Of a stretch of 64,000 nucleotides of DNA, positions 1-64,000 are shown piece after piece. Below the pieces are notes generated by a model, which saw nothing but the letters and a program-made list of their open reading frames with translations, had not been told where the DNA came from and ran no database searches. The first letter of the stretch is position 1, and each line of letters begins with the position of its first letter. A program made the translations under genes and the position numbers. Where the stretch lies: positions 1-64,000 of the forward strand of contig RSEE01000082.1 of assembly GCA_003971905.1 (NCBI GenBank), read 5' to 3'. The stretch is from Moniliella sp. 'wahieum' (taxonomy: Eukaryota).

Positions 1-22
1 CCTAACCCTAACCCTAACCCTA
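1..22. repeat. Telomeric repeat tract (CCCTAA)n, left chromosome end
   Basis: Sequence begins cctaaccctaaccctaacccta, the C-strand of TTAGGG telomeres, at the very start of the window. Confidence 0.93.
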
Positions 23-468
23 GGGGAGGGCCGAGGTAGATAGCGAGCTACCCGAAGGGGAGAGAGTTATGCCGAGGCGATAGCTCGCTAAAATCGTCCG
101 CTCTATGCAGCTATGCCCTCCGTTTTTCGATTGGACCACCCGTTCAAAAGTTACACCCCCCATCCCTAACCCTACCCACCCCGACCCAACCCACCCCACC
201 CTCCGATGGCCTCGACGATAGCTCGCTACGAAATCGTCCGCTCTATGCAGCATATGGCCTCCGTTTTTCGATTGGACCACCCGTTGAGGAGAAGTACACC
301 CCCCCATCCCTAACCCTACCCACCCCGACCCACCCACCCACCACAAATAGAATCCGTACCAACTGCAGGCTGGAAATAAATAGAATTCGACACTAGTGTC
401 AAATTGCATTTGTGGCCGTCATATCATCGATCAGCCATACCAACTGTATCACTGAACATACGTCTAGG
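23..468. repeat. Subtelomeric module A: two ~140-bp units with internal CCCTAACCCTA plus a unique tail ending ACATACGTCTAGG
   Basis: cgatagctcgcta recurs at ~78 and ~216; catccctaaccctacccacc occurs at ~161 and ~305. The whole block recurs as a direct repeat at ~10562-10991. Confidence 0.9.
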
Positions 469-2158
469 ACTTATTGTGGCTGCAATCGAGCTGGACGTGA
501 CAAAGGCGGCCTCGAAGAGCGACGTCGGGCGGCTCTTGCCAACGAACGTGTTGGGCGTTACCCACAGTTCGTTGCCGTTTGCAAAGCTTGCAAAACTAAA
601 CTAAGCATGAAGGACATGAAGCCCGTGCTTGCTCCACTCGTCTGGCATGGGTGGCTCCCCGTGCCAATCGAAGAAGGCAATCCTGTACTTAACTACCCGA
701 TCCAATCCCCCCCCGACCCCATTCCGCTGAGCTTGCAAACCCAAACAACCATGGTCCTCGTCCCTTAAACCAAGGTGGCCGCCATCGCCTAACCGCCACG
801 CGCCCGCATACCACGGTGCCCCGGCTGCCCTCGCCACTGCGTGTCGTTGTTGAGCGGCGGCCAGACGGCTTGCCTGACCGCTTCGTCCTCGTCGATACCG
901 ATGACGATGACGATGACGATGAGGTGGTGATGTTGGAAGGCTCGGGCCGCAATCCTGCCCCACCCCTTGTTCCCCGTCCGACAGAGCGGTTGCAAATTGC
1001 ATTCCATGCTCCCGTGCTGCTCCGACCCTTGTGGAGCGCGGGCCCGAAACGCGGGACGCCACTTTGCCGATCCAAGAGGCGGCGCTTGACTACGGTCTTG
1101 ATGACATGCCCCCGATTGAGGATGCACCAGCGGGAATGGAGGTGGTGCCCGAGACGGTACAAGACTATGGCCTTGACGACATGCCCCCGATTGAAGATGC
1201 ACCAGCGGGAATGGAGGTGGTGCCCGAGACGGTACAAGACTATGGCCTTGACGACATGCCACCGATCGAGGATGCACCAGCGGGATTGGATGCGGCACCC
1301 AGGGCGCGACAAGAAGCCAGGCCTGATACCGAGATGGTTCATGTGGCATCTCCCATGCCCGATGTGGTGGCGATGGAAGATATCATTGAGGCGCTTCAAG
1401 TATCTAGCATACAACGGGACGTGGTCCATGAGACACCCGACCTTGCCGATGTGGCGGAGGTAATGGAGGATGCTGTTGTGACCGCAGAGGAGGACCTGAA
1501 TCAAGAGGCTATCGAGCGTGTCCGGCCTTCGCCCGACGTTTCCATCCCCGCCCTCTAGTCCCGGTTGATGAGCTTGATACCACGCCACCCCGCGGCCCTG
1601 CTCAACACCTGCCGGAAGTGCAGCGGGAGATCACTGAGATCCAGCGGTGCGCGATCGAGCTGGTGCAATCTCGAGGGGCTCGCGGTGGTGGTTCGGTACC
1701 GGTGGGGACCGTGGTGCTGGTACCGGTGGGGACCAACCTACTACCGATCAGGGTGGATCCTCAACGGGCCAAAGCAGAACTCGTGCCCGTTCGCGTCGTC
1801 GGAAGGGCTTCCGTGGCCCCAGATACCGTTCCGCGTCAAACGGGGAGAGGCATCATATCTTCATCCAACCGCGTATGCCAACACCACTTTAGCTGCTTCT
1901 GCCGTATGGCGCTTGTATGGTGTGAGTTGGCGTACAGCCCTCGCTCTCCATGCAGAACCCCGTCCTATCTTGTACGAAGACGACATGATGAACGAAGTGG
2001 AAACGACGGGTCCCACACAGCGGCAGGTACGTGTGGACCGGGAAGAGGAAGAACCACTCATTTCCATGCGATGGAGGCTTCTGCCGACGAAGGCGGCGCC
2101 TTGTCAGCCTGACTTGCAAATATCTGATCGCGAAGCGTACAGATCTGGAATACTATGA
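469..2158 (+). pseudogene. 5'-truncated, frameshifted hypothetical gene (Cys-containing N-terminal part, acidic tract, 25-aa repeats); possibly transposon-derived
   Basis: Consecutive protein-like + strand segments (412-768, 816-~1030, 1031-1558, 1618-~1850, to 2158). Begins abruptly after the CTAGG at 468. No family recognised with confidence. Confidence 0.45.
1088..1286 (+). repeat. 75-bp coding tandem repeat (~2.6 copies; DYGLDDMPPIEDAPAGMEVVPETVQ)
   Basis: Units start at 1088, 1163 and 1238. Confidence 0.95.
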
Positions 2159-2229
2159 ATTGCCCGCGACTCACAACATTTAACACCATAGAATGCATTG
2201 CTAGTGTCTATGAGCGAACAAGCGTCGGC

Positions 2230-3810
2230 CGCACCGGTGGGCAGTGGCTGGGCAGACGGAATGACAAGCACCATGGCCTGCTTCGGCTTGGACGACCGGG
2301 GGTAGCGATGATCGAATCAATGGTGTGATGTTGATGACCGATGGCCGAAGCGAGAGTGGCAACGGCCGCGGCGTGCGTGCGAGGGAGGCGTGGGGCAGGG
2401 GGGGGGGGGGGTTAGGCAGGTGGAGATGAGAAAGCAGCCCGGCCAGGTGGGCAGTGGCTGGGCAGACGGCAGAGAAGAGAGAGGGTCAGTGGATGGCAGG
2501 GGCGTGGTGAGGCAACAGACCTTGGCATGGTGTGCTTGGACAAGGGCGAGGCGAGGGTGGGGATGGCCGAAGCGAGGGTGGGCTGGAGGCGTGCGGCAGG
2601 GGCGCGGGGGGGACGAGTGGGAGTGAGAAACAGGCCCGGTCGGGTGGGCAATGGCTGGACAGACGGCACAGAAGAGAGGGAGTCAGTGGAGGGGCGGGGC
2701 GTGGCAGACGCGGCGTGGCATGGCACTGAAGAGATGGGCCCACGGGGCATCCACCATGGTCTGCCTGCACATGCCCGCAGGGGGGGGGGGTAATGACCGA
2801 CGTGGGCGTGGCCAGGGCGGGGATGGGCGGGGGAGGGGAGCGCAGGGCGGGTGGGGCGGCGGGTGGGAATGAGAAGACACAGGCACAGGCAGGCGCATGG
2901 ACTGGGGACACAGAGCAGGGGGGTCAGTGTGTGGCCGGGGCGGATGGAAGAAGCACGGGAGACGAGAAGGCAGAGATTGGGGGGATGACGAGGCAACAGA
3001 CCTTGGCATGGTGCGTTTGGACAAGGGGGAGGCCAGAGTGGGGATGGCCGAAGCGAGGGTGGCGATGGTGACGGGGGGTGGGGGGTGGCGAGGGGGGCAG
3101 AGGGTGGACGGTAAACAGGACGGTGGGTGGGCGCGTCGGAAGGGGGAGCCGTGGGATGCTGCATGGTGCGCTTGGACAAGGGGGAGGCGAGGGTGGGGAT
3201 GGCGGGTGCGAGGGAGGGGGCGAGGGAGGGGGCGAGGCGTGCGATGGAGGGGGGGCGGGTGGGGACGCAGGTGGGAGTGGTGGGAGTGGGAAAGCAGGTG
3301 GGAGTGGGAAAGCAGGCTGCACGGGTGGGCAGTGGCTGGACAGACAGAAGGCACAGAAGAGATGGGGTCAGTGGAGGGCCGGGGCGGGGCAGACGAGGCG
3401 TGGCAAAGCACGGGAGAGGGAAAAAGAAGGCTGGGATTCAGGGGATGACGAGGCAACAGACCTTGGCATGGTGCGCTTGGACAAGGGGGAGGCGAGGGTG
3501 GCGACGGCCGACGCAAGGGTGGGGATGGGGGAGCGAGGGTGGGGATGGTGGGAGCGAGGTGGGGGCGAGGCGTGCGATGGGGGGGGCGGGGGGGGACGCA
3601 GGTGGGAGTGGGAACGAGGCGCGGACGGGTGGGCTGTGGCTGGACAGACAGACGACACAGACCAGAGAGAGTCAGTGTGGGGCAGACGGGGCGTGGCCAA
3701 AGCACGGGAGACGCGAAAAGGACGCGCTGATTCGGGGAATGACGAGGCAACAGACCTTGGGGCGCCAGGCCACGGCTCGGCCCAGGCGGCGGGTGGTGGG
3801 CCAAAGCCAG
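2230..3810. repeat. G-rich degenerate subtelomeric repeat block
   Basis: gaggcaacagaccttgg recurs at ~2510, ~2990, ~3450 and ~3744; gtgggcagtggctgg.cagac recurs at ~2237, 2447, 2645, 3325 and 3628. The + strand is strongly G-rich. Confidence 0.85.
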
Positions 3811-4227
3811 CTGGGGCGATCGCCACCCAAGCCAACTCAGCGCACTGGTCAGCTCACCCATCCACCCACCCATCATCCGTCCGCTGCGTCCGTGCACACC
3901 CAATTACTATTCCCGTTTAACGCCGGCCGCGCGCCGCTCATCGATCATCGATCACGCGATCACGCCTCCTCCACCGCCGATCCGTCCGCCGCCCATCCCA
4001 TCCCAAATCCACCAGCCCCACCATCGCACCCACCCAACGCCACCCCGCCCTGCGCCGCCTGTGCGCCGCGCCCCGCACCCCGCACGGGTGCATCTCCCCA
4101 ACCACCCACACCCACACCTGCGCGCCACCCATGCCCCACTCCAAGCCCAACTGCAGGAGCACCGCCAGCATCAGCTCGGCCACGCTGCCGCACCGGCCTG
4201 CCATCGCCCCGCCTGCACGTACAGGTA

Positions 4228-6400
4228 CGTGTGCAGACCCCCATTCTGGGCCAATTTGCAACCGCAGCAGCTCCCCTGAACGATCTCACTCGGGAGAATA
4301 ATTTGCAACTGACTCGATTCAAATCTGCTCAGATTTCGCTCAGCACCAGCGGCAGTAAGCGCGACACTGCGCCGTTTCAACCTCCCTTGGCCTACTTGGA
4401 CGCGTGCAGACCTCAACTCTGGTGCACTCCGCAAGCGCCTCAGCTTTCCTGAAAGAGCTCAATCAGGAGTACATGCTACACGTGTTTATTCTACCATGGG
4501 ACCAGTTGGGAGGTGTGCGGGCGGCGGGTACATTCCTCAGTTTGAAGCTGCTCCGCCCTGGTGCGTGCGGTTTTGTACCCATCAAGGCCTCGGTCCTGCA
4601 CTCAGCCCGAAGCGGTTTGGCTCTCCTGGAAGAGCTCGGCCACGCGCACAAATGAAGTGCATCCAAGCTGGGATCCGACCAAAATTGGAGAAGTACGGCG
4701 GGAATGATCATTGGACGGCGACCATTTTGGCCAACTGTGCACCATCACGTAGCGATTTGGGCGTGTGTAGACCTCATCTCTGCATGGACCGGGACAACGT
4801 TAGCTCCCATGAAAGATCTCATCCAGGAGCACAGTGTGTGTATCTACAATCTCGGATCCAACGAAAATTGACAGAGCACGAACGGATGGAAAATGGAACT
4901 TCGTCGATATGGGGCGAATATGTCCCATGCCAAGACTACATGTGGGTGTGCAGACCTCAATTCTGCACGAATCTGGAAGCGGCTTGGCTTCCCAGCAAGA
5001 TCTTAGCCCCGTGCACCACCTGGGCGCACCAACTGGGGATCCGGCCCAAAAACAAATCTGAGCGCATGCAACATCGAGCGGACGCGGACCATATATAGTA
5101 CTAACGCATGCCCCGCCAACTTCATTGGGTGTGCAGACCTCAGTTCTGCACCAATCCCGGTGCGGTTTGGCTTGCCTGAAAGATCTCGGCAGCGGGATTG
5201 ATATGAGGGCAGTTGCTCTGGGATGCGGCCAGAAATAAATGCGGCGGTATGCAACGAGGAGCGGATGCACACCATATATTCAACGCTTGTATATCTGACC
5301 ATCCCCAAACTGGATTTGGGTGTACAGACCTCAGTTCTGCACCAATCCGGTGCGGTTTGGCTTGCCTGAAAGATCTCGGCAGCGGGATTGATATGAGGGC
5401 AGTTGCTCTGGGATGCGGCCAGAAATAAATGCGGCGGTATGCAACGAGGAGCGGATGCACACCATATATTCAACGCTTGTATATCTGACCATCCCCAAAC
5501 TGGATTTGGGTGTACAGACCTCAGTTCTGCACCAATCCCGGTGCGGTTTGGCTCCCCGAGTAGATCTCAGCAGCGAGTTGTTATGAGGGCAGTTGCTCTG
5601 GGATGCGGCCAGAAATAAATGCGGAGGTATGCAACGAGCAGCGGGTGCGCACCATATATTCAAAGCTTGTATATATCTGCCCATCCCCAAACTCATTTGG
5701 GTGTACAGACCTCAGTTCTGCACCAATCCCGGTGCGGTTTGGCTCCCGAGTAGATCTCAGCAGCGAGATTGTTATGAGGGCAGTTGCTCTTGGATGCGGC
5801 CAGAAATAAATGCGGCGGTATGCAACGAGGACCGGAAGCACACCATATATTCAACACTTGTATATATCTGACCATCCCCAAACTTCATTTGGGTGTACAG
5901 AGCTCAGTTCTGAACCAATCCCGGTGCGGTTTGGCTTGCCTGAAAGATCTCGGCCGGATGCACGTTCTGAGAGCAGCCGCGCTGTATGCGGCCAAAAATA
6001 AATGCGGCGGTATGCAACGAGGAGCGGATGCACACCGTATATTACAACTGCTATATAAGATGCACCATCATACAGCGTCATTTGGGTGTACAGAGCTCAG
6101 TTCTGAACCAATTCCGGTGCGGTTTGGCTTGCCTGAAAGATCTCGGCCGCGTGCACGATCTGAGTGCAGTTGCGCTCGCATCCGACGAAAAGTAGACGAT
6201 ACGGTATGCAACGAGCACAAGAAGTAGACCTGCATTCAACTCGGCGACCATCAGCTGCACCACCGCAAACATGCATTTGTGCGTCAAAGGCTCAATTCTG
6301 CACCGATTCGAGTGGGGTTTGTTTGCCCTGAAAGATGTGTGCGAGGAGGTCAATCTGAGTGTTTCCAACGTCGGATCTGGGCCAAAGGAGCGCGGCCAGG
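4228..6400. repeat. ~175-190-bp tandem satellite (~12 units), homogeneous core with diverged flanks
   Basis: gtg(t/c)a(c)agacctcagttctgcacc..gaaagatctc anchors at ~4230, 4404, 4580, 4765, 4947, 5130, 5320, 5510, 5700, 5893, 6085 and 6280. Units between 5130 and 5890 are nearly identical. Confidence 0.9.
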
Positions 6401-6702
6401 ATGGAATGAGCATGGGAGCACGCCCCCAGATGGAGCTGATGTGCGCTGTACGTTGCAACCGCTGGGTGCTTGGCCCGCCGGGGTTGCACCTCGCAGCAGG
6501 GCACAGCTCACAGTCAGTACAGTCAGTGGCGTCCGCCCAGGCCAGCGTCCCTGGCAGCGTCGATCGGCGATCAGCGATCCTCGATCCACGGCCACTGCCG
6601 GCGCAGCACCGCCCTTGTCTGAGCATGCATCACGCAGCACGCCTGCCGGCCCGTGCCGCCCAGCCGCGCAACTGTCACATACCACATGCCACATGCCACA
6701 CA

Positions 6703-6738
6703 GCATGCATGCATGCATGCATGCATGCATGCATGCAT
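6703..6738. repeat. (GCAT)n self-complementary microsatellite in a CATG-rich region
   Basis: gcatgcatgcatgcatgcatgcatgcatgcatgcat. Confidence 0.95.
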
Positions 6739-7988
6739 GGCACATGTCCATGTCATGCATCATGTCAAATCGCGCATGCTGCATGCCCCATGCGCTGCAT
6801 CACCGCACCGCGGCACCTGTCACCTGTCACGCGTCACGCGCCACCAGCGCACCAGCCACCGCAGTACCACGCATGTCCAAGCCAGTCTCCAGTCACTCGT
6901 CACGCGTCACTTGTCAGTACCATGTCAGTACTCATTACATCATTGTATGTCATTCTATTGATGATTCGATGATCGACGTCCTCGGTCATCGGCGTGGCTC
7001 GGTGACTCGTCGGCGATGATCGATACGCCGCGGTCCAGTGCTCCGACCGCCGGGCCTCGGCCTCAGCGGGGGTGCAGCCACTGCACCTGTGTGGTAGTTC
7101 ACCTCAGCGCTGGTGGCTGGTGCCGCACCGGCTGTGCCTCAGTGCTGGTGCGGTCCTGCCTGCACTTGCATGTGCATGATGCATGACATGCATGATAGCG
7201 CCTCAAGCTTCGACGTCTTCAACGCCAGGTCACCGGTCAGGCCTCAGGCCGCAGGCGCCTCAGGGCAGCACCAATGCGAATCACAGGTCGCATTGGCACA
7301 CCAAGTGCACGGGCCATGCGGCTTGCACGGTGCCTGACATGGACTGGGGCCACAACGCCTGCCGCATCGCAGAGCACCGCCGCTACGCCCGCTGCCCCTT
7401 GTTTGCTGCCGTTCACAACGGCAACGCCGCCACGCTGCACACCCGCCAGATGCCAGTGTAGGAGAGCTCGGCCAGCGCTCAACGCTCAGCGGACGTGCCT
7501 GCAGGCCCAACTGCCCCGCGCACCACCTCGCACGCCCCCGCGCCCCCCGCCTCCTTCTCGTGGCCTGCTGGACTGATGCACTGATGGGACTGATGATGGG
7601 TCAACACCTGGTCAACCTGCGTCCGGGATGGGTGTCCGCCTGGCCATCTGCATGCGCCAGCACCATCCCCAGGCCTCTCGGACTCTCCACCCACCACGCG
7701 CTTGCACTGCAACTCATGATCCCACAACAGTAACGGCCAAGCTGATAGCGATGGTACACTATGGGTGCCGGGGTGTTGCATGAGCACGGGTGCGCCAGAG
7801 TCGTAGCAGATGTATGGCAGGTCGTCGGTACTCCCCCAGGAAGCGCCTCGGAGGTGGCTATCGAGGGGCTGCGCAGCAGCGGCCCGAGCCACCGCTTGTT
7901 CCATGGTTAGAATAGCTCAAGCGCACGTCGTAACTTCTAACTTGTCAACCAGCGAGAGGACCACCGGGCCGACGGCCTGGGTAGAACA

Positions 7989-8119
7989 CGTTGAACGTTG
8001 AACGTTGAACGTTGAACGTTGACCGTTGAGCTTGAGCTTGAGCCTCAGGGGCCGCAAGCTTGACCTCAAGGCTGAGCGGTTGAACGTTGAATATTGAATG
8101 TTGAACGTTGAACGTTGAA
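7989..8119. repeat. 7-bp-period palindromic repeat tract (GTTGAAC)n and variants
   Basis: gttgaacgttgaacgttgaac..., gttgaatattgaatgttgaacgttgaacgttgaa. Confidence 0.9.
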
Positions 8120-8159
8120 GACGTAATCCCAATGCGGGGTCACCTTAACCGGCATATAT

Positions 8160-8486
8160 GTCATGCCCCCCGGGGGTTGACCCTGTTCAAAAACAGTGTA
8201 GTTTGCGAATTCGCGCCGGCTTGCGCTGCAACCTAGATCAGTCGAAAGCTACGAAGCACGCGCGTTTCATAATGGGTAGAGGTCGTCCACGTTATCGAAA
8301 AAAAAATGGAGAGCGGGGGTCGAAGGCGGAACATGTGCATGCCCCCCCGGGGGTTGACCCTGTTCAAAACAGTGTATGTTTGCGAATTCGCGCCGGCTTG
8401 AGCTGCAACCTAGATCAGTCGAAAGCTACCAAGCACGCGGTTTCATAATGGGTAGAGGTCGTCCACGTTATCGATAAAAAAAAATA
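8160..8486. repeat. ~177-bp tandem duplication
   Basis: catgccccccgggggttgaccctgttcaaaa...gtccacgttatcga.aaaaaaaa at ~8162 and ~8338. Confidence 0.92.
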
Positions 8487-9034
8487 CCAAGTGGGCGGAG
8501 AGTACCTCGGGTGACCCCCTCCTATGACACATTTTTGGGTGTGGTGCGCCAACCAGTGGTGGTGGTGGTGAGCCAATGGTACCGTTAGACTCGTACAGTG
8601 CCGCCGCACGCGCCCCGGCCATCAGAAACATCAAAAATAACAGTTTCAAAAACCCGCCCCTAAATCTGGACCGGTCGGACACCCTGTAAGGCTCGATGGA
8701 GGCTTGCCCTGGTGAGGTAGAGGCTTTAATGGCAGGCGGAGGAGGTGTGGTGTTGGTGTATGCCGCTGGTACCAAAATGACCATATCTCAGCCGTCTGTT
8801 GACCGTTCCAGCTCAAACTTGGCATGGAGTTAGCGGTAAGCAAGCACTGGTGAGGGGGTGCATCAGATCCATCACCATCCCCACCATAAGAGCGGGCGCG
8901 CATGCAGGTGTGCTAGCACCAAAACAAGCATTAATATGGACGATGCGCGTCATTTCAGGAGGGTGTGTATGTTGGATGAAGTGTTGGTGGTGGTGGAAGT
9001 CTTGCGGTGGTGGGAGAGGCTGGGAGTGGTGGAG

Positions 9035-9113
9035 GTGGCGGTGGTGGGCGGTGGCGGGGCGTGGCGGTGGCGGTGGCGGTGGTGGTGGTGGTGGTGGTGG
9101 TGGCGGTGGCGGC
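9035..9113. repeat. (GGT/GGC)n trinucleotide microsatellite
   Basis: ggtggcggtggcggtggtggtggtggtgg... Confidence 0.9.
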
Positions 9114-9366
9114 GCTGGATTATTTGTTTGCGCGCGCCAACATCTGGTGGCCGCTGCCAGCGGCGCCTACAGCGTTGGTCAGCGGTAGGCGCTCACGGGT
9201 CACCCAGCCAGGCACCCCGTGAAAGGTCGGACGGCCAGCCAGAGGAACGATTTCTACCCAAACGCCTCCACGTAGACGGCATGGGGGCTACCCAGGTACT
9301 TTTTGTTCCTCTGGCACCCAATTCAGGAGCGGAATCTTCCCATCCATTCCTCAAAATATGTCTAGG

Positions 9367-10215
9367 TGTTGAAGACAGGGAGCAGAGGCGTGGAGATGGC
9401 GAGCACAGGCTTGGGGATGGCGAGCACAGGCTTGGTAACGAGGAGCAGGCTTGGGGATGACGAGTGCAGGCTTGGAGACGGTGGGCAGAAGGCAAGACAG
9501 AGTCGACACAAGCGTTGGAGCATGGCCGTAACGAGGGCCGAGGTGGGCGACACAACCGTGGCAATGCGTGGCCAAGAGCGACGTGGTGAGAGGGGCAAGA
9601 GTCTGGAGAAAGAGCGGGTCAGAATGAGGCAAGGTGGAATGAAATGGCATGGAGCGGCATGGGGAGCTGCACGGTCTGCTTGGACACGGGCGAGGCAAAG
9701 GGAGAGGGCCGAGACGAGGATCAAGATGGGCAAGCCGAACACCCAGAAGGCCAACTCAAGCGGCGGTGGTGCTGACGGCAGGCGAGCCAGTGACGACGGA
9801 CGGCCAGGGCGCCATGGTGAGGCCAGCAGGCATGCACAACGCCATGCACCATCGCTTGCACCATTCCCTGCTTTCGCTTGACCGACCCGACGGTGGCGAT
9901 GGCCGAATGAATGGCGGAGGAGATGGCGAGCGACTGGGGATGTGCGAGGGAAAGGGGGGGATTGCTGGGGCGTGCGTGGGAGGCAGGCACGCGGGTTAAA
10001 GAGAGCAAAGAAGGTGAGAAAGCGGGACGGGATGGCGGGCAGGGGCTGGACAGAAGGCACAGCAAAGTGGGTCAGTGCGGGCGTGGGGAGGGGCAGCCAA
10101 GGCGCGGGCAAGGCGCTGAGAGCGGCGGAAGGAGGCACAGATGGGAGGGGAAGCGAGGCAACACACCTTGGGGCGCGGGGAACGCTGCGAGGGAGGGGAG
10201 GATGGAGGCAAGAAG
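9367..10215. repeat. G-rich dispersed repeat, including a ~21-bp tandem at ~9391-9480; homologous to 15873-16480 and related to 2230-3810
   Basis: catgcaccatc.c.tgcaccattccctgctt.cgcttgaccgacc.gacggtggcgatgg.cgaatgaatggcgg is shared by ~9843-9917 and ~16118-16192; gaggcaaca.accttgg occurs at ~10155. Confidence 0.85.
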
Positions 10216-10283
10216 GCAGCGTACCAGCCCCATCGCCCCCCCATCAACATCTACGCCCCAACATGCACGCCCGCGCGCCCATC

Positions 10284-10420
10284 CATTAGGTAAGGACAGC
10301 GCGGCGCCGCGGGTGGATACAGGCTTGCAATGTTCATTAGGTACCGGCCACGCGCGCAGCCGGTGGATACAGGGGTGCAATGTTCATTAGCTCAGCGCCA
10401 TGCTGGCCGGCGGGGATACA
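10284..10420. repeat. ~51-bp tandem repeat (~2.7 copies)
   Basis: cattag..(variable)..ggtggatacagg..tgcaatgtt repeated. Confidence 0.8.
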
Positions 10421-10560
10421 CACGTCGACGGGTGATGACTACGTCAGAGGTCATAGGCCTCAGGACTATTGAGGTATCTCATACGGGCTAGCCCGTATGC
10501 GATGACCTCCGCCTCGATTGCTATGCGCCTCGGGACTATTGAATCTTTGAACATACGTCT

Positions 10561-11654
10561 AGGCCGAGGGTAGATAGCTCGCTACCCGAAGGGGAGGGAG
10601 TTATGCCGAGGCGATAGCTCGCTACGAAATCGTCCGCTCGTTGCAGCATATGGCCTCCGTTTTCAATCCGACGCACCGTTGAGAAGTTACACCCACCCAT
10701 CCCTAACCCTACCCACCCCGACCCAACACCCACCCTCCGATGGCCTCGACGATAGCTCGCTATAAAATCGTCCGCTCTATGCAGCATATGGCCTCCGTTT
10801 TTCGATCCGACGCACCGTTCAAAAGTTACCCACCCATCCCTAACCCTACCCAACCCAACCACCCCACAAATAGGATCCGTACCAACTGTAGGCTGGAAAC
10901 AAATAGAAATCGACACTAGTGTCAAATTGCATTTGTGGCCGTCAAATAATCGATCAGCCATACCAACTGTATCACTGAACATACGTCTAGGCCCGGCCCA
11001 GAGCTTGTACAATTTTCACCAACCGGGCTCGCTGGTTTTCACCTAGTGGTTTTTCAAACAAGGTGGGGGCCGATTTCAAATTGAAAATCACCAATTGATG
11101 CTGACAACATATGTCTAGGGAGTTATGCCGAGGCGATAGCTCGCTATAAAATCGTCCGCTCTATGCAGCATATGGCCTCCGTTTTCGATTGGGCCAACCG
11201 TTCAAAAGTTACACCCCCCATCCCTAACCCTACCCACCCCGACCCACAACACCCACCCTCCGATGGCCTCGACGATAGCTCGCTACGAAATCGTCCGCTC
11301 GTTGCAGCATATGGCCTCCGTTTCTCGATTGGACCACCCGTTCAAAAGTTACACCACCCATCCCTAACCCTACCCACCCCGACCCACCCCACCCACCCTC
11401 CGATGGCCTCGACGATAGCTCGCTACGAAATCGTCCGCTCGTTGCAGCATATGGCCTCCGTTTTTCCATTGGACCACCCGTTGACAAGTTACACCCCCCA
11501 TCCCTAACCCTACCCACCCCGACCCACCCCACCCAGAGCTTGTACGATTTTCACCAACCGGGCTCGCTTTTTTTCACCTAGTGGTTTTTGGGACAAGGTG
11601 GGTGCCGATTTCAAATTGAAAATCACCAATTGATGCTGACAACATATGTCTAGG
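10561..11654. repeat. Compound array A-B-A'-B of subtelomeric modules (five ~140-bp telomere-seed units, two ~120-bp B modules)
   Basis: Module A at 10562-10991 matches 23-468. B (ccagagcttgtac..gatgctgacaacatatgtctagg) lies at ~10998-11119 and ~11533-11654. Three more 140-bp units lie at ~11120-11533. Confidence 0.92.
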
Positions 11655-12006
11655 CCAGCCCCGGCGTTCAACATTCAACGCTCACCGGTAACGCACGTGG
11701 ATGCGGTCGCCTGTCGGGCGTACCATCGTCACCAAACCGCGGCGTCCACAGCGCGTCGCATGTCACACACCCATTGTAACCCACCCTCACACGTACATGC
11801 AATGCCCCATCCCGGTCATGCCACCGCGGTTGCACGCTGGCTCCACCCCGCACGGAACATTCCCCGCCCCGGACCTGTCACATCCGTTGCCGCATGGGGC
11901 GTTAGCGTGTGTCACATGTCACATGGCACATGCGGTGTTAGCGGGCGGCACATGCGGGCTCATTAGTAAGTAGCCCCCATGCCGATCATTTCGAGCTGGC
12001 ACCGCC

Positions 12007-12192
12007 AGGACACTGGCCCCGCACCCAAACTGTCAGAGGTCACCAACCGTCAGGCACCTCCTTCGCCTCCGCACGTTTCAGACGGGCCAGCGTAAACTCT
12101 GCATTCCAGGACACAGGCCCCGCGCCCAAACTGTCAGAGGTCACCATCTGTCAGGCGCCACATTTTCGCACTTACACACTGTGGTGCCTGAC
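12007..12192. repeat. ~100-bp tandem duplication with downstream hairpin
   Basis: caggacac.ggccccgc.cccaaactgtcagaggtcacca at 12007 and 12107; gtcaggcgccaca / tgtggtgcctgac inverted pair at ~12149-12192. Confidence 0.85.
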
Positions 12193-12287
12193 ATTTTGCA
12201 ACCTCTGTAATTCTGAGACGAAAAACGTCATTTTCATAGAGAAAATCGACGGAGTTATGCAGTCCTTCACGTGAATATCTGACTAGG

Positions 12288-15045
12288 GCCCGGCTGCAGT
12301 AGCGCAACACATTGCCCAGCCGGTCCGCCACACGCATTGTGCCCACCACCAGGTGCTCCTTCTCGTACTCACGCACAAAACGCACCCGCCTCGTCTGCCT
12401 TCGCTGTCCAGTCGAGCGTCCCATCCGAGCGCACCGCCTCTGCATCGTTCAGCAGCCGCCGGTGCAGCGACGCGACCATCGACAGACGCAGGTTCCACAT
12501 CAGCCCCGCCATCGCCGGCGACACTTGGTTCGGCGCACGAAACAGCAGGTGGCCCACCGTGCCTGTCCCACCTCCCGGGCGTCGGACGCTGCTCTGGGCC
12601 CTCTCCCACCTCCTCCTCCTCCTCCTCTCCTTCCCCCTCCCCCTCCAAGCGATCGTCATCATTCGGCTGCTGGAGAATGTTGCCCACGACGGCGTGCCTA
12701 GTAACAGTGGGCGGACGCGCCTGCTGCGGCTCATCTGCCTCGGGCGGGTACCAGATGCCGAGACACTGGCTAAAGGCAAACAGCCACAGGGGCCTACATC
12801 CTCCAGGGTCGCTGCCCAAGGCCGTGTCGTGGTCATCTCGAGCCAGATCGCAAGGCGCTGCCAAAGCGGGTCGTAGTCAAGCTGCTGCGTCCCGGATTGT
12901 CAACCGGGGGCTCCCAGGGGTTCGGCGCAAGGACATCGGCGACAAAGCTTTCCAGGGCACTCTCGCCCACTGGCATGCCGTCATCCTCCAGCGCCTGGAT
13001 GAAGGCCTGCTCGTGCATCGACAAGACGCGACTGGCCAGGTCGGCCAGCGGGTGCTCCTCTGTGCTGCCCAGCGTCGCCCGCGCTCCGAGGAGCAACTGC
13101 ATAAAGACAAAGCAGTCGCCTAACAAGCCGGGTGTACTTGCGGATCGTGTCGGTACGGACCTGCAAGCCAAAGCGATGGAAGCACGAAAACTCGGACTCT
13201 TGCCCGGCTGGAGCAATGGCATGCTGGACGGGGTGGGAAAAGGCGAGAAGCGCCCGGGCCCAATGGTACAGGTTGTTATTGGCACGCTTGCGTTCGTGGT
13301 TCATGTTTGGCAGATACCGCATCTCGGCCAAGCGCATCAGCGGTACCCCGGCCATCAACTCGGACACATGCCACATGCGAGGGAAGGAGCCCATGAAATG
13401 CTCGCCATCCGCAATGGTCAGCGGATCCTCTCCCGGCATGTGAGGCATCAAGCTGGGCGAGCCCTCCTCCCGGTAAGGTCGGTATACGTCAGCAGAGGCC
13501 GCCGTGGCGGAGAGGCGTCGCGCAGGGGACGGGGATAAGGACGATCGGGCGCCGCGGCTGGTGGAGAGGCGTTGCGCTGCCGCCGCGGGGGGCAGGCGAG
13601 GGCGAGGGAGACTGCGTCGGCCGGCCTGCCTCGGTCGACTCTGCCTCGCTAGGGGATGCTTCCTGGGTGCGTGCTGGTCGCCGGGTGCGCGCTGGTACCC
13701 AGTCCCATTCCGATTCGGAGTCGCTGGCCTCATCCACGTCTCTCCGCTCGGTGTCGCTGGTATCCTCGTCACTCTCTCGGGATCTGTTGCTCGTTGTATC
13801 GTCATCCGTTCCTCGGTTGCGCACCGGGCTGGTTGGAGGGGGCGACTGGACAGCTGCGGCTGCATCAAGGCGCCTCGCAGCATCGATCGCGGCTGGTGGC
13901 GCATCGGGCCCAACAATGGCAACGGTAAGGTCGTACAAGACTCGTTGGGTGGGAAGCCAGAGCGGACGAGGGTGGTGGCCGGTAGTGCTGGCATGCTTGG
14001 CGTGCGGGGTGGTGGGTGCGTGCTACCTTCAAACATGTGCGGCACACCTCCTTGGGAGGGGAAATGACGATGCGGTCGACTGGCTCGGACAGGTACGTGC
14101 TAAAGTCCTTGGGCTCAGCAGAGCGGGGTACATGTGGGGAGGGAACATGCGAAAGGCGTTGCGGGCAGCCTTGGCGTTTGCGCGGTTGATCAAGGGATGT
14201 GTGCCGCTGACCCGGAAAGCTTTGACTCTGTTGCTTGAGATATGCGATTCGGGGACAAAGTATTTGCATACGTTGCAATACAAAAGGCGCAAGCTGGGGT
14301 GGTACTCGAGACCCAGTGGTTCAATCGCGAGACGGATGAGATGGAACGGATCATTGAAGATGGAGGCAGCGACCTGTCCTTTGAGTTGACTGCATTTAGA
14401 GGCGTGCTGACGCGCGTTCTGTGCGATTTGCGAAACAGGCGGAGCAGGCGGAGCATTGGTAGCCTGCGACAGGCTTGGTCAGGTTGGGAGCCGGTGGAAG
14501 AGAAAAGGGGGGGGAGAGGACGTACGTGGGCGTTTGGTGGATGGTCACCTTGTGCTTGGGCAACCCTCTTTGGACAAGAATGTGGGTGGTGATGGTGTCG
14601 GGGCGTGCGTGGGAGAAGGCAAGGGCGGTAGGGGAGATGAAAGCGGCGAGGTAGGTGCAGCAACAGGAGCTGGGGATGCTGGCTGCTCATCCAGAGGATC
14701 TTGTGTGCCCTCGAGGCGCGGGTCTTGCGTGGTTGCTGCAAGTGCTAGGATCTGGAGAGGCGTCGGGTTGGGAGGCGGAGTGGGGCTCGTGTCTGTGCCC
14801 GGACGAGGAGAGGCAGGGATGGTTGACAGCTGGGAGCAAGCCGCGTTGTTGGTGAGAGCTGGGCGGTCCATGCGGCGAGGCAACGGCGTGTCGGATGCTG
14901 CTCGCGCTGGAGGTGGTGCACCAGACGGGCCGGTCGAAGGTGTGAAGGGGCGATGTTGGCTGCCAGGCCTGGCCGTGCTGGGATGAGACGAAGCAGGTGT
15001 TCCGCAGTCAAACGTGGCAGCTGGCGTCGTAGGCAAGGCAGGCAT
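12288..15045 (-). pseudogene. Truncated N-terminal portion of a fungal telomere-linked helicase (TLH)-type gene with an OrsD/DUF3505-like Zn region; RecQ domain absent
   Basis: Pieced across frames: LGLEYHPSLRLLYCNVCKYFVPESHI (~14330-14240), EVCRTCLKV, LQVRTDTIRKYTRLVRRLLCLY, LFRAPNQVSPAMAGLMWNLRL, RFVREYEKEHLVVG..LRYC. This motif order resembles subtelomeric TLH-family N-termini. Transcribed toward the telomere; cut off at ~12287. Confidence 0.65.
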
Positions 15046-15753
15046 GGTAACGCGAGGATGGTGGGACGTGAGGAGGAAGGGGCGCGTTGGGAGGCGTGGA
15101 AAGAGGAGGAAATGAAAGAATGCAGGCAGCGCGACGCGTGTGGAGTACAATTTATTACGCTGCCGCCGTGCGGGTGCATGCATCGACGGCTGATGCGCGT
15201 ACGAGAGGCGACACGACTTGGCGGCGTGTTGAGCGATGCGCGCTGCACCAAAATGGACACATCTCGGCCGTTTCTCACCGATTGGGCTGCAATTTGGTAT
15301 GCTGCTAGCCATCGCATGGGGCCAGCTATGGCAGGCGATGAAGTCAATACACGACGCTTGCAGCTGAGACCCAAGGCGCCGTGCACGCGGTGGTGCTACA
15401 GCCCAATGGCATCCTATTATGGCATCTACTCTACATGCAACGACCATACCTGGTTGGAAATGGGGGGGGTCGCAAAACAAGTGTGGAGTTCGTAGAGTGG
15501 AGATGGAGTGGTGGTGGCGGGAGTAAAGGTGGTAGTGGAGGTGGGGAGTGGGGGTGGAAGTGGGGGTGGGAGGGCTGGCGTGTGCGTTGGAGGCGGCGGC
15601 GGCGCGCGTGGGGTGTGCAGTGACAGTGGCGGTGGGCGGTGGCAGTGCTGGGGTAAGTGATGCGAGCAGCAGCACCTTTGATGGTCAAGCGTTGGTCAGC
15701 ACGGTCAGCGGTCAGCCGGTCACCGGCCAGGGCCTGTCGGCCCCGCCGGCCGG

Positions 15754-15872
15754 CCAGAGCTTGTACAATTTTCACCAACGGGCTCGCGGTTTTCACCTAG
15801 TGGTTTTCAAACAAGGTGGGGGCCGATTTCAATTGAAAAATCACCAATTGATGCTGACAACATATGTCTAGG
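15754..15872. repeat. Third copy of ~120-bp module B
   Basis: ccagagcttgtacaattttcaccaac..aaaatcaccaattgatgctgacaacatatgtctagg. Confidence 0.92.
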
Positions 15873-16480
15873 GTGACAGCAGGTTCGCCAAGCGAGTGCA
15901 CATGGGCCGGCAGAGCGTCCAGACGGGACGGCATGGCACGCTGCACGGTATGCGTTGGCATGGCCGAGCCTGAAACGAAGATGGCCAAGACGAGGATCCG
16001 GATGGCCAAGCCAAGCGTCCAGACAACCAACTCAAGCGCTGCAGTGGTGGGGGCAGGCGAGGCTGTGACCATGGACGGCCAGGACGCCAGACCGAGGCCA
16101 GCGGGCACGCACAACACCATGCACCATCCCCTGCACCATTCCCTGCTTCCGCTTGACCGACCTGACGGTGGCGATGGTCGAATGAATGGCGGTGGTGGCC
16201 GAGTCAACGGTGGGGATGGCCGAGTCAGAGGCGGGGATGGCCTGGGCGTGCGTGGGAGGTGGGAGCGCGGCGCTGGGGAGGGTGGGGAGGCAGGTGGAGG
16301 GAAAGAGCCCCGGGGTGGTGGGCAGTGCTGCAGAGACAGAGCCTGGACAGAAGACATAGAAGCGAGAGGGTCAGTGGAGGGCCGGGGGTGTGGCAGATGA
16401 GGCGCGGGAAACGGAGGTGAAAAGGGGAGCTAAACGAGGCAACAGGCCTTGGGGCCCGGACAAAGCCAGGCGGATTGGGG
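15873..16480. repeat. G-rich dispersed repeat, most centromere-proximal subtelomeric copy
   Basis: Homologous to ~9640-10175; gaggcaacaggccttgggg at ~16436. Confidence 0.8.
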
Positions 16481-18124
16481 TGTGGTGGCAGCAGAAAACC
16501 AACCAAATCCATCGCCAGGCCAGCGCATATAGGCGCCGCTGGCTGATGAAACGTTTAAACTTTTAATTGCACGATGGATGCGTGGCCTGCGCCGTCACAT
16601 GCACGTCACATTGGCTCCGCCCGCCACCGATAGCTGATCTCGCTCCCATTACAATTTCTTCGTCTCAAGCGTCTGGCACTTTCCCTGTTTCTTCCACTTC
16701 GCATCATGTCCTCTGCTCTTGCTTCTTCACCCACGAACGATTGCTACACCCCTTGGCCTAGTCTCGATTCTGGTCCCTCGCCTTAGCCCCGACTGTGGCA
16801 GAGAAGCATTGCTTACAGACAGGGGCGGAAAGGGAAATAAGGCGATTGATAAGAAAGAAAGCGGGACAGGGAAGACCAGGGGGGTACGGTTGCCACAAGT
16901 GCAACCTAGAAAGACAAGGTAAAGGGGCACAAGGCGACTTTCATCACAAAGGAGGCATAGCCCAAGAGCTTCACCTTACTCCGCTGTGGTCCACACCACA
17001 GGTTCCGTACTAACTGTCTCACCGATCATCATATAGTTGAGCTCCTTCACACGTTTTGAGTGTTTATTCACGGGTTAGGGCCTCTCTGGCCCGGTCGTGG
17101 CCTGCGTCGCTCTTCCATCCGGTTCGCTAGGTGCCAAGACTACCGGACACCATGTTGTGCCGCCGCAGGTGGCTCGTGTGCTCTGGCCAACGTCCTTTCA
17201 CTCCCTCCTCAGGCCCAGGAGTCCCGTTGCTTGTTCGCTTCTGTTTTAGTCCGTTTGGTCCGCAGCCTACTAGTGTGGAGACCATACGAGAGCTGAATCA
17301 AACTCAATTCTCAATCAGGAAGGACGATTACTAGTACTTTACAGGGACATGGGCATCTACTGCGTAACTGCATAGTAAGTACTGGATGACTCACACACGA
17401 AGCAGATGATGTCAGTGGGAGTGTGGAGGTGGCTGTCCCTCTGAACCGTTTGGTTATTAGCCTTCATAGCTTCATGTAAAGCGTGTCGTGGCTCTTCTGT
17501 GATGCATCAGCAGCCTGCACCGAGGCCCCCGTCAATCTTCATAGCTTCATCCCCCGCTCACAAGGCCCTAGATCTCCACAGTTGCAGTATACCACTTCGG
17601 TCCCGCAGTCTTCGGGAGGTAGGTGAGTAATTAAGGTTCAACCACCCCACCGCCCACTGAACGCCCAATATAGCTGCGCTGCGGAACGCTTAGACAACAA
17701 ACGGGGTAGCGACGCAACCTGGTGCACTAAAACGTCGCTCGGCCTCGGTTGTCCCGATGGGTTACGCCACCATACTTCCCTCCGCACCGCCCGCGTGTCC
17801 CCGCAAGGACATGACATGGACAGACGGGTTGGCCACAACTGAGGCCAAATAGGGTCGAAGAGCATGTATAGCCAGAATCCCATCGCTCGGTTCTGTGGAC
17901 ATGAGCGTGCGGCCGCCAACAGCCTAAACGAGCCTCGGGGATCCGTGCCCTCCTGCAGGTCAGCACATCCACCCGGATACTCCGGCGTCCTCTTCCTGCT
18001 TTCTCACCCATGTGGAGCAGAGCGGAGGCGGGCATACCCACACCACCCGATCATCGGCCCTGGGCGTCGCTCCACATGCTCTCGCCAGTTATATTTAAGG
18101 TGCTTTGCGTCGCTGCATCCACGA

Positions 18125-19422
18125 ATGCACAGCGTACCCCACCACCACCATCACCACCACCCTCTGCCTCACCTTCTTCAATCCACCGTCCGCTTACGCC
18201 CTCATTATGCGCTTGCTTCTCTCTGCTGGGCGCTTCTTTTGGCGCCTCTTCCTACAGTCTCTGCAACCCCATTCCCCGCAAGCTCTCGAGGGTTGAGCAA
18301 CACCGTCGCCAAGGACAATGCGACCCAGGCTCCTTGCATCACCGAATCGCAAGTCAAGAGCCTCCAGCTGGCCGTTTACCAAGCCGATGCCCAGGTATGT
18401 TTCTTTTCTCCTCAGCACCCGTAACCACCAGTACAGTCCTGTATGTTGAGCTAACTTCTTGTGCTATCGGTATGGGAACGTAGGTGGCGCTCTTCAATCA
18501 CGGGCTCCAAAAGTTCAACGAGAAAGACTGGGAGGCTGCTGGCTTGAACTGCAACGACACGGCGCAGCTCAAGTGGATGGCAAACACATGCACCAAGCAC
18601 CGCCAGCTGCTGGCCAAGAAGCTCAAGTCGGCCAATGCGGATGTGCCCCAGCCCTGTACGTACAAGTGGGATTGCGAGGACACCCTCCCGGCCTATTTTA
18701 AGTACACGCTGGATATCGTCCAGAATGGGGTTTCGGGCATGTTGGGAGGCCTCATTGAAGATGAAGAGCACCCGTATCCGTATGTCGTTTCGCAAATCGC
18801 TTCAGGCACACAAGGAATCCTTGGTATTCTCCGTCAATTTGTTGGTGTCTTCCCCAACCCTTCGGCCATGCCCCCACTGCTACCATCGCATCTCCACTGG
18901 AGTGTTGCCATTAACAACATTCGCGAGTGCCCTACGGGGAACCCTCTTCCATTTGAAAAGACGTTCGATCCGTTGAATATCACGAACCAACCATCGTATG
19001 GCACGAGGACCCCTGGGCTGAGCAACCTTGACCCCCCACTCTTCTACCCGGGCGAGGAGCTCAACTTCAAGTGGAAGTCCAACACCACCAGGGGACCGTT
19101 CAACCAGACGTCGGGTGCCGCCAAGCCTCCCACTCATGCCGTGTTTATGACCGAGGACGAGACCTTCAAAGCTCCTCTCACCAATGTCGGGCCTGATGGC
19201 GCCACGGTAAAGCTTCCAGCTGGCAACGACGACTCATCTTCTGGTTCAGGATGGGATGAGAACGGGAAGTTGTCTTCCTCGGTAAACGAGACTTGGCTCA
19301 GTGGCCCAGTCTACATTATTCTTGTTGATGACTCTTTCACCAACAGCCAACTGGCAGCTCGCTCTGACTCTAATTCCTTTACGGGAGTGAGTTCTGGTCC
19401 CGTTCTCCTTTCCTCTAAGTGA
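18125..19422 (+). CDS. Secreted Rds1-like / ferritin-like (Ferritin_2) domain protein, 2 exons
   Basis: Hydrophobic signal-like stretch (ALASLCWALLLAPLPTVSA). Intron 18395-18483 (GTATGT..GCTAAC..TAG) joins in frame. Exon 2 contains GLQKFNEKDW..LKWMA..H..LL..PQPCTYKW..GVSG..LRQFVGVFP..CP.GNP. Start codon uncertain (18125, or 18207 with an indel). Confidence 0.75.
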
Positions 19423-20179
19423 GCCTGTCTTCGTTACTGGCCTTTTTGGATGCGACACCACACCATTCTCGTCGCTTCGTTTTATGGCTTTCCCACCGAC
19501 TTACAGACCCTGATGCATTCATCATATAGATGAACACAAACCCCTTCTAAGATCAGCCACTTTTGTCCACACCACCTGTCCTCTTCCTCTCGACACTCGG
19601 ACGTTTTCGAGGATGATTGCATGATGATATATAACCATCCACACGTGATGATCCCAGTTGAGATATGGAATGTTTCTCTCAGCTGACGCGCTAAAGGTTC
19701 TCACCTCTATTGTAGTAAGAGTAGAGAGTAGGCCCCACAGGGTTACAACATGCCAGAGAACCCAGCGCAGCAACGGGTTCGCCATTGACCCTTGTTTGGA
19801 TTGTGTGGTGCTAATTGTAATTGTGCTCGCCTGACACCGCATCCCACTCTCTACCCATCCCAGGGAAAATGCCAACAGCCAACTTAAATTGCTCCTAATG
19901 ATGCCGTTCCGGATTGCAGCGCGCGTGTCCGTTGGGAATCATCTCACCCGTGTCGACGAAGATCATCATTGAGAGACCTCTATAGGCGCCCAAGTTATTC
20001 CAATCCTATATGTTAGCAATCTCCCGTCAAGTGCAAAGCTGCGTGTGGGGAGGGTAGTGGAGGGCATGCGCCTTGCGTTGCGGTCGCCCAGCCGCGGCTA
20101 GTGTGCTAGCAAGGCTAAGAGCTGTTCCATGTGAGTTGCAAGTGTATTTCTCATTGGGAAGTATTCTTCTTGACCGAGG

Positions 20180-21136
20180 CTAGTTTGGCTTGGGCAAGAA
20201 GGATTTGCATTCCTCGAAGACTTCAAAGGGGGGGACAGGTTTGCGTCCCGTCAGTTCCTCCACGGCCGAGGTAACTTCGGCCATGAGGCCGCGACGAATC
20301 ACCTGTCCACTGGCCACCAGATCCCCGGTAATCAGCTTCATGGGCGTGTGGTTCTTGGACGTGTCCCCCTCGATGGTGCGGGGCACTCCACGAGATTCCC
20401 AAAAGTTATACAGGTCCACATCCTCGACTGGCTTGAGCTTGGCATGGTAACCTGCAATCTTGGCGAACATGTCCAGCGCTTCCTGCGACGTGATGGGTTG
20501 GGGTCCAGAAATTTCGTAAATCGTGTTGACCTTGCCCTTGCCCATCAGCAGCGCGCCGAGGCACCGGCCACAGTCGTCGCGCGACGACATAGGCACCCGC
20601 CACGCCGCCAGAGTTGTCGAGCCAAGTGTCGTTATTGTAGTGCCAGGAGGGAGACATGTGCTGAGGGAGGTTCTGGGCGTATAGATAGTTGCGCTGGATG
20701 GAGTATTGCAGGCCAGAGGCAAAGATCATGGCCTCGGTGACTTTGTGATCGAGAGGCAAGACAGGCACATCGTACTTGAGCCCTGCACCGCAAAAGGATG
20801 TGTATCCGATCCGCTTCACCCCGGCTTCTTTGGCAGCATCAATCACGTTCTTGTGCTGGCCTTGACGGCGCTTGCCCACCAACCATGTGGAAACAAAGCT
20901 GACGGCCTGCGCGTCCTTAAACGCTTTCCTCATGCCGCTCGGGTCATCGTAGCTCAACGAGATGATGTGTGCGCCTTCTTTTCCCATTCGGAGCGCAAGT
21001 TGGCAGGAATGGCTTCTTCTTTGTAGCTCGCCAAAATGAGTTCTTGGCCCACTGTTTTGATGTCCAATGCGTACGAGGCGGCCACGCGGCCCAGCAGGCC
21101 ATCGGCGCCCATGAGAATGTACTTGCCGGCCAACAT
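20180..21136 (-). CDS. NmrA-like atypical SDR NAD(P)H-dependent oxidoreductase (frameshifted in assembly)
   Basis: MLAGKYILMGADGLLGR (Rossmann motif), QHKNVIDAAKEAGVKRIGYTS, DHKVTEAMIFASGLQYSIQRNYLY, YEISGP, VEELTGRKP; spread over three frames. Confidence 0.85.
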
Positions 21137-23298
21137 GATGGAGGTACAGAGGCAACGGAAAGTAGGAAGCTGTGATGGTAGATCCTGGAAGAGAGACAAC
21201 AGGGAAAGGAGTGCGTTTTATCGTTGAGCAAGGCGTCGCCATGCAAGCGGCCACCGAGAGCGGGAAGGAGAGGGGGTGTGGCGCCTGCAGGTGGCAACGG
21301 TTCGGCACATGTGGCGTGGGGCGTAGGGTTAGCCGACTGGTGACTGGGTTGATCGAGTGGCCATCGCCTGTTGGACTGGCCTGCGTGGTGGGGCGCAGAG
21401 TGGGCAGAGGTTCGTGCCCAAACATTCATCTGTCCCAGCCGCCCCGGAGACACCAGTACTCAGCGCTGGTTGCTGAGTCTTGACGCAGATACGCACGCGC
21501 CACCACCAGGCGCCTCGGCGATACGGAGACACGCAGCGCTGACGATCTCCATGATTGTTGAACCTTCGTTGAAGCCTGAAGCTTGGAGCAGATGCGCCCG
21601 TGCCGCCTACCACCCGCCTTCTGGCCTCGCTCAGCAAGTTCGCCGCCATGCTGCAGAGTGCGGTGCAGCCCACTCCCACGGCACAACGGAAGAACCACTA
21701 GGCGCGGCCAGCGCACTGGGTGGCAGGTGGCTGCGCTGGGGTGGGGGCTGAGTCTGAGCCTGAGGCCCTGAGACTGGAAGCCGGAGGCCTGCCATGAGTG
21801 CATGAGCCCTGCTTGCAGTGTTGGAATCGAACAATCGAAGCTCTTTATTTGTCTTTGCCCTTGAGAGCTTGAGCGCTTGAGCATACGCCAAGCGGAGTTC
21901 GACGTTCGACGTTCAGTAACTCAGGCGCTCACTGCCTGAGCGTTGAGGCTCTGATGTGAGCGCACCATGTGGGCCCTCTGGCTAAGTAACTGGGCCCAGG
22001 CGTCCATATCCTGCTGGCCGTGAGAGTCGCCGTCAAGCCTCAAGCTTCAAGTTGAAGCGTCAAGAAGAGCGACGCCAGTTGAAGGCAGCGATGACAAAAA
22101 GCGATGGCGTCCGCGGAGCCAGCGGCCTGAGTGGGACGAATGAATTGTCGATGAAATCGGCAGTCGGTACATTCTGCCACCGAGCCCCGGCTGTCACACA
22201 CACCTGCCCCCTTTGAAAGTTGCAAGCCTCAATATAGCACTGGGCGCGTGCGTTCAGGGGAGGCGCACGGGCCACCGTCGCATCTGCCTAATAGGTGCGA
22301 GGCATTGCCAGAGGTGTGGCCAGTGTGTTGTCCCTGCCACACCTGCCACACAGTACTCGCCCACTACCTGGTTCTTGTGCCGGCGGCCCAACCTCGAGGC
22401 GAGCCAGGAAACCCCCTTACCAGATCCGTCGCCCTTGTCGCCCCAAATGCGCCGATTTCCCTCGACCGTACAGCCATGAGTGCCCAGGCTGAGTCAGTCT
22501 CTTGCTTCCCCCAGTAGCTCTCTCGACCAGACGAGAGAAGAAAGTCGGGGAAGAGTGCTCTACCATCGGAAGAGACGGACATGATAATGTACTGCTAACC
22601 GTCACCCGCCTTCCTTCGTGCGGTATACACGGGTAGCTCGGCCCCGGCATCTGGGCGCATCAAAAAGCCACATTTGCTGGGCGGAGAGGCAACAAATTGA
22701 GATGAAACGCCAGTGGCAGTGTTCGCTGACTATATATGCGCTCGACGCCCAAGGGAGCACAACCTCTGATCTCAAAATCTCAAGGGGATGAACTTCAATA
22801 GGCGACGAAAATGCAAGAATATCCTTCAGCTTCACGCATGTCCATCACGATCAACATCTTAGACTTCAACTTCGCTTCAACCGAGGAATGCAGGTACGCT
22901 AACCGCTAATAACCCGCGGAGTCGATGGTCGCTTCGATCGCTGCGTTACATCTTTGTGCTTTCCGGTTACCCCAGCCAGTGTGGGAACCGAAAGAGAACC
23001 AAATGAGGGAAGTATATTATCACCATGCCTACAAAGGGGGACCCGCAGTGCCCGAGAGTACGATCACATCCGATATATACTGAGAAAAACCGAGTTGGGG
23101 ACAGATAGGGATATATGGGGTAGCCAGAACAGGACCGGCCAAGTGAGCCTCACTCGAGCATATGGGAGATCAAGAAAGAACAGAGAAAAGGAAAAAGAGC
23201 AAGAGAGAGCAAGATACAAGGGAAGCGATGCTGACAGCACGAAAGAAGATGGAACGAGTAGAGGCCAAGAGAGCAGCGGAGAGGGGAGTTTAGGATAT

Positions 23299-26200
23299 TT
23301 ACAAAAAGCCACTGTCCTGGAGCAACGCTGCGATCCGCTCATCGTCCCTCTCCCGCGGCTCGATCTCGAGCGAGCGGTCGTACAGGTCGGTATCGACGAC
23401 GGACGAAGCCAGAGCTTGCTCCAGGAAGGTGCGGATGCTGGCCACGGGTGTAAGATTGTACCTGGTGGAGCAAGCGGAGAGAAAAAAGGAGAGAAAGAGA
23501 AAGATAGTTAGACAGGGCTGCGCTGGAACAACGTTCCAACCATAACAAGACGTGACGCGTGAGGTCGGGAGGAGAAGGGAGCGGGACGGGTGCGGGGGAC
23601 GTACGGTGTGCTTTGGTAGATCATAATCTCCTTAACCACCTCGGCCGTCTTGTGATGTTTGCTAAAGTTGATCAGGCGTGAATCGTGGCGGAGGCGATCG
23701 GGATTATCTTCCACTCGCATCTTCGATAAAGGTCAGGTCGGTAAGGTAGACGCCACAAGAAGGGGACGCAGGGCGGGGCGAGGGGTTATGGATCATGTCG
23801 CGGTACATGGTGAAGTTTTTAGACGACTGCATGATAGCGTTGAGCTGATGGAGCTGGGCGATAGCGCGGCTCGTGACTTGTTCCCACGTTTTGCGGAGAC
23901 GGTGCACGGGCGGAATGGAGACCGCTAACGATGGCTGTCATGGTACTAAAGTTGTGCAGGTGCCAACACTGATTGGCAATGGCGATGAAGTGACGTACGA
24001 GGAGTGCGCGTTTCTTCACATCCGCTTCCTCCAGCACCGTGCTGCTGGTCCACCCGCTGAGGAGATTGCTGAGGTGGATCACGCCCTTGATCCCCTTAGC
24101 ACATGTTGCGCCACTCGACCGGCTCCACGCCTTGTCCAGACACTCAAATGGCTTGATCCGTCCAAACCGTTCGCTCTCGAGCAGGGTCAGCTGCCGTGCC
24201 ACCTCGAGCGGGTCGAGGTCCAGCAGGTTGAGTTGAGTGGCGGGTGGTTACGGGGATAAATTGGTGCTGGGGCGGGCGGGTCCGGTGGTACGATGGCCGA
24301 AGCAGCATCGGTCATTCTCGTACCGTCGGCACTGACGCTCTCCTCGCGCTTGTCCAACAGTCGGAGCAGTTGGGGGATGCAAGTTTCATCGACGGGCGCG
24401 ATGCCATGTCATCTTGGAGGAAGGTGCGCAAGCGAGCAAAGTTGGGCGGATCGTCGGTATCGAAAATGTACGTTTCCAACCAACTCTTCAGCACATTGAA
24501 CACGCGCAGTTGGACCGGGCGCTGCACCTTGCTGGTCCACTCTTGCCCCTCGGGGGGGACAAGCCTTCGGGCATGGTGAGGCGGAAGCGGCGGATGAGGT
24601 GATCGATGAACACATCCGTCGTGGTAAAAGAGCGAAAGGTGAGCAGAAATGTACTGGAAAGGACGGGTCCGATTTATCGTGAGCCGTGAGATAGACAATC
24701 AGCGCCTCGAGCGTGGGCCCTTGACATGTCCTTCGGGGGTCAGTTCAATGTCCTGAGCAGCCAGACCGAGGGAGCAAGGGGCGAAACGGGCGGTCGACCT
24801 TGGTTTCAGACGGAGGAGCAGGACGGGAGAAGGACCCTGGGCAGAAGAAGGGGCACTAGAAGGGGATAGGCCGATGGGGGAAGTTTGGGGGTGGCCACCG
24901 AATCAATTGAAAGCGTGCGTTCGACGGGGAACATCTCCGATGCTGGGTCCCGTAGAGAGAGGAGCCGCAGGGCTGAGGGAAGACGAGCGGTCGAGAGAGG
25001 AGGTGGATGAGAGAGTTTGCTTGGTGAGGCTGGGTACAGAGGGTGACAAGCTCCTGCCCGGAGAAGACGGGTGGCTTTTGGCAGGAAGGATGTGGGAGAG
25101 CCAGTGGGACGGAGCGGTTTGGGCGGCGGAGGCCGAGCGGCCTCGAAGAGCGAACCAAGATGCGCTAGGAGACGTGGCTCCCGAACGAGCCTTACTTTTC
25201 CCGCCCTTTTCCCTTGAAGCAGCCGAGGGGATGCGCGGCGGGGAGGCAGGCGAGTGGAGAGGGTGGATCCAGAGTAGGCTGTCGTGTCGGATACATCTGC
25301 TGGCGCATCTGGCCCGTCGGGGACGACGACCCCTGGTCCAAGGTACATCATCCCATCGGGATCCGGGGGAGCGACGAGGGCATGACGATGGGGGGGCACA
25401 GCACGTTGGTGCTGGGAAGAACCGGTGACTGGAGTCGAAGGGACAGGTGCAGGAGGGGAAACAGGGTCGGAGCGTGCCCGCGCCCCTCGGTTGGGAGCAT
25501 GTCCTTGCCTGTTTTTCTGCCACCACCACCAGCGCGTTGAGGCTCTCTGTCGTTTGCGCCACCACCGATGCCAATGAGGAGGAAGCATGGGCCAAGCGCG
25601 CGGATGCGTCCGGGTCCATCTCCATGGTGGTCGCCCAACTGGCCATGGCAGACATCTCTTGTGCTTCAGCAAAGACGTTGGCCATGCCATCATACAGATC
25701 TTGTTTGAGCTGGATAAAAGTGGACGTCAAGCTGGACGCTTTCTGGGCCAACGCACCCGCGGGGCCTTCGTGACTGTCCACGTCAAGAGACGCAGCAAGG
25801 TCAATGTCCTCCAGGAGGGAGATGAATGAGCCAACGCCCGTGAGAGCGGTGCGGACCAGGTCGGCCATCGCATCCATAATGCTCTCCACAGATTCAAAGC
25901 CGATCGCAGGACTTGGACAGGGCGAGGAGGCAGCACTAGAGCTTGGCGTTGAGGCTGAGGTTGAGGCTGAGGTTGAGGATGACCTCATCCCCGCCCCACT
26001 GGCCACGCGGGGCGCCATCTTGGCCAACTCTTGCAAACAGTTTGAACCCGTCGACTTTGCAAGGCTGCCTTGTTCCACGGAAGACTTGCACCCAGCAGCT
26101 CCGACGGTTGCCCCGGCACCTTTTCACAGCGTTGCGCGTCATGAGCGGAGGAGAAGGCCGATTCCTCCTTGGTTGCAACAGGGTCCATGGGGGCCAATGA

Positions 26201-28131
26201 TGTACTTGCCGCCTGGCTGGGGGGAAGGACGAATCCGTTGCCTCGCCACCCAGCTGCTGCTCCCCCAGAGAGGAGGGTGTGAGGGTCGATCCCAGCTTCG
26301 CCCTTGCCTGAGTGAAGGACAGCTTGGAGGCGGAAGGGCCAGTCGGGTCCAACAGGGTACTCGTCCGAGAAGAGGGGCTGACCCAATGCCACACGGGTGG
26401 CGGCTGAGGTACGAAGTTTATCCAACTCGGCACTCAGCTCGTTGGTTACCCGCAGCAGGTCCATCTATCTTCGCGCACGCGGTTTTTTCGTTCTCAAAGC
26501 GCAACGGGCGCTGTTGACCCCACCTGACCCACTTGCATTTCCTCCAAGGTGGGGAAACGGGTCCATTCGACTGAGCTCAATGAGCGTTTGGGAAGACAAG
26601 AGCCAGCGTGCCAAGCTGTGCGAGACTCGCTGGCCAAATCCCGCGACTGTGAGGGGCACACTTGGTGGCGCAAACGTTTTGCCTGGTTGGGAGGGGGAGA
26701 TAAGGCTCGAATTGAGCGAACTGGCGTCGGATTGGGACCGACTTGGTCCGGTTGGGAAAGCGGAAGAAAAGGGGGAGAGCAGCGAGGTTGTCGACATACC
26801 TGTCCGCAAGGAGAGAGAGGGATGGAGCGAGCTTTCCTCCCACAAGGACTGGCGTCCGCCCGAGGCAAATAAAAGAGAACGGAGAGAACGGGTGACACGG
26901 ATCTGTGCTTGAGCAAGTGCATCGGTGGATGTGGAGGACCGTGTGGGGAAGGGATAAGAAGGTAGAATGGGTCGGAGGCAGCGCCGTCGAGGCACTTGGA
27001 TGCAACGCGGTCAAGGCAGTGACAAACTCAGCGAGACTTTCTGCCATCTGTTCTTGCACCAGTGCCAACTCATCGAAACGAGTGGTAAGATCGATCACCT
27101 TGAGAGAGTCGTACATCCGCGGCGTCAAGGAGTCGTCGTCCTCCGAATCCTCAGACGGTTCTGGGCTGCCGCGCAACATGGCCCACTGCAAGTGCAAGGC
27201 CGCATCAGTGGTGTGTGCTCGGGAGGGGTGGGGGTGGGCAGAGGGGGTGGTGGAAGAAAGAGGGGCACGAGCGTGGGATGCAAGGGTGGGAGCACTCAGA
27301 ACGTCAGCGGTGACCGACTTGCCAGGGAGGTTGAGCTGCTGACACAGCGCGTTGATTGACTCCAAGGCTTCATCCGACGGTTCGTGTGTCGTCACTGCGG
27401 AGACAAAATCAGTATAGGGACATATTTCCTGCGTGTCGAGATTGTAGTAGAAGAAATCTTGTTCGTCGTCGGCCAAACGCAGCACCCACGGCAACTGAAC
27501 CAGAGCCGATTTGGACGGATGGGCATTACGAGCCAGCTGGTCCGGCGATTCGTGGACTGGCAGAAAGGAAGTGGACGTTCCTAGAGCAGCAAAGAGGGGG
27601 TGGTCAGGGGGGTGCTGTTGCCCAACGCAGGCGGGGGGGAACGCGGCGCGGGACATACCAGTGGCGGGGTTGTGGGAGCGGTGAAGGGGACGGGTGGGGA
27701 GTCGGGTCGGGGACATGCTGATCGGGTATGTCTGGGCGGGAGGGATCGACAGTGTCTTGGGGAAAGGCGTCGTGGAGATGGGGAGAGTGGGAGACGAGGT
27801 GGGTGTCGAGCAAGGCCTGCTCGGCATCGAGGGGCGCGCCGACGCAGCCAGGACGGCGGCCACCTCGGCGGCGAGCTCGGGGTCGGCATCCATCTCGTCT
27901 TGGAGGATGGGCTGGACGTAGTTGCTGGGGAACCAGCCGCGGACACAGGGCCCGAACAGGTGCGGGTCCAGCAGGCCGTCCCACCATCCCGAGTCGAGGC
28001 GGGAGAGGACGTGGATGAGGGCGCCGGCCTGGAAGGTGAGGCCATTGGGGGTGGGTGCCGGCAAAATCGTACAGGGCGCGGACGACGAGGGGCTGGAGGA
28101 GAGGAGGTGTGTCGAGAAGAGGGTCGAGCAT
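23299..28131 (-). CDS. CDC25: Ras guanine-nucleotide exchange factor, Cdc25/Sql2-like (SH3, WW-like, RasGEF_N, RasGEF)
   Basis: VRALYDF..LTFQAGALIHVLSRLDSGWWDG..RGWFPSNYV; WVLRLADDEQDFFYYNLDT; RVFNVLKSWLE; ARQLTLLES..KPFECLDKAW; HNFS; GVYLTDLTFIED; INFSKH; C-terminus LEIEPRERDDERIAALLQDSGFL*. Intron ~23462-23604; several frameshifts. Confidence 0.92.
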
Positions 28132-29095
28132 GGCAGGCGTGGGTGGGTATGTGGGGCTAGGATGGGGGGAGGGGGGTGGAGGGGGTGGGGGGTGGGGAGG
28201 GGGGTGGGGAGGGGGGAGGGGGGCAGATTGCACGTGCGATCTCCGATGTGCGCTTGCGTCCACGGGCGAGTCTGGCTGTGGCACCTGTGCTGGGATGCCC
28301 CTACGCCACTGGGTGCTAGGCCTGTCTGGGTGTGGGTGCTGGGTCTGGGTAAGGCAGGGTCTGAGGTCTCAGTACCCGACGGAGTACACTCTTGATTATA
28401 CGGCGTACGCTGCGCTGCTGCCCCTCCCGCAGAGCTAGGAGCCAGGAGGCGCCACAGCCGGCCCAGCGCTGCACAGGCAGCACACTGGCGTGGTGGCGTC
28501 CGGGCAGTGGGGCGGCGGCGTTGGATCACACCATACACAGCGCCTGTGCCGGGCACGTGCACAGTACTGCCCGGCTGCTGGGGTGTGCCCAGAGCGGGTG
28601 CCTGGGCGGCTGCGCTGTCGCGGTGCGGTCGGGTGCCTGTCCCGTGAGGTCTGACATGGTGGCCACGTGCGCCAGGCGCCTGGTGCGTGATGCGTGATGC
28701 GTGATGCTCACGTTTATGCCGTACGGCTTTATTTAGGCCTTAGGCCCTAAGCGCCTGAGCGTCCTGGGTGTCTTCACTCGCTCTGGCCCTATCAACTATC
28801 AAAGATCGACTATCAGGATATCAGTAGCACCCCCTTCGCCGGTCTACTTCCAAGCCTACGTACTGAGCCCCCAAGCCTCCCAAGCCTCGCCCATCTGTCT
28901 CGTTCTCCACCTAGCAGGCAGCCGCCGATGATTAATGATTGATCATCGATGATTGACAATTGGCAGAACATCCCCATTGAACGTCTGAACGGGAAGCTTG
29001 AAGCTTGAAGCTTGAAGCTTGAAGCTTGATCTGAGCAGCAAGTCCATCAGAGCTATCGCCGCCGCATCCCACTCGGTGCCTCTGCCCATCTAGCC

Positions 29096-30893
29096 TCAGG
29101 CCTCAGGCTGAGCCCCTGCTGGGGCTGGATCCGAAGCCAGCGCCTCGAGATGCGCAGGGTACTTGAGCCCGTTCTGCGCCCGCACCGCATCAAAGATACG
29201 CATCTCCGTCAGTGTGTCGTCTGCGCACCCCCGCCCCCAGCCACATCATGTCAGCAACTCAGTACGCAGTGTCCAGTCGGGCCCGCCTATCTCCGATCCG
29301 ATCTCCGATCTCAGATCTCGAGCTCCTGAGCCAAGGCAGGCCAAGAAGGAAAGAACGAGATAAGAGCAACGATCCAACGATCCCTCGATTCCTCGAACCA
29401 TCGAACAGGAGAGTGTGTACGCACCAAAGGTAACCACTGACGACTGGGTCTTGCCATCGCGCAGGGCGCGCGCCGTCTCGTCCGCTTCCCAGTGCATGCC
29501 CTGTCCGGGAATGGGGACCGTGACCGCGGTGGGCTCACCAGTGAAAAAGCCCTTGGCATCCTTCAACTGCACACATACTCTTCCGGGCGGTAGGCGTGGC
29601 GGGTAATCAGCAGCTCGCCCTACTCCCCCGCACCCCATACCCGCACCCACACATCGATCGCCACATCGGTTAGTCATCGCATTGCATCATTGCATCATCG
29701 CATCATCGCATCATCGCATCTTCCGCCCCTGCCCCCCTCCCCCTCCCCACTGGTTCTGGAACACATGCGTACCTTCTCCCCCTGAACACACACGCAAAAT
29801 GGCTTGGACGTTAGGGTGCTCATGCTTGCCGTGGCAATCCCTGGGCACCGCAACGGGGTCAGCCGGGTCAAGTCAACGTTCAACGAGTCAGCATGGGCAG
29901 GAGTGAGGTTCTGCCTTGGCGTTGATCTGGTTGAGCCTAGGCCTGCGGCCTGGCCATTCAACACAGATAAGACGCGGCAAGAGAGATAAGATCTAAGAGG
30001 CAGCAAGAGAGATAGGACGTACCTTGCGCATGCAATTCTTCAAAGTCGAGGATGATCGTCGTGTTCTCATCCACGCCCGTCAAGGGTGTCTTCATATAGA
30101 CGACGTGATCTTGGGGAACGTTTGGTTGTCAGGGTGCGAGTAGAGCAGCATCAGCTGCCAAACAAGTGGGTACGGACCGAGGTCGAGCATTGCGCCGCCT
30201 CCCAATTCGGGGGCGTACATGCGCGACGTAATGTCCACTGGGAACGGCTGGCTCAGGTCACTAAAAACGCGGACAATCTTTCCGAGCACTTTTCCTGGTG
30301 GAGCAAGCGCCGGACCTCGGTCACAATGGGGAAGAAGCGCGTCCACACTGCCTCCATAAAGAAAAGCTTTTTCTCCTTTGCCACTTGGATCAAGTGCTCG
30401 GTCTGCTGTGCATTGAGCGTGCATGGTTTCTGGCGCGGAACGAATCGAGCGTGCGGCGTCAGTACTCAGTACTCAGCACGCAGTAGTCGGTACACGGTAC
30501 TCGGTACTCATTACGCAGTGCGCTGGGCGGAAGGGGGACACACACACAGAGCACACATACTTCGCATAGCACCGACTTGCCAGCCTCGAGGGCGAGGAGG
30601 GAGTTGCTGTAGTGCAGAGTGTGCGGCGTAGCGACATAGATCACATCCACATTGGGGTCAGCCACCAGCTGGTCGTAGTTATCGTACGTGGCGACCGAAG
30701 CCGGAGCGGGGTGGGCAACGTCAAGGAGGAATTGCTGTGCGCGCTCAACCGAGGTGGAGGAGGCGACAGCGGCAATGGTGTGCTTGACGTCGGTTACGCC
30801 GCGGGTAGCAGGGTCGAGGAGCAGGTCCTTGACAAAGGTCTTGGCAATGTTGCCCGTGGCGAGGATGCCCCACTTGCAGGTAAACACAGACAT
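29096..30893 (-). CDS. Gfo/Idh/MocA family oxidoreductase (dihydrodiol / D-xylose dehydrogenase-like), multi-exon
   Basis: [42 protein letters not shown] split by an intron, [31 protein letters not shown]; last exon [17 protein letters not shown]. Confidence 0.9.
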
Positions 30894-32184
30894 GGGCGGG
30901 GGTGGAGGGTGCAGGCGCAGGCAGGCAGAACGAGGGGTGGTGGTGGCGGGGACGCAAGAAGAATACACCCCAACGTAGAATACCCTCCCCCGAGCGAAGA
31001 AGGGGGCGGCGGTAGGACCACGTGGGGCAGGTGCCGGCAGACTGGGGGGCAAGTGGCCAGTGCGCCCCGGCAGCGCACCACCCACACACTGCCGGCTAGT
31101 GCCCAGGCCAGCCGAGTTGATTACTTAACCCCGCCGCGCGGTGCATTGGTGTCTGATGCGTGTGTCAGTCAGAGGCGGAGGCGGCGGCGCTTGCACCGGC
31201 TCTTCTGCTGAGCGCTGCCCAAGCCCTTGGTGCCTTAGCCCTACTACCCCCTCCGGCCGAATCTCAAGTCTCACCGCATCGCCCCCCCCTGCGTGGGTCC
31301 CGATGCCCGAATCTGTGGTCGGGTGGAAGGTGCCTTCACAGCGACCAGCTCGATTGCGGGTCTCTGGCTCGCATCCTCAGACCGCACCAGTCACCGGCAG
31401 ACACGCCGGCATCTGCCGCTCCTCCTTCCATTGCCGCCCTCGTCCCAGCTGCCACGCGCCGACGTGCACATTGCACGGTAGCTGGTGTATAAGTATGCTT
31501 ACAAGGGAAATGAACTGGGAACCGAGCAACCAGATCTCAGATCTCAGGATTCTTCTTGCCAGCCCGTTTTCCCTCCGTTTGCGCCTCGAACGTTTCACTG
31601 CACGGTCCCAAGCCGGGCCTTCTGCCATATGCTGCCAAGTGTAAGATGAAGTGTGAGGTGGCTGGCCACACGCCCACGGTTTGCGGTCTTCAGTCAGGCA
31701 TCGGTTCGTCAGCGGCATTTTGAGTGTGCAGGAAGGAAGCACCCTCTCCGTCGACATAGTTGGCAGCAGGAGCGACAGACGCGCTAGTACGCCAGTGGCT
31801 TCTTGAACTTGGGCCCCAGGCAAAGTCAAGCCCACAATCCCGATTGCGCTCGTCCTCCGTGCGGGATGGAGGCTGGGGAGTGGGGCAGGGTTTAGTACGT
31901 TTAACCGAGGACGAGCTAAGATCCTGTGCGACGTCTGTTCGGTTGCGAGAGCTGGGCCAGTTGCGCTTGACCGAGGTGATGCAGAGGGGGCATGATAAGG
32001 TAAGCAAGCGGCAGCTGACAAGGAGTCGGATCCACGTTCCACCTGGACAGACTTTGAAATGTACAACCGTCCTCGGCCGGCGGGCAAGAAGTTACGCGTT
32101 ACGAGAGAACGACAGCGGACGCAGAGAGCCACCCCAGTTCATCCGTTGGCCACCACCACCGCTGTCCCGTGTCCGGAACGCGCG

Positions 32185-33886
32185 ATGGGTCGGTACTCCC
32201 CAGCATGGTGGCGCCAGTGCGAGCACAAGCACTGCCCGTCGCTTTCCTGCGCCCCTGCCTTATCCGCCCTTGTGTCATCCGCAACGGCAACCGGCACTGC
32301 ACCCGCGCCGCCTCCACCTTGACCGAGCGGCAAAAACATCTCGGCGCAGCTTCGAGCCAGTGGACGTGGGCGGAGGAAGATCTGGTGCGGGCAGAAGAAG
32401 AGATTGCGATTCGCAATGCGGCGTTTCCGCCCGACGGGATTTCCAGTTGCGCACGTTGCGGGAAACCAACAGTGCGCTGCAAGTGCGTTTGCGGGACAGT
32501 GCTCGGTTGCAGAAAAGTACGGGGGCGAGATGCAGCGGCTGATGGCGCTGCGTGGCGTCCTGATCGCCCGCCGATTGGGAAGAGCAAGTGGCGCAGGTCA
32601 AAGCGGCTGCGACAGAAGCCAAGAAAGAAAACGCGCACCTTTCCAGCAGGTGGAGGAGACGCTCCGTGCGGCCTTGGACCTGCGTCTTTTGTTGCCCAAC
32701 ACGACGCATCTCGACGCACCGCATGGCTGAGGCCAACGCGCGGATCGTGGCTGTTGGTGGGCCGCGCGCACTGTTCCCCATCCCCCCCACGGACTTGGTG
32801 GGAAAGACGATTGGGCAAGTGACTGACCAGCACTGTGCCGGAAAAGGATCATCACGGTAAGCTGCCCAGCTGCCTGGCAGCTGGGGCGGGATCGACATGG
32901 CGGCGGGTGTGACGGTAGCTGGCTCCTCGTGGCCGTACCTATTAGGGCCGTGTTTCGATTTTGGAGCAAGCCTTGACGCAGTACGCGATTTCGATTGCGC
33001 TCCAACACGGCTTTCTTCCCGTCTCCCCGCCCGAGGTGGCACGGACAGACGTGGCGGCGCGGTGTGTGGGTTCAACCCGCGCGGGGAGACGCTGGCGCAG
33101 ACGTACTTCGTTGGTACCAGGGTCGGGGAGAATGTGGATGCGGTGGACGATCTGTGTTTAGTGGGCACGGCCGAGGTTGCCCTGGGCGGTCTGGTGGCCG
33201 GCAAGACTTCCCTCCTCCGACGTCGGGAGAGCGGACGACAGGCGCGCTGGAAGGTGCAGTGCTACCGCTGCATTTGGTTGGACTGTCCCATGCGTCCGAG
33301 CGGAAGCTGGTGCACGCGGAACAGACACCCGCGGGCTGTACCGCGTGCACCAGTTTGCCAAAGCGGAACTGTTCGTGGTGTGCTACGCAGCCGAGTCGGA
33401 CCGCAAGTTGGAGCAGCTACGGGGGGTGCAGGAAGTGTGATTTCCTCCCTGGGCCTACCGTATCGTGTGCTGGACATGCCGAGCGAAGAGCTGGGCGCAA
33501 GCGCGGCACGCAAGTACGACATTGAAGTGTGGATGCCCGGGCGCGGATCGTGGGGGGAAGTGTCCGCTAGCAACTGCACTGACTTTCAAGCGCGTCGCTT
33601 GCTCATCAAGCACCGCCGGCCGTCCCGACCGAGGCCGAGTTATGCGCACACGCTCAATGCCACTGCCGCGGTGCCGCGACTGATTGTGGCGCTGCTGGAG
33701 AACTATGGGCTGACGCACGACGCGCCCGCCCGGCTGCGGCTGCCCAGCTCCTCGCTCCGTTCTGGCTGGCAGGGGCGGCGGATCCGCTGGTGGAGTGGGT
33801 GCCGGTGGAGAGCGAGCGGCAAGAGAGGGCGGAATGAAGCGATCCCCTTGCCTGCTTTTCCATCCATCTCGGGGGGGGGCGGATAG
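32185..33886 (+). CDS. Seryl-tRNA synthetase, probably mitochondrial (frameshifted in assembly)
   Basis: EQALTQYAISIA, GFNPRG, LCLVGTAEVALGG, RAEAGARGTDTRGLYRVHQFAKAELF, LGLPYRVLDMPSEELGASAARKYDIEVWMPGRG, SNCTDFQARRL, AHTLNATAAVPRLIVALLEN. Ends approximate. Confidence 0.92.
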
Positions 33887-34029
33887 ATCGCCATAGTATC
33901 CCTCCAGGTCGGGTCTAGGCGGGTGTGATCTGGGCTGAGTCGCTCACTAGACGAGGTGCGGGGTAAACGCTACGCGGATTCCGCGTGCGTTCCGCTGCGG
34001 GCGCCAGCGCACCCCCCGTGGCTGATCTG

Positions 34030-34600
34030 ATGGATGATTGCCTGCCCCGTGCCGCGTGGCGGAGGCATGAGCGATGCATGATGTGTGCTGATGCCCTGGT
34101 GGCCCGGTGCCGCCGCGCAGTCCTCGCGCCACCATTGCCCCGATGGCTACGACGGTCGGAGCAAGGCGGCGCCAACGGATGGTCTGGACGCGTTCCGGAA
34201 GCGCGACCAGTTCAAGGTGCTGGTACGGTTCAAGGCGGTGGGCAGTGCGCCCATCATGAAGAACAATGTGTTCCGCATCAGTGCCTTCAACAAGTTCCTT
34301 GCTGTCCATGTGTTTTGCGCCGCGAGCTGGGCTGCAAAACGTCCGACAACCCTTTCTCTACATCAACGCTGCCTTCTCCCCTGCGCTGGACGATACAGTA
34401 GGCAATCTGTTCCGGGTACGTCGGTTTCCTCCCCTGGGTTCCTTGGTTGCTTTGTTCCTTGGTTCCTTGGTTCTTCGTGCGCCAGCCCGCTTTCGCCCGG
34501 CAGAGCCGCTCGCTGACGCTACCCCTTCGCCACCACACAGAGCTTTGGGACCGAGGGCCACTTGATTGTCAACTACAGCACCACACCAGCATGGGGGTGA
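34030..34600 (+). CDS. ATG12: Ubiquitin-like autophagy protein Atg12
   Basis: KVLVRFKAVGSAPIMKNNVFRISA..FLYINAAFSPALDDTVGNLFR | intron ~34416-34540 | SFGTEGHLIVNYSTTPAWG*. Start uncertain. Confidence 0.93.
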
Positions 34601-35133
34601 GCGCTTGGTCCAAGTCCCCCCCCCCCCCCCCGTCCCAGCGGGTGCACGACGTCCAAGCCAAGCGCAGGAGGCCCATGGAAGCTGCCCGCCACACGAGCCA
34701 ATTCTTGTATCCATACACCTCCCGATACCATGCCTGTTGGGTGTATGGAGAGAGGGGAGTAAGGGAGGAGAGGAAGGAGGTGCTACTTGTCTGTAGCAAG
34801 GAGAAGCAGCTGTCCAAACGGGCTGTAACACGTTGGCGCCAGAGCTGTCCCCGGGGTCAACACGACCCCCCGACGCCGATCATATCAGATTGTCCATACA
34901 TTTGTGTCGCTTCAGTCGCCCCGACAACAAGCACAGTGCGGATGGTAATCCTACTCCCTTGCATGGGATACGCCGGGCCAAGCACGGCCCCGGGTTGGCC
35001 AGGCCGAGAGGGAGAAGATGATCCGTTACAAGCCCGAGAGCGTGGGGAATAGGGGGGAGAGAGGGGAGGAAGAGAGAGAGAGAGAAGGGCGGACAGAGGG
35101 GGGAAATAGAGAAGTGGGCGTGCATGACTTGGC

Positions 35134-35560
35134 TCAGTGGGTAGTCTTGACAGCGATGGGTCACAATGACGCAGATAATGGCAATAATACCAAGGATGAT
35201 GACAATGCGCATCTTCATCTGTAGGAGAAACAAGGTCAGGTCGACGGAACGCAAGTCACGCGACGCGGTCGCACGCAGGAGCACCATACGAACATCCTTC
35301 CACCACATCTTGCGGCGCACACGGTTAGCGCCCTGGGTGAACGCCTGAGACGACGTGACGAGGTTGTCGGTCTTGTCCTGGAGCGAGGAGAGGTTCTCGC
35401 CACGCTCGTGGACTTTGTTGATGTTGTCGCGCATGACGCCCACGGTATCGTCAATCTGGGCCTGGATCTGGGCGGTGCGCAACGTGCCGCCTGCCCGCGG
35501 GGGAGCATTGCTCTCGGCGGGGGCTGAGCCACTGGGAACGTAAGGGTCGTAGGCACTCAT
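35134..35560 (-). CDS. SNC1: Synaptobrevin / R-SNARE (Snc1/2-like)
   Basis: [54 protein letters not shown] | intron 35219-35293 | [19 protein letters not shown] transmembrane segment; one indel near the end. Confidence 0.92.
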
Positions 35561-36301
35561 GCTGGGTGGCGGTGGTGGGAGCAAGGCGGGGAGAAGGAGG
35601 AGCGGTGCCGGTTTTTTACTACGCTCAGCGGGGCGGCCTGGGGCTCAGCGGTGGGCCGCAGCGCGCGACGCGTGATGGATGCCGGGGGTGGGGGCTGCGC
35701 ATTACCTCATCAGCACGCTGCGGGGCGCAGGCCGACCGACACAGCCCCCGCAGCCAGCAGATCCAACACTGGTGTTGTGCCTGGCATATCACTTGTCGCA
35801 TGCCACATGTCACGCCACCTATAGCACACGTCACCCTGTCAGCACCTGCCTCACATCCTGTGGGGTTTGCTTGGGAGCTGCTGGTTTGGGTTTGGCCTCC
35901 AGGTACGAAGATGACCCCGAGAGGAGCTCGAAGGAGTCATGCGACCAGCTCACCATGGATTGGATCTTCGCCGCACATGCGCTCTCGCGTCCTCCTCCCT
36001 TGGGCCACGCACGCAGGGAGGGGCGACGGCGTACACGACGCAGAGGGGGGCCACGCTGCGTCGGAAAGGCGTCACGCGTCACGTGCGATTCCGGGCCTGA
36101 CTCATGTACTCAGTACTACTCAGTCTGAGTACTCATGGCTGGCTGGCTGGCTGGTTCGCTGCAATACGTGCACGTGCACCCACCAAGCCCTGGCGGCCAT
36201 TTATCCCCCCCGCAGATATTATCTCCGAGCGCGCGGGTTGCCACTGGTAGCGTCCGCCCGCATCGCCGCCATCCGTCGTCGTCCTCGCTGTGGCCACCGC
36301 C

Positions 36302-38125
36302 ATGGACTCGGTCGCGTTCGATCCCCCCTGGCGCACCACACCTTCCGCGACAACCCCGCCCTCGTCCCGCTTGACGAAAGCCCGTGACCTATGCTGAGCA
36401 GCAGTGGGCTGCTGCGCGGGCACAGGAACAGGCACACCCCGCCTCGCTTCGCCCCCAAGCGGACGTGGCTTAGCCGCCTCGTCTTCTGCTGTCGCGGCCG
36501 ACCCCGAGTCTGGAGAGCGGGCGGTGGACCGAAAAGCCGCGTCGCGGGCGCAGGAAGAGATTGCGCTGGACGACCTGGGGGTCAACCTTGGTCCGGCTGT
36601 TTCCTCCGTCTCGACCGGCACCACCCTCCCCCCCAAGCCCAACTGCCAAGTACCGCCGCGACGTGTACGAAGACGACCTGAGCTCGTGGCGCGCGTGGAA
36701 GACGTTGGCCCAGGCGCGCCTGCTTCATCTCTCCCCGCCTGGTTCAGCGTGACGATGGGCACGGGCATGTTGGGCAACTTGCTCCTGCTTGCGCCCTGGG
36801 AGAATGTGCACAGTGTCCTGCGTTGGGGGACAATCTTGATCATGCTCAACTGCATCATGTGTGTGCCCTCTCCCCCTCACCTACCCCGCGCATTGGATTG
36901 ATTGGCATGGATTGCTGACACGCTCATCCACAGATTCTGCCTTTTTACGCTGATGATGGTCGTGCGCTACGCGCTTTTCCCTCGGTCCTCCGCCTCACCT
37001 TGACGCATTCGCAGCAATCGCTCTTTCTTGGCACGCCGGCGATGAGTGCGTTCGATCTATCGCTCGCCTTGTTCGTCTACTGACTGCACTTGACTGTCCT
37101 CGCAGGTCTGACCACCACAATCACTGGGCTTTTGGCCGTCGGCGAGGCATTCAACCTGCACGGCCTTGGCACCTACACGCAGGACAATTATCCCACCCTT
37201 GGAATCTGCATCGTCGCTTCCGTGCTGTACTTTTTCACCATGATCGTCTCTCTTACTGTCGCGATCGGGGTGCCGTGGAGCATGATGACGTGGCAAACGC
37301 ACACCCTGAGCCAAACCACTGCCTTGCTCTTACTTCCGATCGTGCCGCCCATTACCGTGGGCAACGCCGGGGGCAGCTTTGCCGACCTGCTCCAGCACGC
37401 CGCTGAGGGCCATCGTCTTTCTTCGCCTGTTGTCGCGGAACGTCTGTGGTCGTTAGCGTGGACCATCACGTTATTCAGCTATGCCCTGATGGGCATTGGT
37501 CTCTTACTCGCCTTGTTCATTCTTGTTCTCTACTTCCAACGCCTCATCCTCTTCAAGGCACCTCCTCGAGAAATCATCTTGAGTGTCATGCTCCCGCTCG
37601 GGCCGTGCGGGCAAGGTGCCGACGGACTGATCCATCTTGTACGTCCGTCCTACTGTGGCTTACTGCACCCGTTCCCTGATCCGTTTGACCAACCTACTTT
37701 GCATGCAGGGTGCCTCAGCCTCTGCGCTTATCCAGCACACGAGCGCCGAGCACGGCGCTCGACCTGGGCGTGGGGCTGGGCGTGGGGCTGCACGCGGCGG
37801 GTCTACTGGCGGGCCTTCTGCTCTGGGCACTGGGACTGTGGTGGTTATGTCTGGCGTTACTGACGATCGGGAGGGAACGGTACAAGGGCCAATTACCTTT
37901 CAACATGGGCTGGTGGAGCATGACGTTCCCCACTGGTTCGCTCTGTATGGCCACGTCGCGACTCGCGCTCACGCTCGATTCGCAAGCGCTCCGAATCGTC
38001 TTTGCCCTCTCGGTCGGGCTCAACGCGTGCATCTGGGCCATCTGCATGCTCCCACCCTGCGTGGATTCTTGACGGGCGAACTGTTGATTGCGCCTTGCAT
38101 CTCCAACGTCTCCTTGCGTCCGTAA
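36302..38125 (+). CDS. TDT/SLAC1 family transporter (Ssu1 sulfite efflux / Mae1 malate permease-like), multi-exon
   Basis: PAWFSVTMGTG, QSLFLGT, TALLLLPIVPPITV, YFQRLILFKAPPREIILSVMLPLGPCGQG, PFNMGWWSMTFP.G, GELLIAPC; introns near 36860-36933, 37046-37105 and 37639-37708. Confidence 0.88.
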
Positions 38126-41100
38126 TTCGTGGGGCGTGGGGCGTGATGCTTGATGCTTGAGAGACGGGAGTGGGAGCGGAATCCAGTTCGAGCGGGGGGC
38201 AGAATCCCAATCATCGATGGCGTATCTTGTGCCTTACCACACTGTTCACACAATGGGGGAACAAGAAAGCGCCCACCCTGGGACGCATGTTGCCATACAT
38301 CAGGCAAATGTCCGCCCAACATCATCGATCATCGACGGCACAGCTCCCCGAGCCCGGTCGGACTATGGCGGCACCGCAGGCCATAAAGCGTACGAACGTG
38401 AGGGTTCAACCTTCACGGTTGGTGAGCACGACCGACGTCTCCATGTAGAAGAGCAATTTGGGGCATATCATACGCTCGTTTCTAGCCCGTTCTTCTCGGT
38501 ACAAGTGTTTTGCGCCCGTTCTTCTCGGTACAAGTGTATTGCAACCCGTGTAAGTGGTAGACGTGTTGGGTGTTCTCGTTTGGGAGCGTATATAGTAACT
38601 CCTCGGTTAGATTCCATGCCTTACAGTCTATGATCAAAGGGCAGAGAAAACAGATCCTCCACATGGAAGGCAGGTTGACGAACGGTGTATACCATTACAT
38701 CATTCTGTGATCAGGAAACAATCAATTAAGGCACCCATCCGGAACTTAAGTGTACGTTGAAGAATGATGGAATCCGCGAATCGGGATTGGGTCGTCCCCA
38801 AAGCGGATGCATGGTAGCCTATGGTGGGTCCCAAGGGTTCCCACCCAGCCGGACCGCTGGTACCTGGTTGCGAATCGCGACTGCTTCTCTGTTCCAGCCA
38901 CGCCAACGCGTCCCAGTCCCGCCCCAGGGCTGGCAGTGGTTGTCCTGCGCTGTCTCTTCCGCCCATCTTTCAGTCCCAGCGGTTTCAGATACGGTACTAA
39001 AGCACTACAAGAAAATCTCTATCTAACGGATCCCTTTTCTCTTGTGTACACCGCGGTCATGCTACATTTGCATGTTCGTTGCTTCTGTTGTAGTACTGCG
39101 GTACCGCGTGACAGGGGGAGTCTAGTAGCTGGACACGACTGCATGCACAATCCAGAGCGTTTTCTCCACCGGTACCCGAGTCCTCGTCGTGGTCCTCATC
39201 CGTCGAACGCACCGCACGTACCGGTTATAAAGCCCACTACAACTTGTGTGAACTTGCCATTATTTTGTCCCGCATTCGTACACGAAGCGGAGCAAATTCC
39301 ACTGGAATACATATCAGATCCAGGGTAGAGAGGAGGAGAGACGGCGGGCGTGGCTGTTTCCAGTCGCCAGGCGTTGCCACTTGGTGAGTTGGGCCAATGG
39401 GGGCCGTGGGGGCTGAGCCTGAAGAGCGATAGCGTCCGATGTGATGTGATGTGATACGATTGTCGATTGAATATTGAACGTTTGAACGCTCAACATGCTC
39501 AGCGCTCAGGTTGAACATTGAACGTTTGAACATTCTGTTTACTTTCAGCTTTGGGCGCCCCGAACATGGACGGCGAGCACGCCATTCCAATGCCGTTCCC
39601 AGATCTCAGGCTGAGATCTCACCGATCTCACCGATCATCGATCATCGACCCGGAGTGTCGGGAATTGGATGCACAAATCTGAATCACTACACGCGACACC
39701 CAAGGCAGGTTACCCAGTACAGCAGGGTACAGCAGGGTACGGCCGGGGGCGGCAGTGTCAGGTGGTCAGGGCATGTCATGCATGTCATGGGATGCATGTC
39801 ATGCATGTCGTTGGCTGCACCGCATGCACCGCCTGTGCAGCAGGAGGCACTGCAGCGCATCAGGGCGCCCTGGGTCGCCCAGGTGGTGTAGTCTGGTGTT
39901 GCTGTGCGAATTTTCCGCTGCGTGAATCGATACTGATGAATCAGGGTTGCCGTAGGTCATAGGCTAAGATCTTAGGCCTTTGGCCTTAGATCTTAGACCT
40001 TGTGAATATGAAACGGGGCATGTGTGTGTGACGCCATACGGCCGGAGCGCGGATCCGCCTTAGTACGCAAGCCTGCGTCAGCCACCCATTCCCTACCTAC
40101 CCTCTTCCCCTGGCCTGGCCTCACGCCCTCACGTCTCCCCGGTGGAGGGGGCGCAGCGGAGGCCCAGGTACTAGATAGCGGCCGAAAGCCCTCAGGCCTC
40201 AGTCCGCAGCACGTCAGTCTTGGCTTTCTTCACTTTCAAACTAACAAACAATCTGCGCTGACAACTGTCTGTGACATTGGACTAGAGGGACTGTGATAAG
40301 AAACTCTGTCCAGCGACTAGGGCCTAGGGCCTACCTGGTAGGTATACTGGTCCTGTCCCTGATCTACCTGACGTGTATCTGCGACATTGGGCATGTGCCA
40401 TGAGTCACTGGTCTCTGCAATGCAACGAAGTGATTCATGATGCATGATGGATGCATGATATGCGACACGACACCTGATGCATGTGAATCGCTGAGATCCG
40501 ACCCACGGTGCACGCGACGGATACTTCTGCTTAGGCTAAGCTTGGCGCTAGCTAATTACTCTGGTTCTACTATCAGTTTGGGTGCACGGCAGCCCCGTTC
40601 CGCCTCGATTCCGCCTCTTCCTGTTGCGCCTCTGGGCTGCCTTCGTATGATTACATCCGCACCACTTCCTGCCCTGCCTTGGTCGCCAGCGCCGCCCACG
40701 CACGTACTAGATACTCGCTACTAGTTACTAGTTGCTGCAGATGTTGTCACCGCAATGCCGTCCCTCGCAGGCCGTACAGGCCGTACATAGCTCCCGGGTA
40801 TACTGTTGAACGTACGCGCGTACGGGCGTACGTTGAAACGTTGAACCGTGTACCGTTTATCAACGTCGGACATTCAGACTCGGCGCTATATCACCGGTCG
40901 CAATCGACCTCATGCACCATGCATGTCACCATGTCACCGGTCACCCCTGTCGCGGTTGTTGTCCGACTTTCCCCTATCTCTCCCGCATGCACTCTGAAGC
41001 GTTAGTAGTTAGTAGTTAGTAGTTACTATGTTACTCGTCGTCGCTCTTTCTTATGAACGTAGTAAAATTCTGCTCTCCAAGCCACGTAGCGGTCGCCCCC

Positions 41101-43766
41101 ACGTCAAGCACCCATCAGATCTCAGAGCGTATCAAGTGTGGTCCGATGGCGTTTTGTGCACGCCAAGCGAAAGTGGGCACGTATATACCCCTACCATCAC
41201 AGTACGCACTTCGCTCGCCCGCCTCCGCCGCCTCCTCCGCCTCCGCCGCCACTGTCTTGTTACGGGGTGACAGATGATAGTACCTTGGAGGTAGTAGGAG
41301 TGCATGATGCATGTCGCGCCAAATGTGGCTGAGCAGGCGGAGGGGCAGCCGCAAGAGGGTCTCATAACTTGCGTAACGCGTAACGTGTCACTATAGTAAC
41401 TAGTAACAGGTAACTAGTTACTGACCCGAAACTTGTACCATTCTGCTGGTCCAACGCTCAGCATATATTGTTCAGAGCGTTCCACGTTACCAGTTGAATG
41501 AATTACCAGTGACTTACTCATGCCAAGTTCATCGTGAACGTGAACTGAGTTTAACGTTTAACGTTTAACGTTTAACGTCAACGCGTCAACGTTCAACGTT
41601 CAACGTTCAACGTCAACGTTCGTTCAAACGTTCCTTCCCCGTCCGCGTCAACGTTTCGAATCAACGTCAATGTGGTTCGGTACGTTCAGTACGTCCAGGA
41701 CTGTAATAGACTGGACTCAGTACTCAGTACCAGTACCAGTCCTCCGGGCGACCCAAGTTCTACGAGCTAAGTGCCTGTCGCCTACGTACGAAAGTGTTCG
41801 ATGATAATGATTCCATCGATGATGCCATGACGTATTCTATATTCTCTTCCATCTATCGACTTCATCACGCGTCGTCGGTGATCTATCCCCGACCCACTAT
41901 GCACCATGCTTGCTGCATCTTCACCGATAAGCCAATCACTGCGGTGGCGTATTGTATGCATGATGCATGATGCATGATGCATGATGCATGAGCATGACAT
42001 GCATGACATGCACATGCGACACGCGCAAGCCAGACAGCGTCAACTTGGGCCAGAGGATGTGTGGTTGGATCTTGGACGACATAGGATTCAGATGATTCAG
42101 ATCTGAGATGGGCCAACGTTGGACGTTGGCACCCTTAGTTGGCAAGGGTTGGTGAAGCTTGAAGGCGTTGAGTTGCAAGAAGCTTAAAAGCGTGAAGCAA
42201 AAGCATCAAGCTGCGCACCCTGAACGTTCAGCTGAACATCCTGAACGAAGCTCACAGCGATCCGGGACGTGGGATCGCTAGTTCACTGACGAGGTCATCA
42301 TCGACATTGCCATGTGGGGCAGTTGGGGCGCGCGCGCAGAAGCGACAGAATGCCGGGGCCCCTAAACGCTATGCTGTATGCCCGACGCTCCAGGAAAAGA
42401 GACAACAAATGCCCGACAGTGCAAGTGGTAGTGATAGTGTACAGGTAGGCTCCTGTGCCAAACGGCATCGACGTCATCTCCCAGGCAGACGGGTCACCGG
42501 TCACCGGTCAAGCTTCAAGCAGAGTGGTACCGGCATTGATACTGGGGACTACACCCGAAATCCCAGTAAGGAAGGAGAGCACTCAGATTGAATATTGAGT
42601 ACTGAGGTTGGGTAGACCAGACCGAGAGTAACAACACTACTGCTTGATCAGCCTCTCACAGATTTCAGGTCTCCATCACAGCGCCAGCTTTCCCCATATT
42701 GATTTGATCGCGCTGAGGATGGGAGATGCGATAGTCGGCGATAGCAGGCCGGTGTGGATGGGCTAGGTGCAAGTAAAACGGGAGTGGAACAAGAGGAGCT
42801 GGGAGCGATCGAAGAGCTAGGGGAGTGGTTAGGGGACGCTGGCCGACGGGCCCGGGGGGCGAGGAAGTATGATCCTGAGCGTGACCATCATTCATCGACC
42901 ATCGATCATGATCTGGGCGGACTGGTCCGCAGATCGGCAGATGAGACACCGGGAGCCCCATTCCTTGCTTTGCACCCATCACCCATCGTGCATCTCGCTA
43001 TCAAGCATGTCCAGCGCGGTGCATGTGAGATGTCCGGGAGGGCCACGGAAAGCACAGCAGCACACAGCAGCACACAGCAGCACAGCACGAGCAATCGGCG
43101 GGGGGGGCGCTGGGCTGGTGCAGAATTCCAAGGTGCGCGGCAGGCACGGCACACCCTGACACGAAACACCCGGCCGACGCCCGGCTGCGAACGCGCCTGC
43201 AAGGGTGCATGCCCAGAATGCATAGCATGCATGCGCAGCGCACAGCTGCGCCGGGCTCGTGCCCCGCCAGCATAGTGCATAGCCCGCTACATAGCCCGCT
43301 GCCAATCCGTCTCAGACACGCCTGCGTCGGACAGCGCTGTGCACACTGGTCCGGCGCAGGGGTGCCCCCCCGCACACAGGCGCCGGCGGGCGGGGAGTGG
43401 TTTGAGATTGGGGATGTGAGACAGGACCTTGGTTTGCGTAGGTTGCGTTTGGGCTGGGGCGTGCTGGGGCACAGCACGACCCAGCACGGCACTGCACGGC
43501 ACTGCTGCGGCGCCTGGGGGGGGGCCCGCGGCAGCATGTAAATGCTCCCTGCATTGTGCAGCGCATCTCCCTCCTTCCTCCGTCCCGCCCAGCCGGCAGC
43601 TGGTTATAGCGCTTCGCCCGCCGCCACCACCACCACCACCACCCACCCCGTCGCTTCCGAGCCCATCTCTGCTGCCTGCCCCCCTTATACTCCGCCCCCC
43701 CGCGGCCTCCCGCCTCTTCATCCACCGCCCACCTTGCGCCTCCATCCGCCCCCCCCACCTCCCACC

Positions 43767-45688
43767 ATGGGCAGCAGCAAACCCCAACTGCACAGCAACC
43801 TCGTTGGCCGCCGCATCGCCTCTGCGGCTCGACCTTGTCCTCCTCTGCGCGTATGTGTGGTCTACTCGCGCGTGACCTGCACCACCCGCTGCATGCCGAC
43901 CAGGCGCCGTGGGATGCCGCTGCCCACGCCGCGCTACCAACCTCGTGCGATGCGAGTGTGACCGGGCTGTACGCTGTTCAAGTGTCTCCACCGCGCTGGG
44001 CTCGAGGACCGCCAAAAGGCATTTCAAGAGCGGGAGATTGCGCTGCAAAGCCTCGCTGGCGCACATCCTGCGGTGGTGACGGTGTACCAGGTCGTGCAGA
44101 TGCCGAGTGCCTGTAGTCGTCATGGACTACTGTCCTGATGGGGACCTGTTCGCCATGATTACCGATGCCCAGCGGTACACTGTTCCCTCCCGCCTTGCGC
44201 CGCAGGCCGACCGAAACCATATTATGACCGCATGTTGTTGAGGACGACGAGTACTGGCGGGCCCGGATCGCCATGGACCAAACTATCAAGGCTGTCTTTA
44301 CCCAAATTGTCGATGCGGTGAGCTACTGCCACCAGTGGGCATTTACCACCGTGACCTCAAGCCCGAGAACATCCTCTGCCTTAACGGTGGCACGCGTTGT
44401 CCTTGCTGACTTTGGCTTGGCGAGGACGACCGACCAAAGTGGCGACTTTGGGTGCGGCTCGTCCTTCTACATGGGCCCGAGTGCCAAGGCGGCTTGGCCC
44501 GTCGTCTGGCCGTCGTACGATACGGCCGCTAACGACGTGTGGAGCTTGGGTGTCATCTTGGTCAACTTGTCTGTGGCGCAACCCTTGGAAGCAAGCTTCG
44601 GTCTCGGACGAAACTTTCCGAAGTATTGCGGCCACCCCAACTTTCTCCGTGAGATTCTTCCCATTTCCGATTCGCTCAACACCATTCTCAAGCGTGTCTT
44701 TTGCCCCTGCGCCGAGCAGCGGTGTTCCCTGGCCGAATTGGCTGCCTCGTGGCTGACTGCGACCGTTTGACCGCGACAAATGCCGACCTGAAGGCTCGTC
44801 AGGAAGGCCGACGCCGAGCCAGGCCCAGGCCCAGCCCAGCCAGACCTCGGTGCAAGCCAAAAAAGTACAGGAGCCCACACCAACCTCCCCCGCTCCCAAC
44901 GAGACCAAGGTGCGGTGTCAGAGAAACCGGTTTGGCACCGACCCAGGCCCAATACCAATGCCCTGGACACGCTGCAAGATCCCCACCGCGTGCGTCCCAC
45001 TCTTGTCCCCGAAACGGGTGTTGGTGCAGTGCCGGGTGCGTCGTCCGCCGTGCCGCCTCGGACGACGAACCGGGCCAAACCTGTGCCGTTGGTCCACCCG
45101 ATCCAAGTCCAAGTGGGCGGTACGTCAGGTCGGGGGAGGCAGACCGAGACGGAGAAGGAGACCGAGACTGTCGCACCGCTTTCTTCCCCCTTTTTGCCAC
45201 CGCTTGCTTCCCCCTCCCCCTACTCGTGTTCGCCCAGCACCAAAGCGTGTTCTCCTTCCAGCCCCGCGTCGCCAGCAAGCTGATCCTCGACTCGTCGGAC
45301 GGATGGCCTACGCCCAGCACACCAGCTTCCACTTACTCCACCGCCTCGCATACGGGCTACCTCCTACTCCACGCTGTGTACTGTCCCTCTTGCTCCTCCG
45401 TCCCTTGCGTCGGCCGCGGGCGAGAGGAACGGCAGCATGGCCGCGTTAACCCGTATGATGCAGCAAGGTAAACTGTCGTTGTTGGAATCGTTTGCTCCAT
45501 TTCCTGTACGAAGGCGACGCGATGCCGAAGGTCAGGCGGACCAGGTACCTGTACCTGTACCTGTACCTGTACCTGTACATGGACCTACTGCCTCCTTTGC
45601 CACCGGACCTGAATGGACATGCGAAGCTAAACCTCGTCTGGCCTACTCTGCCTTGGGCTTTGCCCCCGACGGCCGGTTGGGGTACTGA
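43767..45688 (+). CDS. Ser/Thr protein kinase, Ran1/Pat1 (Sks1/Vhs1)-like; heavily frameshifted in assembly
   Basis: VVMDYCPDGDLFAMITD, IKAVFTQIVDAVSYCH, IYHRDLKPENILC, VVLADFGLA, FGCGSSFYMGP, NDVWSLGVILVNL, RNPWKQAS, FLREILPIS. 3' end approximate. Confidence 0.87.
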
Positions 45689-46972
45689 ACTCTGAACCCT
45701 GACCTCTGAACTGGGTTCTTCCCTTGCGCTTGCTTATCTAGCACCCCTTTCCCGGATGCGCATTGGCCCGTCTCTCCTCTCTCGATATACACCCACGGGA
45801 CTTTTCGCTCCTCCCCCGACCGCACTCCTTTTCCTTTTCCACGCCTGTTCGCACCGGCGTTCGGCTTTGGCTTTGGTTGTGCTTTCCACGTCCCCGTCTC
45901 TGCATTCTTTCTTGTACACTATGCCATGTCATTTCTTGTTGGTCTCTCTCTCCTTGTGTTTCCTTTTGTTTCCCATTGAACTGTAACGGTTGGGCTTTGT
46001 ATATCGCGCATCTCGCTTCTCATACTACGGGTATACGTATCTTAATTAGCCTCTTCTCTCGGTTTCCTTGTGCATTGTTGCCTGCTGAGCGCCGAGTCTT
46101 GGTCAGGAAAGGTGCTGGTACCGTCAACGTCGTTGTAACGCAGGGTGTTCTGTTCCACATTCATTTCCGCTGTAGACCCCGACCCCGCAGCTGCGCTCTC
46201 GGCCCGTATCAGGCGATAGTACGAGTGCCTGCGATCAGCGATGGTAGGAAGGTGGGGTCATGCAGACACCATATTGAAGACCAGGTAGATGATCGTCATC
46301 GACCGCCCTCCTCTGAACCAGCTCTCACCCAGCTGCGCGGCTGGGAGGAGCCGGGTGGGAGGAGCCAGTGTACGTGGTGAGAATCGGTTGCTGTTGCAGT
46401 TACGGAAGCGGATGCGGATGCGACGGCAACCCCAAGCGATCCTGGTTGCCCAAGGGGAGGAAGAATGGGCCCTGGGCGTGACCTCAGGTGGACAACGGTG
46501 TACGCCCACCGTTCTGGTCTTGGCTTCACGCACATGTCACATGCTGAGATGAGGGAAGGAAAGGAACCAAAGGACCCGCGCCATGCGAGCCCCAGCTCGT
46601 GTCAGTGGGACTAACCTGTGGTACCTGTCGCGCCGCCCACACCCTTTCCCAACAGGCCGGACCAGGTCGGACAATGCTACGAGGACATGAAGGAAAGCGT
46701 GTGGATTGAAGGGAAATGAGGCGGGGAAAGAGTAGGGAAGAAAGCGGATTCTTTGCGGACCAGAGAACAGGACAAGTGCCGCCCACTGCAGTCCATGCGA
46801 GAAGACAGAAAATGGTCCAATGGGGAAAAAACAATCGAAAAAGGATAGGGTAGCAGCAGGACGGGCCAGAGGAACCGTACCCCGTACCCTGTACCGTGAC
46901 CCGCGTGCGTCCCCGTGCCCGTGCCCGTACCTAACCCGAGGAACAGGGGGGGTAAGAGTACGCTGCATCCCA

Positions 46973-48638
46973 TCAGAGATCCAAGTTGTCCGTCGGGATT
47001 CCCCTGCGGGTCCACATGCTCAAGGCATTGAGGTCCTCGGGGCCGCCCTCGCCTGCGATCAACTGTCCCGCCTGGGTTTGACGAATGGACCGGCTCAGAC
47101 CGAGAGATACCTTGATGGCCGGCGGTGTGGGCTGGTACTGCTTGAGTTCCCGCGCACGTCCGCCTTCGCGGTCGGGCAAGGTGGGTGCGGTGCTGGCGGG
47201 CGAACGGGAGATAGGACTACTGCCTTGTTCTTCGGGTGCTAGCACGCAGTCGCATCCGCTACACGTGCATGTATCTTTTGACTCTGTTGTGGGCGGTGCA
47301 GCGGTGGCCGAGGCGGGGGCTGTGGCGGTGGTGGTAGTAGTAGTAGTAGTAGTAGTGGGAGTGGCAGTGGCAGTGGGCGTGGCAGTCCACAGCTTGGTTG
47401 TCCTGGCAGCACGGTCAAGAGGGGAGGTGTGCTGGCCGAGCCCAACGGTTTCTGGTCGTCAGGTTGGTTGGCGATCAAGCTGAGCAAGTTCTCTCCTGCG
47501 ACGGTTGCTTGGTCCCAGGCCGTGTGGCCGGCGTTGATCGCGCCAAACGCATCGGCTACATCGCCAACGACAAATACATGTGGGTACCCTTGCAGCTGCA
47601 TCGTGGGCTGCACCACTGCCATGCCCGAAGAACTGATAGTGTCGGGCGGGAGGAAGTGGGTGTTGGCTTTCTGGCCAAGACAGGAGAGCTACAAAAAAGG
47701 GCAGATGTCAGGACGACAGAACACGCTCTACCGTGCACACGCACTGACCCACCGCGAAGTAGAGGGGAAGCAAGGCAAGGCAAGGCAAGGCAAGCGGATG
47801 TGGACGTACAATCAGATCAGCCTCCAGTTCTTGTCCGTTCTCCAATCGAACGGACTTGCAGTTAGGCGTGAGCGAGCGGAGGTCGACCCTAGATCCGAGG
47901 ACAAGCTTGACGCCCAACGCTTCGAGCGTTTGGCTGGCCTGGGTGTGCATCCAGGAATCGAAGCGAGGCAGCAGGGTGCGGCTGTGGGTCAAGGTGACCT
48001 GTTTGCTCGGGAAGCGCTCGGCAATGTCCCCGGCCAGTTGGACGCCCAATGCCCGCCGCCAATGACCAAGACCGAACCAGCGTCCTGGATGGCGCGTTGG
48101 GCTTGCTTAAGAAACGCAATGCCACTGAGTTTGCTGCCATTGTACGCCGCTCCGCCCGGGCCAGACCGAGACGGAGACCAGAGATTGATCGGGCTGGGCA
48201 GGTCCGAGCCCAGCGCATACACAATGTAGTCCGCTTGCAACCATCGCTCCTCGCCCGTCGCACCGCTGGCATCCAGCGGACGGAACCCCACCCGTTCTGG
48301 GCCACATCGACCGAGCTGATGCAAGCTTGGACCAAAGCGTGGCCGCCCTGCGACGGCGGGAGCAGAGTGGAGGCAGAGGCAAACAGCCGGTCGTACGGGA
48401 TGAAGACTTTGCGCTCGTGGCCAGTGACGACGGTCATGCGCGGCAGGGCGTAGAGGTGCGGGGCATGGGTGTTGCGCTCCAGGACAACGAGGCGCCAATG
48501 CGGCGGGAGCGAGGGCGCAAGGACCTGCACTGCCCGGTGGCCGGCGTACGAGGCGCCGAGCACCAATCGTCCGTACCCCAGCGGGAGGGAGAGAACAGCG
48601 TCGAGCTCCGAGGCAGACACGCGTCCAGCAGCAGCCAT
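46973..48638 (-). CDS. AMID/AIF-like FAD-dependent pyridine nucleotide-disulfide oxidoreductase
   Basis: LVLGASYAG, HLYALPRMTVVTGHERKVFIPY, ADYIVYALGS, SVLVIGGG..GVQLAGDI..FPSKQVTLTHSR..LLPRFD, HVFVVGDVADAFGAINAGHTAW, PPAIKVSLGL; intron ~47690-47808. Confidence 0.88.
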
Positions 48639-49614
48639 GGTGGGGGATGGAGATGGAGATGGAGATGGGGATGGGGGAGGAGGAAGGAGGGGGAGGGAGG
48701 AAGGAGACGGAAAGTGGTGGCAGGAAGAAGAAGACCAACAGGACCCAGACCGTAGGCGGGAACTACCGGAGTAAAGCCGATGGCATCTGCGCAGCCCGTG
48801 GACCACACCCGGCGGATCAGCCGCGAGAAATGATTCCTGAGGCGAAGAATGGGTGGGCAAATTAATTATCAGCTGGGATGCGTGGATGGGCTCGTACTAT
48901 GACTGGTTATCAGATGCGACCACATCGATGTCCGGCGACGATGGATGACAGCAGGCAGGATGATCTCTAGTGACTCGGTCACGGGTGGACGACTCAGCTG
49001 AGTTGATCACGCCTCGGCAAGCCCACCCGCCAAGCCTCCATCATGCATCAGATTTGCCACTCCCTCCCCCATGAGATCATGCGATGGGCATTTCATAGGA
49101 AACGGCACTCGCCACTCGCCTGCGCTCGCTAGCTGCTCACTGTGGCGGCTCTTCTTTCTTTTTGCCACCCCGTCCACACCCCCACCCCAGTCCAGCTCCC
49201 AGCCGCACAAGGCCGCTCGTCCCATCCCTCGCCCCACCCCCGCACAAGCCAACCACTCCGGACGCCACCCAGTACCCAGACGAACCACAAAAGAAGAAAC
49301 AAACTGATGAAACCAATTGTTTGTAATAGAAGCTTAACGGGTAAATCTGTGTTCTCCTTCCCTCCCACAGCCACGCTATTCCGCTGCCGCTCAGTTCTCC
49401 TTCCCCTGGACGAGAGGGACATGGCGCTGACGCCATGTCGTCACCTGTCATCCTGTCATCCTGTCATTCCCCTCAAAGTATCTGGATATCCGCCACCTCC
49501 GCTTTGCCCGAGGTACTCGCCTTCGCCGCCTGCAGCAACTCCAACGTAGACCGTGTTTGTTCTCACACCTGAAAAGGCATTCGAATGGATCAACGTCGGG
49601 GAGGATCAAGGATA

Positions 49615-49692
49615 AATGGCCCTCAATGGCCCCCTCAATGGCCCGCTCAATGGCACGCTCAATGGCACGCTCAATGGCACGCTCAATGGCCC
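49615..49692. repeat. 12-bp tandem repeat (CTCAATGGCACG)n, ~6 copies
   Basis: Directly visible. Confidence 0.9.
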
Positions 49693-51559
49693 CCAGTTGT
49701 CCGAGAAGAAAACTCGCATCGATCACACCTGTGCGTTGTTCTCCCCACCATAATGTGTTGAAGGTGCAGTAGCCTCCCATCAGGCCAAACTTTCGCTCGA
49801 TTTGCTATCGTGACGAGATACAACACAGATCTTCACCCTTCACATCTGGTCTATCCCACGTCCGATCTCAGAGCCATTAAGATACGAGCGAAAGACTACT
49901 GATTCCACTGCACTCTCTGGTTGATGCAGTGAAGTACACGAGGGGCTGCGCCCTTCATTCTTTCCAGCGCAACATGCCGAATGGACTGGCGCAGCCCAAC
50001 TCTACCTGCGTGCTTTCTTAAAGGCTAGAGTATGACCATGTCGTGACCACACTTTTGTCGACTTTCTCCTGACTAGTGACTGTGGGTACAATCCACCACC
50101 ATACGGCTTAACCCGTCATGCATGGGCCGTAAAAATTCTTTTGCCGGTGTCCCACCCGACCCTTTGGGGCAAAGCGGGGAGGACGATCCGCCTCATCGTA
50201 AGTGAAAAGTAGTTTCATTTGCCGTTGATGGTGTCGTCCGGACAATCGAACCATGCACCACGCTTCCTTGCTTCCTCACACCCAACAGGGGGCGCTGGAG
50301 CGTCACGTACTAGTTTACGATCTTGTGTGATCGTCTAGGCCTCCAGCCGTGTTCCTGTACCTTCCTGAGAAGCGTGTTCAACTTGGTCTCCAATATCCGT
50401 GCTCTGTGCCATTCCCGTCGTCGCAGGTGCACTTGGACCGGCCCTCAGGCGCGCGGGCGACAGCGAAGCTGGAGAGACTTGGGTTGGTTGGTACAATAGG
50501 TGGGGTGGGGTGGAAAGGTTATGGTGATGGACAAAAGAGGCCAAAACAGGCACCGACGTCATGGTGTGTGTGTCTTGGGTAGAAGCACAACCCGCAGCTA
50601 CTTGATGTTGCTCATCACTAGCATCACTCCAGTGCGCCTGCCCCATCCCAGTCCTTGTGGACAACTGGGTCTTTGGATCTTGGGCATTCGGACGCTGTCA
50701 GCTATAGTTCTCCCAGCACGGCATGCCGGCCCATCAGGACCACCAGTAGCCACAGGATGGCCACGTCAACCGTCGCAGTCCATCATCCAGCGTTGGTGTC
50801 CTCCACGGGCGAGAAGCCGAGGATACAACGCGGGCGAGGGAGGACGGACTGAACGGGAGGGGGGGGGGGGGTAGACCGGTGGGGTGTTCCAAGCCCGTCC
50901 GCCTCGGGATGGCGCTTAACGTTTAACGTTTACGCGAAGAATAGCTTGCGCGCTTACATGCGCCATGAACGTTTAACCAATCCCAATGCATTAGCACGAC
51001 CGAATTGGAAAAAGACAAGCGCTAGGGCAGGAGGGATGATGCCATGATGCATGATGGATGATGCATGATGCCATGATGCATGGTTGAATGCTGTCCGGGT
51101 GGCTGGGCCGGACGTAGCCGGCTGAGGCGGCTGGTGCGGCTGGGTCCGGCTCAGGCGGGGTTGGGCAGGTGCCAAGCCGGCGGGCAGTGTGCTGAGTGAT
51201 GCATTACAAATGGCGCAGGGGGGCAGTGGTGCGGCGGCGCTTCTGAAAAAAGCGGGCGACGCAGCACAGCGCACAAGCAGCCCAGGACAGCCCAAGCGCG
51301 GGGAGCGGGAGCGGGAGCAGTGCGCTGCGGTGCGGTGCGAGGCCGAGCCGGCTGGCGCTTTTTTCGTGAAAGCTGAAAGCAGCGCACCGGGCGATGCACA
51401 CCATCACCCTCTGCACACTCACCGCTCCCCAGCCCCCCGGCAGCCCCGGCGGCGGGGAGGGTGCGGGGCGGCGTATTAGATCGCGTGTCTGCCCCATCTT
51501 CTGCCTTCCCACCACCACCCACCTCTCTGCCCCCTCTCTCCTCTCTCGCCTCTCCTCTC

Positions 51560-52532
51560 ATGCACGCCTGGCGACTTGATGGTATGTCCGACTCCCTGCT
51601 CTCTGCTCTCTGCCCTGCCCTGACACTCCCCTCCCCCCCGCAGCCGTCCGCGAGGACGTCAAGGCCATCCTCAAGAAGCCTGGCTACGACGACGGCTCCA
51701 TTGGCCCCGTCCTGGTCCGTCTTGCCTGGCACGCGCGCCGGCACATACGACAAGGAGACCGACACGGGTGGCTCCAACGGTGCCGGTATGCGCTACACGG
51801 CCGAAGGCGCGGACCCAGCCAACAATGGGCTGGAGAATGCGCGTCTGTTCCTCGAGCCGCTGAAGCAGAAGCACTCGTGGATCACGTATGCTGATCTGTG
51901 GACCTTGGCTGGCGCAACGGCCATTGAGGCACTGGGTGGCCCGCACATTCCTTGGAAACCGGGTCGGTCGGATTTCTCGACGACAGCCTGTTGCCCCCAG
52001 GGTCGGCTGCCCGATGCGTCGCAAGGCCAGGACCACTTGCGCGCCATCTTTTACCGCATGGGTTTCAACGACCAGGAAATCGTGGCCTTGTCTGGAGCGC
52101 ATGCGTTGGGCCGCTGCCACGCGAACCGGTCTGGGTTTGATGGTCCGTGGGTGGTCAACCCGACTCGCTTCTCGAATCAGTTTACAAGTTGCTGCTCAAG
52201 CTCAAGTGGCACCCCAAGGACTGGCAAGGCAAGCGTAAAGATGCGCCGTTCCAGTGGGCTGCCAAGGCCCCGGTGCCGACGATGACGATGAGGAGCTGAT
52301 GATGTTGCCGACCGACATGAGTTTGGCCAAGGACCCTTCGTTCCGCGTATGGGTGGAGAAGTACGCCGAGGACAAGGACTTGTTCTTTAAGGACTTTGCC
52401 GATGTGTTTAGCAGGCTGCTTGAACTGGGTGTCTACCGTGGACCGGACGGCATTGCCACCTTTGACAACTTGATCAAGGCCAAGAAGTATCAGAGCGCGC
52501 CGCCCAAGAGCTACCCTGGTCCTAAGCTCTGA
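51560..52532 (+). CDS. Class I heme peroxidase (cytochrome c peroxidase-like, non-mitochondrial type)
   Basis: Intron 51582-51643; [99 protein letters not shown]; ends PKL*. Confidence 0.95.
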
Positions 52533-53540
52533 GATCCCGATTGCTCGGTAAATCATATGCTGCTTTGAGGTTAATCTCTACCTTTTTGCCCGAACTCGCT
52601 TGTTGTGGCCCGGTTGTGAGGACCGCTTTTCTGTCTTGCGAAAATAGACCTGTATGGGGCAGCATTTCGCTTGGTTACGCGTTGAGGAACAGGATCAGGG
52701 GAGAGGGGGTGGAGGTGTAGGACAGAATGCAAGAATAAGAGACAGAGGTAGTGGCAAGGGACACGAACGAAGTACTACCAAGTACACCACTTCCAACAGC
52801 GTGTATGAGAAGATTGGGACCCAAAGTGGGACGTAAAATGCCATGAGATTGATATTGACCGACGGCTTGGGTAGCTTCAATCTTCCAGCTGGGAAATCAG
52901 ACTGTTCTCTCCCTCGTCCGAGGGCCTCTTCTCGTGGCAGATCGGGAGAACCTTCAAGTGAAGCTTCTGACAAGCTTCATGGGGTTAGTTTCATGGGGTA
53001 TTGGCGACCCAAGACGCCCTGAGAAACGAGTCACCTGTAAGTAGGTCCCCTGTCCACTCCAACTTGAACGTCGCAGCAGATACTGTCTTCCCATGCCATC
53101 TGCACTGCACCTTTGACAGCTTTCGCTTTAGGACCAGTTGGCTCCATCGTGGAGCCTGTGCTGCACGACACGGGCTGGTGTACGCCCAGCGTACGCCTCG
53201 TCGGTGAGCTACTATAGTGTTGTTGGGAGATCAAGGTGTAGGTGGAGCGTTCCGTTCTGGTCCCCTGTGGTTGCCAGGATACTGGCCAGCTGCCTTGGCA
53301 CAAAGTGGAGAGGGGCAGAGCAAGAGCCCATACGCCCCAATCGGCAGGCAGACACACAGGGGTCGTGCCAGGCACAGCACACGCGGGTGCAACGTGCAAC
53401 CCTAACCCCGGCTATTTCAGGGGCAGCCGCGCGGGGGCGGAGGGGGGTGGGTAGGGTGCCCCCCGTCGGAGCTGGGCGGCGGGCGGAGGGCGTCGGCCGT
53501 GGGCGCGGGGCGAAGGCCAAGGGCGGGGCCGCGACCACCA

Positions 53541-55798
53541 ATGGCGCGCTCGACGTTTGCTGGCTCGGCCGCGTCGCTGCTGGCGCGTGCGCATGCTGCG
53601 CCTGACCAGTGGAGCGAGTCGACGCTGCTGCTGTACGAGCGGGCGGCCAATGCGTGCTCGTTTGAAAACGACGAGCGCGCAGCAGGCGACACGTTCATGC
53701 AGCTCGTCCGTCTCCATGCCGAACTCGCCTTCTCGGACGACGCTACTCTGCCTGCGTCGCAGGCTGACGGCTTGCCCTCCGCCTCTGTCCTCCTCATCGA
53801 CCGTGACCAGCGCCGCCAGCATCTCCGTCTCGCCATTGAATTCGCCGCCAACGCCCGTCGGTCCTACTTGTTTGCCAACTCGCTGTGTCCGTCCTCCCCT
53901 CCCCCCCCCCCTAACCCTCGTAACCCTCTTACCCCTCTGTTTCTTTTGGCTGGTTTGCTCCTGTGCACCGTACTGACGTGATGACGCGCGTACTGCGTCC
54001 TGCGTACTGCGTCCGCTCCCTGCAGCCCAGCTCGAGGCCACAGCAGCGATCGTCGAGCTGCGGTACCACCTCGGCGAACGCGACAAGACAACGGCCGACG
54101 AGATGTTTTTGGCACAGCACCATTCCTTGGCGGGCAATGCGGCGGATGCGGCCGACTGGTACTGGCGTGCGGCGGCGGTCGGGTGCAAAGCGCGTGGAAG
54201 ACAAGCCTGCAGATCCATTTGAGTGCGTATTTTTCTCGCTGGTCTTAACTCTGGGGGGGGAAGGAGGAAGGAGAAGGGAGAGGGGAGAAAGGGACCTGGG
54301 ACACAGTGTGGTTGAGCCTCAGTGCTGACCATTCATTCATTCGTTCATTCATTCGTGTGGCCTTTGGGGCAGGTCGTTTGAGGAGCCGAACGCAGCGGCG
54401 TACCGTAACTTTACCCAGTCCATTTCGCACCTTCTTCGTGTGGGTCGGTACACCCAAGCCGCCAGTGTCGCTCTCAGTCTCGTCTCGACGCCCAAGTTGA
54501 TCGTTCAGGACCAGTCGCGGTACTATGCGCTAGCGTCGCTGTGCTTGATTGCGGCCAAGTTGCCAGACAAGGTGCCGAAGCAGCACTACATGCACGGCAG
54601 CAAGAACTTTGCCGTGAGCGAGAGTGGACAACGTATCTTGGCCCTGGCCAAGGCGTGCGCCACACGCAACTTTACCGAAGTCGATTCATTGTTGAAGAAG
54701 AGAAACGGTGAACCAGCTTGTGCCCACCGTTCCCTCCAGCGTCGATGGCGGGGTCAACATCATGCCCCAGATCATGCCCATCTTGGACACGATCAAGTTC
54801 GAGTACGGCACCTACACTGGGAAAGAGAAGAATGGGCGGAGCGTAACGACCGCGACCGATTCGCAGCACTACCACGACCCTTTGCCGACCACGGCAGCAA
54901 GGGTAAACAGCGTGCGCCGAGTGTGTCAGGTTCCTCGTGGTGGCTGTACCCACGGGCGCGGGGGCAGGATGCTCTCCCACCCGATTCGGCCACTGCATCC
55001 TTACTGGCTGCGTCGCGTGCTACGCCGCTGTCCACCGCCCGCCGAGTATGTACCGCGTTGCGTCTCCGACCCTTCTTGATGGGCCGATCGAGCTTGGCGC
55101 ACGTGGCTGCGTACGCGTCCTGCCCACCCCTCCACCAGGCACGTTCCCTGCCTCGGGTCCTATCTCACGCACGACCACCGGCAGCTCCGCCGGCATGGGC
55201 ACAGCTTACCCTCCTTCGCTCATGTCTGCGCCTGCTTCGGGGTACGCGCCAGGCGGAACAGGTACGCCGCACCAAGTGCAGCTGGGTACGCTCCTCGGTC
55301 TACCCTGCTTCGTGCCGGAAGATGCACTGGCCCCCCGTGCCAGGGTACGATCAACTGTATGACCACCTACCGCAGCTGACCCAGCCTTCGGACGCGCAAC
55401 TTGTTCCGCCGCCTACGGACCGGCCTGAACCTGCCGTCGCGCCTCTCCCGCACCTCCGTGGCAGGAGCCAGAACTAGTAGTACCCCGCTCCCCCCTACGC
55501 CTGTGGGGCCGCAAACGCAGCAACCGCCACAAACGTCGCAGGGCGGGGACGGGTGCACCGGCTCTGCCTTTGCCCCCGGTTGCTCATCCCTCGTTACCTG
55601 TTCCCCCTACAGCACCTCCTGTCCCGCCCAGCTCGTCTGGCACCAGCACCGGTGCGGGCCAAGCGAATGCAGCTGCGGGTGCGGCTCCCCCTCCCCTCCC
55701 CCCACTGGCGCGGGGGGCGAGGAAGCGGCGCCTCCGCCGGCGTATGCTCCGCCGCCCAAGGGCAGTCGTTTTCCCACTTTTTGCGCAGCAAGAATTAA
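53541..55798 (+). CDS. Divergent SNAP (NSF-attachment protein)-like helical-repeat protein with a Pro/Tyr-rich tail
   Basis: LYERAANAC..AAGDTF; in-frame splice 53887-54025 gives GNAADAADWYWRAAA; second intron ~54222-54372; GRYTQAA..SRYYALASLCLIA..NFAVSESGQRILALAKA; tail contains PPAY. 3' end approximate. Confidence 0.55.
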
Positions 55799-58131
55799 GG
55801 GTTTGGTTTTTTTCGAGGGACGACTGCTACTCTACTTGAGTTTCGAGGCTCAGTACTCAGTACTCAGTACTCGGTACTCATCAGTCTACACCCCCTTCCC
55901 CTACGTCTATAACTCACCCTTCCCCGACGGGTGCTTGCCTCTCATCTTGTTAACCCCCGCGCGCTTTTATCCCTTTGGGGTTTGTCTCCTGCGTTGGTTG
56001 AGCGTGCTCAGGAGTGGGACTTTGAGTAGAATCCGGATTGGGACTGGGACTGGGATTAGGACTGGGAGTAGGGTTGGGATTTGGGTTGTACGTTGAAGCT
56101 TGAAGGTTGAGTGGAAGCTGTGCCCGTTGGTGGTGGGGAACCCCCTGGCATCGATATATACCTTTCCCCGCCCTTGGTCCCGTCGGTTGCCCTGGAGTTT
56201 CGGTTTGCGTTTTACCTTTTTTTTGCCTTTTTGCCTTTTTTGCCTTCTTGTTGCCTTTGTTGCCTGTTTTGCTCCCCCCGACCTCGTCACTCGTTTTGGC
56301 GTTGATGCACTTTGATTGGCTGGTTTGCTTCCGCTTCCGTTGGGTCGTGTGGCAAGGGAGACGTGGAGCGGTTGGAGGGTACGCAGGGTATGCAGCGTAT
56401 AATAGTGGGGTAGCGGAATCCTCAGTGGGAGAAGCGGGTGGGACATAGATGGGACATTGGTGGGACATGGGACACGGAGGACACGTACGGGACTGAAGTA
56501 CTCTGCCGCACCACCATTGAAATAAGCCCAATACTGCCAACGCTACTAGTAGGACAGGTACACCCAACTAGCTGTGTACCCCAGTCACCCGAGCGACGGC
56601 TACCATCGTTCCAACGTACACCCCACTCCCAACTCCCCCACTCTCTCATCTTACCTTTCACCTTCCCACTTGCCATGCACTACGTAGTACGCTGAGCTGA
56701 GCAACAAAATTCAAGCAAAACAAAGTGATCCAATGAACAGAGCCCTTCTCCTCTTCCCCTTCTCCCCTTTCCCTCTTCACTTGATTTCCAGCCTCCATAA
56801 AGAAAGGAAAGCGTAGGGAAGGGGCTACACGGCAAAAGACAAGAAGACCGGGGGGGGGCGAGAAGGGCAGAAAACAATTAAAAAAAAACGTAAGGTGGGC
56901 GTGACGTGCGAAATAAAGTGTACGACGGTACCGCTCGTTTTCCCGAAGCACGAGAGGGGGGGAGGGGTGAAAATCCCGGGCAATGAGGGCAAGGGAGGGA
57001 AAGCGAGGGACGAAAGGGAGGAAGGAGGAGCAAAGGGAGCGCGGGGGGGTTGGGAAAGCGATGAAAGACAGACATTATATTAGAAGGTAACATTGAAGGC
57101 AAACCATTTCTGCATTTAGGCATTTAGGCAATTAGGCGTTTGCACATTTAAGTTACGAATCAAAGCTGGGGACGAACCAAACGACTCTCCCCCCCTTCCC
57201 AACTCCTCACAGGAGTTGACTGAGGAGTGGGCTGAGGAGTGGGCTGAGGAGTTGGCACAGGCGCAGGTTCCGGACGATCATCGTCTCACAAGAGGGTAAG
57301 GTAGAACGTAGAATCGATCCACGACTGAGCAAAAGCAAGGAAGCAACCCGCGTACCAGGGACTATTCCAACCCCGTCATCCGGTACCCCCCCCTAAGCAA
57401 AAAAAAACAAGAACGAAGAATGTAGCATGAAGAAAGAGTAGGATATAACATCGCGATGCAGCCAGGCAGCGTAAGAGACTCAAGGTTCAAAACTCAAGAC
57501 TCAAGACTCAAGACTCAAGATTCAAGACTCAAAGTGCAAGGCGCAAGAGCGGGGTGGGAAAGGACAATAAAATGCAGTGGGGAGAGTTGGTTAAGGGGTT
57601 CGAGCACGGGCATAAAGAGGAAGGATAATGATAAGGATAAGGATAAGGGGAAGGATAAGGGGAAAGGAAGGAAGGGGAAAGTGAAGGGAAGGAGAAGGGA
57701 AGGGAAGGAGAAAGGAAAATGTGAAGGGCTGGGAGGAGAGAGGGGGGACTGATCCGTGACGCGAAACCAAGCCCGTTTCCGGCCAAACAACGCCCAGCGT
57801 GAAGCGCCCAGCGCCGGCTAAACCCAACAGAACCAAACCACAACAAAAAAATGAAGAAAAGAAAGAAAGGAAAGAAAGAAACAAGCAGACCAAGGTAACG
57901 CGTGTGGCTGACCAGCAAAACCAGCAGGCGCACTTTCCGATCGTTGTAGCATACCATACGTGTGGCGGCGGGTGGGGTCACGATAGACAGTCCAAATGGA
58001 TTCGGGAATTGGGGATTGGGAATTGGGATGGGGGGTGGGGGATTCGACGTGAGGCCTTGCCTTAGCCCGGCCTTAGCAGCCTTAGGCAGGCCCTAGGTGG
58101 GCCTTAGGTGCGGCTTAGTAGCCTTTAAGCT

Positions 58132-61100
58132 TTAGTACGCAGTGGAGTAAAACGGGTTAGCATTGTACCCGCCATAGCCATGGTGCGACGGTGGGGGGTG
58201 GGCCTCGCCAGCCTCGCGTCCGGGCAACGAGAGGGAGAGGGACAACGACGCGAGTGACCGATCAGCAAATGGGTCCGAACCAGAACGTTCTGACGCGCGG
58301 CGATCGTCGTACCCGCGTGCGGCTCGGTACTCGTTCTCATGCCCGGTCTCGTGCACGGACTCGTACTCGGCAATGTACTCGTCCTGAGCTTGGTAGGCAG
58401 CTTGGATCCGCTGCGACTCAGTAAGCACACTAGCTGCGTCGGAGGTCCCGATCGAGTAGGCTTTGGCTTGCGCGGGAGGTTAAGCCCGACAGAGCAGGGG
58501 AGGAAGGGATGGGTGCGAGGCCAGGAGCGCGCGGCAGCGCAAGTTGCTCAGTCGTAGAAGATGAAGTGAGCGACCAGGTCAGACCCGTCATGCCCGTCGC
58601 GACTGAAGCACGCTGCGATTGCACAGATTGTCCAGTGGTCACGATCGCTGTGTGCTCGGCAAACGGGTTGTCTTGCCGCATTTGGACGTCCCTTTGCCCT
58701 TGCCCTTGGGCTTGTCCTTGTCCGGCTCCCGCGGGGAGGGGGAGGACGGAGAGGAGAAGAAGTGCGCGTGGGAGTAGGAGTGGAACCGTCTCGTGCGCTG
58801 TGCGACGCACTGGTCCTTACGATCCCCCCGCGGCAGCGACATGGGAAGCGGGGGAAGCAGGGGACCCTGGTTCTTGTTCCATAGACATAGCCATTGACGT
58901 AGACGTTGACACCTCCATCGCCGTTGGGTCCCAGGTTTCGCGCAATCCGATGGAACGTATCGTAACTTGACGCTGTAACGGGCTGGTACCCCATACCGGT
59001 TCGTCCGTTTCGCGTTTCTCCCGTGCTAGCGCAGCGTCCCTTCCGTCCTTTTTCTTTTTCCATAGTAGCACGCCCACCAGTGCCGCAGCAAGCAGGACGA
59101 CAAGCGGTACAAATACCCCAATCAACGCGTCCCGTACCGTATTCTTGTGCCCGTTGCCTGTACCAGACGCATTGAGCTGCGCTGACTTGGTGTTCCCCGC
59201 GCCGGAGAGCACGTTGAACCCCGGGGTGATGAACGAGGCTAGTTGCGCATTGATCCCATGCGTTTGGTTGGTGAACAAGGCCGAGGCAGGATGGTTGACA
59301 GCATCTTGCAATGCTGCCACCAAGCCTTTAGGTATGTACGCCTCGTACGTCGTTTGTGAATGCCAGTTGGTCGCGTCCACTTGACCGTTACCGTGGTACG
59401 CTTGCAGACCATACGTGATCACTTGGGCTGGCGAAATGCCCAGACCCGTAGCAACGACCGTAGGCATAAAACTGAACAACTGCGCCGGAAGCTCGCCCGC
59501 ACTCGGACCCGCCACATTGGACCACATGACCGACTGATTAAACAGCAGAGAAATGCTGGTCGTGTTGATCGGCTGTTGCGGGCTACCGTCCATCGGTGCA
59601 ATCGTCGCGGGAAGAGGGGCTGGCAACGCCGAGGACGACGTAGGCGCCACGGAGGAAGAATAGGATACCGTGGCGCCAGCCGAGTAGCCACTGTTCGATT
59701 CGGCGGGGTTGATGGAGCCTGAGAAAGAAGAGCTGATAGGAAGCAGCAGCGCGCTGCTCGGCGCATAATTGTAATAGTTGGTGTACTGACTCGAGGAGCT
59801 GGAACTGCTCTGGGACTCGGAGCTGGACGATGCAGACCAAGAGGACGTAGCCGAGCTGCTGCCAGAATCTTGCGACTCGCTATGCGACGCCGACGACTCT
59901 GACCCACTTGATGCGGACCCGGACCCGGACCCGGACCCACTCGATCCCGAAGCGGATGGACCCGAAGCGGCAACAGAAAACGAGTCCGTCGGATCCGTAT
60001 CCGTAAACGTAGATGTCGCGGTAGCGTCCGAGGAGATTGCCGTAGAAGACAAAGTAGACGACGTACCGTAATTGCCCCACGTCTTGGATGCGCTGCCACC
60101 CGACCATTGCGCGCTCGAAGCCGGGTAGGCGGACGAGGCGAGGCTAAAGCTAGAGCTGGAGTCCGAAGCAAAGCTGGAACCAAAAGCCGAGCTCCAGCCC
60201 GAACCGGAACCAGATCCAGATCCAGATCCAGATCCAGATCCAGATCCAAACGCGGAGCTGGTGCCAGAAGCCGGTACCGAGCTGCTGTCCGACCCCGACA
60301 CCACGCTAGATCTGCTTCCTGAGGCGAGGGAAAAGCCGCTGCCGGAGCGAGACGAACCAGAAGAGCTACCGTCAGCCGAGGAAGTGGGGGAGACCGGTGT
60401 TGCGTCGCTTGAGGAGGTCGGACTGTAATGGTGGTGGTAAGGAGAGGAAGAGGGAGACCAACTTGCCGCGCTCGAACTTGGCGTCCACTCAGACGAGATG
60501 TCCGTCGGGCTGTCTGCCGAACTTGACTGGCTCCAAGACGAGGAGGGTAACGGAGACCACCAGAGACTGCTCGAGCTCGACGAGGCTGATGCCGAGTCGG
60601 AGTCCGACGCCGAGTCTGACGCCGAGGACGAACTGGACCACGGACGGTGGTGCCGGGTGCTCGAAGGCGTGGGAGAAAATGCACTGCTGGAAGCTGAGGC
60701 CGAAACTGGGGAGCTGGTCGGGCTGGACCAAGTGGGGGAAGCAGATTCAGGTGCAGACGCCCAAGTATCCGTCGAGGTATCCGTCCAGGTATCCGTCGGG
60801 GAGTGGGGGTGGTGGTGCGGAGAGGGGCTAGAGGCAACCACCGTCGAACTGGACAGATCCCATCTGGTCGTGGCCGAGCCAGAGGCAGACGCAGTCACGG
60901 TCACGGTCACGGTCCAACTATCATTACTTGCAAGGCCAGACGAAGAGGAAGAATGGTGCTGGCCAAGGCTCGGGCTGCTCGAGGGGCTCCAGCTAGGGAC
61001 GCGGACGCGGACGAGTCCTGATCCGTGGAGGAGGAGGGGGAGGGAGAAGAGGAGCTCGATGGGTCGCTTGAGGACGAGACGGAGGAAGCAGAGGGGTACG

Positions 61101-61750
61101 GGATCGGGGTGACGGTTGCGGAGCTTGAATGCGTCGGCTCACTCTGCGTAGGTGCCTTGCTCGATGAGGAATTGTCGCTGTCACTGTCGCCGTCACTGTC
61201 GTTGCCACTGTCACTGTCGTTGGAGCTGGAGCTGGCGCTAGAGCTGGAGCTAGAGCTGGAGCTGGGGCGGTCGACAGAGGGGTGCGGGAGCGGAGAACTC
61301 TGGCGCGTGGCGGAGGGGGAGGAAGAAGGAGAAGAGAGAGAGGAAGGAGAAGAAGAAGGAGAAAAAGAAAAAGAGGAGGAGGCAGCAGATTGGGTGGCTA
61401 CCCTGGCATCATGGAGGAGCTGTTCCCACCACTCGTCCGACGCGTCGCGCGGCTGGAGGGGCGTGGACGTGGGCGGGGAGGCGGGCAAGATGGCGATGGC
61501 GGTGGCGGGCAGGGAGGTCGGGCGCGAGTGGCCTGAGCTGGTGGGCGTGGGCGTCGCGGGCAAGGGCGAGGGCGAGGGCAAGGGCAAGGGTGAGGGTGAG
61601 GGCAAGTGGGAGGGCGAGGAGGCGGCGGTGGAGATGCATGGTGCGGTCGGACGCGCACACCACCAGGGCAGGCGAGGGCAGGGAGAGGCGTCGCAGCCGC
61701 TGGGCTCGGCGGGGGGGTGGGAGGCGTAAGGATCGTGGAGGCGCAAGCGC
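58132..61750 (-). CDS. MSB2: Signalling mucin Msb2/Hkr1-like
   Basis: Long Ser/Thr-rich ectodomain; HMH-like region PLPATIAP..TTSISLLFNQSVMWSNV..AQLFSFMP..LQAY..AYIPKGLVAALQ..PASALF; single TM ALIGVFVPLVVLLAAALVGVLLW followed by KKKK; cytoplasmic tail. Start not resolved. Confidence 0.82.
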
Positions 61751-62577
61751 GCGGCAGGGAGCGTGGGTGCGCGGGCGGAGGGGGATGGGGAGGGGGAGGT
61801 GGTGGTGGTGGTGGTGAGGATGCGGGTGCGGGTGCGGGTGGTGGGGGTGCGGGCGTGCCTGCTGGGCAGACAGCACCTGCTGGACACAGGCCATGACAGG
61901 CGCCGTGCATGGCTCTGCGGGGGGGCGTGCTGAGCGGAGCGCATAAAGCTTGCCGCATGCATGATGCATGATGCATGCGGCAGCTCGGAACGTCTGAACA
62001 TTGCAGCTGCAGATCACCAGCCGGCAGGGGCGGCTGGCGCCGTGCCGGGTGGTCCGCCGTGCTGCCGGGTGGAGCTGCTGGTAAGGGACATGGCACCACA
62101 GGGCACAGCGCAGGTGCGCTGGCAGGAAGTGTGGCCTGCTGCGGGCCGCCCTGACATGCGTCTGACATGTGACGTGCGGCATGTGACACCGCAGGGGCAG
62201 GGTGGGTGGCGACAAACGACGCATGATCGATGATGGTTTCTGCATACGGCATGGCGGCGGCGGGGATTGACATGTGACATGTGACATGCGATACACACTC
62301 CGCCTGCCGACGCACAATCCGAGCCTGTGCTGGCCTGTGCTGGCCTGTGCTGGCCTGCGCTGGCCTGCGCTGGCCTGTGCTCCTCGCAGCCCCCCTTGCG
62401 CTTGGGCATGCCAGCCACGCGCACCCCCTTGCATACCCGAATAGCACTCCTCCCATTCCGCATTCAGCAGCTGCCAGCATCTGCGATCCATCTCCCATGT
62501 CAATCTCACATCGCACCACCCACGTGACCCTCCTGCGCCACATTCCCCCCGCTCGGCCCATCAAACAGAAAAAAGAC

Positions 62578-62682
62578 AGGAGTAGGTCGGACTTGAACCA
62601 ACGACTTCAAGATGATGCACCTGCCCACACAGGCGTGGGGCACAATTGCAATCTCACACGCTAACCGCTGCGTCACTACTCC
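62578..62682 (-). tRNA. tRNA-Cys(GCA) with a 32-nt intron (62614-62645)
   Basis: Acceptor stem GGAGTAG/CTACTCC with U73 discriminator; D-arm ACGC AGCGGTTA GCGT; anticodon GCA at 62649-62647; T-loop GGTTCAAGTCC; downstream oligo-T Pol III terminator. Confidence 0.95.
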
Positions 62683-63340
62683 GCGTGATCCTGCCTCTGG
62701 TCTGGGGCAAATAGACGAAAAAAGCAAAACCACCGTCTGTGGCTACTAGCTACCGTGACCCACATTGGCATGCCTCTGTCTACCCGGTCTAGCCTCGACC
62801 CTCGACCCCAGCTCCCTCATCAGAAACCCTGCACGTATCTCTTTCGCCCTCCAGGAGTGGCACGTACGCCGACCCAGGTGTGGCTAGTCTCCTCCCCCCT
62901 CCACCGACCCCGTCGTACCCAACCACCGCCCCTGCTTCCCATCCAAGCAATACCATCACGGACAAGAATAAGAACAAAACCAGAACGAGAACAAGAACAC
63001 AAACATGACGTGAACGTGAAGCAGGCAGGACGAAGAACACATGCGCTTGTTTGTATACGTCGTGGCACGTCATGGGCGGGACGTGCACAGGTTCCGCACA
63101 GAGCACACACAGCGAACGCACAAGGTAAGAACAGATGGAAGGAGGGAGTGCAGTGTAGGTTGCTAAAGTAGCTTGAGCCCAAGGTTACCCAGCTTGGACC
63201 CGGTCGGACCCCGTCCGACCTCAACGCGAAAGGCAGAACAGGATAGAACAAAACAGAACAGAAGAGAGCGTGTGGTCCCTCGTCCTAGGTTGGCTGGGGA
63301 GAGGCTGCCGCGGGCGTAGACGTGGGTGTGGGTGTGGGTG

Positions 63341-64000
63341 TTACCGTTCAAACGGGGTTTTCCACTGCGCGGTCGGAAACGTGGCTTCCAACCAGCGCGT
63401 AAACGTAGCGACGATCGCATGGGATTTCACGTGGTCGCCAATATCGTCGTTGACAGCCAACATGGCGAGCGAGGTATGGTCCACCTCTTCTTCTTCTCCA
63501 CTTGGTTTCCTTTTCCGTTTGCGTTTGCGTTTGCGTTTGCGTTTGCGTTTGCGTTTGCGTTTGCGTTTGTGTTTGCGTTTGGTGGCCACCGATGGGTGGG
63601 AGCATGGGCGAGTACTTCCTGCAACATGGTCCGGGTCTGACTTACGCCTCCGGCGCCCAAACGTGTGAATCGTGCCGGGGTAGCCGCGACGGTATACGCA
63701 TACCGTTGCAAAGCCTTGCTACCAGTACTTGGGCCGAGCGCGGCCCCAGCCCAAGTGCTGCGTCACAGCTGCCACACTAAAGTTGCACCCTCGTACGCCA
63801 TTTTCGTTTGCATTTGCGTCCCACGTCCGGCCGAGGGGGAGGTAAGGCTCCGGTACTGCGTCGGCGCGCCAAGGACCCGGTAAGCGTACGTGGGCAGGGG
63901 GGAGGAGGCGCGTAAGCCGTGTGCGCCCGAGCGCTGACGAGGTGAACCAAGAGACAGTCGCCGCAGTGAGGAGCGGCAAAGGCAAGTGAGTAAACAAGTC
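63341..64000 (-). CDS. Probable 3' part of an unidentified gene running off the window, containing a (GCGTTT)n hexamer repeat at ~63517-63580
   Basis: Protein-like segments over several frames (..PEPYLPLGRTWD.., (NA)n, ..DDIGDHVKSHAIVATFTRWLEATFP..*); no family recognised. Confidence 0.35.

Follow-up and report, generated by a model that had tools for sequence, protein, structure and literature searches.

HeT-A, TART and TAHRE lie at the telomeres of Drosophila in head-to-tail stacks of one polarity, with the proximal end of each copy fixed and the distal end variably truncated, and the members that are non-coding or lack a reverse transcriptase (RT) rely on enzymes acting in trans. Helicase-bearing subtelomeric elements, such as yeast Y' and the fungal telomere-linked-helicase (TLH) elements, have long been suspected of being mobile or derived from mobile elements. 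In telomerase-negative yeast cells, Y' RNA is mobilized by the Ty1 RT (PMC7175516, citing Maxwell 2004). The endonuclease-deficient Penelope-like elements and the fungal telomeric non-LTR elements MoTeR/FoTeR have telomere repeats between element and chromosome and encode an RT, and Penelope-like elements also have hammerhead motifs (PMC13159263; PMC12857005).

In TLH region I of Magnaporthe/Pyricularia oryzae, which is analogous to yeast Y', the helicase gene is located by the telomere and pointed at it, with tandem repeats upstream. The TLH regions have a discrete boundary on the centromere side (CCTAACC...), beyond which different ends continue into unrelated sequence; this boundary begins CCTA... 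on the helicase-sense strand, with one or two C ambiguous. Terminal truncation is common, also within the TLH ORF, and telomere 1 is an instance (PMC1635262). As judged from our comparison, this boundary is the closest precedent for the locus described here, and it was absent from the earlier interpretation of the locus.

The locus is the beginning of a 64,000-nt stretch of DNA from Moniliella sp. 'wahieum' (contig RSEE01000082.1, assembly GCA_003971905.1), referred to below as the window. All joints described here belong to one chromosome end in this single 64-kb window. A first-pass annotation of the sequence had proposed that the subtelomere is built of modules of one polarity that all end in a common motif, each copy of which marks a joining event.

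A Common Terminus Beside the Telomere

The motif ATAYGTCTAGG has seven exact matches in the 64-kb window, ending at 468, 9366, 10563, 10991, 11119, 11654 and 15872; all seven are on the plus strand and none on the minus strand, and the mean over 100 dinucleotide shuffles was 0.00. All copies are confined to the 15.9 kb beside the telomere, and the gene-rich remainder of the window has none, which confirms what the first-pass annotation had reported. Read along the telomeric C-strand, the block terminus is TGAACATAYGTCTAGG, and the same terminus opens the helicase-gene strand as CCTAGACRTATGTTCA. When up to two mismatches were allowed, 20 matches were found (11.9 ± 3.4 expected), of which the sole additional subtelomeric one is ATCTGACTAGG at 12277–12287. 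A 16-nt weight matrix was derived from the five family types and used to scan both strands of the window (~128,000 positions); eight sites scored 22.3–26.3 bits and the next-highest position 14.4.

The eighth of these sites, E (12287), was also scored with a matrix lacking E and reached 14.7 bits (rank 8 of 127,970), while the maximum in 20 shuffled windows had a mean of 14.7 and a largest value of 18.8, so that its sequence by itself does not make E significant. Its last nucleotide, 12287, is the exact end of the helicase-type homology found by tblastn, and the weaker variant noted here in the first-pass annotation holds by its position and not by its score. The core GTCTAGG is also present at 33913 and 50333 on the plus strand, both times without the upstream part of the motif. 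A ninth, degenerate motif suspected at ~2203–2213, before the G-rich array, gave no score in the matrix scan. The motif was also considered as an intron 3' end (CTGAC branch site and YAG), which was dropped because it suits module B only and not A, C or D. A sequencing-adapter or vector source of the motif can, to our knowledge, be rejected.

Sequence Changes at the Joints

The blocks delimited by the motif are listed in Table 1, together with the sequence that follows each joint.

TABLE 1. Blocks at the chromosome end and sequence following each joint (positions in the 64-kb window).
Feature	Position	Strand	Content	Basis
Telomere	1..22	+	C-strand (CCCTAA)n ending ...CCCTA; CTAGG with the next GG at 20-24	read directly
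S1, module A, terminal copy	23..468	+	short unique start, 140-nt repeats, 128-nt tail ending TGAACATACGTCTAGG	
S2	469..9366	+	ends TCAAAATATGTCTAGG (module C)	
S2, part	469-2155		frameshifted open frame with 75-nt repeats	
S2, part	~2214-3760		G-rich array	
S2, part	~4200-6336		190-bp tandem array	
S3	9367..10563	+	G-rich family copy (9367-10171) and module D (10172-10563); ends TGAACATACGTCTAGG	
S4, internal module A copy	10564..10991	+		alignment to S1; blastn
S5, module B1, 128 nt	10992..11119	+	B3-type element cut ~8 nt upstream of AGAGC	boundary alignment
S6	11120..11654	+	module A repeats from A position ~61 (11120-11526) and module B2 (11527-11654)	
S7	11655..12287	+	unique DNA, internal ~115-nt direct repeat; ends with diverged motif TGAATATCTGACTAGG (module E)	
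S8	12288..15872	-	N-terminal half of helicase-type pseudogene, its upstream region and module B3 (15745-15872)	
S9 start, putative oldest acceptor	15873..16455	+	G-rich family copy leading into the gene-bearing chromosome arm	
After 468	469 onward		open frame without confirmed homologue	
After 9366 and 15872	9367, 15873 onward		G-rich repeat family	
After 10563 and 11119	10564, 11120 onward		module A copies, different entry points	
After 10991	10992 onward		module B	
After 11654	11655 onward		unique DNA	
After 12287	12288 onward		helicase-type pseudogene, cut	

Within families, ungapped identity is 30/30 over the last 30 nt up to the end of the motif and 5–10/30 over the next 30 nt (4/4 pairs). 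The abrupt switch to unrelated sequence after each CTAGG, on which the first-pass annotation was built, is real; motif matches, blastn and flank identity together support the motif as a joint of unrelated sequences, of one polarity, with the centromere-proximal end fixed and the distal end variable. Neither poly(A) nor oligo(A) is present, and at 8/8 joints ...CTAGG passes straight into unrelated sequence. The terminal tract 1–22 is the only one in the window with at least two CCCTAA units; its junction reads ...CCCTA/GGGG, and CTAGG is thus also found there. None of the internal joints has telomere repeats, and no simple-repeat tail was seen at the block ends at the joints. The base after CTAG is G at 8/8 sites, and the flanking bases are variable, being neither A-T nor T-T.

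Target-site duplications were not found around the blocks, and the sequences on either side of B1, S4 and S6 do not adjoin each other in any paralogue. The first-pass annotation had allowed for the motif as one of a pair of inverted ends; exact search and weight-matrix scan gave 0 inverted partners of the terminus in 64 kb. For three joints (10564, 10992 and 11120), paralogues allow the acceptor sequence to be deduced, and in 3/3 GG or AGG was already in the inferred acceptor at the joint, an overlap of ~2–3 nt that lies in G-rich contexts and is seen in three cases only. Of the duplications or microhomology for which the first-pass annotation had suggested flank alignment, only short overlaps were seen, at these three joints.

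Relations Among the Modules

The eight joints come from fewer families, with A found twice, B three times and C related to B3; since only four families are independent, they would all have the same orientation by chance with a probability of 0.125. Module B, compact at ~125 nt, has three occurrences, and B1 is 94–95% identical to B2 and B3. S1, whose 140-nt repeats contain telomere-like C-rich tracts, is 88% identical to 10562–10991 and 92% identical to 11117–11397 (blastn). The G-rich stretch 9655–9994 of S3 is 79% identical to 15929–16270, and module D has a perfect 20-nt palindrome at 10480–10499. Apart from the arrays and the open frame, S2 is unique or low-complexity DNA, and its final ~620 nt have a paralogue in the stretch that lies upstream of the helicase-type gene. 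No paralogue of S7, of the body of D or of 469–2213 was found above background within the window.

The statement that the different modules share only their terminus proved wrong for C and B3, because 8750–9264 (C side) is homologous to 15226–15780 (B3 side), with an alignment score of 178 vs 35 ± 3.7 in shuffles (~520 nt, about 65% identical). This diverged pair retains ATATGTCTAGG intact, which indicates that the terminus has diverged less than the sequence around it. Modules A, B and D have 21–23 of the final 30 nt in common. Among 15 tail pairs compared, only B1–B3 are clearly related (z = 67), and B1–E (z = 2.5) and B3–C (z = 2.2) are marginal. By eye the A and B tails seemed homologous over their full length, but this is unsupported (z = 1.1).

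In the alignment with S1, the distal end of S4 (10564) is at most 8 nt from the point at which the telomere is attached to this terminal A copy, and S4 therefore looks like a former chromosome end. The A copy in S6, at 11120, begins ~37 nt further inward than the start of S4. These two starts would be the pattern expected for sequential addition onto eroded, telomere-less ends, which they support, and would be hard to obtain from nested insertions.

A Helicase-Type Pseudogene Facing the Telomere

S8 contains a TLH-type gene of which only the N-terminal half, with frameshifts, is left; it is transcribed toward the telomere, with homology from 14412 to 12287 and a possible start near 15044. Its ORF 12984–14099 (minus strand) had a single match, P0001 (E 1.2e-7), in an exhaustive search, and no match in a word-indexed search of longer proteins. 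P0001 has DEAD/ResIII at residues 1113–1276. By tblastn, the pseudogene is colinear with residues 33–690 of P0001 in the frames -2, -3, -2, -3 and -1, ending at 12287, and this copy has lost the helicase domain itself. The pseudogene keeps an intron-like segment. Module B3 borders the upstream region of the gene. The motif is probably, as far as can be read from the sequence, the proximal boundary of a TLH subtelomeric cassette.

Enzyme Genes and RNA Structures

ORFs of at least 70 aa in 1–17.5 kb (n = 144) were searched for domains, and 0/144 reached a Pfam cut-off; RT, Rep/helicase and transposase domains are lacking, which bears out the first-pass annotation that no such enzyme is visible here. 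ORF 469–765, directly after the joint at 468, had DUF6570 clusters as 27/30 of its ESM Atlas matches (score 0.96), with a recognition of 1519 (<2300) that is weak by the tool's own grading; a Pfam hmmscan of this ORF with E up to 10 did not detect PF20209. The ORFs of S2, among them 1432–2109 (plus strand), gave no homologue.

No hammerhead or other ribozyme was detected at any motif by Rfam (E up to 10, 1–17.5 kb), and an end defined by a hammerhead or HDV-like ribozyme was rejected; the 16 Rfam matches in this region were 15 in the (CATG)n tract 6683–6763 and one lncRNA fragment at 12614–12687. A common terminal RNA fold was likewise rejected, since the six tails folded had z-scores of 0.28 to -3.76. 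The hairpins of C, D and B3 are 50–115 nt from the end, A and E are without a hairpin, and none of the six folds has a hairpin adjoining the terminus.

Comparison With Described Systems

The locus agrees with TLH and Y'-like regions in having a RecQ/DEAD-type helicase gene beside the telomere that points at it, here the pseudogene colinear with P0001, and a discrete centromere-proximal boundary followed by unrelated sequence in 4/4 within-family pairs. Truncation inside the TLH gene is a further likeness to Magnaporthe, as are tandem repeats upstream and a boundary with CCTA... first on the helicase-sense strand. However, the boundary here is a non-telomeric motif of 13–16 nt, whereas that of Magnaporthe is a tandem HAR-C unit with an inverted telomere repeat (PMC1635262); in our own comparison, the two boundary sequences agree at 7/14 positions. 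Furthermore, the boundary here, unlike that of Magnaporthe, is common to four module types that are otherwise unrelated, and eight copies of it are stacked at a single end. The Ty1-mobilized Y' of yeast is also a helicase-bearing subtelomeric element, the RNA of which is copied by a trans-acting RT on telomere failure (PMC7175516); the present locus differs in its retained intron-like segment and in having no LTR-element sequence at the joints, and copying of RNA is here a proposal only.

The geometry of terminal retrotransposition, put forward in the first-pass annotation, was recovered in part. As in HeT-A/TART, the array is head-to-tail and of one polarity, its units being fixed at the proximal (3') side and variable at the distal side; the oligo(A) with which each HeT-A/TART unit ends proximally is lacking at 8/8 joints, and none of the 144 ORFs (1–17.5 kb) is a gag or RT ORF. 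Unlike HeT-A, TART and TAHRE, the end is still capped by a normal telomerase-type repeat, and the blocks differ from one another instead of repeating a few elements. Similar likeness is found with the Penelope-like Athena and Coprina and with MoTeR/FoTeR, which are found only at chromosome ends, always in the same orientation and often 5'-truncated, the primer proposed for them being the exposed 3' end of the chromosome. Of the Penelope-like features, telomere repeats at the joints, an RT and a hammerhead are all lacking here, and so are those of MoTeR/FoTeR, namely a 3' end followed by several telomere repeats and an RT/REL-endonuclease ORF (PMC12857005).

Proposed Repeated Re-Capping by End-Cassettes

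What the sequence shows is a set of joints of a single polarity, an S4 that bears the signature of a former end, and no enzyme gene in cis. Our best explanation, with roughly even confidence from the sequence, is that the first ~16 kb may be the fossil record of cassettes with a fixed terminus that were added, one after another and at least eight times, to one chromosome end. Two kinds of cassette would have taken part, a TLH (Y'-like) element with a helicase gene and its short derivatives, which are non-coding (A, consisting of tail, 140-nt repeats and telomere; B, a tail of ~125 nt), with a sharply defined centromere-proximal terminus. After breakage or erosion of the end, the next cassette would be joined, terminus first, to whatever was terminal, which might be the interior of a gene, of the G-rich array or of an older cassette. 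The joint would have no telomere repeats and an overlap of ~2–3 nt (GG or AGG), and the newly added distal part would later be truncated, whereupon the cycle would repeat.

Such re-capping is supported by the eight motif sites of one polarity within 15.9 kb of the telomere and none elsewhere in the window, by homology that stops exactly at the motif in 4/4 within-family pairs, and by S4 and S6, of which S4 starts within 8 nt of the telomere junction of S1 and S6 ~37 nt further inward. It is also supported by GG/AGG in 3/3 inferred acceptors, by the gene cut at 12288, which is the N-terminal half of a telomere-facing TLH-type gene whose upstream region is bounded by B3, and by the C/B3 terminus, which outlasts the divergence around it. 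It is weakened because A x2, B x3 and C related to B3 are not eight independent families, because the GG/AGG overlaps number three and lie in G-rich contexts, because the 8.9 kb of S2 with its tandem arrays is odd cargo for a retro-copy, and because the sequence of E, taken by itself, lacks significance.

How the terminus came to be defined is a matter of interpretation, and we tentatively prefer, as a possibility, an RNA copied by a trans-supplied RT. In one version, a C-strand-sense RNA ending ...CUAGG would be the direct template for the 3' end of the chromosome; in another, a helicase-sense, TERRA-like RNA would start with CCUAG, and its run-off cDNA would end at the motif and anneal to the broken end. 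Mobilization of yeast Y' RNA by the Ty1 RT without telomerase lends support to the scheme (PMC7175516), and the RNA intermediate is weakened by the lack of poly(A), a ribozyme, an RT (144 ORFs) and a shared terminal fold.

Alternative Explanations

The blocks could instead be 5'-truncated copies, stacked head to tail, left by rolling-circle or one-ended transposition at the DNA level, Helitron-like and most likely of the Helitron2/Helentron type, with the motif as the conserved 3' terminus at which an HUH nuclease in trans would nick or terminate; we consider this unlikely. Like Helitron-like elements (HLE1 and HLE2), the blocks have a fixed 3' end with CTAG and a conserved terminus but not interior, the other end being variable and only ~16–30 nt common to the families, a length that fits the terminal signals of 11–18 nt of HLE2 (PMC11417382). 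Tandem truncated copies and family-specific termini are on record in fungi (PMC5148889), and DUF6570, which ORF 469–765 may resemble, is according to PMC11417382 a domain specific to the transposases of HLE2. The 3' CTRR terminus of HLE1 is matched by CTAG in 8/8, with a conserved end one G longer. However, the G after CTAG takes the place of the canonical T in 8/8, so that the Helitron-like alternative of the first-pass annotation stands for its CTAG terminus and fails in the following base and in the lack of a hairpin by the terminus. Insertion between A and T, a hairpin 10–12 nt upstream of the 3' end and a RepHel gene, all known from HLE1, were not found, nor was a Helitron_like_N or PIF1 domain in 1–17.5 kb, and the DUF6570 recognition is weak. 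The 11–18-nt inverted terminal pair and T-T insertion of HLE2 are lacking in the 64 kb; the 5' ends could be lost or lie outside the window. An ordinary insertion would also leave the start of S4 at a former telomere junction unexplained.

Break-induced or microhomology-mediated replication from other ends, as the repair of repeated telomere failure, would need no special enzyme, and the motif would then be a conserved boundary or a protein-binding element of the subtelomere with which the copied homology happens to stop. Subterminal capture onto de-protected ends and microhomology repair are documented in Pyricularia (PMC8381367), the overlaps at the joints are short, and the TLH gene is terminally truncated here as at Magnaporthe telomere 1 (PMC1635262). 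We nevertheless regard this as quite unlikely, since arbitrary donor starts would be expected and 8/8 donors, from four otherwise unrelated families, start at the same nucleotide; vestigial telomere repeats are also lacking at the joints, unlike in the cases that PMC8381367 describes. Nested insertions of a family with a short terminus (a SINE/LINE tail or MITEs), all of which lost their 5' halves in one later deletion of the end, would agree with the short terminus common to the families, as in SINE/LINE partners or MITE families, and with the three occurrences of compact module B. This is very unlikely, because every insertion would need the one orientation, the S4 boundary would match a telomere junction by coincidence and poly(A) or simple-repeat tails are lacking; the inverted partner and target-site duplication of TIR DNA transposons and MITEs were not found in 64 kb, and the flanks of B1, S4 and S6 are non-contiguous in paralogues. 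Assemblies are least reliable in terminal, repeat-rich DNA such as this, and subtelomeric repeats might have been chimerically joined; but the copies are 5–12% different and not collapsed duplicates, the motif is not low-complexity and an assembler would have no reason to break eight times at one motif of 13–16 nt, which makes an artefact hardly credible.

Implications for Subtelomeres

No terminus-defined mobilization signal for Y' or TLH elements was found described in the literature searched, and eight joints with one terminus at a single end would supply such a signal; the rebuilding of subtelomeres after telomere failure would become a testable question. If the motif were a common transposon end, the finding would be ordinary. 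Repeated re-capping could mean, as a rather doubtful extension, that a telomerase-bearing fungus also runs cassette-based end healing with mostly non-coding modules, which have only a ~16-nt terminus as their common mark and which an RT or HUH-type nuclease in trans adds, terminus first, to any de-protected end, that the TLH element is a mobile end-cassette, and that the discrete TLH boundaries of other fungi have the same origin. Among the genes of the window, a peroxidase ORF has 52–78% identity to fungal proteins among the matches listed, and the Atlas search with an NmrA-like ORF gave bacterial clusters.

Distribution of the Motif and Setting of the Chromosome End

The motif ATAYGTCTAGG, which stands at the centromere-side end of each subtelomeric block, occurs seven times in the window, always on the + strand, against a shuffled-sequence expectation of 0.00, and no copy of the terminus was found on the reverse strand of the window. 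One more subtelomeric site (end 12287) appears once two mismatches are permitted. With a 16-nt matrix, the eight sites score 22.3-26.3 bits and the next best match anywhere in the 64 kb, on both strands, scores 14.4 bits. When the 12287 site is excluded from the matrix, it scores 14.7 bits (rank 8 of 127,970), which is not above the best match of a shuffled window. The case for this site therefore lies in its location, since its last base is the very one at which a helicase-type homology is cut. The four within-family pairs, aligned without gaps, match at 30/30 positions over the 30 nt that close with the motif and at 5-10/30 over the 30 nt beyond it. The same-strand repetition of the motif through the subtelomere, proposed in the first-pass annotation, is thereby confirmed, with homology stopping at the motif.

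Telomeric C-strand repeats, read directly, open the window, and coordinate 1 is therefore the chromosome end, with the + strand as the telomeric C-strand running from the tip inward. The whole analysis covers this one chromosome end. The source organism is a fungus; the peroxidase ORF has fungal best matches (52-78% identity, among the matches listed), other large ORFs of the window carry ordinary eukaryotic domains, and G+C is ~0.52-0.67 throughout. The tRNA gene (Rfam 47.4 bits, no call by ARAGORN) probably contains an intron, since the Rfam match spans 105 nt.

Block Structure and the Helicase-Type Pseudogene

Nine segments (S1-S9, from the telomere inward) were defined by self-comparison and direct reading of the sequence; the units ending in the motif are called modules A to E.

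Coordinates of the segments and other features of the chromosome end
Feature	Position (strand)	Description
Telomeric repeats	1-22	C-strand
ATAYGTCTAGG	ends 468, 9366 (site C), 10563 (D), 10991, 11119, 11654, 15872 (+)	exact copies
S1	23-468	module A: short start, 140-nt repeats each with a telomere-like C-rich tract, 128-nt tail
S3	9367-10563	starts inside G-rich repeat family
S4	10564-10991	second module A copy, 88% identical
S5	10992-11119	module B copy, ~125-nt module
S6	11120-11654	A entered at ~position 61, fused to B tail
S7	11655-12287	unique DNA
S8	12288-15872	carrier of minus-strand gene
S9	15873-	starts inside G-rich repeat family
Module B (B1, B2, B3)	10992-11119, 11527-11654, 15745-15872	three copies, ~125 nt, identity 89-95%
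Module A repeats	78-340, 10612-10867, 11134-11535	140-nt units
G-rich family	~2214-3760 (array), 9367-10171, 15873-16455	units ~300-460 nt
Open frame	469-2155	frameshifted
75-nt repeats	1076-1314 (+)	three in-frame tandem repeats (GLDDMPPIEDAPAGMEVVPETVQDY)
Tandem units	~4200-6336	~190 bp
(CATG)n-rich tract	6683-6763	palindromic microsatellite
(GTTGAAC)n	7976-8132	minisatellite
Direct copies	8158-8482	two, ~150 nt
Hairpin, start of module C	9239-9314	12-bp stem, RNA fold z = -3.76; not adjoining terminus
Palindrome, module D	10480-10499	perfect, 20 nt (CATACGGGCTAGCCCGTATG); not adjoining terminus
Intron-like segment	~14470-14530 (-)	~61 nt
tRNA	62578-62682 (-)	

In S8, an exhaustive profile search with the ORF 12984-14099(-) matched one protein, P0001 (E 1.2e-7), whose DEAD/ResIII helicase domain lies at residues 1113-1276. 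Residues 33-690 of P0001 are colinear by tblastn with 14412 -> 12287, in frames -2, -3, -2, -3 and -1; S8 thus carries the frameshifted N-terminal half of a telomere-linked-helicase (TLH)-type gene. This gene faces the telomere, and the cut at 12287/12288 has removed its helicase domain; the cut end of a helicase-type gene, already recognized in the first-pass annotation, is borne out by the stop of the P0001 alignment at 12287. Upstream of the aligned part, the intron-like segment reads GTACGT ... CTGAC ... CAG, and the N-terminal exon has no homologue that would support an intron.

Over the 117 nt that precede the motif, modules A, B, D and E show no significant likeness. The earlier view that the modules share the terminus alone was nevertheless wrong. 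A, B and D are alike at 21-23 of the 30 final positions. Of greater weight, the stretch 8750-9264 ahead of site C shows homology to 15226-15780, located ahead of B3 and between that module and the helicase-type gene (local score 178 vs 35.1 +/- 3.7 in 30 shuffles). By this homology, C and B3 are old paralogues of one unit, consisting of the terminus, ~600 nt and the helicase gene. ATATGTCTAGG is intact in both at an overall identity of ~65%; the motif is thus the proximal boundary of the helicase-bearing subtelomeric element, better conserved than its neighbourhood.

Proposed Terminal Addition and Its Possible Mechanisms

Several observations favour growth at the chromosome tip over insertion. 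When the tip was aligned with the two internal A copies, the start of S4 (GGCCGAGGG) fell within 8 nt of the base at which the telomere is attached to S1, and S6 started ~37 nt further in than S4. The coincidence of its outer edge with the telomere junction marks S4 as a former chromosome end. Nested insertion with one deletion is unlikely; the flanks of S4, S5 and S6 are contiguous in no paralogue, so they are no simple insertions, and misassembly is likewise judged unlikely. Where the acceptor could be deduced from paralogues (joints 10564, 10992 and 11120), GG or AGG pre-existed in all three cases, and its overlap with the final 2-3 nt of the motif is suggestive, though with n = 3 and in G-rich contexts. 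The joints carry no telomere repeat, CCCTAACCCTA being confined to the tip and the A repeats. All joints have a single polarity; the donor end is constant, the acceptor ends are arbitrary, and at least one acceptor had once been the tip of the chromosome. The joints at 9366 and 15872 lie inside the G-rich family, whose copies or arrays each end in GGCAACAGACCTTGGGGC, at different registers, and this family may therefore be a fragile or preferred acceptor. In the module A repeats, a ~45-nt degenerate telomere-like C-rich tract (CCCTAACCCTACCCACCCCGACCC...) alternates with ~95 nt of unique sequence, which looks like repeated short additions with imperfect telomere synthesis after each.

Of three candidate explanations for how the donor end becomes fixed, the preferred, still tentative one would work through RNA, in either of two forms. 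A C-strand-sense RNA ending ...CUAGG would serve as template for the chromosome 3' end, its terminal GG pairing to the terminal CC of the chromosome; or a helicase-sense, TERRA-like RNA starting CCUAG would yield run-off cDNA ending at the motif. Plain microhomology-mediated replication is improbable and leaves the same donor start base in 8/8 cases unexplained. Only a little less doubtful is a donor end fixed by rolling-circle or site-specific nicking, for which the frame 469-765 (+) provides a lead only. This frame starts immediately past the 468 joint, as noted earlier for a 5'-less ORF, which could not be confirmed as a gene; it resembles ESM Atlas clusters that carry DUF6570 (27/30 matches, score 0.96, with low recognition, weak by the tool's own grading), and one study reports DUF6570 as specific to Helitron2/Helentron-group transposases (PMC11417382). 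Against rolling-circle transfer, Pfam did not detect DUF6570 in this frame at E up to 10, nor any Rep or helicase domain downstream of it within 1-17.5 kb. Of the canonical Helitron features, CTAG is present here and the others are lacking. No homologue was found for the frame 1432-2109 or for the open frame 469-2155, inside which the 75-nt repeats lie.

None of the 144 stop-to-stop ORFs of >=70 aa in 1-17.5 kb reached the Pfam cut-off (best E 0.013). Even at E up to 10, no Rfam family, ribozymes included, matched at the motifs. The module tails do not fold alike, nor does a hairpin adjoin the end.

Relation to Known Systems

The Magnaporthe TLH region comes closest as a precedent. All TLH ends there share a common sequence up to a "near" boundary, the TLH gene faces the telomere, and truncation of the ends is frequent, once within the TLH ORF (PMC1635262). 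On the helicase-sense strand, the boundary here reads CCTAGACRTATGTT; the sharp edge with one or two ambiguous C is alike, whereas the boundary sequence and the eightfold stacking differ. In Pyricularia, failed telomeres are documented to be repaired via capture of subterminal DNA, but vestigial telomere repeats then stay behind or the donor points are arbitrary (PMC8381367). Coprina Penelope-like elements (PMC13159263) and FoTeRs (PMC12857005) have telomere repeats between element and chromosome and encode an RT; the stack here, by comparison, is without separating telomere repeats and without RT. In telomerase-negative yeast cells, Y' RNA can be mobilised by the Ty1 RT (PMC7175516), which shows that copying in trans by way of RNA is open to a subtelomeric element bearing a helicase.

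Other Repeats of the Subtelomere

Of the 16 Rfam matches below threshold, 15 fall in the (CATG)n-rich tract; each of these 15 is to a miRNA family and is spurious. The ~190-bp tandem units number at least seven copies, and the neighbours 5157-5346 and 5347-5536 are 100% identical. The (GTTGAAC)n minisatellite is followed by the two direct copies, which are 95% identical and each end in an A-run.
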